From the UHGV virus genome UHGV-0098134: a DNA stretch of 11,279 nucleotides; one strand, given 5' to 3'. Positions within the stretch are counted from its first letter, which is position 1. Each line of letters begins with the position of its first letter. This stretch comes from a virus. The notes under the pieces are model-generated. The model did not search any database and had not been told where the DNA came from. It was given only the letters and a program-made list of their open reading frames with translations. Of this stretch, positions 1 to 11,279 are shown piece after piece. Position numbers and translations under genes: made by a program.

Positions 1-49
1 TTCAGAAAACTAACCAGCGGGCCATCACCAATTTATAAGAGAAACAATT

Positions 50-2410
50 TTGGCCAACGATATTATTACCCAGCTTCAGGCGCGTAATGAGACGTTGACG
101 CAGGCAATAGCCCGTTACGGCTCACTCAACGCCAGAACATTGTTAGCTCTCTCTACTCAGCAAGCGACAGTTATCAAACTAACGCAGCGGCTTGCCGATT
201 CCGCTCTCCGCCTGGAGGAAAATAGCCGCAGCCGCGCTAATCTGATGGAGAAAACCCACACATTTGCCGGGCAATTTAGCAAAGTATTCAATGTTGAAGC
301 CCCCGACTGGAAGTTGCCGTATGAGTTCCAGGACAACATGGTCAATATGGCGACCAAAGGTGGGATGAATGATACAACTCGCGAGACGCTCAGCCTTAAT
401 CTGCGCGACTGGAGCATGGATTTTAACCAGCATCAGACCACCTTACAGAACGCAGCCCAAACGCTGATCGAAGGCAATTTGTCGTCGATACAGGATCTCA
501 ACCGTTATATGCCGGAGATCGCCAAAGCTGCCACCGCCACGCGCGAAAGTGCTGAAACATGGGCGAATGCCGCGCTCGCAACCCATGATCGACTGAATAT
601 TGTGCCAGAAAATTTCCACGTCGCGCAAAACATGATGTACGGCATTAGCAAAAGCGGTGGGCCTGCCGTTGCCGAGCAAACGCTGTGGATAGACAAATTT
701 GCAGGTAAAACCGGCGCTCAGGGTCTGGAAGGTATGGCTGAACTGACTGCCGCCATGCAGATCGCCATGAAAAACGGAGCCAGCGCCAGTGCGGCGGCGG
801 AGAATTTCGACCACTTTCTGCAAACCACCTTTTCGAAAAAGACCGATAACTGGTTCGCCAGCCAGGGCGTCGATCTGCAAGGCTCTCTGCTTGAACATCA
901 GCAAAACGGTATGGGTGTTAGCGAAGCCATGACTCATATCGTACAAATGCAGCTTGAGAAGATGAATCCGGCGATCCTAGACACCTTCAAACGCACTATG
1001 CAGATTGAAGATTTATCTGCTCGCAGCAATGCGCTGCAATCGATGGTGACGCAATTTAATCTGGGCGAAATGTTCGGCGATGCGCAAACGGTGGAATTCC
1101 TGGCACCTATGCTGGCGAATATGGAGGAATATCGCCAGTTAAAAACCTCTGCCATGCAAGCCACCAGCAAGAATCTGATTGATGCCGACTTTTCTGCGCA
1201 AATGGCCTCGCCCATTGAACAGACTAAAGCGTTACAGCTGGCGTTAAATGATTTATGGCTCAGCATTGGCTTGCAATTAATGCCGCTGATTGGCGAGCTG
1301 GCACAAAGCCTTACGCCGGTTATTCGTCAGTTCAGCGCCTGGCTACGTGAGCACCCGACACTGGTGCAAAACATCGCGAAAATCGTCGGGGCGATTTGGC
1401 TGTTTAACGGTGCGCTGAATGTTTTAAAGCTGGGCGCGAACCTCATCACCTCGCCGTTTATTCGTCTGGTCGATATCTTCCTGAAAGTCAAGGCAAGTCT
1501 GGCGCTCACAGGCGGGGCAAGTAAGATGCTATCAGCGGTTAAGTCATTGGGTGGCGGCGCAAAATGGCTAATGCAACTGCTTGGTCGTGGCCTGATTGGC
1601 GCACTGAAACAGGTAGGTCAGACCGTCTTCTGGTTGGGTAGGGTTTTATTGATGAATCCCATTGGTCTGGTCATCACTGCGATTGCGGGCGCTGCTTATC
1701 TGATTTGTCGCAACTGGGAGCCTATCTCAAGGTTCTTTTCGACCATCTGGCAACGTATCACCACGGCCTTTGACGGCGGCATTGCAGGAATTTGTCGGTT
1801 GATTCTCGACTGGTCACCGCTGGAGTTGTTCTATAGCGCCTTTTCCAGTGTGATGAATTGGTTTGGTGTCGAGATGCCTGCAAGTTTTAGCGAGTTCGGC
1901 AGCAATCTTCTGGGCAGTCTGGTTGACGGCATAATGAATGCCTTCCCCGCTCTGAAAGGCATTATTGATCAGGTAAAAAACGTCATCCCAGACTGGCTAA
2001 AAACCACGATGGGTATTAGTACAGAAGGATCGGCTACAGCTATTACAAGCACGACTAATACCGCATCCGTCTCCCCCGCGACCGTTGTTCCAGGCGTTGC
2101 CGGTGCGATTTTAACGCCTCCAGTGGGCAAACAACTCGCGCCATCCAGCAAAACGACAACGCCGCCATCGGCACCAGCGGCAAAACCCGCGTCGGCCTCT
2201 TTACCTGGTAAATCCGTAACCAAAGCGGCGACGCTACCTTCCCGTTCCTCAGGAAAAGTTCAGGTGAATTTTTCGCCACAAATTACCGCGCAGAGTAACG
2301 GACAAAACACCACTAAAGAGATTCAGAACGTGTTGACGATGAGTAAACGCGAACTGGAAAGAATGATTAACGATGTAATGGCGCAGCAGCAGCGCCGGGG
2401 GTATGCCTGA
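50..2410 (+). CDS. phage tail tape measure protein (P2 gpT-like)
   Basis: 786-aa ORF. Helical N-terminal half, central hydrophobic/Gly-rich segments typical of tape measure proteins, then a C-terminal Ser/Thr/Pro/Ala-rich tract. Lies immediately upstream of gpU/gpX/gpD-like genes. Start is TTG at 50, the first canonical start after an in-frame TAA at 11-13, so the true start is uncertain (next in-frame ATG at 245). Stop TGA 2408-2410 overlaps the next ATG. Confidence 0.8.
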   Translation: MANDIITQLQARNETLTQAIARYGSLNARTLLALSTQQATVIKLTQRLADSALRLEENSRSRANLMEKTHTFAGQFSKVFNVEAPDWKLPYEFQDNMVNMATKGGMNDTTRETLSLNLRDWSMDFNQHQTTLQNAAQTLIEGNLSSIQDLNRYMPEIAKAATATRESAETWANAALATHDRLNIVPENFHVAQNMMYGISKSGGPAVAEQTLWIDKFAGKTGAQGLEGMAELTAAMQIAMKNGASASAAAENFDHFLQTTFSKKTDNWFASQGVDLQGSLLEHQQNGMGVSEAMTHIVQMQLEKMNPAILDTFKRTMQIEDLSARSNALQSMVTQFNLGEMFGDAQTVEFLAPMLANMEEYRQLKTSAMQATSKNLIDADFSAQMASPIEQTKALQLALNDLWLSIGLQLMPLIGELAQSLTPVIRQFSAWLREHPTLVQNIAKIVGAIWLFNGALNVLKLGANLITSPFIRLVDIFLKVKASLALTGGASKMLSAVKSLGGGAKWLMQLLGRGLIGALKQVGQTVFWLGRVLLMNPIGLVITAIAGAAYLICRNWEPISRFFSTIWQRITTAFDGGIAGICRLILDWSPLELFYSAFSSVMNWFGVEMPASFSEFGSNLLGSLVDGIMNAFPALKGIIDQVKNVIPDWLKTTMGISTEGSATAITSTTNTASVSPATVVPGVAGAILTPPVGKQLAPSSKTTTPPSAPAAKPASASLPGKSVTKAATLPSRSSGKVQVNFSPQITAQSNGQNTTKEIQNVLTMSKRELERMINDVMAQQQRRGYA

Positions 2411-3363
2411 TGTATGCCGTTTTAGGAGAGATTGAATTTAAAGTTGTCACGTTCTGGGATGGCTTTAAGAGCACAATGGGCGTGGATTACGCCACACATG
2501 CCCGTATTGAAGGCAAACCTGGCGTACAGTTTATTGGCGATAAGCTGGATATGCTGGCGCTGGAATTTTCCCTGCACAGCCAGTTTTGCCAACCCACAAC
2601 AGAGCTGAATCGACTGCGTGAAGCCATGCTCGCCCACAAAGCAATGGCGCTGGTGTTTGGCAACGGAGATTATCGCGGCTGGTTTGTAATTACAGAGTTA
2701 ACCGCCACTCACCAGCACACCGATCCCTGGGGCAATGTCATTGCCCAAAGCGGAACAATGTCGCTCCAGGAGTATACCGGCGATCCGAAAAACCCACTGC
2801 TGCCCCCGGCAATTACCACCCAGGAGCCTAATATCGAGGAAAAGGCGAGCGATTTTCCGAATAAGGAGGAGTCCTGGTTAGATCAGATATTGAACGCCAT
2901 TGAAGAAGGTATGCGCAAAGCCAAAGAGATGCTCGATGAACTGGCGCAATCCATTGAAGATATTAAAAAAACAGTGGCAAAAGTGAAAGCACTGATTAAA
3001 GAGGCCAAAGCGTTAAAAGAAAAGTGTGAAAAGATAATTACGTCGTTGAAAAAGACAATCGACGCCATCGAAACCCTGTTTAAACAGCCGATGGATCTGC
3101 AAACGCTGGCAGGACTCCCAAAAGCGTTGTCGGCGCAGATTAAAGCTTTACTGGGTAACATGCCAGGTATCCGGGACTGCGCCAATGACGCCAGTACGCT
3201 GGTTGACCATGCTCAGGCGCTTTTCGATGACATTACCAGCGACATCGCCGAAACGACGTTTGATAAAGCAGCAACGTTGGTTGATCAGGCACGAACAACG
3301 GTACAACGAACCACTCCAGCAGTGAGTCAGTTTGCTGCCGCAACCATTACGAGGAGCTGGTGA
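2410..3363 (+). CDS. tail protein with gpU-like N-terminal domain and long C-terminal coiled-coil extension
   Basis: 317-aa ORF. The N-terminal ~140 aa (MYAVLGEIEF...GKPGVQFIGDKLDMLALEFSLH...GDYRGWFVITEL) resemble the P2 gpU family as recalled. The C-terminal ~170 aa is Lys/Glu/Ala-rich with a heptad-like pattern (EESWLDQILNAIEEGMRKAKEMLDELAQSIEDIKKTVAKVKALIKEAKALKEK...). ATG 2410 overlaps the upstream stop (TGATG). Confidence 0.65.
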   Translation: MYAVLGEIEFKVVTFWDGFKSTMGVDYATHARIEGKPGVQFIGDKLDMLALEFSLHSQFCQPTTELNRLREAMLAHKAMALVFGNGDYRGWFVITELTATHQHTDPWGNVIAQSGTMSLQEYTGDPKNPLLPPAITTQEPNIEEKASDFPNKEESWLDQILNAIEEGMRKAKEMLDELAQSIEDIKKTVAKVKALIKEAKALKEKCEKIITSLKKTIDAIETLFKQPMDLQTLAGLPKALSAQIKALLGNMPGIRDCANDASTLVDHAQALFDDITSDIAETTFDKAATLVDQARTTVQRTTPAVSQFAAATITRSW

Positions 3364-3572
3364 TGCGATACCTTGAACATATCACCACCGACGGCGAACG
3401 CTGGGATAATCTGGCATGGCATTACTATGGCGATGCGCTGGCTTATGAACGCATTATCGCCGCCAATCCACATGTCGCCATTTACCCGGTACTACCTTCC
3501 GGTATTCAGCTCATCATTCCGGTCATTTCCGTTAATAAAACCTTATCGGAGATCCCACCATGGCTGAGATGA
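3363..3572 (+). CDS. phage tail protein X (gpX-like, LysM-type domain)
   Basis: About 70-aa ORF with a LysM-like pattern (GERWDNLAWHYYGD...ANP...LPSGIQLIIP) like P2 gpX. GAGGAG at 3351-3356 sits 6 nt before ATG 3363, which overlaps the upstream TGA (TGATG). The ORF track starts it 3 nt earlier at GTG 3360. Confidence 0.8.
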   Translation: MRYLEHITTDGERWDNLAWHYYGDALAYERIIAANPHVAIYPVLPSGIQLIIPVISVNKTLSEIPPWLR

Positions 3573-4600
3573 GCGTAACTGGTGGCGTCTTTGCCACGCT
3601 CGCGCCCATTTTTACCCTCTGGTATGGGCATAAAGATATCACTTATGACATCACACCCTATGTCATCAGCATCCGTTACCACGACAGCATCAAAAACGAG
3701 TCGGATACCATCGCAATTACACTGGATGACACAGATGGACGCTGGATAAAAGAGTGGTATCCCGGCAAAGGCGATACGCTGGCGCTGCATATAGGTTATC
3801 AGGGGGAAAAGCTGCTCGATTGTGGCCAGTATATTATTGATAAAATTGATATTTCAGCGCCACCTTCCACGGTAAATATTGATGGCATCGCCACTTCCGT
3901 CAATCAGGCGCTGCGCACCCGTAACAGCCAGGGCTTTGAAGAAACGACGCTTTCGGCGATCGCCAGCCGTATTGCCCAAACGCACGGTCTGAAACTGGTG
4001 GGCAAAATCGAGTCGCTCACCATCGACCGGGTAACGCAGTATGGTGAAACCGATGTCGGATTTCTCAAACGTATGGCCAGTGAATATGGTTATGCCGTAA
4101 AAGTGACGACAAAAGAGCTGATTTTTTCACATTTACCCACGCTGCGCTGCCTGGCACCGGTAAAAAAGATCGATCGCAAAGACGTTTCGCATTTCACCTT
4201 CAAAGATACCATTAACCGGATCTACAAGAACGCCACCGTACAGCATCAAAATAGTAAGAAAAAAGAACTGGTTATCTACACTCACGACAGCCAGCAAAAA
4301 CCATCTGTCCGTGGAGTCGGCACTAGTGCCGACACGCTAAAACTGAACAGTCGGGCGACGGACGTTGGCGCAGCACAGGCAAAGGCTAACGCTGCACTCG
4401 ACAGCCACAACGAATATCAGCAAACCGGAACGCTCACAATGATGGGCTGCCCGGAACTGACGGCGGGTAATAAAATCGAGCTAACCGATTTTGGTGTGCT
4501 TTCCGGTCAGTGGCTGATTGATAAATCTACTCACAGTTTTGTGCGCAGCGGCTATACCACCGAAATCGACGTTTCGCGCGGGCCTGCGACCAGCCAGTAA
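3560..4600 (+). CDS. phage late control gene D protein / baseplate hub (gpD-like)
   Basis: 346-aa ORF of gpD/Mu gp44-like size and character, placed after gpX as in P2-type tails. Overlaps gpX by 13 nt. An alternative ATG at 3569 forms an ATGA overlap with the gpX stop. Confidence 0.8.
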   Translation: MAEMSVTGGVFATLAPIFTLWYGHKDITYDITPYVISIRYHDSIKNESDTIAITLDDTDGRWIKEWYPGKGDTLALHIGYQGEKLLDCGQYIIDKIDISAPPSTVNIDGIATSVNQALRTRNSQGFEETTLSAIASRIAQTHGLKLVGKIESLTIDRVTQYGETDVGFLKRMASEYGYAVKVTTKELIFSHLPTLRCLAPVKKIDRKDVSHFTFKDTINRIYKNATVQHQNSKKKELVIYTHDSQQKPSVRGVGTSADTLKLNSRATDVGAAQAKANAALDSHNEYQQTGTLTMMGCPELTAGNKIELTDFGVLSGQWLIDKSTHSFVRSGYTTEIDVSRGPATSQ

Positions 4601-4609
4601 GGAGGCGAT

Positions 4610-5311
4610 ATGAAAGGAGTAACCCGACAAACGGGGATTATCAGCGATATTGACGAAACCAGTATTCGGGTACGGGTCACTCTACCAGAGTGTGACAATC
4701 TGAAGAGCAACTGGCTTGCGGTACTTCAACGCAATTCCCAGGACAATAAAGACTACTGGCTACCGGATATGGGCGAGCAAGTGGAAGTTCTGCTGGACGA
4801 TAACGGTGAAGATGGCGTGGTGCTGGGTGCCGTTTATTCTACGGTTGACACCGCGCCTGTAGCCTCGCGCGACAAACGTTACGTCCAGTTTTCTGATGGC
4901 GCAGCGTTTGAATATGACCGCAGCACGCACCAGCTGACGATCAACGGCGGTATCGAGAAAATCGTGATTGAGGTTATCAACGGTACCTGCCTGACATCGC
5001 CCAACGTTGAGATTAAAGCCCAACAGGTCACCGTGACTTCCGATACCGTCGATGTTAAAGCGACCGATGTCAGCATCGACGCCACTAAGGTCGAGGTTAA
5101 AGCAGCAGCAGTGACGGTAGATGCGCCCATGAGCACCTTTACTGGCAACGTCACGGTAATGAAAAAACTCACCTGGCTTGGCGGGATGGCAAGAAGTGGA
5201 GGCATCGGTAACGCAGCCACGATAACCGGCAATGTCAACGTGATCGGCAACGTTCAGGCCAGCGGCGCATTGCAGGACAGCGGTGGCAACTCCAACCACC
5301 ATTCACACTGA
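4610..5311 (+). CDS. baseplate assembly protein V / central spike (gpV-like)
   Basis: 233-aa ORF. An N-terminal OB-fold-like region is followed by a run of alternating beta-strand residues (VEIKAQQVTVTSDTVDVKATDVSIDATKVEVKAAAVTVDA) typical of a spike beta-helix, and a His-rich C-terminus (NSNHHSH). Strong RBS AAGGAGG 7 nt upstream of the ATG. Confidence 0.8.
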   Translation: MKGVTRQTGIISDIDETSIRVRVTLPECDNLKSNWLAVLQRNSQDNKDYWLPDMGEQVEVLLDDNGEDGVVLGAVYSTVDTAPVASRDKRYVQFSDGAAFEYDRSTHQLTINGGIEKIVIEVINGTCLTSPNVEIKAQQVTVTSDTVDVKATDVSIDATKVEVKAAAVTVDAPMSTFTGNVTVMKKLTWLGGMARSGGIGNAATITGNVNVIGNVQASGALQDSGGNSNHHSH

Positions 5312-5316
5312 CTTTT

Positions 5317-5346
5317 AACCCGCCTGATGGCGGGTTTTCTCTTTTT
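5317..5346 (+). terminator. putative intrinsic terminator between gpV and gpW
   Basis: Perfect 8-bp inverted repeat AACCCGCC (5317-5324) / GGCGGGTT (5329-5336) with a 4-nt loop TGAT, followed by the T-rich tract TTCTCTTTTT. It begins 6 nt after the gpV stop. Confidence 0.55.
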
Positions 5347-5409
5347 AATCAATCAGTTTTCTAAATCGCTTTAATATCTCCACAGCCCGTTCAGGGCGAA
5401 AATACCCTC

Positions 5410-5769
5410 ATGAACACAAAAACACGCCCCTCAACGCTGCACTGGCAACCGGCCTTGCAGCGGCCTGAAGAATACGTCTGCGGGCTGGATGATATTCACC
5501 AGGCGATACACATCATTCTGCGCACACCGCGCGGCAGTGATCCTCACAGACCGCTGTTTGGCAGCAACTTGTGGCACTACATCGATTACCCCATCGAGCG
5601 GGCAATCCCGCATGTGGTACGGGAGTCGGTGGAAGCCATCCGCCAGTGGGAACCGCGCTGTCGGTTGCTGAAGGTGACACCAGTAATCGACGGTGAACAT
5701 CTGACGTTACGTGTGCAATGGCGCGCCGCTGACGGCGTTATCAACTCAACGGAGGTGTTATGGCGATAG
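5410..5769 (+). CDS. baseplate wedge protein W (GPW/gp25 family)
   Basis: 119-aa ORF of gp25/GPW size with a conserved-looking core (HQAIHIILRTPRGSDPHRPLFGSNLWHYID...AIRQWEPRCRL). The stop overlaps the downstream ATG, and GGAGG at 5751-5755 serves the next gene. Confidence 0.8.
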   Translation: MNTKTRPSTLHWQPALQRPEEYVCGLDDIHQAIHIILRTPRGSDPHRPLFGSNLWHYIDYPIERAIPHVVRESVEAIRQWEPRCRLLKVTPVIDGEHLTLRVQWRAADGVINSTEVLWR

Positions 5770-6868
5770 CCGAACCCAATTTTATTGACCGCGATCCTGC
5801 GCAAATTACCAGTGAGATGATTGCGCAATACGAAGATGCCAGTGGTAAAAAACTCTATCCGGCACAGGCTGAGCGGTTGCTCATCGACCTGTTTGCCTAT
5901 CGTGAAAACCTTGTACGCATCGCCATTCAGGAAGCGGCGAAACAAAACCTGGTCGCGTATTCCCGCGCGCCAATGCTGGATTATTTAGGGGAGTTGGTGG
6001 GAGTTCACCGTTTGCCTGCGCAGCCTGCAAAAACGACGTTGCAGTTTTCAGTGCGTATACCAGCAATATCCTGATTCCCCAGGGGACGCGGGCCAGTGCC
6101 TCTGATAGCGTGATGTTCGCCACCGATGAAGATGTTCTGCTTCCGGCCAGGAGTTTGCATATCGCCGTTCCTGCCACCAGCCTCGCAGCAGGTGAACAGG
6201 GCAACGGCTGGCAGCCTGCACAAATTAGCACACTGGTCGACAGGATTGGTCATTATGACATCAACGTAACCAACCTGACTGCGTCAACGGGCGGCTGCGG
6301 TGAAGAGAGCGATGACGCATTGCGCCAGCGTATCCAACTGGCACCAGAAAGCTTTAGTAATGCGGGCAGCTATGGCGCATACCGCTTTCATACGCTTTCT
6401 GTTAGCCAGTCGATTATTGACGTTGCAGTACTGGGGCCGGACGAGGGATTGCCAGAAGGCTGCGTGGAGATCTACCCGCTAACCCTGAACGGACTGCCAG
6501 GAATAGAACTGCTCGCGCAAATCGAACAGGAGGTTAGCAAGGAGAAAAAACGTCCGCTGACCGACAAAGTGAGTGCGAAATGCGCTCTTCGAGTGCCGTA
6601 TGAGATCCGTGCTCAGCTAACGCTGTTTACCACCGCCGATCAGGAGACAACGCTGGCTGCGGCGCGTAAAGCGATTAGCCTCTGGACGCAACAGCGGCAG
6701 AAACATCTGGGGCAGGACATTGTGCCAAACCAGATAATCAAAGTGTTACAGGTCGATGGCGTCTATGACGTTGCGCTGAATATGCCTACAAAACGTATTT
6801 TGCAGGCGCATGAATGGGCGGAATGCACTGCAATAGACGTCACGATTGCCGGAGTCAGCGATGGATAA
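5760..6868 (+). pseudogene. baseplate protein J (gpJ-like), interrupted by a frameshift
   Basis: The N-terminal 104 codons (5760-6074) end at TGA 6072-6074. The rest of the gpJ-like sequence continues in another frame, which is open from well upstream of 6000 through 6868 (ORF track starts it at GTG 6110). Frame 0 reads ...AKTTLQFSVRIPAIS*, and the other frame reads ...YTSNILIPQGTRASASDSVMFATDEDVLL... and later LRQRIQLAPESFSNAGSYGAYRFH, matching gpJ as recalled. A 1-nt deletion or 2-nt insertion near 6050-6068 is implied. Confidence 0.7.
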
Positions 6869-7577
6869 ATTGCTGCCACCGCCGCCGCTTGCCAGCGATG
6901 AGCGTTTTTCGATTCTGGCAAACATCGCCGCCGAGCGTTTTGCCCAACTCGATCTTACGGCGTTGATGGTTTATCTGGTCGACCTGGTTGATGCTTCGGC
7001 ATTACCAGCCCTTGCAGAACAATTTCACGTTCAGGGGCTGGAAGGTTGGTTATTTACCACCGATGAGCGGGAGAAACGCGAGTTAATTAAACAAGCCATT
7101 GAACTGCATAAATATAAAGGAACAATTTGGGCGGTACGGCGGGTGCTGGAAATACTTTCCTTACCCGGAACTATTTCAGAATGGTTTGAATATGGGGGAA
7201 GGGCTTATTTTTTTAAGGTAAATATTACACTAGAGGAAAAAGGATTAAATGAAGATGAATTCAATGCACTTATCACATTAATTCATGAATATAAAAATGT
7301 TCGTTCAAAGCTGGAAAGCATTGTTATTTGGCTTATTAATCGAAGCCCAATACCAGTTATTGGCAGCGCCATGCAAGGAGGGGAAGTCATTACAGTATTG
7401 CCTCCTGTTGCAGAAAGCCTCAGCCAGTCATCAGGAATATTTTTAGCGACGGGTTATTGTGTGGAGGAATATATTCAACTACTACCTTATCAACCCGATC
7501 GACTTACACAATCCCAACCGATGAAGGTCGGCACAGGATACTGGAGCACCGAAATTATGTCTGTATATCCGGAGTAA
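6861..7577 (+). CDS. baseplate/tail protein I (gpI-like)
   Basis: ORF with a gpI-like motif ([18 protein letters not shown], compare the P2 gpI core as recalled). Preferred start is ATG 6861 with GGAG at 6851-6854. The ORF track begins at TTG 6846. Overlaps the end of gpJ. Confidence 0.75.
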
Positions 7578-7579
7578 TA

Positions 7580-9160
7580 ATGGCAAGTGAATTTTTTACA
7601 ATATTAACTGCTGCTGGCAAAGCCAAAATTGCCTCAGCACTGGCCGAGCAAAAACAGATCCGTCTGCAAACTATGGTAGTTGGCGACGGTAATGGTAAAT
7701 ATATCGAACCGACAGAAAGTCAGACCAAAGTAGTCCATGAGGTCTGGCGTGGTCAGCTCAATACATTAAAAATTGCGCCAGATAATCCGGCCTGGGTTAT
7801 CGCAGAAGCGATTATTCCCGAACAAGTCGGAGGCTGGTATGTACGCGAAGTTGGGTTACTGGATACCGACGGCACGCTGGTCGCTATTGGTAAATTTCCG
7901 GAAACCTATAAGCCACGATTACCTGCGGGGGCCAGTAAGCAAATCGTTATACGCGCGGTCATGGAAGTCACCAATACAGACGCGGTGACGCTTTTGATCG
8001 ACCCTTCAGTCGTTGTGGCAACCAGGGAATATGTCGATGATGCGTTGAAAACACATCAGCAATCACGAAATCATCCTGATGCGACGCTGACACAAAAAGG
8101 TTTTACGCAGCTCAGTAATGCAACTAATAGCGATGATGAGACTAAAGCAGCCACGCCAAAAGCGGTAAAAACGGCATATGACCTGGCAAATAGCAAAGCC
8201 GCAACCAGTCATACTCATGCCTGGAATCAGATTACTGGTATCCCTGATGGTACACTGACGCAGAAAGGAGTCGTTAAACTTAACAACACAACAAATAGCA
8301 CCAGTACAACGGAAGCTGCAACGCCAAGTGCTGTTAAAGCAGCGATGGACAAGGCTATTGCTGCGGCACCGTCCAGCCATACCCATGCCTGGGGGCAAAT
8401 AACAGGTATCCCCGACGGTACGCTGACACAAAAAGGGGTCGTGAAACTTAATAATGCGACCAACAGCACCAGTACGACGGAAGCTGCAACGCCGAACGCG
8501 GTTAAGGCAGCGATGGATAAGGCTATTGCTGCGGAAAGCTGTCCTGTAGGGATGCCTATACCCTGGCCATCTGATTCTGTACCTTCAGGCTACGCTCTGA
8601 TGACTGGTCAGACATTTAATAAAACCTCCTATCCCAAACTGGCAATTGCATATCCATCTGGCGTTATTCCTGATATGCGCGGATGGATAATTAAAGGAAA
8701 ACCATCCAGTGGGCGCGCTATATTATCTACTGAACTGGATGGAGTTAAATCACATAACCATACGGGCAGTATTTCTAGTACCAATTTAGGGACAATAACA
8801 TCTACCTCTACGGACTTAGGAACAAAAACTACAGCTTCATTTAATCATGGAAGTAGAAATACAAGCACATCTGGAGAACATACACACCGAATACCAACTG
8901 ATGGTGCAGAAGGTAAAGATGGACCGTCTTTATGGAACAGCCCCAATTCAGATGAGAACTACAGAGAACCTACTGAGTCTGCTGGTAGTCATTATCATAG
9001 TATTACGATTGGCGCCCATGCACATACAATCGCACTGGGAAGTCATACACATAATATTGTGTTAGGTACACATAATCACTCAATTATCATCAATAACACT
9101 GGCAATACAGAAAATACTGTTAAAAACATTGCATTCAATTATATTGTGAGGCTTGCATGA
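7580..9160 (+). CDS. tail fibre protein (P2 gpH/Mu S-like N-terminus, lambda Stf-like C-terminal tip)
   Basis: The N-terminus [18 protein letters not shown]...VGDGNG...EVWRG is the conserved baseplate-attachment domain of P2/Mu-type fibres. The middle carries phage tail-fibre repeats (TLTQKG..L.NATNS...AATP.AVK). The C-terminus (PIPWPSD.VPSGY.LM.GQ.F.K..YPKLA.AYPSG..PDMRGW.IKGKP...HxH...[18 protein letters not shown]) closely matches the lambda Stf C-terminus as recalled. Start chosen at ATG 7580 (GGAG at 7571-7574), while the ORF track extends in frame to 7457 inside gpI. Confidence 0.9.
8210..8545 (+). repeat. in-frame tandem duplication (2 x 168 bp) of the tail-fibre repeat unit
   Basis: Two consecutive 56-codon units, both beginning CAT AC[T/C] CAT GCC TGG (8210 and 8378). 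They encode nearly identical peptides (HTHAW[N/G][20 protein letters not shown][T/A][12 protein letters not shown][S/N][12 protein letters not shown]..) but differ at many synonymous sites. A more diverged third copy lies upstream at about 8078-8209. Confidence 0.75.
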
Positions 9161-9864
9161 ATACTTTTACTTTTTCCGATAACGCACAAATTTTATCTGT
9201 TTTTAATTTTTCACCAGACACACAAGAATTTATTGGTGAGTCCAATGTATATATAGCACCAAACACTGGACTACCGAATTACTGCACATTAACACCACCA
9301 CCACAAAAAATTGCAGGTTTTACTTCTATATGGTCAATTAATAAATGGGAACTTATTGAAGATCATCGAGGCCAAACTGTTTATAACAAAGTTGATGGCA
9401 GCCAGATTATTATTAATAAATTGGGTCAATTGCCTGAAACTGTCACCATCATTTCCCCTACCAGTACTTTTGAGCGTTGGGATGGCGAAAAATGGCAGCC
9501 ATCAATTGATGATGCTAAACAGGCGAAATGTGCCGAAATCAAAACATTGCGCGACTCCATCACTACCGACTACATCATCATCAACGACAATTACTTCCAC
9601 AGTGATACAAGCAGCCGCATCCAACAACTCTCACTCACAAAAATGGGAGCGGAGAAAAAAATTCCGCCAGGTTTAATGTGGAAAACTAAAAATAATGGTC
9701 TGACTGAGTTAACCAACGAAATCGCTGCCCAGTTTGAATCCGTCACAATGGATCACGATATACGCTTGTTTGCCAACGCCCAACGCCATATCGCGGCGGT
9801 GGAAGCTCTGGACGATATTCAGTCGGTACTCGACTACGATTATTCAACAGGCTGGCAACCATGA
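9157..9864 (+). CDS. tail fibre assembly chaperone (Tfa; lambda Tfa-like N-terminal domain)
   Basis: 235-aa ORF. The N-terminal region ([17 protein letters not shown]...[11 protein letters not shown]) matches the conserved Tfa N-terminal domain as recalled from lambda Tfa (FIGEGDAYIPPHTGLP...LVEDHRGKTVY). ATG 9157 overlaps the fibre stop (ATGA). Confidence 0.85.
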
Positions 9865-10316
9865 GTAAAACTACAGTCTGGCTCGCTTGCTATAAAGGGC
9901 GAACAGAGCACCGGGTTATTGCGAGACTGGCTGACTGGCTTACACGCAAAATCACTCGCGGCAGTTATTCCCACTGTGAATTAGCCGTAGCACATGGAGA
10001 AAAGAGTTACCTTTGTTACTCCGCCTCTCTGCGCGATCGAGGCGTTCGTGGAAAGATAATGCCTTTACCGCCAGACAAGTGGGATATGCTGCCGCTCCAG
10101 GTCAGCCTTCAGGATGTAGAAGCGTTTTTCCGTAAACATGATGGCAAAAAATACGACTGGCGTGGAGCCTTAGGAATTATCACCGGCAATAAAGAACAGC
10201 GCGATCGCCTGTTTTGTAGCGAATTTTGTGCCGAATTTCTGCAATTAAAAGAAAGTTGGCGCTATTCCCCAAACCACTTGTACGCTTTAGTTAACAGTTG
10301 GCAATATCAACCATAA
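9861..10316 (+). CDS. hypothetical protein; possible permuted papain-like (LRAT/NlpC-P60-type) Cys/His enzyme
   Basis: 151-aa ORF translationally coupled to Tfa (ATGA overlap at 9861-9864), with host-like GC. The motifs GSYSHCELAVAHG (His) and, about 80 residues later, LFCSEFCAEF (Cys) resemble the YxHWAxY ... NCEHF arrangement of LRAT-like thiol acyltransferases/hydrolases. The family assignment is tentative. Confidence 0.55.
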   Translation: MSKTTVWLACYKGRTEHRVIARLADWLTRKITRGSYSHCELAVAHGEKSYLCYSASLRDRGVRGKIMPLPPDKWDMLPLQVSLQDVEAFFRKHDGKKYDWRGALGIITGNKEQRDRLFCSEFCAEFLQLKESWRYSPNHLYALVNSWQYQP

Positions 10317-10321
10317 ACTAC

Positions 10322-10346
10322 GCCGGGCTTCAAGCCCGGCTTTAAT
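10322..10346 (+). terminator. putative intrinsic terminator after the tail-fibre operon
   Basis: GC-rich perfect inverted repeat GCCGGGC (10322-10328) / GCCCGGC (10334-10340) with loop TTCAA, followed by TTTAAT. The U-tract is short, so it is marginal. Starts 6 nt after the TAA of the 151-aa ORF. Confidence 0.45.
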
Positions 10347-10460
10347 CAGGCTGTATATTCCATCACAAACAAAGCACATGATTATAAATATTCACAGTAA
10401 TTATATTTCCATATTAACCATCCACTGAGTGAATATAGAAGAATTTAAATACAATAACTA

Positions 10461-10488
10461 TTGCATTGTAAATTACATCAAATATAGT
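10461..10488 (+). promoter_or_regulatory. candidate sigma70-type promoter for the downstream low-GC gene
   Basis: TTGCAT (10461-10466), a 16-bp spacer, then TATAGT (10483-10488), about 40 nt upstream of ATG 10530 with AGGGA as a possible RBS. The region is very AT-rich, so chance matches are likely. Confidence 0.3.
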
Positions 10489-10529
10489 TCACTACTTATA
10501 TATTTTGCTAATCGCTACAGGGAAATTAC

Positions 10530-11258
10530 ATGTTTATTGTCTCAGTTCTCAGACAAAGTAAGGATTTCACTATTAAACATGCACAATGGCTTCACCAGCA
10601 GCTGGATGGGTATAATTCCATTTGCATGACGGATGCTTCAGAAATCAAAGGGGTTCAAACCACTCCATTACTGTATAATTGGCCAGGATGGTGGGCAAAA
10701 TTAGAGCTATTTAATCCCGAACATCCTGTTATCGGGAATGAAGATATACTTTATATTGATATTGATACTGTAATCGTCGGTGATATTACACAGTTTACTA
10801 AAATGAAAAAAGTAACATTACTGAACGACTTCTCGCAGCATGGTTCCAATGCTGCTCCTGCGACTGGAATAATGTTCATTCCTGCGGACGCCAAAAAACT
10901 TGTCTGGGAAGAGTTTATGAGATCGCCTGAAACTGAAATAAATTCAACCAGAAAGCCGCCATATCATGGGGATCAGGGATTTATCGGCAGAGTATGTCAT
11001 GACGCTGAAAGATGGCAGGATATTTTTCCAGGACAAATTATCAGTTACAAAGCGAATATAGCGACGCCTAAAATGATAGGCTTTAATCCTGACTTACACG
11101 ATGGTAAAGCAAACGGAGAATTGCCATCGGATGCAAAAATTGTATGTTTTCACGGTTCACCTCGTCCCTGGAACACAGCTCTCCACTGGGTTCCAGGTTT
11201 CAGCATAAAAAACACACTCTGCAGCAAATTTAAACAGCTCAAATATTCTCTTCGGTAA
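10530..11258 (+). CDS. putative nucleotide-sugar glycosyltransferase (GT-A fold, GT8-like motifs); low-GC cargo/moron gene
   Basis: 242-aa ORF with clearly lower GC than the tail genes. Motifs line up with GT8 enzymes such as LgtC and glycogenin as recalled: WAKLELF...EDILYIDIDTVIVGDI (hydrophobic strand plus DxD), GDQGFIG (compare QDQDILN), and C-terminal KIVCFHGSPRPW (compare HxxGxxKPW). Separated from the tail operon by a terminator and an AT-rich promoter-like region. Confidence 0.5.
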   Translation: MFIVSVLRQSKDFTIKHAQWLHQQLDGYNSICMTDASEIKGVQTTPLLYNWPGWWAKLELFNPEHPVIGNEDILYIDIDTVIVGDITQFTKMKKVTLLNDFSQHGSNAAPATGIMFIPADAKKLVWEEFMRSPETEINSTRKPPYHGDQGFIGRVCHDAERWQDIFPGQIISYKANIATPKMIGFNPDLHDGKANGELPSDAKIVCFHGSPRPWNTALHWVPGFSIKNTLCSKFKQLKYSLR

Positions 11259-11279
11259 AAAACTTTTTTATTGGAAGGG

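What the first reader, a model, noticed from the sequence alone, without database searches (positions are those of the whole stretch)
5760..6868. Baseplate J gene disrupted by a frameshift
The gpJ-like sequence is split between two frames. Frame 0 reads ...TTLQFSVRIPAIS then TGA at 6072-6074, while the continuation (...YTSNILIPQGTRASASDSVMFATDEDVLL...) is in a different frame that is open throughout the region. gpJ is an essential baseplate wedge component, so a real frameshift would make this tail module non-functional (defective prophage or decaying tailocin). A sequencing or assembly indel is the alternative. The junction is not an obvious homopolymer or slippery heptamer, which argues against programmed frameshifting.
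Basis: seen in the sequence. Interest (0 to 1): 0.5.

Follow-up and report, generated by a model that had tools for sequence, protein, structure and literature searches.

The report
Seven-base deletion breaks baseplate gene J
A 7-base deletion has broken the baseplate gene J in a head-less phage-tail gene cluster of an Escherichia fergusonii-type gut bacterium whose tail-tube gene was already knocked out, so this is ordinary gene decay and not a new mechanism.

Summary
The gpJ-like gene starts at 5760, reaches TGA at 6072-6074, and continues in the -1 frame to 6868. The cause is a 7-bp deletion (GGTCGTC/TCGGTCG, bounded by a 2-nt TC microhomology) at 6048-6050. About 195 complete E. coli genomes, many E. 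fergusonii genomes and 80 species-representative genomes all carry one uninterrupted gene of about 371 codons.

The window is a low-coverage (3.3x) ENA gut-metagenome contig of E. fergusonii type. A second assembly has the same deletion. A third assembly ends exactly at the junction.

The gene sits in a tail-only cluster between lysC and yjbD: Mor regulator, lysis genes, sheath to fibre, no head or integrase. This cluster is the orthologue of the Salmonella "Def4" remnant.

Intact alleles are under strong purifying selection (J dN/dS 0-0.07). In this lineage the tube gene, 0.8 kb upstream of the window, already carries W80*. The sister isolate has intact J but a nonsense codon in gpD. All six derived coding substitutions in the lineage are non-synonymous.

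The best reading is a real secondary hit in a cluster that was already dead. An artefact remains possible (about 10-15%). Programmed frameshifting is excluded. Interest is low.

The parts
5410..5769 (+). gpW/gp25-like baseplate gene, intact (119 aa). Its stop overlaps the J start.
   Evidence: Pfam GPW_gp25 on the called gene. The exact protein is listed in 8807 blocks of the assembly collection.
5760..6074 (+). N-terminal fragment of the gpJ-like baseplate gene: 98 residues that match the intact protein, then RIPAIS out of frame, then TGA at 6072-6074.
   Evidence: Translation. Pfam Baseplate_J profile positions 1-32. Identical to residues 1-98 of the intact 371-aa protein P0019.
6048..6050 (+). 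Deletion junction. Seven bases (GGTCGTC, equivalently TCGGTCG) present in all intact copies are missing between TTTTC and AGTG. Placement is ambiguous by the 2-nt microhomology TC at 6048-6049.
   Evidence: Alignments to CE10, 980-2, LWY24, GCA_027722805.1 and ten other loci. None of 195 E. coli genomes matches the junction without a 7-nt gap.
6025..6044 (+). Inverted repeat CTGCAA-N8-TTGCAG followed by TTTT, directly 5' of the junction. It is a possible slippage-promoting context; that role is inferred only.
   Evidence: Flagged by the terminator-like scan. It is present in intact alleles too.
6050..6868 (+). Remainder of J (native codons 100-371), now in the -1 frame relative to the start codon. 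It ends at TAA 6866-6868.
   Evidence: Translation. Colinear with P0019. The stretch 185-369 aligns to R2-pyocin baseplate protein PA0618.
6113..6868 (+). Longest ATG-initiated ORF of the C-terminal part (M121-G371, 251 aa), called as a separate gene by gene finders. No Shine-Dalgarno-like sequence is visible upstream.
   Evidence: Gene call in L004/L006. Pfam Baseplate_J profile positions 51-254. The 20 bases upstream were read directly.
6861..7577 (+). gpI-like tail gene, intact (238 aa). Its start overlaps the end of J, so its translation is normally coupled to J.
   Evidence: Pfam Tail_P2_I. The identical protein is widespread.
6230..6230 (+). Derived non-synonymous substitution in J (A160T, GCA to ACA), private to the strain that carries the deletion.
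   Evidence: Comparison with L005, L104, L106 and L108, polarised with outgroups.

Best explanation
The gpJ-like baseplate wedge gene of a chromosomal, head-less contractile-tail cluster has been turned into a pseudogene by a real 7-bp deletion. The cluster is the Escherichia counterpart of Salmonella Def4 and is anatomically an R-type-tailocin-like element. The deletion probably arose by replication slippage or microhomology-mediated loss between two TC dinucleotides next to a small inverted repeat.

Translation from ATG 5760 ends at 6072-6074 after 98 native residues. The conserved C-terminal two thirds, which in the R2 pyocin homologue PA0618 build the baseplate wedge, are out of frame and lack their own ribosome-binding site. 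No functional J is therefore made, and translational coupling into gpI is lost.

The deletion is a secondary hit. In this E. fergusonii-type lineage the tail-tube gene had already acquired a TGG-to-TGA nonsense codon, selection on the cluster was relaxed, and further lesions accumulated independently: the 7-bp deletion in J here and Q228* in gpD in the sister isolate.

What is shown: the deletion, its absence from relatives, the shared tube nonsense codon, the excess of non-synonymous changes, and the tail-only gene content. What is inferred: the mutational mechanism, loss of particle production, the polar effect on gpI, and that the allele is real in the DNA and not an artefact of the assembly.
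For: Deletion and relatives:
- 7-bp gap relative to intact copies.
- All 195-197 complete E. coli genomes carrying the element have the undeleted sequence and an annotated 371-aa gene.
- Homologues in 80 species-representative genomes match as one stretch covering residues 1-371.

Support from other assemblies:
- The same deletion is in a second assembly, ERZ28597959, which is 100% identical over 15,519 nt.
- A third assembly ends exactly at the last base shared by the two alleles.

Evidence for decay in this lineage:
- Tube W80* is shared by the three metagenome contigs and by isolate GCA_027722805.1, which has intact J but gpD Q228*.
- The nearest fully intact relatives differ by only 7 substitutions. 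All 6 coding ones are non-synonymous or nonsense and derived in this lineage.
- Between intact elements the counts are 172 synonymous to 39 non-synonymous (Fisher p about 1e-5).
- J dN/dS among intact alleles is 0-0.07.

Nature of the cluster:
- Its content is Mor, holin, SLT, sheath, tube, TMP, U, X, D, V, W, J, I, fibre and chaperone, lying between lysC and yjbD with no head or integrase genes.
- The closest solved protein is PA0618 of the R2 pyocin baseplate.
Against: The contig has only 3.3x k-mer coverage (record name). The three ENA assemblies may all come from one sample, so independent read-level support is not shown. The deleted allele was not found in JGI metagenome contigs or IMG/VR, nor in any complete E. 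coli genome. The one closely related isolate has intact J. Loss of function is inferred from sequence alone, and no one has shown that the intact cluster makes particles.
Confidence: 0.8

Rival explanations
1. The 7-bp gap is an assembly or sequencing artefact of a low-coverage metagenome, and the real strain has an intact J.
For: k-mer coverage is 3.3x. The nearest isolate, which differs by only two substitutions (D Q228* and J A160T) besides the 7-bp gap over 15.5 kb, has intact J. A MEGAHIT contig breaks exactly at the site. The allele was not found in any other collection.
Against: Short-read errors are mostly substitutions or homopolymer indels (established knowledge), whereas this is a clean 7-bp loss at a non-homopolymer site bounded by a microhomology. 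Two differently named assemblies give the identical junction. The only other defect on the contig, tube W80*, is confirmed by an independent isolate genome, so the contig is otherwise accurate. It matches L006 at 100% and L005 at 99.94%.
Confidence: 0.13
2. The sample holds a mixed population in which both the deleted and the intact allele are present, so pseudogenisation was caught in progress. This is compatible with the best explanation and refines it.
For: Contig k119_53779 (ERZ27272258) is 100% identical to the window contig for 10,290 nt and ends at ...GCAGTTTTC. That is precisely where the two alleles diverge, as expected at an unresolved de Bruijn bubble.
Against: No reads are available. 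Whether that assembly comes from the same sample is unknown. The downstream contig could not be retrieved.
Confidence: 0.35
3. The two-frame arrangement is functional: either a programmed -1 ribosomal frameshift fuses the halves, or the two halves work as separate subunits.
For: A -1 shift near G-UUU-UCA would give ...LQFFSAYTSN..., only two residues shorter than native (read from the sequence).
Against: There is no X-XXY-YYZ heptamer in frame. The downstream 96 nt folds less stably than its shuffles (z = +1.39). Relatives that are 99.9% identical have one continuous ORF. No homologue is naturally split. No Shine-Dalgarno sequence precedes ATG 6113. The 22 residues between the fragments lie inside the Pfam domain.
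Confidence: 0.02
4. J nt 290-338 is a mutational hotspot, or inactivation of J is selected, for example to stop costly lytic tailocin production.
For: Three different frameshifts lie within 49 nt in different backgrounds: the 7-bp deletion here, +1 C at the 3' edge of the same 7 bases in E. fergusonii GCA_900450565.1, and an 8-bp deletion (GGGGACGC) 41 nt downstream in ERZ28589751. An inverted repeat abuts the site.
Against: Two of the three were found through look-ups that can only return lesions near this position: one required the same 251-aa C fragment and the other the same 90% cluster as the N fragment. The one J frameshift found without that bias is at nt 793 in an A6 run. The GCA_900450565.1 assembly also has a frameshifted tube gene and a truncated core gene, rluF, which suggests assembly errors.
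Confidence: 0.07

Closest known systems
Salmonella enterica 'Def4' prophage remnant (LT2 STM4196-STM4219; J = STM4202)
   Same: It occupies the same chromosomal slot (pgi-lysC | Mor ... fibre | yjbD-rluF) with the same gene order from Mor through holin, SLT, Gp37, sheath, tube, TMP, U, X, D, V, W, J, I and fibre. J is 87.6% identical in protein. The name Def4 and its status as a remnant come from PMC5322425 and PMC3591323.
   Different: The Salmonella copy has gtrA/gtrB/gtrC inserted in the V-W gap and an intact J. The window copy lacks gtr, carries an extra 242-aa ORF at the far end, and has J broken.
R2 pyocin baseplate protein PA0618 (Tri1a), PDB 6U5B/6U5K
   Same: It is the closest solved homologue (E = 3e-26). 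The N-terminal segment 5-92 and the C-terminal 185-369 align. It is part of a head-less contractile tail encoded with its own lysis genes.
   Different: PA0618 is 295 aa and lacks the middle of the protein, about 90 residues, where the frameshift begins. Killing activity has been demonstrated for pyocins but not for this cluster.
Baseplate J of BcepMu-like transposable phages (BcepMu, Klebsiella phage KP12, Escherichia phage PhiKM)
   Same: These are the nearest complete phages: 52-57% protein identity over the full 371 residues, as a single ORF. The Mor regulator and Gp37 also point to Mu-like ancestry.
   Different: They are complete phages with heads and transposition genes. The window element has only tail, lysis and regulator genes.
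Tail-gene pseudogenes that disable prophages, e.g. Gifsy-2, ST64B and Gifsy-1 in S. Typhimurium D23580
   Same: Point lesions in genes for replication and tail assembly, and in one case a promoter SNP, make an otherwise complete-looking element non-viable (PMC5322425, read).
   Different: Those are full prophages. Here the element is a long-domesticated tail-only cluster, and the J lesion follows an earlier tube nonsense mutation.

Membership tests
Baseplate_J (gpJ / gp47 / gp6-like wedge protein, Pfam PF04865) | Significant match to the family profile | tested here: met
   The intact relative scores 212.6 bits (cut-off 21.1). The window fragments score 26.3 and 157.3 bits and cover profile positions 1-32 and 51-254.
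Baseplate_J (gpJ / gp47 / gp6-like wedge protein, Pfam PF04865) | Position in the conserved V-W-J-I-fibre gene order | tested here: met
   Gene calls and Pfam hits in L004 and in more than 20 related loci.
Baseplate_J (gpJ / gp47 / gp6-like wedge protein, Pfam PF04865) | One continuous ORF encoding the whole domain (functional member) | tested here: not met
   A 7-bp deletion and a stop at 6072-6074. The window copy is a pseudogene of the family.
Programmed -1 ribosomal frameshift site | Slippery heptamer X-XXY-YYZ in the zero frame before the stop | tested here: not met
   The codons from 6036 to 6074 are ACG TTG CAG TTT TCA GTG CGT ATA CCA GCA ATA TCC TGA, and none forms such a heptamer.
Programmed -1 ribosomal frameshift site | Stable downstream stimulatory structure | tested here: not met
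   MFE is -21.2 kcal/mol against a shuffle mean of -25.8 (z = +1.39). 188 of 200 shuffles fold at least as well.
Programmed -1 ribosomal frameshift site | Two-frame arrangement conserved in relatives | tested here: not met
   Relatives at 99.9% identity, and all more distant ones, have a single ORF.
R-type tailocin (head-less contractile tail bacteriocin) | Complete contractile-tail module with regulator and lysis cassette, and no capsid, packaging, replication or integration genes | tested here: met
   The annotated E. coli, E. fergusonii-type and Salmonella loci run from Mor to the fibre chaperone and are flanked directly by lysC and yjbD. This holds for intact relatives. The window copy has lost tube and J.
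R-type tailocin (head-less contractile tail bacteriocin) | Maintained by selection at a fixed chromosomal locus across species | tested here: met
   The locus is the same in Escherichia and Salmonella. J dN/dS is 0-0.07, and the cluster as a whole shows 172 synonymous to 39 non-synonymous differences.
R-type tailocin (head-less contractile tail bacteriocin) | Particles produced and bactericidal | not testable with these tools
   No experimental report was found in the searchable library. The published label is 'prophage remnant Def4'.
Def4-type remnant of Salmonella/Escherichia | Synteny with STM4198-STM4219 between lysC and yjbD | tested here: met
   The Salmonella Infantis SARB27 locus, annotated with LT2 locus tags, shows the same order and flanks. 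The literature assigns STM4196, 4198, 4205 and 4213 to Def4.

The most novel reading that the evidence does not exclude
The Def4-type tail cluster is an active, selectively maintained tailocin of Escherichia and Salmonella. E. fergusonii lineages are repeatedly switching it off, with J nt 290-338 acting as a preferred target. The contig break at the junction would then record both alleles co-existing in one gut, that is, loss of a bacterial weapon caught in progress.
Probability: 0.08. Interest if true: 0.5.

Novelty: new member of a known kind. Interest (0 to 1): 0.15.

Why it matters
The finding itself matters little: it is one more strain-specific pseudogene in a phage-derived cluster. It serves as an annotation flag, meaning the two J pieces should be called one pseudogene and not two genes. 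It is also a clean small example of how decay proceeds once a first hit (tube W80*) relaxes selection.

The context is more interesting than the finding. The same tail-only cluster sits at lysC-yjbD in Escherichia and Salmonella, is under strong purifying selection, and swaps fibre modules. That pattern fits a working tailocin, yet the literature treats it only as the remnant 'Def4'. Intact E. fergusonii or E. coli copies would be the ones to test for killing activity.

Tried and rejected
1. Scanning species-representative genomes for the junction with a 0-7 nt variable gap found nothing. The representatives apparently lack this allele, so it gave no information on the source.
2. Exact-junction scans of JGI metagenome contigs and IMG/VR found nothing. 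The positive control with the intact allele found 8 contigs.
3. I tried to recover the contig downstream of the MEGAHIT break by looking up the gpI and fibre proteins. Both proteins are too common and only the longest contigs are read, so that contig was not reached.
4. Literature searches for a described tailocin at this locus in E. coli or E. fergusonii returned only a different ST131 P2-like prophage (PMC9205054).
5. Programmed frameshifting was considered and rejected (and direct reading of the sequence).
6. A mutational hotspot was considered but not accepted, because of ascertainment bias.
7. No structure prediction was run. The PDB sequence match and the Pfam coordinates already place the break.

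Full report
**Observation.** An ORF starts at ATG 5760, overlapping the stop of the preceding gpW-like gene. It reads MAIAEPNF...TTLQFSVRIPAIS and stops at TGA 6072-6074. The sequence ...SAYTSNILIPQGTRASASDSVMFATDEDVLL... continues in the frame of 5762, which is open from 5906 to TAA 6866-6868. Both pieces hit Pfam Baseplate_J colinearly, at profile positions 1-32 and 51-254. An intact relative covers 1-254 in one stretch.

**What the lesion is.** A megablast of 5300-7000 against 5,426 complete E. coli genomes found the region in 197 of them at 98-99% identity. The record span was 1708 nt for a 1701-nt query in each of the 30 records listed. In the two loci fetched, CE10 and 980-2, the gene is annotated as one 1116-nt, 371-aa 'baseplate assembly / baseplate J/gp47 family' protein.

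- Alignment shows intact GCAGTTTTCGGTCGTCAGTGCG against window GCAGTTTTCAGTGCG. This is a clean 7-bp deletion bounded by a TC/TC microhomology at window 6048-6050.
- None of 195 E. coli genomes matches an 81-nt probe across the junction without the 7-nt gap.
- It is the only indel in a coding region of the contig that is not a multiple of three, apart from paired alignment artefacts. The tape-measure gene has a 15-nt in-frame difference that is shared with intact relatives.
- The N fragment keeps 98 native residues.
- Residues 100-371 are out of frame. This stretch includes 185-369, which aligns to the R2-pyocin baseplate protein PA0618 in PDB 6U5B (E = 3e-26).
- No Shine-Dalgarno-like sequence precedes ATG 6113.

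**Where the window comes from.** An exact-protein look-up shows the window is bases 5595-16873 of ENA metagenome contig ERZ1303408 NODE_1179_length_16873_cov_3.297.

- The last ORF (10530-11258, 242 aa) is identical to an E. fergusonii protein found on 139 contigs.
- The flanking pgi-lysC of the nearest isolate is only 92.5-92.8% identical to every E. coli genome.
- The host is therefore of E. fergusonii type, not E. coli.

**Real or artefact.** Coverage is low (3.3x).

- A second assembly, ERZ28597959 (SAMEA3708500) scaffold_1214, is 100% identical over 15,519 nt including the junction.
- A third, ERZ27272258 k119_53779, is 100% identical for 10,290 nt and ends at ...GCAGTTTTC. That is exactly the last base shared by the deleted and intact alleles. 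An unresolved de Bruijn bubble would look like this, so it hints that both alleles were present in the reads.
- Whether the three assemblies come from independent samples is unknown.
- The allele is absent from JGI metagenome contigs and IMG/VR. The intact allele is present in 8 metagenome contigs.
- A 7-bp loss at a non-homopolymer site is not a typical short-read error (established knowledge).
- The contig's only other defect is confirmed by an independent isolate, as described under lineage history.
- I put a real allele at about 0.8-0.85 and an artefact at about 0.13.

**The element.** In E. coli LWY24 the cluster lies directly between lysC and yjbD. It consists of a Mor activator, holin, SLT transglycosylase, a membrane protein, Gp37, sheath, tube, tail chaperone, tape measure, gpU, X, D, V, W, J, I, fibre, a DUF4376 chaperone and a small ORF. 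It has no head, packaging, replication or integrase genes.

- The E. fergusonii-type loci are the same, with an added zeta-toxin gene and the 242-aa ORF.
- In Salmonella Infantis SARB27 the same order sits in the same slot. It is annotated with LT2 tags STM4219 to STM4198, and J (STM4202) is 87.6% identical.
- The literature calls this region the prophage remnant Def4 (PMC5322425; PMC3591323).
- The nearest complete phages are BcepMu-like, at 52-57% identity.
- Homologues in 80 species-representative genomes all match as a single stretch covering residues 1-371. J is therefore never naturally split.

**Selection.** Among intact alleles J has dN/dS of 0-0.07. Over ten genes of the cluster the counts are 172 synonymous to 39 non-synonymous. 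Fibre and chaperone modules are exchanged between genomes, with fibres of 526, 589 and 608 aa. This is the anatomy and evolutionary behaviour of an R-type tailocin, but no functional test was found in the literature.

**Lineage history.** All three metagenome contigs and isolate GCA_027722805.1 carry TGG-to-TGA (W80*) in the tube gene, 792 nt upstream of the window start.

- The isolate differs from the window contig by only two substitutions plus the 7 bp. Its J is intact, but gpD carries CAG-to-TAG (Q228*).
- The nearest fully intact relatives (CP055850.1, L106, L108) differ by 7 substitutions. Six are in coding sequence and one is intergenic.
- All 6 coding changes are non-synonymous or nonsense: sheath I99M, tube W80*, TMP V747A, V V19I, V G195R and J A160T.
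- All 6 are derived in this lineage when polarised with outgroups, and there are 0 synonymous changes.
- Fisher p is about 1e-5 against the background ratio, counting the sister isolate's gpD Q228* as a seventh lineage change.
- The simplest history is: tube knocked out first, constraint relaxed, then independent second hits, J here and D in the sister strain.
- The J frameshift is therefore not what disabled the module. It is evidence that the module was already dispensable.

**Recoding rejected.** There is no X-XXY-YYZ heptamer in the 13 codons before the stop. The 96 nt downstream fold less well than shuffles (z = +1.39). Relatives at 99.9% identity need no frameshift.

**Other J lesions.**

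- E. fergusonii GCA_900450565.1 has a +1 C at the 3' edge of the same 7 bases.
- Metagenome contig ERZ28589751 (SAMN13277309) has an 8-bp deletion, GGGGACGC, 41 nt downstream.
- Both of these were found through look-ups that could only return lesions near this position.
- An E. coli genome found without that bias has a -1 A in an A6 run at nt 793.
- A hotspot is therefore not shown. An inverted repeat, CTGCAA-N8-TTGCAG, does abut the junction.

**Verdict.** It is a strain-specific 7-bp-deletion pseudogene of gpJ in a Def4-type, tailocin-like tail cluster that had already lost its tube gene. This is ordinary gene decay and of low interest in itself. The conserved cluster around it is the more interesting object.

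Noticed in passing
L004 3447-3449 (792 nt upstream of window position 1; outside the window): The tail-tube gene carries TGG-to-TGA (W80*). The change is shared by all three metagenome contigs and by isolate GCA_027722805.1. Every other copy examined has TGG at this codon, including NCTC L018, whose tube gene is broken by a separate +1 frameshift further on. It predates the J deletion.
   Followed up: yes
L005 14192 (equivalent to window 4241, gpD codon 228): The sister isolate GCA_027722805.1 has CAG-to-TAG in gpD and an intact J. This is an independent second hit in the same tube-defective lineage.
   Followed up: yes
L007 end (equivalent to window 6049): MEGAHIT contig ERZ27272258 k119_53779 is identical to the window contig for 10,290 nt and stops exactly at the base before the two alleles diverge. 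This suggests both alleles were in the reads.
   Followed up: partly
L018 10001-11117; L100 2495-3602; L105 about 8894-10008: Other J frameshifts were seen: +1 C at the same site (NCTC E. fergusonii), an 8-bp deletion 41 nt downstream (a different metagenome sample), and -1 A in an A6 run at nt 793 (E. coli CM129827.1). The clustering of the first two may reflect how they were found.
   Followed up: partly
window 5312-5409 (hairpin at 5317-5336): A strong terminator-like hairpin with a T-run follows gene V, and a 100-nt gap precedes W. In Salmonella the gtrA/gtrB/gtrC O-antigen glucosylation genes are inserted exactly in this gap.
   Followed up: partly
whole window versus L005 98-3389: The tail cluster is 96-99% identical between this E. 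fergusonii-type copy and the E. coli copies. The adjacent core genes pgi-lysC are only 92.5-92.8% identical. Either the element moved between species recently or it is unusually constrained.
   Followed up: no
window 10530-11258: This 242-aa ORF has no Pfam hit and lies between the tail cluster and the RlaP nucleotidyltransferase/slipin pair. Proteins at 90% identity or more come from E. fergusonii and E. albertii, and the ORF is absent from the E. coli copies fetched.
   Followed up: no
window about 9065-10340: The fibre C-terminus, its DUF4376 chaperone and the 151-aa ORF drop to 85% identity with E. coli copies. Other genomes carry 589- or 608-aa fibres with shorter chaperones. This looks like exchange of receptor-binding modules.
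   Followed up: no
window 2186-2192: The tape-measure gene is 786 aa here versus 791 aa in E. coli, a 15-nt in-frame difference. It is shared with fully intact E. fergusonii relatives, so it is a natural allele and not damage. In E. coli CE10 the tape-measure gene is annotated as a pseudogene with an internal stop.
   Followed up: partly
L019 (JAEZCC010000043.1): A MAG labelled 'Bacillota bacterium' contains a 6.7-kb contig with a 99% identical J. It is most likely a mis-binned Escherichia contig.
   Followed up: no
L005 3534-4463: A zeta-toxin-domain gene lies between lysC and the Mor regulator in the E. fergusonii-type isolate. It is absent from the E. coli LWY24 locus.
   Followed up: no

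Follow-up and report, generated by a model that had tools for sequence, protein, structure and literature searches.

The fibre encoded at 7580-9160 is, with high probability, a modular protein whose tip, together with part of the neighbouring helper (assembly) protein, has been exchanged by recombination as one cassette, and it is likely carried by a head-less tailocin, of which the copy studied here is probably inactive. The window, i.e. the whole stretch of DNA that we analysed, comprises 11,279 nucleotides of UHGV virus genome UHGV-0098134. At nt 8534 the conserved N-terminal domain and shaft of the fibre give way to a complete tip of the T4 gp37 / lambda Stf type. Together with the assembly protein's N-terminal domain, the tip constitutes a single unit of about 1 kb (8535-9555), which is replaced in other alleles. 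Exchange of such a cassette is as such textbook phage biology, and there is little new in it for the fibre itself: modular tip exchange has been known since the comparisons of P2, Mu, lambda and T4 made in the 1980s and 1990s. The features discussed below are collected in Table 1.

Table 1. Positions of the fibre, its parts and the neighbouring genes in the window
Feature	Position	Strand	Description
gpI baseplate protein	6861..7577	+	238 aa; Pfam Tail_P2_I, E 6e-33
Tail-fibre gene	7580..9160	+	ATG start, 526 aa plus stop; stop overlaps start of next gene (ATGA)
N-terminal P2 gpH-type domain, presumed baseplate attachment	7580..8026	+	aa 1-149; Pfam PF12571 (Phage_tail_fib)
Shaft, three Phage_fiber_2 repeats	8042..8533	+	aa 155-318; Pfam PF03406, E 7e-52, 3 stretches
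Exchangeable receptor-binding cassette	8535..9555	+	fibre tip aa 319-526 and assembly-protein N-terminal domain aa 1 to ~133; blastn breakpoints between alleles, protein alignments
Collar domain	8549..8689	+	aa 324-370; equivalent of first part of T4 gp37 D10; Pfam PF07484, 2XGF alignment
Low-GC3 tract	8644..9444	+	GC3 0.23 vs 0.43 upstream and 0.52 downstream; change-point fit, sliding GC3
His-x-His motifs of needle (n=6)	8753..9079	+	nt 8753, 8879, 8990, 9017, 9044, 9071; motif scan; predicted metal-binding sites
Hypervariable distal needle and head	8783..9004	+	aa 402-475; five gp37-type alleles aligned
Tail-fibre assembly protein	9157..9864	+	235 aa; lambda Tfa-type N-terminal domain, DUF4376 C-terminal domain
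DUF4376 domain of assembly protein	9511..9834	+	aa 119-226; Pfam E 3.9e-13; kept across all alleles
orf151, conserved companion of assembly gene	9861..10316	+	start/stop overlapping; phrog_1128 sole match
orf242, glycosyltransferase-like accessory gene of this allele	10530..11258	+	phrog_1962, E 9e-99

Architecture of the fibre and its tip

The fibre ORF is real: relatives in E. coli are annotated with identical limits, and the exact protein occurs in at least 46 blocks of public assemblies. From its N-terminus on it comprises a domain of the P2 gpH type, a set of three fibre repeats and a complete tip of the T4 gp37 / lambda Stf type. The N-terminal domain gave a strong Pfam match (E 2.2e-59) and is 99.7% identical to that of E. 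coli IAI39; fibre aa 25-206 show 51% identity to the fibre of Peduovirus P2_4A7b. The genes of gpI (PF09684) and gpJ (PF04865) lie directly upstream, which is the setting of a P2 gpH-type fibre. A reading of the sequence made without database searches (hereafter the sequence-only reading) had described this domain as of P2 gpH/Mu S type. The first half of that assignment stood, the second was not confirmed, as Mu S matches the repeats only: in a phmmer search of PDB the Mu S entries 5YVQ and 8JU3 matched just repeat aa 155-211 (E ~6e-6) and not the N-terminal domain. The shaft contains a tandem duplication (8205-8534; TRF period 168, 2 copies, 82% matches), whose end coincides with the cassette's left border.

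The same reading had likened the C-terminal region to a lambda Stf tip, and this was borne out. The tip is 50.4% identical to lambda Stf over 244 aa (E 7e-76), and aa 317-526 align to residues 25-242 of PDB 2XGF, which is the whole solved tip of T4 gp37 (E 4.9e-67). Identity is 56-57% to T4-type gp37 proteins, 59% to Peduovirus P2_4A7b and 62.5% to the lambdoid phage Chlobot, and the C-terminal stretch of 16 residues is the same as in T4 gp37. The collar was recognised by Pfam (E 8.8e-11; 42 bits vs a cutoff of 24) and mapped using the published domain limits of T4 gp37 (PMC6957217). When the halves of the fibre were searched separately, aa 1-290 led to Salmonella, Yersinia and P2-like fibres, aa 319-526 to T4 gp37, lambdoid stf and Peduovirus P2_4A7b.

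The needle of T4 gp37 has seven iron sites (PMC6957217). The fibre has six His-x-His motifs, at aa 392, 434, 471, 480, 489 and 498, vs seven in T4, whose second motif is represented by a single His in the 2XGF alignment. The receptor patch of T4 gp37, residues 933-953 (PMC6957217), corresponds to fibre aa 438-458 (8891-8953), i.e. to the middle of a stretch without homology to IAI39. By analogy with T4 and lambda a receptor of the OmpC or LPS type would be expected; the head segment, with a best phage match of just 48%, is too diverged for the analogy to favour one of the two.

The assembly protein is also a composite. Its N-terminal part (aa 1-115) is 40% identical to lambda Tfa, 47-49% to the Tfa proteins of P2_4A7b and Chlobot and 26% to the T4-like helper. 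The protein matched phrog_105 (E 1.6e-40), Caudo_TAP_N is recorded for an identical protein, and Caudo_TAP (PF02413) matched the first half only (profile positions 1-64 of 131, E 6e-5). The usual C-terminal domain of Tfa is absent and DUF4376 stands in its place; this half had matches in the present lineage only, and no Tfa of lambda, P2 or Chlobot was found with it. A sequence search of PDB gave no credible match for the assembly protein or orf151, NCBIfam none for the fibre, the assembly protein, orf151 or orf242, and Pfam none for orf151.

In every allele the assembly gene is followed by orf151, 75-95% identical to the copy in the window. In Neisseriaceae and Pasteurellaceae orf151 has homologues (44-50%), which follow Tfa-like genes; the scan of genome contigs with orf151 reached three enterobacterial loci and these distant families, and peptide patterns missed E. 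coli and Salmonella. The product of orf242 is 78.5% identical to that of an ORF on the contig of Salmonella phage S.Kent and 55.7% to a glycosyltransferase encoded beside stf/tfa in Chlobot. No match to orf242, or to any part of 10300-11279, was found in 5426 complete E. coli genomes. On the other side of the fibre, gpI has a variable stretch in its C-terminal part (~7369-7508) that is poor in GC and contains an insertion of 28 aa. Homology to S10, Salmonella and S.Kent is lost at 7364-7369 and comes back at 7508-7529, and the form of gpI pairs with the type of the fibre N-terminal domain (238 aa with 'MASEFF', 210 aa with 'MDNEFY').

Probable exchange of the tip and the helper domain between alleles

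Between alleles homology ends at 8511-8534 and restarts at 9550-9560, and the low-GC tract falls inside these borders. In the sister alleles that E. coli, Salmonella, Superficieibacter and Phytobacter carry at this chromosomal position the flanks are kept and 8535-9555 is replaced. E. coli S10 and the S.Kent contig retain the shaft up to 8511-8534 and DUF4376 from 9550-9560, and between them carry a glycine-rich tip ending in ...GFVKISW and a different N-terminal domain of the assembly protein. In three further loci (L019, L020 and L021, which include those of Superficieibacter and Phytobacter) the flanks remain while the cassette, with its gp37-type tip, is absent. The two halves of the fibre thus do not always occur together: the same N-terminal part at the same locus is followed by unrelated tips in S10, S.Kent, L019, Superficieibacter and Phytobacter. 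Non-homologous tips between conserved flanks support the proposal of the sequence-only reading that the tip was acquired by recombination. The size given for the exchanged piece has to be corrected, as the unit is somewhat larger than the AT-rich tract that had been marked.

A finer pattern is seen among gp37-type alleles. Identity to IAI39 is 98-100% over 4701-8700, falls to 35-66% at 8801-9100 (35-59% across 8801-9000), and rises to 76-83% at 9101-9600 and 90-95% at 9601-9900. There is no blastn homology at 8875-8994, between the His-x-His motifs at 8879 and 8990. In the 196 E. coli genomes carrying the locus breakpoints recur at ~8796, 8865 and 8875 on the left and at 8995, 9065 and 9560-9573 on the right. 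The His-x-His motifs are conserved islands where homology between alleles is lost or regained (8850-8875, 8995, 9065).

A switch by inversion, of the Mu G-segment / Cin type, was considered and rejected: there are no inverted repeats of at least 18 nt within 6800-11279, and neither an invertase nor a second copy of the tip was found downstream of the fibre.

Tip and Tfa-type helper modules occur together in lambdoid, P2-like and T4-like phages, and the C-terminal part of T4 g37 with g38 was derived from a lambda-like source, with exchanges at conserved motifs (PMC3157838). The exact tip allele was absent from the 5426 complete E. coli genomes (best match 83-85% over part of the length). A search for a near-identical DNA donor found none; at the protein level the best phage tip reaches 62.5% identity. 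When phages were searched by megablast with 5400-11279, only Salmonella relatives came up, with matches ending at 7369, and no close phage. As no near-identical donor was found, direction and date of the transfer are inferred.

We propose that the unit is exchanged by homologous recombination, which would be anchored on the left in the conserved sequence closing the last fibre repeat (EAATPxAVKAAxDKA) and on the right at the start of DUF4376. The donors would belong to an AT-richer phage gene pool, and frequent replacement would keep the cassette from ever drifting to the local composition. Within gp37-type cassettes a shorter swap between His-x-His motifs would change the head, which presumably contacts the receptor. 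The N-terminal domain of the helper probably travels with the tip because it recognises the tip during folding of the trimer; a model of Mu Tfa reportedly provides the basis for such recognition. The tip would then decide which cell surface is bound by the particle.

The tail-only element between lysC and yjbD

The fibre belongs to an element lying between lysC and yjbD (STM4198-STM4219 in LT2 numbering), which consists of a Mor regulator, lysis genes and a BcepMu-like tail, and lacks head genes. The layout lysC-Mor-holin-SLT-...-sheath-tube-...-fibre-Tfa-orf151-...-yjbD was found in IAI39, JAQDRR01, the source scaffold, S10, CFSAN061771 and Salmonella Infantis. In these six genomes or scaffolds (five E. 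coli, one Salmonella) there are no head, packaging, replication or integration genes from lysC to yjbD. In each copy inspected, genes for Mor, a holin, an SLT transglycosylase and a membrane protein separate lysC from the tail genes, which follow in the order sheath-tube-TMP-gpU-X-D-V-W-J-I-fibre. The contractile-tail gene set is complete in IAI39, S10, CFSAN061771, JAQDRR01 and Salmonella Infantis. The head-less gene set and the purifying selection between E. coli and Salmonella described below suggest a tailocin; the particle would most likely be a head-less contractile tail, i.e. an R-type tailocin of BcepMu-like origin. If the particle is indeed an R-type tailocin descended from a BcepMu-like transposable phage, the cassette would set its killing spectrum and not an infection host range.

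It is also conceivable, but in our view unlikely, that the element is a decaying prophage remnant which has lost its function, and that the polymorphism of the fibre is an inconsequential relic of past phage recombination. Some copies are indeed broken. In the window gpJ is frameshifted by a 7-nt deletion, and because of this frameshift the present copy is probably inactive. The tube gene is split in the source scaffold and gpD in JAQDRR01, a genome other than the source has both tube and gpD split, and about 96% of complete E. coli genomes lack the element (it was found in 196 of 5426). Against decay, all 19 element genes compared between IAI39 and Salmonella Infantis are intact in both, and the 16 whose dS is not saturated have dN/dS values of 0.035-0.29 at dS 0.6-2.0. 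S10 and CFSAN061771, whose cassettes are different, likewise have fully intact copies, and the regulator and the lysis cassette still stand beside the tail genes. The dS of the element resembles that of the flanking genes lysC, pgi and rluF in the comparison of E. coli with Salmonella.

Base composition and comparison with known systems

The AT-rich stretch that the sequence-only reading had placed at about 8690-9470 exists: GC is 0.37 (0.369) there vs 0.48-0.49 in 7580-8536 and 0.462 in 9471-9864, with 0.386 in the fibre part (8690-9160) and 0.341 in the part belonging to the assembly gene (9157-9470). Windows of the same size within 1-7000 average 0.517 GC (sd 0.019) and never drop below 0.476; over the whole sequence a value this low is reached in only 0.4% of such windows. 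The composition is thus not uniform, and sliding GC3 shows a trough of 0.15-0.33 in the tract, with GC at codon positions 1 and 2 almost flat. The drop is essentially one of third codon positions, and amino-acid content is not its explanation. The limits of the tract were estimated on GC3 of the fibre and tfa genes by a maximum-likelihood fit with two change points (2*dLL 42.5, a value reached by none of 200 permutations), and the limits given earlier lie within about 50 nt of them. Over the whole exchanged unit GC3 is 0.23-0.27, far below that of the flanks.

The low GC content could, in principle, stem from a local bias of mutation or selection, acting on a surface-recognition segment that diversifies fast and is weakly expressed, in a fibre that was otherwise inherited whole. 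The unrelated glycine-rich cassettes at the locus are likewise poor in GC3 (0.22-0.25), both types are AT-rich at third positions (0.22-0.28), and the gp37-type cassettes of E. coli and Salmonella share low GC3 despite deep divergence that is saturated at synonymous sites; the lack of a near-identical DNA donor would fit the same explanation. Non-homologous tips and helper N-terminal domains are, however, found at one locus between flanks that are 89-99% identical, and point mutation cannot be their source. Moreover, the gp37-type module recurs at 50-62% identity in lambdoid, P2-like and T4-like phages whose fibres have N-terminal halves that are unrelated or share the repeats alone. We therefore regard local bias in place of exchange as quite improbable. 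The lambda version of the module has a GC3 of 0.42-0.47, so the composition is not tied to the module. Low GC may in part be a standing trait of this fast-evolving region and not the mark of a single recent import.

Two other troughs of GC3 were observed, one of similar depth in the C-terminal part of gpI (7100-7500, 0.17-0.33) and one at 10200-10800. The N-terminal part of the fibre, with GC3 of about 0.43, is itself lower than the upstream tail genes (0.51-0.67).

The classic examples of mosaic fibres are those of P2, Mu, P1 and lambda. The closest parallel to the tip is found in T4 gp37 and lambda Stf: collar, needle and head can all be aligned with the six His-x-His motifs and the conserved C-terminus, a helper gene with overlapping start follows as gp38 or tfa does, and the unit of tip and helper is known to move between lambda-like and T4-like phages. 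The differences are the length (526 aa vs 774 in lambda Stf and 1026 in T4 gp37), the P2 gpH-type N-terminus, one His-x-His motif fewer, a head without a close relative (at most 48%) and, compared with lambda Tfa, the DUF4376 half of the helper. With P2 gpH and gpG the locus shares a baseplate-proximal N-terminus of the PF12571 family, an interchangeable C-terminal part and a cognate assembly gene behind it, and Peduovirus P2_4A7b combines a related N-terminus with a gp37-type tip. Unlike in P2, the tail is BcepMu-like in gene order and sheath, and unlike in Mu and P1 there is no invertible segment.

That the fibre belongs to an ordinary temperate phage, whose infection host range is set by the cassette, as the term 'host range' used in the sequence-only reading presumes, is most improbable: every homologous module is of phage origin, and the sheath shares 71-74% identity with those of BcepMu-like phages that do infect, but six independent copies have the same boundaries and no portal, capsid, terminase, transposase/integrase, repressor or replication gene, and their synonymous divergence between E. 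coli and Salmonella matches that of neighbouring host genes. The target range of a tail-only particle is the more likely subject of the exchange. Systems of that kind, R-type tailocins with recombining fibre loci, are the Mu-derived syringacin of Pseudomonas syringae (Hockett 2015; Baltrus 2019, 'localized recombination'), and the carotovoricin of Pectobacterium, with genes for holin, lytic transglycosylase, sheath, tube, assembly protein, TMP, a GpU-family protein, baseplate and fibre (PMC13195805). They share with the present element a tail-only cluster with lysis cassette at a fixed chromosomal site, a constant fibre N-terminus with variable C-terminus and chaperone, and recombination localised to the fibre locus; the gene order of carotovoricin is the same, as judged from its gene list. 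They differ in that the present element has no Ein-type invertase and carries cassettes common to coliphage families.

A bolder reading, somewhat less likely than not, is that the element is an undescribed R-type tailocin of Enterobacteriaceae, BcepMu-derived and tail-only, with the fibre determining its specificity. Its fixation between lysC and yjbD would then predate the split of E. coli and Salmonella. Its spectrum may have been diversified by coliphage cassettes consisting of tip and helper N-terminal domain, and the sugar-modifying neighbours (orf242 in this allele, gtrABC in Salmonella) are perhaps self-protective.

The fibre is a clean and well-delimited case of the exchange of a tip with a chaperone domain. 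Its natural alleles show exactly where fusions are tolerated, namely just behind the last fibre repeat, where DUF4376 begins and at the His-x-His motifs, and such points could guide the engineering of fibres toward new specificity. The context may outweigh the fibre: if the intact copies make particles, E. coli and Salmonella would own a native contractile bacteriocin with naturally swappable targeting, which would bear on competition between gut strains and on the design of narrow-spectrum antibacterials.

In the literature, which we searched for STM4198-STM4219 and for tailocins in connection with lysC, E. coli or Salmonella, we found neither a study of the element's function nor a report of a particle or killing activity of this E. 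coli / Salmonella element. The 'tailocin' published for E. coli ST131 is a different entity, an intact P2-like prophage. STM4200 appears in the literature only as a PCR marker for Typhimurium.

Probable exchange of the fibre tip among sister alleles

The 11.3-kb window is identical to its source metagenome scaffold (L009) and represents the distal portion of a contractile-tail gene set (see the table). The stop codon of the fibre gene overlaps the start codon of the assembly-protein gene (GCATGA) and the same arrangement is found at 9861-9864, which suggests that translation of the fibre, the assembly protein and orf151 is coupled.

Genes of the window (positions in nucleotides)
Gene	Position	Strand
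Tape measure protein	50-2410	+
gpU-like protein	2410-3363	+
X	3360-3572	+
D	3560-4600	+
V	4610-5311	+
W	5410-5769	+
J, split in two ORFs	5760-6074 and 6110-6868	+
I	6861-7577	+
Fibre	7580-9160	+
Assembly protein	9157-9864	+
orf151	9861-10316	+
orf242	10530-11258	+

The decisive test of the mosaic reading is the comparison with sister alleles. A search of 5426 complete E. coli genomes finds the element at this same site of the chromosome in 196-198 of them, the number varying with the query. Identity to the E. coli IAI39 copy is 98-100% at 4701-8700, falls to 35-66% at 8801-9100, then rises to 76-83% at 9101-9600 and 90-95% at 9601-9900. In E. coli S10 and in the Salmonella phage S.Kent contig homology to the shaft stops at 8511-8534 and restarts at 9550-9560; between the breaks the tip of these alleles is glycine-rich (...GFVKISW) and unrelated, and their assembly protein, the tip's helper, has a different and shorter N-terminal domain, whereas its C-terminal DUF4376 domain is 72-89% identical to that of the window. 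Three further loci (Superficieibacter, Phytobacter and a contig of an assembly labelled Bacillota) retain W, J, I, the fibre N-terminus, the repeats and orf151, and lack the gp37-type tip together with the matching helper N-terminal domain. The two halves of the fibre thus do not always co-occur: among sister alleles one N-terminal part is joined to unrelated tips. The proposal of the sequence-only reading, that the tip was acquired by recombination, is supported by the replacement of 8535-9555 between retained flanks, and so is the cassette-exchange interpretation, with refined borders. By these alignments the exchangeable unit is 8535-9555, which encloses the low-GC tract.

Base composition of the exchangeable slot

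The AT-rich tract noticed earlier at about 8690-9470 was confirmed by quantitative analysis: its GC content is 0.369, against 0.48-0.49 in the upstream fibre and 0.46 in the remainder of the assembly gene. Windows of the same size in the first 7 kb had a mean GC of 0.517 (sd 0.019) and never fell below 0.476. GC3 was 0.15-0.33 in the tract and codon positions 1 and 2 were nearly flat, so the drop does not stem from amino-acid content. A two-change-point likelihood fit to GC3 of the fibre and assembly genes placed the borders at ~8644 and ~9444 (segments 0.43, 0.23 and 0.52), and the observed gain was attained in 0 of 200 permutations. The limits noticed earlier lie within about 50 nt of these borders. 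Two more low-GC troughs occur, one at 7100-7500 towards the C-terminus of gpI and one at 10200-10800.

In the window GC3 is 0.27 in the tip and 0.25 in the helper N-terminal domain, against 0.43 in the remaining fibre and 0.51 in the DUF4376 part. The corresponding tip and helper values are 0.28 and 0.32 in the Salmonella Infantis copy (remaining fibre 0.61), 0.35 and 0.22 in a T4-like phage, and 0.47 and 0.42 in lambda. Low GC3 is a mark of the swappable slot, not of a single cassette type, since the unrelated glycine-rich tips (0.22-0.25) and their helper N-terminal domains (0.28-0.33) have it as well. The low GC3 probably reflects repeated import of cassettes from an AT-richer phage pool, too fast for drift to the local composition; local bias may also contribute to it. 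A search of sequenced phages found no near-identical donor for the cassette.

Domain structure of the fibre and its assembly protein

By Pfam the fibre has a Phage_tail_fib N-terminal domain (aa 1-149, E 2e-59), which is followed by three Phage_fiber_2 repeats and, at aa 324-370, by a Collar domain. Of the P2 gpH/Mu S-type N-terminus suggested by the sequence-only reading the P2 gpH part stands (51% identity to the fibre of a Peduovirus); Mu S matches the repeat region only, and no N-terminal domain of its type was detectable. The final 210 residues match the crystallised T4 gp37 tip end to end (2XGF, E 4.9e-67), with six of the seven His-x-His motifs of T4 kept (aa 392, 434, 471, 480, 489 and 498) and the same 16-residue C-terminus. 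In direct comparisons the tip was 62.5% identical to that of lambdoid phage Chlobot, 58.6% to Peduovirus P2_4A7b, 57% to a T4-like phage and 50.4% to lambda Stf (E 7e-76), which bears out the Stf match of the sequence-only reading. When 50,697 phage records were searched in translation, the two halves had differing relatives: Salmonella, Yersinia, Enterobacter and P2-like fibres for aa 1-290, and T4 gp37, side tail fibres of lambdoid phages, a Citrobacter phage and a Peduovirus for aa 319-526. Two Phage_fiber_2 units are encoded by a 168-bp tandem duplication (8205-8534, two copies, 82% matches), whose end coincides exactly with the left cassette border. The repeat number varies by allele, Salmonella Infantis having one unit fewer and S10 more.

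The assembly protein, too, is a mosaic, of a lambda Tfa-type N-terminal half and a DUF4376 C-terminal half. Over residues 1 to ~115 it shares 40-49% identity with the Tfa proteins of lambda, Chlobot and P2_4A7b, and 26% with the T4-like helper; all of these phages also have the gp37-type tip. The DUF4376 half, which is not related to the C-terminal domain that Tfa proteins usually have, is kept in every allele at the locus. In a model reportedly proposed by North et al. in 2019, the helper N-terminal domain is the tip-specific part. The mosaic fits this model, and tip specificity of that domain would explain why the right border of the cassette falls in mid-gene. Proteins that combine Tfa-N with DUF4376 form a recognised phage family (phrog_1807) without a solved structure. 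The conserved orf151 (151 aa) always follows the assembly gene, with overlapping start; it had no match in Pfam, NCBIfam or PDB, and in loci of Neisseria, Kingella, Eikenella and Pasteurella, homologues with 44-50% identity lie downstream of genes resembling Tfa.

A smaller exchange probably takes place inside the cassette, as an alignment of five gp37-type alleles (window, IAI39, CFSAN061771, GF130 and Salmonella Infantis) indicates. The four E. coli alleles are near-identical up to aa ~400; all five are hypervariable, with indels, at aa ~402-475, moderately variable in the returning HxH strands, and invariant in the last 14 residues. Segment 8875-8994, flanked by HxH motifs at 8879 and 8990, has no detectable DNA homology to IAI39, and homology of other alleles restarts at 9065, beside the HxH motif at 9071. 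For T-even adhesins, published exchanges occur at or near their conserved motifs (Tetart et al. 1996 and 1998, cited in PMC3157838). In T4 gp37 the needle-tip residues 933-953 contact LPS and OmpC according to mutagenesis (PMC6957217); through the 2XGF alignment they correspond to aa 438-458 (nt 8891-8953), right in the middle of 8875-8994. Among sequenced phages the best match to the window's head segment is 48%, too distant to name a receptor.

A tail-only element at the lysC-yjbD site

Cassette exchange of this kind has long been known; the tail-only, cross-genus context is a more novel lead than the fibre. The element, ~17-20 kb, lies between lysC and yjbD/rluF (E. coli L001, L004, L008, L039 and L040; Salmonella L018). 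Gene order was read in IAI39, S10, CFSAN061771, JAQDRR01 and the source scaffold. Between lysC and yjbD/rluF lie a Mor-family activator, holin, SLT transglycosylase and small membrane protein, a protein of the Mu gp37 family, a 65-aa ORF, and the tail block (sheath, tube, chaperone, tape measure, gpU, X, D, V, W, J, I, fibre, assembly protein, orf151); a nucleotidyltransferase (RlaP) and a slipin lie at the other end on the opposite strand. No capsid, portal, terminase, transposase, integrase, repressor or replication genes were found between lysC and yjbD/rluF in the five. The sheath protein shares 71-74% identity with BcepMu-like transposable phages. The Salmonella Infantis copy (STM4198-STM4219 in LT2 numbering) has the same order, site and layout, likewise without genes for head, packaging, replication or integration. 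Between IAI39 and Salmonella, 19/19 element genes are intact, dN/dS is 0.035-0.29 for the 16 genes with unsaturated dS, and element dS (0.6-2.0) is like that of the adjacent lysC, pgi and rluF.

A regulator, a lysis cassette and a full tail without head, under purifying selection at one locus in two genera, form the signature of an R-type tailocin, and we infer from gene content that the element is a candidate for one. Its nearest counterparts are Pseudomonas syringae syringacin, which is Mu-derived, and the carotovoricin of Pectobacterium; no description of particles or killing by the element was found in the literature searched. Syringacin is said (Baltrus, 2019) to diversify by recombination limited to the fibre C-terminus and chaperone. 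In carotovoricin recombination is confined to the same parts (PMC13195805). The E. coli ST131 'tailocin' was rejected as the same element, being a different, intact P2-like prophage.

The window copy is probably inactive and makes no functional tails, because gpJ is frameshifted by deletion of 7 nt (GGTCGTC) at ~6047-6050 relative to near-identical genomes (99.9%) and IAI39, and the tube gene, upstream of the window in L009, is broken into two ORFs of 79 and 69 aa. The fibre, the assembly protein and orf151 of this copy are intact.

The cargo between lysC and Mor differs: a ClbS-family protein and ISEc53 in IAI39 (L004 4347-6104), a zeta-toxin-domain protein in JAQDRR01 (L008 3534-4463). The low-GC, glycosyltransferase-like accessory gene orf242 (phrog_1962) follows orf151 in the window allele only, is absent from complete E. 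coli genomes, and is 56% identical to a glycosyltransferase beside stf/tfa in Chlobot. The Salmonella copy carries a gtrABC O-antigen glucosylation operon between V and W (L018 12586-15421). Speculatively, such surface-sugar-modifying genes beside receptor-binding genes might protect the producer. The variable C-terminus of gpI coincides with a low-GC trough (7100-7508, GC3 0.17-0.33). Its 238-aa form, with a 28-aa insertion, pairs with the fibre N-terminal type MASEFF, and the 210-aa form with MDNEFY (S10, Salmonella and other genera), which suggests that the gpI C-terminus and the fibre N-terminus co-vary as interacting parts.

Follow-up and report, generated by a model that had tools for sequence, protein, structure and literature searches.

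Enzymes of the NlpC/P60 superfamily catalyze their reactions via an acyl-thioester on a cysteine residue, and, to our knowledge, all permuted NlpC/P60 clades characterized to date act on fatty-acyl linkages. LnsA of S. aureus is involved in the N-acylation of lipoproteins, the Salmonella T6SS effector Tox-Act1 and TseH of V. cholerae are phospholipases, and members of the LRAT/PLAAT family, which possess a C-terminal membrane anchor, function as phospholipases A1/2 and acyltransferases. Lnb (DUF4105) of Bacteroides is likewise a permuted acyl enzyme. Exported or secreted, the bacterial enzymes act outside of the cytoplasm, with LnsA requiring a membrane partner, and they are encoded in housekeeping or toxin-immunity loci. 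Permuted NlpC/P60 proteins are also encoded by viruses; however, Vaccinia G6R and the picornavirus 2A H-box/NC proteins belong to eukaryotic viruses and have only distant similarity and no shared context with the phage protein described here. Lysis of Gram-negative hosts by phages is accomplished by holins, endolysins and spanins, and disruptin is an alternative to spanins. The lysis cassette of mycobacteriophages contains the gene for the lipolytic enzyme LysB, which attacks a linkage of the outer membrane, thereby completing lysis. This serine esterase, of the alpha/beta-hydrolase/cutinase type, has mycolyl-arabinogalactan as its substrate.

The closest described relatives of the phage protein are E. 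coli YiiX (PDB 2if6) and BcPPNE of B. cereus (PDB 3kw0), which belong to Pfam family PF05708 (Peptidase_C92, DUF830); LnsA, Tox-Act1, TseH, LRAT/PLAAT and Lnb are structurally far more distant from it. The active site of YaeF/YiiX proteins is formed by a cysteine, a histidine, a glutamate that orients the histidine, and a signature tyrosine, and they further possess a GD motif and a hydrophobic S1 pocket (Xu et al. 2011, PMC3142127). The S1 pocket of YiiX held a fatty acid, 3kw0 was crystallized with lysine, and Tyr115 of YiiX contacts the oxyanion and the acyl head group (PMC3142127). In YiiX and BcPPNE, part of the S1 pocket is formed by an insertion between strands beta1 and beta2 (Xu et al. 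2011, PMC3142127). Many permuted enzymes carry lipoprotein signal peptides (Xu et al., PMC3142127), and E. coli YiiX, whose sequence starts with MKNRLLILSLLVSVPAFA, has a signal peptide.

The small gene described here belongs to a family that is found in late operons of Gram-negative phages and is mislabelled as enoyl-CoA hydratase in databases. Its product is only 19% identical to YiiX and BcPPNE and comprises 151 amino acids, whereas the solved chains of the latter have 186 to 214 residues. YiiX is exported, while the phage protein has no signal peptide, and, unlike YiiX and BcPPNE, the family is phage-borne and located in late operons, which also sets it apart from the bacterial permuted acyl enzymes.

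The late operon and its last gene

The analysed window, a stretch of 11,279 nucleotides of the virus genome UHGV-0098134, covers the late tail region of a Mu/P2-type prophage. It encodes the tape measure protein (50-2410), a 317-aa protein located where Mu has its DNA-circulation protein and annotated as 'phage tail protein' in an E. coli relative (2410-3363), X (3360-3572), D (3560-4600), V (4610-5311), W (5410-5769), J (5760-6868), I (6846-7577), a tail fibre (about 7580-9160) and the tail-fibre assembly protein Tfa (9157-9864, plus strand), which consists of a variable N-terminal half and a conserved C-terminal DUF4376 half. A preliminary description of the locus had named the latter gene a fibre chaperone, which is supported by matches to Pfam DUF4376 (3.9e-13) and Caudo_TAP (5.7e-5) as well as to PHROG tail-fibre/assembly families (up to 1.5e-90). 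The ORF of interest follows at positions 9861-10316 on the plus strand and encodes a YiiX-like protein of 151 amino acids with a predicted permuted papain fold (NlpC/P60 superfamily), a mass of 17.7 kDa and a pI of 9.4. It is present exactly as first described: in the sequence ...CAA CCA TGA GT..., its ATG start codon (9861-9863) and the TGA stop codon of tfa (9862-9864) share an ATGA overlap of 4 nt (9861..9864, plus strand), an arrangement suited to translational coupling. This fits the proposed expression within the tail-fibre operon, yet the same type of overlap is common along the late operon, whose gene junctions measure -1, -4, -13, -10, -23, -4 and -4 nt. As short overlaps are typical of the operon, the ATGA sequence is a sign of operon membership rather than of a special functional tie to Tfa.

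A word-indexed protein search retrieved 82 homologues of the ORF, and an exhaustive HMM search found 4,438 cluster representatives matching the family at E <= 1e-3, 270 of them at E <= 1e-30. In comparison with E. coli-type alleles, the dN/dS ratio of the ORF is 0.026-0.046 at a dS of 0.76-0.87. The numbers of homologues and the dN/dS values show that the ORF is a genuine gene rather than a chance reading frame. Neither a signal peptide nor a transmembrane segment was found in the 151-aa protein, whose N-terminus is not hydrophobic and whose maximal 19-residue hydropathy is 0.34; because an export signal is lacking, the product is expected to accumulate in the cytoplasm. The segment 'WLAC' (residues 7-10) could be read as part of a lipoprotein signal; however, C10 is not conserved and the segment corresponds to strand beta1, so this reading was rejected.

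A GC-rich hairpin, GCCGGGCTTCAAGCCCGGC, is located at positions 10322..10340 (plus strand), 5 nt past the stop codon of the ORF; it has an 8-bp stem with 7 GC pairs. An AT-rich spacer of 213 nt separates the ORF from a moron-type, glycosyltransferase-like gene (10530-11258). At the nucleotide level, the window is 96% identical to the E. coli prophage in the baseplate genes and 85% from the fibre tip on, and homology with E. coli prophages ends at position 10340, the final base of the hairpin. It follows that the conserved late operon closes with the ORF, beyond which variable cargo begins, and the hairpin likely marks both the end of the late operon and the boundary of the conserved backbone. 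A megablast comparison of the region with isolated phages gave no match.

Could the ORF itself be cargo, namely a moron or lysogenic-conversion gene whose product remodels lipids or lipoproteins of the host in the lysogen, thereby affecting fitness, superinfection exclusion or receptor masking? It lies at the boundary to the variable cargo, often less than 2 kb from the prophage end, and in the window it adjoins the moron-type glycosyltransferase gene. Its PHROG category is 'moron, auxiliary metabolic gene and host takeover', the carriers are mostly temperate phages and prophages, and the ORF stays intact in prophages with broken J or fibre genes. Furthermore, one copy is found in an accessory/toxin-antitoxin region of a prophage, and another is isolated on a Tokpelaia chromosome, where its neighbours are ETF genes. 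However, neither a promoter-like site of its own nor a spacer was found in front of the ORF, which overlaps an upstream late gene in most loci, and the hairpin follows the ORF instead of preceding it. The GC content of the ORF (0.47) lies between those of the adjacent late genes, unlike the AT-rich downstream spacer and cargo gene, and the same operon position is seen across very divergent phage types. The lack of an export signal would also be unusual for a surface-acting exclusion protein. We therefore consider a function in the lysogen quite unlikely.

Assignment to the permuted papain-like fold

Scans of the ORF against Pfam, NCBIfam and PADLOC yielded no match. A phmmer search of PDB sequences with the single ORF sequence retrieved only a chance match, the Sen1 helicase. 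Among the PHROGs, the ORF matches phrog_1128, which is named 'enoyl-CoA hydratase/carnithine racemase-like'. This name, which is also used in GenBank, is an inherited annotation only, shared by SuMu gp51, Pasteurellaceae proteins, RP12 and phrog_1128; no member of the family matches the ECH domain and there is no crotonase-fold match. With the fold and profile results already refuting it, an enoyl-CoA hydratase or carnitine racemase-like function is next to impossible.

In contrast to the single sequence, a profile of the family detected 3kw0, deposited as a B. cereus 'cysteine peptidase', in the PDB (hmmsearch, E = 5e-4). E. coli YiiX (2if6) was also retrieved, with a weaker score, and both alignments pair the SH and CSE motifs. 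A comparison of the ORF family with a YiiX-family profile, which was built from homologues all carrying PF05708, resulted in an hhalign probability of 78.9% (E = 1.6e-5, 94 columns) and paired YSH with His49, GKKYD with Tyr115 and FCSE with Cys128 of YiiX. PF05708 itself did not match the ORF at E <= 1 and matched only one of 47 family members (E = 0.073), and none of the 82 homologues has an entry in the precomputed Pfam field. The preliminary description had noted that YSHCELAVAH (residues 36-45) and FCSEFCAEF (residues 118-126) are spaced like the His...Cys pair of permuted papain-fold enzymes; H38 and C119 align with the catalytic histidine and cysteine of YiiX and 3kw0. This structural interpretation is supported, as the permuted NlpC/P60 assignment holds. 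The NCEHF motif that surrounds the catalytic cysteine of LRAT is absent from the phage protein. Among the profile and structure searches, which had been proposed as a check, hhalign against YiiX was positive and Foldseek retrieved from viral models, besides uncharacterised phage proteins, one 'Permuted papain-like amidase, YaeF/YiiX, C92' at 2e-5, while Foldseek against the PDB recovered neither YiiX nor 3kw0 (best E = 0.17).

Altogether, a permuted papain-like (NlpC/P60) fold is very probable. The profile alignments and the structure model identify the ORF product as a soluble, basic, predicted thiol enzyme for which the YaeF/YiiX clade is closest, with His38 placed on a beta-strand and Cys119 at the N-terminus of a helix. 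This proximity bears on the idea of an anti-defence isopeptidase, which could, for example, strip ubiquitin-like modifiers that host systems attach off tail proteins, as do eukaryotic PPPDE/DeSI enzymes: the phage protein is much nearer to YiiX than to PPPDE, it matches no PADLOC or anti-defence family, the genomic context offers no support, and the family is far commoner than one would predict if it countered a rare system. Such a function is very improbable.

The ten longest family members contain no fused Pfam domains and show no similarity to Tfa, and their extensions mostly resemble gene-calling artefacts. A spanin-like lipobox occurs in one of these proteins and an HExxH-like tail in another. 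A full-text literature search found no study of the phage family, including biochemical or genetic data on any of its members.

Conserved residues and predicted active site

Two alignments were used, one of 47 homologues with 31-95% identity and a wider one of 218 sequences. Residues A9, Y36, S37, H38, C39, E40, S56, V62, R63, K65, W74, Y98, C119, S120 and P137 are invariant in the 47 homologues. In the wider set, no sequence lacks H38, C119, Y98 or W74; E40 is conserved in 99%, and S37, S56, G61 and R63 in 98%. Conservation of the cysteine and the histidine had been named beforehand as a test of the papain-like reading, and the Cys/His dyad is present in 47/47 and 218/218 sequences. C39, C52 and C123 are conserved in 79%, 77% and 66% of the 218 sequences, often with Val, Ser or Ile instead. 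A metal site or a function of several cysteines was considered and dismissed, as these three residues are swapped for Val, Ser or Ile in 16-28% of the homologues. Because they are replaceable, only C119 is essential; judged by their substitution pattern, C39, C52 and C123 look like residues of the protein core and not like catalytic or metal-binding ones.

All motifs are given on the plus strand. The motif Y36-S37-H38-C39-E40 (9966..9980) lies on strand beta2 and contains the predicted catalytic histidine H38 (9972-9974); its YSH aligns with the YSH of YiiX (His49) and with the SH of 3kw0. The predicted nucleophile C119 (10215-10217) is part of the motif F118-C119-S120-E121 (10212..10223) at the N-terminus of helix 119-126 and aligns with Cys128 of YiiX and the CSEF motif of 3kw0. 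The order is thus permuted, with H38 located N-terminal to C119, and the model has the alpha+beta core of papain-like enzymes, in which the cysteine heads a helix packed against an antiparallel sheet bearing the histidine. The motif G95-K-K-Y98-D-W (10143..10160) contains Y98 (10152-10154), the signature tyrosine of NlpC/P60 enzymes, which aligns with Tyr115 in the GKPYD sequence of YiiX (motif GKxYD) and, by analogy with this residue, may contact the oxyanion and the acyl head group.

YiiX and BcPPNE differ from the phage family at the third position of the triad. Where they have Glu64, the family has a strand and turn with the consensus S54-[S/A]55-S56-x-x-D59-x-G61-V62-R63-x-K65 (10020..10055), so that the counterpart of Glu64 is S54 according to hhalign and position 55 according to HMMER. 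In the 218 sequences, position 54 is Ser in 90%, and position 55 is Ser in 81% and Ala in 19%, including the ORF. The glutamate of the HxE motif, in contrast, is near-invariant, and this residue, E40, may substitute for the triad glutamate. LRAT can do without the third triad residue, and PPPDE1 lacks it (PMC3142127). As an acidic residue is missing at this position, the activity of the phage enzymes could be low or different. The GD motif at the start of strand beta1 is also absent; beta1 and the residues before it have the family consensus VxLAxYKG, and the hhalign alignment to the YiiX profile begins only at residue 24-25. Residues 18-33 (RVIARLADWLTRKITR; 9912..9959) lie in the beta1-beta2 insertion and form a basic amphipathic helix (residues 19-32) that is poorly predicted (pLDDT 50-59) and has a hydrophobic moment of 0.67-0.84 and a net charge of +3; it is a candidate lid or membrane-interface element and gives an indirect hint of an acyl-binding S1 pocket. 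From the alignments and the secondary structure we infer an active-site geometry in which H38, C119 and Y98 would be positioned as in YiiX.

Genomic context in close relatives

At least 539 relatives are found in viral contigs. The context was compared in 84 loci, comprising five annotated records and the closest viral contigs, many of which are mutually close, so that the counts are not independent. In 74 of the 84 loci, the start of the ORF overlaps the stop of an upstream gene on the same strand, 56 times by 4 nt. Among 82 upstream genes, at least 51 encode DUF4376 and 15 encode Caudo_TAP. The downstream gene varies and encodes a D12 methylase (14 loci), the nucleotidyltransferase RlaP (6 loci), the tail sheath (5 loci), a hexapeptide transferase (4 loci), or glycosyltransferases, Com and others. 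In phage SuMu, Tfa is followed by gp51, com and a methylase-like gene; in E. coli prophages, Tfa and the ORF are followed by nucleotidyltransferase and slipin genes on the opposite strand and then by host genes. In the window and in most close relatives, which are Mu-like and P2-like prophages of enteric bacteria and Pasteurellaceae, the ORF is located after Tfa and away from lysis genes.

This arrangement raises the question of whether the protein is an accessory of Tfa or the fibre, or a virion-borne enzyme, which binds DUF4376 or the fibre and modifies the fibre, by proteolytic maturation or fatty acylation, or the envelope of the next host during adsorption. Such a role would agree with the position directly 3' of, and start/stop-overlapping with, a Tfa/fibre-type gene in most loci and with the frequency of DUF4376 upstream. 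In addition, a further P2-like module places the ORF between the fibre genes and the sheath gene, and the L152 lineage couples it to tail protein X. As cited in PMC7882524, Mu Tfa remains bound to the fibre (North 2019), and the structural relatives include MARTX RID, which acylates lysines (PMC10924143). Several observations speak against this role, however. The overlaps are generic in the operon, Mu and P2 are absent from the phage records carrying the gene although Mu has a DUF4376 Tfa, several lineages place the ORF with lysis genes or elsewhere, and no fusion to a fibre or to Tfa was found among 231 proteins. The proteomics paper on SuMu says nothing on gp51.

The divergence of the ORF was also compared among enteric alleles. 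According to PMC7882524, which cites North et al. 2019, Tfa proteins combine an N-terminus that varies and binds the fibre with a conserved C-terminus containing DUF4376. The ORF is 93-95% identical where the DUF4376 half of Tfa is 83-89% identical, and, in keeping with this architecture, the N-terminal half of Tfa is freely exchanged, with identities down to 15-26%. The divergence of the ORF follows DUF4376, as an accessory of Tfa might; since it tracks only this generic half, a receptor-specific function and co-evolution with the fibre are judged unlikely, and the failure to track the receptor-specific half also counts against a moron. Overall, an accessory of Tfa or the fibre, or an enzyme carried by the virion, is unlikely.

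Genomic context in divergent members

Divergent loci were searched with an alignment of six sequences as seed, as one of 16 sequences was too variable. Of 80 divergent loci, at least 52 show a start/stop overlap of this type with the upstream gene. A P2-like lineage of the Pseudomonas type, comprising about 16 loci, has the gene order N (capsid), M (terminase), L (adaptor), X (tail protein), ORF, holin/anti-holin (phrog_126, 4e-29), endolysin, Rz-like spanin, R, S, V, W and J, and the start of the ORF overlaps the stop of X by 10 nt. Pseudomonas phage pAN has the order ORF, phrog_3108 and Rz-like spanin, and in three other lineages the ORF is located between fibre-like genes and the gene of a CHAP, GH108 or GH19 endolysin. 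In about 25 of 77 divergent loci, the next gene after the ORF encodes an endolysin; about 16 of the loci adjoining an endolysin gene represent a single lineage. In total, at least five lineages have the ORF inside or beside a set of holin, endolysin and spanin genes, but the window and most close relatives do not. A few copies lie outside tail and lysis contexts: beside a ribonucleotide reductase gene, alone in Ralstonia jumbo phages (RP12), and in the prophage accessory region and on the Tokpelaia chromosome mentioned above, which speaks against a general role in egress. The named hosts are all Gram-negative and almost all Proteobacteria.

The proximity to endolysin genes in several lineages could also be explained if the protein were an auxiliary amidase with canonical NlpC/P60 chemistry, which acts on peptidoglycan together with the endolysin, or a peptide-directed cysteine peptidase. 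Membership in the NlpC/P60 superfamily, the deposition of 3kw0 as a cysteine peptidase with bound lysine and the first reading of TseH as an endopeptidase are in agreement with this explanation, which we nevertheless regard as improbable.

Proposed role

Based on analogy with the characterized permuted NlpC/P60 clades, we tentatively favour an enzyme that acts on acyl groups of the envelope late in infection and serves as an accessory egress factor, a reading that, with substrate class and role included, falls somewhat short of an even chance. Action on the envelope at the end of infection is suggested because homologues adjoin holin, endolysin or spanin genes in several independent lineages and all hosts are Gram-negative. 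However, module boundaries, such as the position after the fibre or beside lysis cassettes, are typical sites of accessory insertion, and the adjacency may therefore reflect position and not function.

Judging by the sequence, the protein is translated late, as the product of the last gene of the tail-fibre operon, by reinitiation at the Tfa stop codon; it would not act as a fibre-specific assembly factor. It could reach the envelope after holin triggering or act earlier on the inner leaflet. By analogy, it would most likely form an acyl-thioester on Cys119 and hydrolyse or transfer a fatty-acyl group, bound as an ester or as an amide, from membrane lipids, lipid A or lipoproteins, thereby weakening or remodelling the envelope or cell debris. 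Phages with the gene still encode spanins; the protein is therefore not a spanin replacement.

A bolder version of the egress-factor proposal, which we consider rather unlikely, is that the family represents a hitherto unrecognised class of egress factors of Gram-negative phages, namely YiiX-like thiol acyl-hydrolases or acyltransferases that are made in the cytoplasm and reach the envelope when the holin fires. In this case, outer-membrane lipid, lipid A or lipoproteins might be deacylated or transacylated, thereby helping to dismantle the outer membrane or preventing progeny from becoming trapped on debris. The enzyme might then, with the same reservation, be a functional analogue of LysB on a papain-like fold; the two proteins share no homology, and the proposed role would be analogous on a hypothetical basis. 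In a more unusual variant, the enzyme may fatty-acylate the fibre or Tfa itself.

Significance

The fold and the chemistry of these proteins are known. New is a large phage-specific clade which escapes detection by Pfam, is misannotated in databases and combines an altered active site with the lack of an export signal and a constant place in the late operon beside fibre-chaperone or lysis genes. H38, C119 and Y98 have been pinpointed as the predicted catalytic residues, and carriers of the gene are known, namely pAN (gp21), SuMu (gp51) and prophages of E. coli and Salmonella. If the assignment is true, thousands of phage and prophage genes annotated as 'hypothetical' or 'enoyl-CoA hydratase' could be re-annotated as YiiX-like thiol enzymes, and the poorly understood bacterial YaeF/YiiX clade would gain a phage branch with a tractable phenotype. 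If the proposed role is true as well, a lipid-directed accessory enzyme would add a component to the lysis scheme of Gram-negative phages, and the enzyme could serve as an outer-membrane-active partner of endolysins.

Mosaic structure of the late tail region

Comparison with the related E. coli prophage (L002, NZ_CP110511.1), which was found in 196 of 5,426 complete genomes, revealed an identity of 95.9% over positions 3107-8874 of the window versus 84.7% over positions 8995-10340, and a mosaic breakpoint is located within the tail-fibre gene at 8874-8995. This difference in identity indicates that the fibre tip, the tail-fibre assembly gene Tfa (9157-9864) and the ORF encoding the YiiX-like protein (9861-10316) form a separate recombination block. 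In L002 (region 4481-5728), the tail-fibre gene is annotated as two pseudogene fragments, while both Tfa and the homologue of the ORF are intact. One relative also carries an IS1 insertion nearby.

The mechanically called tail-fibre ORF of the window starts with a TTG at 7457 and overlaps gene I (region 7457-7579). Since the Phage_tail_fib domain begins at residue 42 of this ORF, translation probably initiates at the ATG at 7580. An almost perfect duplication of approximately 45 residues (SHTHAW[NG]...AAMDKAIAA) is present within the fibre.

A frameshift was detected in the baseplate J gene (5760-6868), with the junction near 6041-6053: residues 1-98 of E. coli J correspond to positions 5760-6053 in one frame with 100% identity, and residues 97-371 correspond to positions 6041-6865 in a different frame with 98.5% identity. 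The frameshifted J is either a pseudogene or the result of a sequencing error; in the former case, the prophage of the window would be defective.

Variable cargo downstream of the hairpin

The GC-rich hairpin (10322-10340) is followed, within the region 10317-11258, by an AT-rich spacer of 213 nt (GC of about 0.34) and a gene encoding a protein of 242 amino acids. This protein matches phrog_1962, a "glycosyltransferase" of the moron category (9e-99); no Pfam, NCBIfam or PADLOC model was matched. In E. coli relatives, the equivalent site is occupied by other cargo, namely an RlaP-type nucleotidyltransferase and a slipin on the opposite strand. This position has the appearance of a hotspot for variable cargo.

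Unusual homologues and annotation of the family

A homologue of the ORF with 56% identity is encoded alone on a bacterial chromosome, a Candidatus Tokpelaia sp. contig (L211, 4501-4944), where it is flanked by electron-transfer flavoprotein/ETF-QO genes and an FAD monooxygenase. The surroundings contain no phage genes, and this homologue may represent either a remnant or a copy that has been domesticated. Two further family members possess C-terminal extensions. In P0202, the extension includes a lipobox (LALAGC), after which the sequence is spanin- or lipoprotein-like; it may result from read-through into a lysis gene. The extension of P0195 bears a metalloprotease-like HEHVH motif.

The PHROG family holding the ORF, phrog_1128, and the GenBank records of SuMu gp51, Pm86, RP12 and Pasteurellaceae genomes carry the label "enoyl-CoA hydratase/carnithine racemase-like". 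This identity is backed by neither fold nor profile, and the label has spread among phage and Pasteurellaceae records. "YiiX-like permuted papain-fold cysteine hydrolase" should take its place as the label for the family.

Follow-up and report, generated by a model that had tools for sequence, protein, structure and literature searches.

Gene organization of the locus

The stretch of DNA analyzed here, referred to as the window, spans 11,279 nucleotides of the virus genome UHGV-0098134. The features of its fibre region are listed below by position and strand.

7580–9160, + strand: tail fibre gene (526 aa), with Pfam Phage_tail_fib, Phage_fiber_2 and Collar
about 8570–9157, + strand: C-terminal receptor-binding tip of the fibre, T4 gp37-like, with HxH repeats
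9157–9864, + strand: tail fibre assembly protein (chaperone), with Pfam DUF4376 (E 4e-13) and Caudo_TAP; phrog_1807, phrog_105 and phrog_2837
9861–10316, + strand: ORF1 (151 aa), permuted papain-like thiol enzyme of the YaeF/YiiX type (NlpC/P60)
10322–10340, no strand assigned: GC-rich hairpin GCCGGGCTTcaAGCCCGGC, terminator-like (fold −16.7 kcal/mol, z −4.3)
10461–10488, + strand: sigma-70-like promoter candidate for ORF2 (TTGCAT at 10461–10466, 16-nt spacer, TATAGT at 10483–10488)
10520–10523, + strand: ribosome-binding site GGGA for ORF2
10530–11258, + strand: ORF2 (242 aa), soluble GT-A glycosyltransferase, GT8-like; phrog_1962, the P1 PmgQ / P7 HdmD family

The fibre tip shares 55.6% identity with T4 gp37 and 56–61% with the Chlobot, P1-like, phiNP and Chuche fibres. 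A megablast search of positions 9100–11279 against the phage collection gave zero matches.

On the evidence of their sequences, ORF1 and ORF2 are genuine genes on which purifying selection acts strongly: their homologues reach E-values of 1e-96 and 3e-156 at best, respectively, and dN/dS is 0.03 for ORF1 (against the E. coli copy) and 0.05–0.06 for ORF2 (against the Salmonella-like copies). This bears out the two genes of a preliminary description of the region, and the classes given to them there, a putative thiol enzyme and a putative glycosyltransferase, are both right by fold and motifs. The families were resolved only by profiles and predicted structures, since single-sequence searches of both ORFs against PDB, Pfam, NCBIfam and PADLOC returned nothing. 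As had been noted, a known defence signature is absent: neither ORF matches the PADLOC-DB 2.0 models, nor do the neighbouring RlaP, slipin, GT4, LbH and zeta-toxin proteins. The GC contents also differ as described, being 47.1% for ORF1 and 40.5% for ORF2, with 31.5% in the intergenic region. The low GC is not special to ORF2, because values of about 41% are seen for the fibre tip and the chaperone too.

A tail-only cluster between lysC and yjbD

The cluster to which these genes belong lies in the Escherichia chromosome with lysC on one side and yjbD on the other, in the order lysC / Mor, holin, SLT, Gp37, sheath, tube, tape measure, U, X, D, V, W, J, I, fibre, chaperone, ORF1, (ORF2), RlaP, slipin / yjbD. 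It was found in 196 of the 5426 complete E. coli genomes and also in E. fergusonii-type genomes, and the same lysC–yjbD locus is present in E. albertii. The gene maps of the E. coli and E. fergusonii-type loci contain no head, integrase or replication genes. Because the element consists of a regulator, lysis genes and tail genes only, with the full set for a contractile tail, it looks, from its gene content, like an R-type tailocin. The tail had been described as P2-type; the gene order is instead BcepMu/Mu-like, and the analogy with P2 is positional only.

With R-pyocins, carotovoricin, BceTMilo and the Pseudomonas syringae tailocin, whose tails are Mu/BcepMu-like or P2-like, the cluster shares a fixed chromosomal site, a regulator, a lysis cassette, complete contractile-tail genes and the absence of head and replication genes. 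It differs from them in the window, where the baseplate J gene is frameshifted by a 7-nt deletion; the strain of the window may therefore not make active particles. The locus is a conserved tailocin-like one, common to E. coli, E. fergusonii-type genomes and E. albertii, for which a search of the literature on the lysC–yjbD tail-only locus and on tailocin-linked glycosyltransferases found nothing specific. A paper on an ST131 'tailocin' (PMC9205054) was rejected as a match, as it describes a different, P2-like intact prophage.

ORF1, a predicted thiol enzyme coupled to the fibre chaperone

The start of ORF1 overlaps the stop codon of the chaperone gene (ATGA). Its predicted structure is a papain-like fold with circular permutation, in which the His precedes the Cys. 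The family profile matches PDB 3kw0 at E 8.7e-4, with the SH and (F/I)CSEF motifs aligned, while a single-sequence search against Pfam found no family match. Among the structural neighbours, papain-like proteins are on top, and TseH, PLAAT and RID are also listed. The closest relatives are on the branch of permuted YaeF/YiiX and LRAT proteins rather than on those of the wall hydrolases. As in YaeF/YiiX (PDB 2if6 and 3kw0) and LRAT/PLAAT, the His comes first and is located at the start of a strand, and the Cys is at the N-terminus of a helix in an F-C-S-E motif. Unlike YaeF/YiiX, ORF1 lacks a Pfam match, carries the extra invariant residues Cys39, Arg63 and Lys65, is coupled to a fibre chaperone and is cytoplasmic, as judged by eye from the absence of an evident signal peptide or membrane segment. 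From the modelled fold and the Cys/His pair, we infer a putative thiol hydrolase or acyltransferase activity.

The family is widely labelled 'enoyl-CoA hydratase' (crotonase), both in phrog_1128 and in many database entries. This label is an inherited misannotation: a Pfam or NCBIfam match to such enzymes is absent, and a crotonase fold does not occur among the listed structural neighbours.

Relatives of ORF1 were found in at least 539 viral contigs (IMG/VR), and a close association with one kind of neighbour is seen among them. In all 79 viral loci with upstream DNA, a plus-strand ORF, mostly of 150–260 aa, precedes the ORF1 homologue; in most of them it ends within a few bases of the ORF1 start, often with a 4-nt overlap. 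Matches to phrog_2837 (tail) were found for 53 of 65 such neighbours, and matches to DUF4376 for 37 of 65. ORF1 is retained at 72–96% identity in all close relatives of the cluster examined, even in those with a different fibre tip. When the chaperone was compared domain by domain across the relatives, its N-terminal Caudo_TAP-like domain was found to be swapped along with the fibre tip, and its C-terminal DUF4376 domain to be conserved along with ORF1, so that ORF1 and DUF4376 stay unchanged where the tip and the N-domain are exchanged. In L048, a relative with the P2 gene order, the ORF1 homologue lies exactly between the chaperone and sheath genes.

Judging from this arrangement, ORF1 is a conserved accessory of the DUF4376-type chaperone module, co-translated with the chaperone and part of the tail operon. 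The position directly after the fibre assembly gene had been taken as a cargo site like the Z/fun slot of P2. A variable slot does follow the fibre operon, but ORF1 is not its variable cargo: it shares the position with Z/fun and differs in being conserved with the chaperone, in an element whose gene order is not P2-like. Homologous prophages in which both genes are conserved virion structural genes had been named as an outcome that would speak against a cargo region; among the relatives compared, ORF1, conserved with the tail genes, comes close to it. The strict coupling of a large family without a Pfam model to DUF4376 chaperones points to an enzymatic step in fibre assembly. During that assembly, ORF1 would work on the complex of fibre and chaperone, or else on a co-substrate that is a lipid or a peptide. 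In the SuMu virion proteomics paper, the homologue of ORF1 goes unmentioned in the main text.

ORF1 might instead be an amidase or endopeptidase of peptidoglycan that the tail carries or that is freed at lysis, and that aids wall penetration or lysis. Membership in the NlpC/P60 superfamily and the place of the gene within the tail operon are in keeping with this idea. We nevertheless consider it quite improbable, given a protein of only 151 aa in which neither a signal peptide (by eye) nor a tail-attachment domain is found, a nearest branch made up of permuted YaeF/YiiX and LRAT proteins, not wall hydrolases, and an SLT lysin already encoded by the element.

The region between ORF1 and ORF2

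ORF1 and ORF2 are separated by the hairpin and 213 bp. The terminator formerly placed between them is upheld as a GC-rich hairpin; the terminator scan, however, called it on the minus strand only, and on the plus strand it is followed only by UUUAAU. A second copy of the hairpin is located just beyond the end of the window, so that one copy flanks the ORF2 cassette on each side. The E. fergusonii locus L006 likewise has two copies, and the E. coli cluster, which lacks ORF2, has one.

A promoter-like region had also been described. A consensus promoter scan of positions 10341–10529 gave no call; the candidate at 10461–10488 was missed because its −35 hexamer matches the consensus at 3 of 6 positions only. 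The block TTGCAT-N16-TATAGT is nevertheless kept in three diverged lineages (the window, the remnant in locus L030 and the Salmonella-like locus L037), where the flanks have diverged.

This layout bears on the proposal that ORF1 and ORF2 form one cargo module, in which two enzymes would jointly remodel an envelope receptor or exclude phages. The genes are adjacent, both encode enzymes for which PADLOC gives no match, and enzymes of the NlpC/P60 superfamily can act on peptidoglycan or lipids, as the structural neighbours TseH, PLAAT and RID illustrate. Against it, ORF1 is co-translated with the chaperone, and the hairpin and the 213-bp gap precede ORF2. ORF1 occurs without ORF2 in the 196 E. 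coli genomes, in SuMu and in Pasteurella and Moraxella phages, while the relatives of ORF2 are usually found without ORF1, and no sign of joint action was seen. Direct action of ORF1 on the envelope is unlikely in view of its lack, by eye, of a signal peptide or membrane segment. The joint module is thus largely refuted by the gene distribution, and we regard it as very improbable: ORF1 belongs to the tail operon and ORF2 is a separate cassette.

ORF2 is a GT8-like glycosyltransferase

ORF2 has a GT-A (Rossmann-like nucleotide-sugar) fold that is closest to the solved GT8 enzymes. D77 and D79 of its DxD motif are invariant in 34 sequences and align with the DxD of glycogenin and of the Skp1 galactosyltransferase. 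The segment F207-H208-G209-x-P211-R212-P213-W, which corresponds to the C-terminal His motif H-x-x-G-x-x-K-P-W of GT8, is nearly invariant and aligns with HFLGSMKPW of glycogenin. Searches against Pfam, including Glyco_transf_8, and NCBIfam found no family match at E 0.1. The family profile reaches GT8 structures at E 5e-8, but the single sequence does not; for this reason, we call ORF2 GT8-like and not a curated member of GT8. It is predicted to be a divergent, probably retaining hexosyltransferase. Its best matches by structure and profile are GT8 enzymes that glycosylate proteins (Skp1 GalT, glycogenin and GlyE) no less than LgtC and WbbM. A strongly amphipathic C-terminal membrane helix was not found: the last 18 residues are basic and are not among the top hydrophobic moments.

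With the GT8 enzymes (LgtC, the LPS-core enzymes WaaI, WaaJ and WaaO, glycogenin and the Skp1 alpha-galactosyltransferase), ORF2 shares the GT-A fold, the DxD for putative metal binding, a Lys after WPGWW that aligns with 'TKL' of glycogenin, and the C-terminal H-x-G-x-(K/R)-P-W. It differs from them in an identity of only about 15% and in a family signature of its own, WPGWW(A/S)K. Unlike the GT8 enzymes of the LPS core, it is found on phages and tailocin-like elements and not in the waa cluster.

The ORF2 family covers at least 566 viral contigs and has no Pfam model. It includes PmgQ of P1 and HdmD of P7 (phrog_1962), to which ORF2 is homologous over 93% of its length with 36% identity. In P1, pmgQ is the last gene of a late, C1-repressed operon with pmgO, pmgP and ppp, whereas ORF2 is a lone cassette that has its own promoter-like element and adjoins the fibre genes. 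Because that operon has late and C1-repressed promoters, the P1 homologue is not a conversion gene expressed in the lysogen. PmgQ is dispensable for plaque formation (PMC10695390). A function for the family was not found among the annotations and papers examined.

Distribution of ORF2 and its link to the fibre tip

From its boundaries, ORF2 is a self-contained single-gene cassette. Its absence from the E. coli version of the cluster at first led us to regard it as newly inserted into a cluster of the E. coli type. This was revised, since the Salmonella-like clusters retain ORF2 at 77% identity, the promoter and first codons of ORF2 remain in L030, and hairpins lie on both sides; loss or replacement is at least as likely as gain. 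In L030, the gene body has been replaced by a GT4 gene whose product scores 701.7 bits on NCBIfam NF012028, 'LPS N-acetylglucosaminyltransferase' (cut-off 618). A WcaB/CysE-like hexapeptide (LbH) acetyltransferase accompanies ORF2 in the Salmonella-like clusters.

Fibre operons in general have an insertion hotspot at their end. In the relatives this slot is empty or contains a GT8-like gene, the LPS GlcNAc-transferase-type GT4, the LbH acetyltransferase, a Dam methylase, the sheath gene or a further fibre gene; RlaP and Aca2-like genes were also found there.

The enterobacterial relatives of ORF2 directly adjoin the genes for fibres and their chaperones in tail backbones of Mu-like, lambda-like and other kinds, and in enterobacterial phages other than the present element they are convergent with the fibre genes. 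Across about six backbones, they co-occur with a gp37-like tip that is 51–93% identical to that of the window, and this holds even where a long distance separates the two genes, which is the case in phiNP and P1-like phages. The relation is not strict. E. coli clusters with a 64–70% identical tip lack ORF2, and it is present in Salmonella-like clusters whose tip is different. T4 and several hundred phages of the collection with the same tip type gave no ORF2 homologue at E 1e-3. The distant part of the family (30–40% identity) is located within head-morphogenesis modules beside FkbM methyltransferases, MptE-like proteins and sulfotransferases. Relatives were also seen beside a P4-like primase and, in Shimwellia, as an orphan chromosomal gene.

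Possible functions of ORF2

The envelope modification that had been proposed for both genes is unlikely for ORF1, but it is the best reading for ORF2. Tentatively, and with a likelihood that we place a little short of even, ORF2 may serve receptor masking through modification of LPS or another surface glycan. The contents of the slot in relatives speak for such a role, as an LPS GlcNAc-transferase-type GT4 fills it in L030 and an acetyltransferase is present in the Salmonella-like clusters. The co-occurrence of the enterobacterial relatives with gp37-like tips speaks for it as well. ORF2 would be expressed independently of the late tail operon and, at the cytoplasmic face of the inner membrane, would add a sugar from a putative donor to the LPS core or another lipid-linked surface glycan. 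The modified glycan would then mask the receptor of the gp37-like tip with which the family travels, and this may shield lysogens, or kin of the producer, against the same tailocin or phage.

Some observations run counter to masking: protein-glycosylating GT8 enzymes are among the closest structure and profile matches, and the head-module context of distant relatives suggests virion glycosylation. The presence of ORF2 also follows the tip type only loosely, and the end of the fibre operon attracts insertions generally. Further points on this side are the late, C1-repressed operon of the P1 homologue, its dispensability for plaque formation, and the solubility of ORF2, in contrast with the membrane-bound O-antigen-converting enzymes.

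In the main rival reading, the substrate of ORF2 is the tail fibre or some other protein of the tail, and its gene lies beside that of the substrate; ORF1 and the Salmonella-like acetyltransferase would then decorate the fibre as well. In phages with glycosylated virions, glycosyltransferase genes do adjoin the genes of their protein substrates. The matches to Skp1 alpha-GalT, glycogenin and GlyE fit this account, as do the distant relatives lying between capsid and connector genes beside sugar methyltransferases and sulfotransferases, the P1 homologue in a late 'putative morphogenetic' operon with a sialyltransferase/Maf-like gene, and the co-occurrence of the family with one type of fibre tip. 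On the other hand, T4 and the many same-tip phages lacking a homologue imply that the tip folds without the enzyme, and ORF2 lies after a hairpin with a conserved sigma-70-like element of its own. Convergence with the fibre genes in other enterobacterial phages is atypical for a late morphogenetic gene, and the slot of one relative holds an LPS-core-type GlcNAc transferase. Fibre glycosylation is, in our estimation, rather unlikely. Glycosylation of DNA or capsid was considered and is unlikely here, because an element that consists of a tail only lacks a capsid and does not package DNA.

ORF2 could also be a hitch-hiking accessory with an unrelated acceptor (a host protein, a small molecule or a capsule precursor), placed at this site only because insertions are frequent at the ends of fibre operons and of prophages. 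The unrelated genes in the slot of other relatives (Dam methylase, RlaP and Aca2-like), the relatives in Shimwellia and beside the P4-like primase, and the loose relation to tip type agree with this. The hotspot alone, however, hardly accounts for co-occurrence with gp37-like tips over about six backbones, including cases in which the genes are not adjacent, and the neighbouring or replacing genes encode enzymes of the surface-polysaccharide type. We therefore judge this explanation improbable.

Comparison with receptor-masking genes

Receptor-masking phage genes linked to receptor-binding genes include gtrABC and oac of serotype-converting phages, llp of T5 and cor of T1/phi80-type phages. 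Like these, ORF2 is an accessory gene beside a receptor-binding gene, and its setting fits a carrier that is refractory to the same adsorption. The analogy with gtrABC/oac is one of position only: the classical O-antigen-converting phage enzymes are membrane proteins, Gtr and Oac being membrane or periplasmic, whereas the putative masker ORF2 is a single soluble, cytoplasmic GT-A domain without the matching Pfam families. It differs equally from the lipoproteins that block an outer-membrane protein.

Avoidance of self-killing by tailocin producers and their kin is usually ascribed to the general make-up of the LPS, and we know of no dedicated immunity gene described for R-type tailocins of Mu/BcepMu-like or P2-like origin. 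ORF2 would be a candidate for such a gene, and if true, the first linked to an R-type tailocin. More broadly, ORF2 and its enterobacterial relatives may represent a new class of soluble, GT8-like, LPS-core-decorating self-immunity genes that are mobile with the gp37-like tip and chaperone, with ORF1 as a new thiol-enzyme partner of DUF4376 chaperones for fibre maturation; as a whole, this proposal is speculative and more doubtful than probable by a wide measure. If it were correct, acquisition of a weapon, whether a tailocin or a temperate phage, would bring the matching shield. A fibre-linked sugar-transferase gene would give kin protection a genetic basis that is open to test, and would be relevant to the engineering of tailocins and phages with gp37-like tips.

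Gene content of the window and its surroundings

The two ORFs at the 3′ end of the window are well supported as independent units: a chaperone-coupled thiol enzyme (ORF1) and an autonomous GT8-like glycosyltransferase (GT) cassette (ORF2) tied to the type of the fibre tip. A contractile-tail gene cluster makes up the window, in the following order.

50-2410: tape measure gene, first in the order
following it: gpU-like gene
following that: X, D, V and W genes, in this order
after W: J, as two ORFs
between J and the fibre gene: I
7580-9160: fibre gene (526 aa)
9157-9864: fibre assembly protein (the chaperone)
9861-10316, + strand: ORF1
10530-11258, + strand: ORF2

CP058057.1 is 99.9% identical to the window, and the same locus is carried by CU928158.2, which we take to be Escherichia fergusonii ATCC 35469, and is present in E. 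albertii. Its site in E. coli and E. fergusonii-type genomes is the interval from lysC to yjbD, and 196 of the 5426 complete E. coli genomes have the cluster. Its upstream part comprises a Mor-type activator, a holin, an SLT lysin and a small membrane protein, and then Gp37, sheath, tube, chaperone and tape measure genes, while convergent genes for an RlaP nucleotidyltransferase and a slipin lie downstream of the window genes. No capsid, portal, terminase, integrase or replication genes were found in the cluster in these E. coli and E. fergusonii-type genomes. This makes it a tail-only element and not a P2 prophage. Its gene content is that of a putative R-type tailocin with Mu/BcepMu-like gene order.

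Three further features were seen in and around the cluster. One is that baseplate gene J (5760-6868), intact (371 aa) in CP058057.1 and CU928158.2, has a 7-nt deletion near 6054 in the window; the frame is broken into two ORFs, and either the tail machine of the window's strain may be inactive or the deletion may reflect an error in sequencing. Another is that the RlaP-family nucleotidyltransferase and slipin/Band-7 pair, located between ORF2 and yjbD just past the window end (10759-12683 in L006, a related locus), is kept in E. coli and E. fergusonii-type clusters; it matched nothing in PADLOC and may serve, in an uncharacterised way, in defence or membrane stress. The last is a PezT/zeta-toxin-like gene at the opposite element end, between lysC and the Mor activator, in some E. 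fergusonii-type genomes (L022 1174-2103, L023 1160-2089).

Coding character of the two ORFs and signals in the spacer

The two are both real genes, with 82 database relatives for ORF1 (E down to 1e-96) and 92 for ORF2 (E down to 3e-156); dN/dS was 0.03 for ORF1 against E. coli copies and 0.05-0.06 for ORF2 against Salmonella-like copies. The GC contents differ as had been described, being 47.1% for ORF1 and 40.5% for ORF2; the spacer has 31.5%, and the fibre tip and chaperone also have ~41%. The terminator and the separate promoter-like region proposed between the ORFs stood only in part. The hairpin at 10322-10340 has a folding energy of -16.7 kcal/mol (z -4.3), but only UUUAAU follows it on the + strand, and the terminator scan called it for the opposite strand. 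Likewise, the promoter scan of the spacer called nothing, whereas the element TTGCAT-N16-TATAGT at 10461-10488 is kept in three diverged lineages in which its flanks are not. Elsewhere, GC falls to 36-37% at 7050-7500 (the end of gene I and the fibre gene start), which may mark a boundary at which the fibre module recombined.

ORF1 and the DUF4376 chaperone

The residues invariant in the ORF1 family alignment are Y36-S-H38-C-E40, S56, R63, K65, W74, Y98, C119-S120 and P137, and in the predicted structure (pLDDT 85.5) a strand starts at His38 and a helix at Cys119. Because of these motifs and the modelled placement of His38 and Cys119, ORF1 is predicted to be a permuted NlpC/P60 thiol enzyme. 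The widespread family label 'enoyl-CoA hydratase' (phrog_1128, SuMu_51) is without support.

ORF1 is not the free cargo that it had been taken for: its ATG overlaps the chaperone stop (ATGA), a same-strand ORF ends close to the homologue's start in 79 of the 79 loci with upstream DNA, and ORF1 stays with DUF4376 across tip swaps. These upstream ORFs are mostly of 150-260 aa, and in most the gap is a few bases. Among 65 upstream neighbours, 53 matched phrog_2837 (tail) and 37 matched DUF4376. In close relatives, the tip and the chaperone N-domain are swapped jointly, with the DUF4376 domain and ORF1 retained. The family has at least 539 relatives in IMG/VR; the homologue lies directly 3′ of the chaperone in SuMu, within tail genes in Pasteurella and Moraxella phages, and between the chaperone and a sheath gene, namely, at the Z/fun position, in one P2-order contig. 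No signal peptide was seen by eye in the ORF1 N-terminus. We infer that ORF1 would catalyse a step in the cytoplasm that is linked to the DUF4376 chaperone. The joint swap spans 8570-9500 relative to the related loci L024-L044, the opposite of the usual conserved chaperone N-domain.

ORF2 as a cassette in a variable slot

Comparison of the related clusters gives good support to ORF2 being a discrete, autonomous GT8-like cassette in a variable slot. Two hairpin copies, one directly 5′ and one directly 3′, flank the cassette in E. fergusonii-type loci; the E. coli cluster has one copy and no ORF2, with the RlaP end directly after ORF1. In Salmonella-like clusters, the order is chaperone, ORF1, a hexapeptide (WcaB/CysE-like) acetyltransferase and an ORF2 homologue (77% identity). 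The relative L030 keeps the promoter block and first codons of ORF2, but a 380-aa GT4 takes the place of the body; this GT4 scores 701.7 bits (curated cut-off, 618) with NCBIfam NF012028, 'LPS N-acetylglucosaminyltransferase'. More distant relatives carry a Dam methylase, second fibre or sheath gene in the slot.

The hairpin copies (GCCGGGC-N-GCCCGGC; window 10322-10340 and L006 10751-10770) could mediate cassette gain or loss. A second GT4 copy, 84% identical to that of L030, lies just past yjbD in several E. fergusonii-type genomes. The segment there (L006 13486-16950; also L004, L005 and L007) consists of a truncated rluF, the 380-aa GT4 (passing the same NCBIfam cut-off in L006), a partial second copy of yjbD and an intact rluF, and resembles a scar left by a second cluster end, one with the GT4 of L030's ORF2 slot.

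Association of ORF2 with gp37-like fibre tips

Enterobacterial ORF2 relatives (>50% identity) directly adjoin fibre and chaperone genes in unrelated backbones.

Chlobot (lambda-like): between the fibre chaperone gene and the integrase gene
Salmonella Mu-like prophage: GT and acetyltransferase between two fibre cassettes
Citrobacter and Klebsiella prophages: adjoining fibre/chaperone genes
Chuche (P2-sized genome): at the genome end

The tip encoded in the window resembles T4 gp37 (55.6% identity). Among 50,697 phage records, its best matches were in Chlobot, two P1-like phages, phiNP and Chuche, all carriers of ORF2 homologues, and in six loci local searches found a tip 51-93% identical next to the GT. 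The tip and GT genes are far apart in phiNP and the P1-like phages; therefore, the relation is co-occurrence and not adjacency alone. There are exceptions: one Klebsiella locus with an ORF2 relative has a different fibre, one homologue adjoins a P4-like primase, Shimwellia has an orphan homologue, and E. coli clusters have a related tip without the GT. The tie of the cassette to the tip type is well supported. With ORF1 coupled to the chaperone and ORF2 an autonomous cassette following the tip, the joint two-enzyme module for envelope modification or exclusion, as first proposed, is very improbable.

In the Salmonella Mu-like prophage (L184 4941-9540), the ORF2 homologue and hexapeptide acetyltransferase are flanked by two oppositely arranged fibre/chaperone cassettes and may lie inside a fibre-switching segment.

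Possible roles of ORF2

We tentatively favour modification of a surface glycan, the LPS core, by ORF2: the added sugar would mask the receptor of the linked fibre. Several points argue for this. ORF2 has its own promoter-like element, and the GT is convergent to the fibre genes in other hosts; LPS- or exopolysaccharide-type enzymes replace or accompany it; a tail-only element makes head- or DNA-related roles unlikely; and receptor-masking genes are known that sit beside receptor-binding genes. The main rival, glycosylation of the fibre by ORF2, appears rather unlikely, although distant relatives (30-40% identity, environmental viral contigs) lie in head modules, 5′ of connector or head-completion genes. 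Their neighbours (IMG/VR loci L110-L183) include FkbM and other methyltransferases, MptE/Maf-like proteins, sulfotransferases and GT25, a placement that suggests virion glycosylation, and protein-glycosylating GT8 enzymes are among the structural neighbours of ORF2. As for surface masking, the principle of a surface-modifying gene beside a receptor-binding gene is already known; the novelty would lie in the kind of enzyme, in its modular association with gp37-like tips and in its occurrence in a tailocin.

No function for the ORF1 or ORF2 family, both large, was found in the annotations or literature consulted. ORF2 homologues include PmgQ of phage P1 and HdmD of P7 (36% identity). P1 pmgQ is non-essential (PMC10695390). 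It is the last gene of an operon with late and C1-controlled promoters, which also contains the sialyltransferase-like pmgO. P1 (L017, 79592-82150: pmgO, pmgP, ppp, pmgQ) and Citrobacter phage phiNP (L013, 5463-7300) have a small gene group in common; its pairing of a sialyltransferase/Maf-like gene with a PmgQ-type GT points to a glycan pathway of several enzymes in these phages.

Follow-up and report, generated by a model that had tools for sequence, protein, structure and literature searches.

A PmgQ-family, GT8-like glycosyltransferase gene carried as a moron behind the tail-fibre genes of an Escherichia fergusonii prophage

A 938-bp cassette at the end of a prophage tail module

The DNA analyzed here (the window, 11,279 nt in full) is 99.9% identical to Escherichia fergusonii chromosomes (represented below by locus L011), and PHROG and Pfam annotation identified it as the tail module of a myovirus prophage. 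The genes and other features are, by position:

50-2410, tape measure
2410-3363, gpU-like protein
3360-3572, gpX
3560-4600, gpD-like protein
4610-5311, baseplate V
5410-5769, baseplate W
5760-6868, baseplate J, split
6846-7577, baseplate I (gpI)
about 7580-9160, tail fibre
9157-9864, fibre-assembly protein
9861-10316, 151-aa ORF (hyp151)
10322-10340, left GC-rich hairpin, GCCGGGC-TTCAA-GCCCGGC (GCCGGGCTTCAAGCCCGGC), the left cassette boundary
10341-11278, + strand, moron cassette of 938 bp, AT-rich leader plus glycosyltransferase gene, delimited by the S10 comparison
10341-10529, + strand, AT-rich leader, GC about 0.31, recognized by composition
10461-10488, + strand, candidate sigma-70 promoter TTGCAT-16 nt-TATAGT, conserved in related cassettes
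10520-10523, + strand, Shine-Dalgarno-like GGGA 6 nt 5' of the ATG, seen in the sequence and conserved in related cassettes
10530-11258, + strand, glycosyltransferase ORF, PmgQ-family and GT8-like, 242 aa, ATG start

The last of these ORFs had been flagged in an earlier note, made from the letters of the window, as a low-GC, GT8-like glycosyltransferase gene, and the ORF, its length and the quoted YIDID, GDQGF and FHGSPRPW motifs are all present as described there. The exact protein is UniProt B7LKX4_ESCF3 (E. fergusonii B7LKX4), labelled 'uncharacterized'. The AT-rich leader ahead of the ORF is likewise present (GC 0.315 over 213 nt), and an Rfam search of the leader and gene found nothing above noise. 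The contrast in composition with the tail genes held only in part. At a GC of 0.405 (GC3 0.354), the ORF is clearly lower than the tape-measure, tube and baseplate genes (0.49-0.575), but not markedly lower than the genes for gpI (0.443), the tail fibre (0.456; GC3 0.368) and the fibre-assembly protein (0.408; GC3 0.386), which fall at 0.41-0.46. Since these three genes are as low as the glycosyltransferase ORF, the drop in GC begins near 7000, and low GC is not peculiar to the ORF but common to the adjoining fibre genes.

The hairpin at the left boundary starts 6 nt past the stop codon of the preceding 151-aa gene and has an 8-bp stem with 7 G-C pairs (MFE -16.7 kcal/mol, z -3.64). It had been read as a terminator ahead of the ORF; the structure is real and stable, but the T-tract that follows it on the + strand (TTTAATCAGG) is weak, and a consensus scan flagged the hairpin as terminator-like on the - strand only. 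Related cassettes of the family each finish with a hairpin of their own, and that of phage Chuche is a canonical terminator; the hairpins of the cassette studied here are stable but have weak T-tails.

The cassette boundaries were placed by comparison with a collinear prophage of E. coli S10 (locus L004) that is without the 938-bp cassette. The two prophages are 95% identical across gpD, the baseplate genes and the beginning of gpI (3886-7364) and 89% identical over 9560-10340; homology ends at 10340 and picks up again at position 10750 of L011, which corresponds to window position 11279. The lone hairpin copy of the S10 prophage corresponds to each flank of the insert in E. fergusonii, and so the cassette is bracketed by a 20-bp direct repeat of the hairpin, the right copy of which begins at or just past the end of the window. 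The suggestion that the ORF was acquired independently of the tail genes is confirmed by this arrangement, with the cassette missing from the related S10 prophage and a hairpin copy on each side. Within the leader, TTGCAT-N16-TATAGT is kept in the cassettes of E. fergusonii, E. albertii and Salmonella (S.Kent), and the remainder of the leader has diverged. This candidate promoter scores 8/12, under the threshold of the sigma-70 consensus scan, which reported no promoter in the leader. Absence from S10, two flanking hairpins and a conserved promoter-like element together make the cassette a textbook moron.

Megablast of the cassette against phage records gave no match, and in E. coli complete genomes only the upstream 541 bp were in common with the query. 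Downstream in E. fergusonii lie genes for a convergent RlaP-family nucleotidyltransferase and a slipin, and then the host genes yjbD and rluF, so that the cassette site is the right-end cargo slot of the prophage. The E. albertii (93% aa identity) and Salmonella (77%) versions occupy the same slot, and their fibre and assembly genes and other cargo differ. This location bears on one alternative, namely that the enzyme glycosylates a nucleic acid or small molecule in phage-host conflict (Mom-like DNA modification, anti-defence or defence). The right-end position is equivalent to that of Mom in Mu-type genomes, and the slot is a variable one, with the RlaP nucleotidyltransferase and slipin here and GT4 'conflict' genes in relatives. 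However, PADLOC had no model matching the glycosyltransferase, hyp151, the RlaP nucleotidyltransferase or the slipin, and no base-hypermodification genes lie alongside. Mom-like DNA modification in particular was considered for its right-end position and rejected as unlikely.

Fold, motifs and conservation of the encoded protein

The AF2 model of the protein (pLDDT 95.3, pTM 0.92) is a single Rossmann-like alpha/beta/alpha domain with a central mixed beta-sheet, in line with the predicted GT-A fold, and GT-A/GT8 enzymes lead the Foldseek matches, the top ones being LgtC, UGGT, Gat1, GlyE, glycogenin and WbbM, at an identity to the solved GT8s of only 13-16%. At the sequence level a family profile was needed, since single-sequence phmmer against the PDB gave just a match to LicM2, which was spurious. 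The family profile (A1) matched only GT8 chains in the PDB (Gat1, 6.3e-8; glycogenin, about 1e-6; GlyE, 2.6e-4), with marginal similarity to LgtC (E 0.67). In these alignments, the DxD falls on the glycogenin DAD (and on the DxD of Gat1), GDQG on GGDQG, and FHGsPRPW on HFlGqtKPW, so the motif set proposed in the earlier note as GT-A/GT8-like is upheld. The corresponding catalytic motif set of GT8 enzymes has three members: DxD, a D-Q motif (the region of LgtC Q189 and glycogenin D162) and a C-terminal His metal ligand in H-x-G-x-x-KPW.

The same note had anticipated a match to Pfam Glyco_transf_8 or another GT-A family, and on this point the searches diverged: the PDB matches of the profile were exclusively GT8, but Pfam and NCBIfam scans of the query returned no match even at E <=10, which by these scans places the protein outside Pfam GT8. 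Weak, sub-threshold PF01501 matches occur in 11 of 63 family members (best E 0.0046), and an hhalign comparison between the family profile and a single canonical core GT8 was uninformative, with a probability of 8% and an alignment confined to the DxD strand. Taking the predicted structure together with the profile matches, we regard the GT-A fold and the relationship to GT8 as established. By analogy with the GT8 relatives, the chemistry would be retaining.

In the 242-aa protein, YIDID lies at 75-79, GDQGF at 147-151 and FHGSPRPW at 207-214, and the GT-A core features are WPGWWAK-E (51-59), D77-x-D79, G147-D148-Q149 and H208-G209-x-P211. Across 63 sequences the invariant or near-invariant columns are D35, W51-W55, K57, E59, D77, D79, D148, H208, G209 and P211; D77, in the DxD that follows a hydrophobic strand, is invariant, and D79, D148, H208, G209 and P211 are each at least 90% conserved. 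All catalytic motifs are intact in the window protein. No transmembrane segment was found in the protein, and a basic C-terminal helix (226-241; 5-6 Lys/Arg and no acidic residues) is present in the query clade only and not in other clades. The lack of a transmembrane segment and the basic helix weakly suggest a peripheral inner-membrane enzyme; in an amphipathicity check the helix lay outside the top hydrophobic-moment windows.

The ORF is real, intact and under purifying selection, as comparison with E. albertii gives a dN/dS of 0.11 and comparison with Salmonella one of 0.05. These values also address whether the gene might be an inactive or decaying remnant with no present function. The baseplate gene J of this prophage has a 7-bp, frameshifting deletion, so the prophage element may be decaying. 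For the glycosyltransferase gene itself, the low dN/dS and intact motifs argue against decay, as do the identical protein indexed in 261 blocks of an assembly collection and on 139 contigs, and a cluster of 77%-identical Salmonella orthologues with more than 1,100 member sequences, labelled only 'hypothetical'. We therefore regard a remnant as highly improbable.

The PmgQ family and its gene contexts

The family to which the protein belongs is large, uncharacterised and without a Pfam model. An exhaustive profile search recovered 6,494 representatives (at 50% identity) at E <=1e-3 and 2,179 at E <=1e-30, and, among the records consulted, almost all members carrying a source name are called 'hypothetical'. 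Among the phage members are P1 PmgQ and P7 HdmD (36% identity), together with proteins of phiNP, Chlobot, Chuche, IME392 and Xanthomonas/Stenotrophomonas jumbo phages; a literature search for PmgQ and HdmD yielded gene-list mentions only. For the survey of gene contexts, 80 genomic loci were fetched, flanking ORFs were clustered and recurrent clusters were annotated. In a neighbour-joining tree (300 bootstraps), the query clade takes in a Pectobacterium gene from an LPS-core (waa) locus (97% bootstrap), and the genes adjacent to waaL make up another (98%). Neither clade contains P1 PmgQ, and the node that would join the query clade to the main clade of WaaL-adjacent genes is not robust, at 22% bootstrap.

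The chromosomal members show where relatives of the gene reside in host genomes. In 10 species-level loci, a homologue immediately precedes a gene for a Wzy_C O-antigen ligase and has the same orientation, an arrangement found in Erwinia, Rosenbergiella, Klebsiella spp., Raoultella, Morganella and 'Martelella alba'. Those of Klebsiella, Raoultella and Morganella are inside complete waa loci, with KdtA, GT9 heptosyltransferases, GT4, GT2 and HldD, and next to kbl. In Pectobacterium, the order is GT9, GT4, WaaP, PEtN transferase, canonical GT8, a 305-aa protein (unk305), the GT8-like homologue and GT25, such that the homologue (53% identity) sits between a canonical GT8 plus GT42-like gene on one side and GT25 on the other. 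The window gene itself is on a prophage, in a clade that includes this waa-locus gene.

The acceptor could instead be another envelope glycan, such as an Und-PP-linked O-unit or a precursor of enterobacterial common antigen or capsule, which would involve the same cytoplasmic GT-A chemistry. In Erwinia, Rosenbergiella and 'Martelella', the Wzy_C-domain gene adjoining the homologue is outside complete waa clusters; two query-clade members are paired with a hexapeptide sugar acyltransferase, and such acyltransferases, like the FkbM methyltransferases with which family members are also paired, are typical of O-antigen and capsule loci; and one family member is fused to PF05050. Yet the best-resolved chromosomal contexts are waa loci (KdtA, GT9, WaaP, HldD) rather than rfb, and, for a single added transferase to work on polymerised repeat units, a compatible Wzy or Wzx would usually be required as well. 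We consider such an acceptor unlikely.

On phages, the gene is often part of a larger module. In P1 it is the last gene of the operon pmgN-pmgO-pmgP-ppp-pmgQ, which has a C1-operated sigma-70 promoter; since the operon is C1-repressed, pmgQ is expressed during lytic growth rather than in the lysogen. P1 pmgQ scored as non-essential in a CRISPRi screen (PMC10695390). One or two paralogues of about 200 aa (PmgO-like and PmgP-like) precede the gene in P1, phiNP, IME392, XacN1, a P2-like prophage of Ewingella and many HK97-like prophages (Halomonas, Rhizobiales and relatives), with FkbM or class-I methyltransferases often beside these PmgO/PmgP-PmgQ-type modules. A profile of the partners that includes PmgO, PmgP and the waa-locus protein unk305 matches GT42 LOS sialyltransferases (CstII, 3.4e-7). 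Acinetobacter KdoT was ruled out as a model for an MptE-like partner, KdoT being a GT-B enzyme.

The window gene is without the GT42-like partner found in waa loci and P1-type modules, and the query clade occurs instead as solitary morons or islets. Its position beside receptor-binding genes, remarked on previously, is recurrent: across six or more distinct prophage backgrounds, the query-clade gene adjoins the gene for tail-fibre assembly and is often convergent with it. Clade members are also found as lone chromosomal islets, amid housekeeping genes and without phage genes, in Shimwellia, in Salmonella near flhD and in Vitreoscilla.

These contexts are informative for two of the alternatives. 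Glycosylation of a protein, whether of the virion (the tail fibre or another structural component) or of the host, as by glycogenin, Gat1 or GlyE, has a basis in the nature of Gat1 and glycogenin: these score best among the solved relatives and are cytoplasmic enzymes that act on proteins, which counts against an LPS acceptor. However, the gene is convergent with the fibre operon in at least four prophages and is thus not co-transcribed with it; the neighbouring fibre and assembly genes have been swapped with the glycosyltransferase retained; clade members reside in phage-free chromosomal islets and waa loci; and the GT42-like partners point to glycans of the LOS/LPS type. We assign protein glycosylation a low probability. 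As for nucleic-acid or small-molecule glycosylation, the P1 homologue is under a C1-controlled lytic promoter, together with a phosphatase, and the family is present in jumbo phages, both of which would suit a part in phage-host conflict. The top structural matches, in contrast, are all sugar-to-sugar or sugar-to-protein GT8 enzymes, and DNA modification would poorly explain the homologues in waa loci and in solitary chromosomal positions, which leaves this alternative very unlikely.

Candidate function and comparison with known systems

On balance we favor, with moderate confidence, a metal-dependent, retaining GT-A transferase that decorates the LPS core, leading to lysogenic conversion or receptor masking. 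The core is proposed as the acceptor because of the waa-locus homologues, the GT42-like LOS-type partners, the pairing with sugar acyltransferases and the placement beside receptor-binding genes, and alteration of the lysogen's LPS appears most likely since the closest chromosomal relatives are in LPS-core gene clusters. In Haemophilus and Campylobacter, lipooligosaccharide outer cores are acted on by GT8 (LgtC) and GT42 (Lic3A, CstII) enzymes in concert. The protein would be a soluble or peripherally membrane-associated, Mn2+-dependent enzyme, carried as an apparently self-contained moron and presumably expressed in the lysogen. It may bind a UDP-hexose through D77-x-D79 and H208 with Mn2+ and, on the cytoplasmic side of the inner membrane, pass the sugar to the core oligosaccharide of LPS with retention of configuration (an alpha linkage). 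An outer-core residue would thereby be added or capped, altering the LPS of the lysogen, both as phage receptor and as the site of O-antigen ligation, and the outcome could be lysogenic conversion, receptor masking or superinfection exclusion. Several points temper this proposal: sequence similarity to bona fide LPS-core GT8 enzymes is marginal; of the tree's links between the query clade and waa-locus genes, only that to the Pectobacterium gene is robust; the acceptor of the window gene could differ, because the GT42-like partner is missing; a role in the lysogen sits uneasily with the lytic-phase expression of the homologous P1 operon and the dispensability of pmgQ; the promoter-like element has a low score; and PADLOC has no model for the protein.

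A broader possibility, which we put forward tentatively and consider somewhat doubtful, is that PmgQ-family proteins supply the GT8-like part of a glycan-remodelling module that is widespread among phages, has never been characterised and rewrites the LPS core. The module would unite two GT42-like proteins, PmgO and PmgP, with PmgQ as the GT8-like one and would often include FkbM or class-I methyltransferases; it would span P1, P2-like and HK97-like prophages and Xanthomonas jumbo phages, its enzyme pair recurring in enterobacterial LPS-core loci. P1 might then rewrite the LPS core, its own receptor, during lytic growth under C1 control, and the window gene could be a stripped-down, single-gene derivative expressed constitutively for lysogenic conversion.

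LPS-altering genes on prophages change serotype, phage susceptibility and host interaction, and bear on phage therapy and typing of Escherichia and Salmonella. The waa-locus and GT42-partner contexts provide a concrete hypothesis that is cheap to examine, a shift in the mass of the LPS core. If true, the proposed function would give an annotation to thousands of proteins and to a conserved P1 operon, and the module would provide a function for P1 pmgO, pmgP and pmgQ and for a set of unannotated waa-locus genes. The assignment to an enzyme class is not new, since PHROGs and RefSeq already label relatives 'glycosyltransferase'; new here are the sharp boundaries of the moron, the waa-locus relatives, the conserved PmgO/PmgP(GT42-like)-PmgQ module and the finding of how large the unannotated family is.

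The closest profile and structure matches of the protein are in CAZy GT8, which includes glycogenin, the Skp1 alpha-galactosyltransferase Gat1, Neisseria LgtC, S. pneumoniae GlyE and core transferases of the enterobacterial WaaI/WaaJ/WaaO type. It differs from these in falling below the PF01501 threshold and having no NCBIfam match, at 13-16% identity, and in the PmgQ family's own invariant WPGWWAK-E motif; unlike WaaJ-type enzymes, it is without the GT8 C-terminal domain and has the short basic helix instead. P1 PmgQ and P7 HdmD (phrog_1962, 'glycosyltransferase', originally 'putative morphogenetic function') are of the same family, PmgQ with 36% identity by tblastn and 41% over a trimmed alignment (phrog_1962 E 9e-99), and both pmgQ and the window gene are accessory genes of temperate phages. 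However, pmgQ is at the end of a C1-repressed operon with two GT42-like partners, whereas the window gene is solitary with its own promoter-like element, and PmgQ lacks the basic C-terminal helix of the window protein, which belongs to a different, well-supported clade. The enterobacterial waa-locus genes are also of the same family (41-53% identity) and have the same motifs, and the Pectobacterium gene has a basic C-terminal extension in common with the window protein. These relatives are chromosomal and co-transcribed with waaL or located by a GT42-like gene, in contrast with the prophage-borne window gene, and, as they too are labelled 'hypothetical protein', they offer gene context alone.

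Finally, the cassette resembles the cargo of serotype-converting prophages, such as O-antigen glucosylation of the gtrABC type (Shigella SfV/SfX, Salmonella P22) and O-acetyltransferase morons. Like these, it is an accessory cassette at the prophage end by the receptor-binding genes, low in GC (as are the adjoining fibre genes) and putatively transcribed separately, and a change in LPS, and hence in phage adsorption or antigenicity, would be expected of both; LPS-altering prophage cargo is in this respect a sensible rather than a surprising finding. Gtr systems modify completed O-antigen by means of a GT2 enzyme, a flippase and a GT-C enzyme in the periplasm, whereas the window gene is predicted to encode a single cytoplasmic GT-A enzyme, whose action would need to precede export and would most plausibly be directed at the core.

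Boundaries of the cassette and the tail genes before it

The 938-bp cassette that carries the GT8-like gene is bounded by two copies of a short GC-rich hairpin, the second of which lies just past the window end in L011, the E. fergusonii chromosome with 99.9% identity to the window.

Features of the tail module and cassette boundary
Window 5760-6074 and 6110-6868: baseplate J gene, in two ORFs
Window 9861-10316: 151-aa ORF, after the DUF4376-containing fibre-assembly gene
Window 10322-10340 and L011 10750-10771: GC-rich hairpin, ~20 bp, two copies in direct repeat around the cassette

Because the hairpin is present once in the GT-less E. coli S10 prophage (L004) and twice around the cassette, its arrangement suggests that the cassette may have been inserted or exchanged through recombination at this terminator hairpin. 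The 151-aa ORF preceding it had no match in Pfam, NCBIfam or PADLOC. The E. coli relative keeps this ORF, conserved at 89% nucleotide identity, and the Salmonella form of the prophage lacks it.

Further upstream, window 7364-9560 runs from the end of gpI through the tail fibre and across most of the fibre-assembly gene. The E. coli prophage, collinear elsewhere, shows no similarity to this stretch by megablast, and the length of the stretch differs between the copies in E. fergusonii, E. albertii and Salmonella, with fibres of 381-582 aa. This region looks like an exchanged host-range cassette. Its GC content is also low (0.41-0.46), and the low-GC tract therefore starts at ~7000, not at the glycosyltransferase.

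The baseplate J gene, encoding 371 aa elsewhere, is split in the window by the loss of 7 bp at 6048 compared to E. fergusonii genomes that are otherwise 99.9% identical (L011, TTTTCGGTCGTCAGTG; window, TTTTCAGTG). The prophage copy in the window is probably tail-defective, or else the deletion is an assembly error.

Cargo at the yjbD-rluF junction

Glycosyltransferase cargo seems to have a hotspot at the junction where the prophage meets host yjbD-rluF. Between the cassette and yjbD lies a convergent gene pair that the E. coli relative has conserved and that is degraded in E. albertii. A PADLOC search returned no match for this pair, which may represent further cargo or a defence pair.

Genes downstream of the cassette
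L011 10750-12683 (just past the window end) and L004 6532-8456: RlaP-family nucleotidyltransferase (263 aa) and Band_7/slipin protein (375 aa)
L013 and L014 14659-15801, L006 and L009 11355-12497: GT4 glycosyltransferase (Pfam 'GT4-conflict', PF20706)

In some E. fergusonii genomes, duplicated yjbD (DUF3811) fragments enclose the GT4 glycosyltransferase, and in E. albertii the GT8-like gene is followed directly by split GT4 fragments.

Partners of the glycosyltransferase in waa loci and phages

Partner genes at comparison loci
L019 7058-7987, L029 9897-10811 (-), L083 9913-10809 (-) and L065 8755-9735: unannotated protein, ~305 aa
L095 3144-5702: P1 pmgO-pmgP-ppp-pmgQ
L003 5463-7300, L097 1950-4624, L098 1936-4558 and L103 4342-6663: further loci with PmgO- or PmgP-like partners and a PmgQ-like glycosyltransferase

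The ~305-aa protein is GT42-related, with a weak match to PF01973 (MptE-like). It is found repeatedly beside the GT8-like gene, both in waa loci of enterobacteria and in an Opitutales MAG, which suggests that the two form a functional unit of LPS core synthesis. In Klebsiella and Raoultella, the gene directly upstream encodes a protein of 438 aa that is unannotated and has no Pfam match.

P1 PmgO and PmgP are distantly related paralogues that share homology with GT42 LOS sialyltransferases. Both occur alongside a PmgQ-like glycosyltransferase in P1, IME392, the jumbo phage XacN1, many HK97-like prophages and a P2-like prophage of Ewingella; in phiNP the only partner of the glycosyltransferase is a PmgP-like protein. 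The XacN1 glycosyltransferase makes up the C-terminal half of a larger protein of 438 aa. PmgO, PmgP and the PmgQ-like glycosyltransferase constitute a conserved, uncharacterised phage module of three enzymes.
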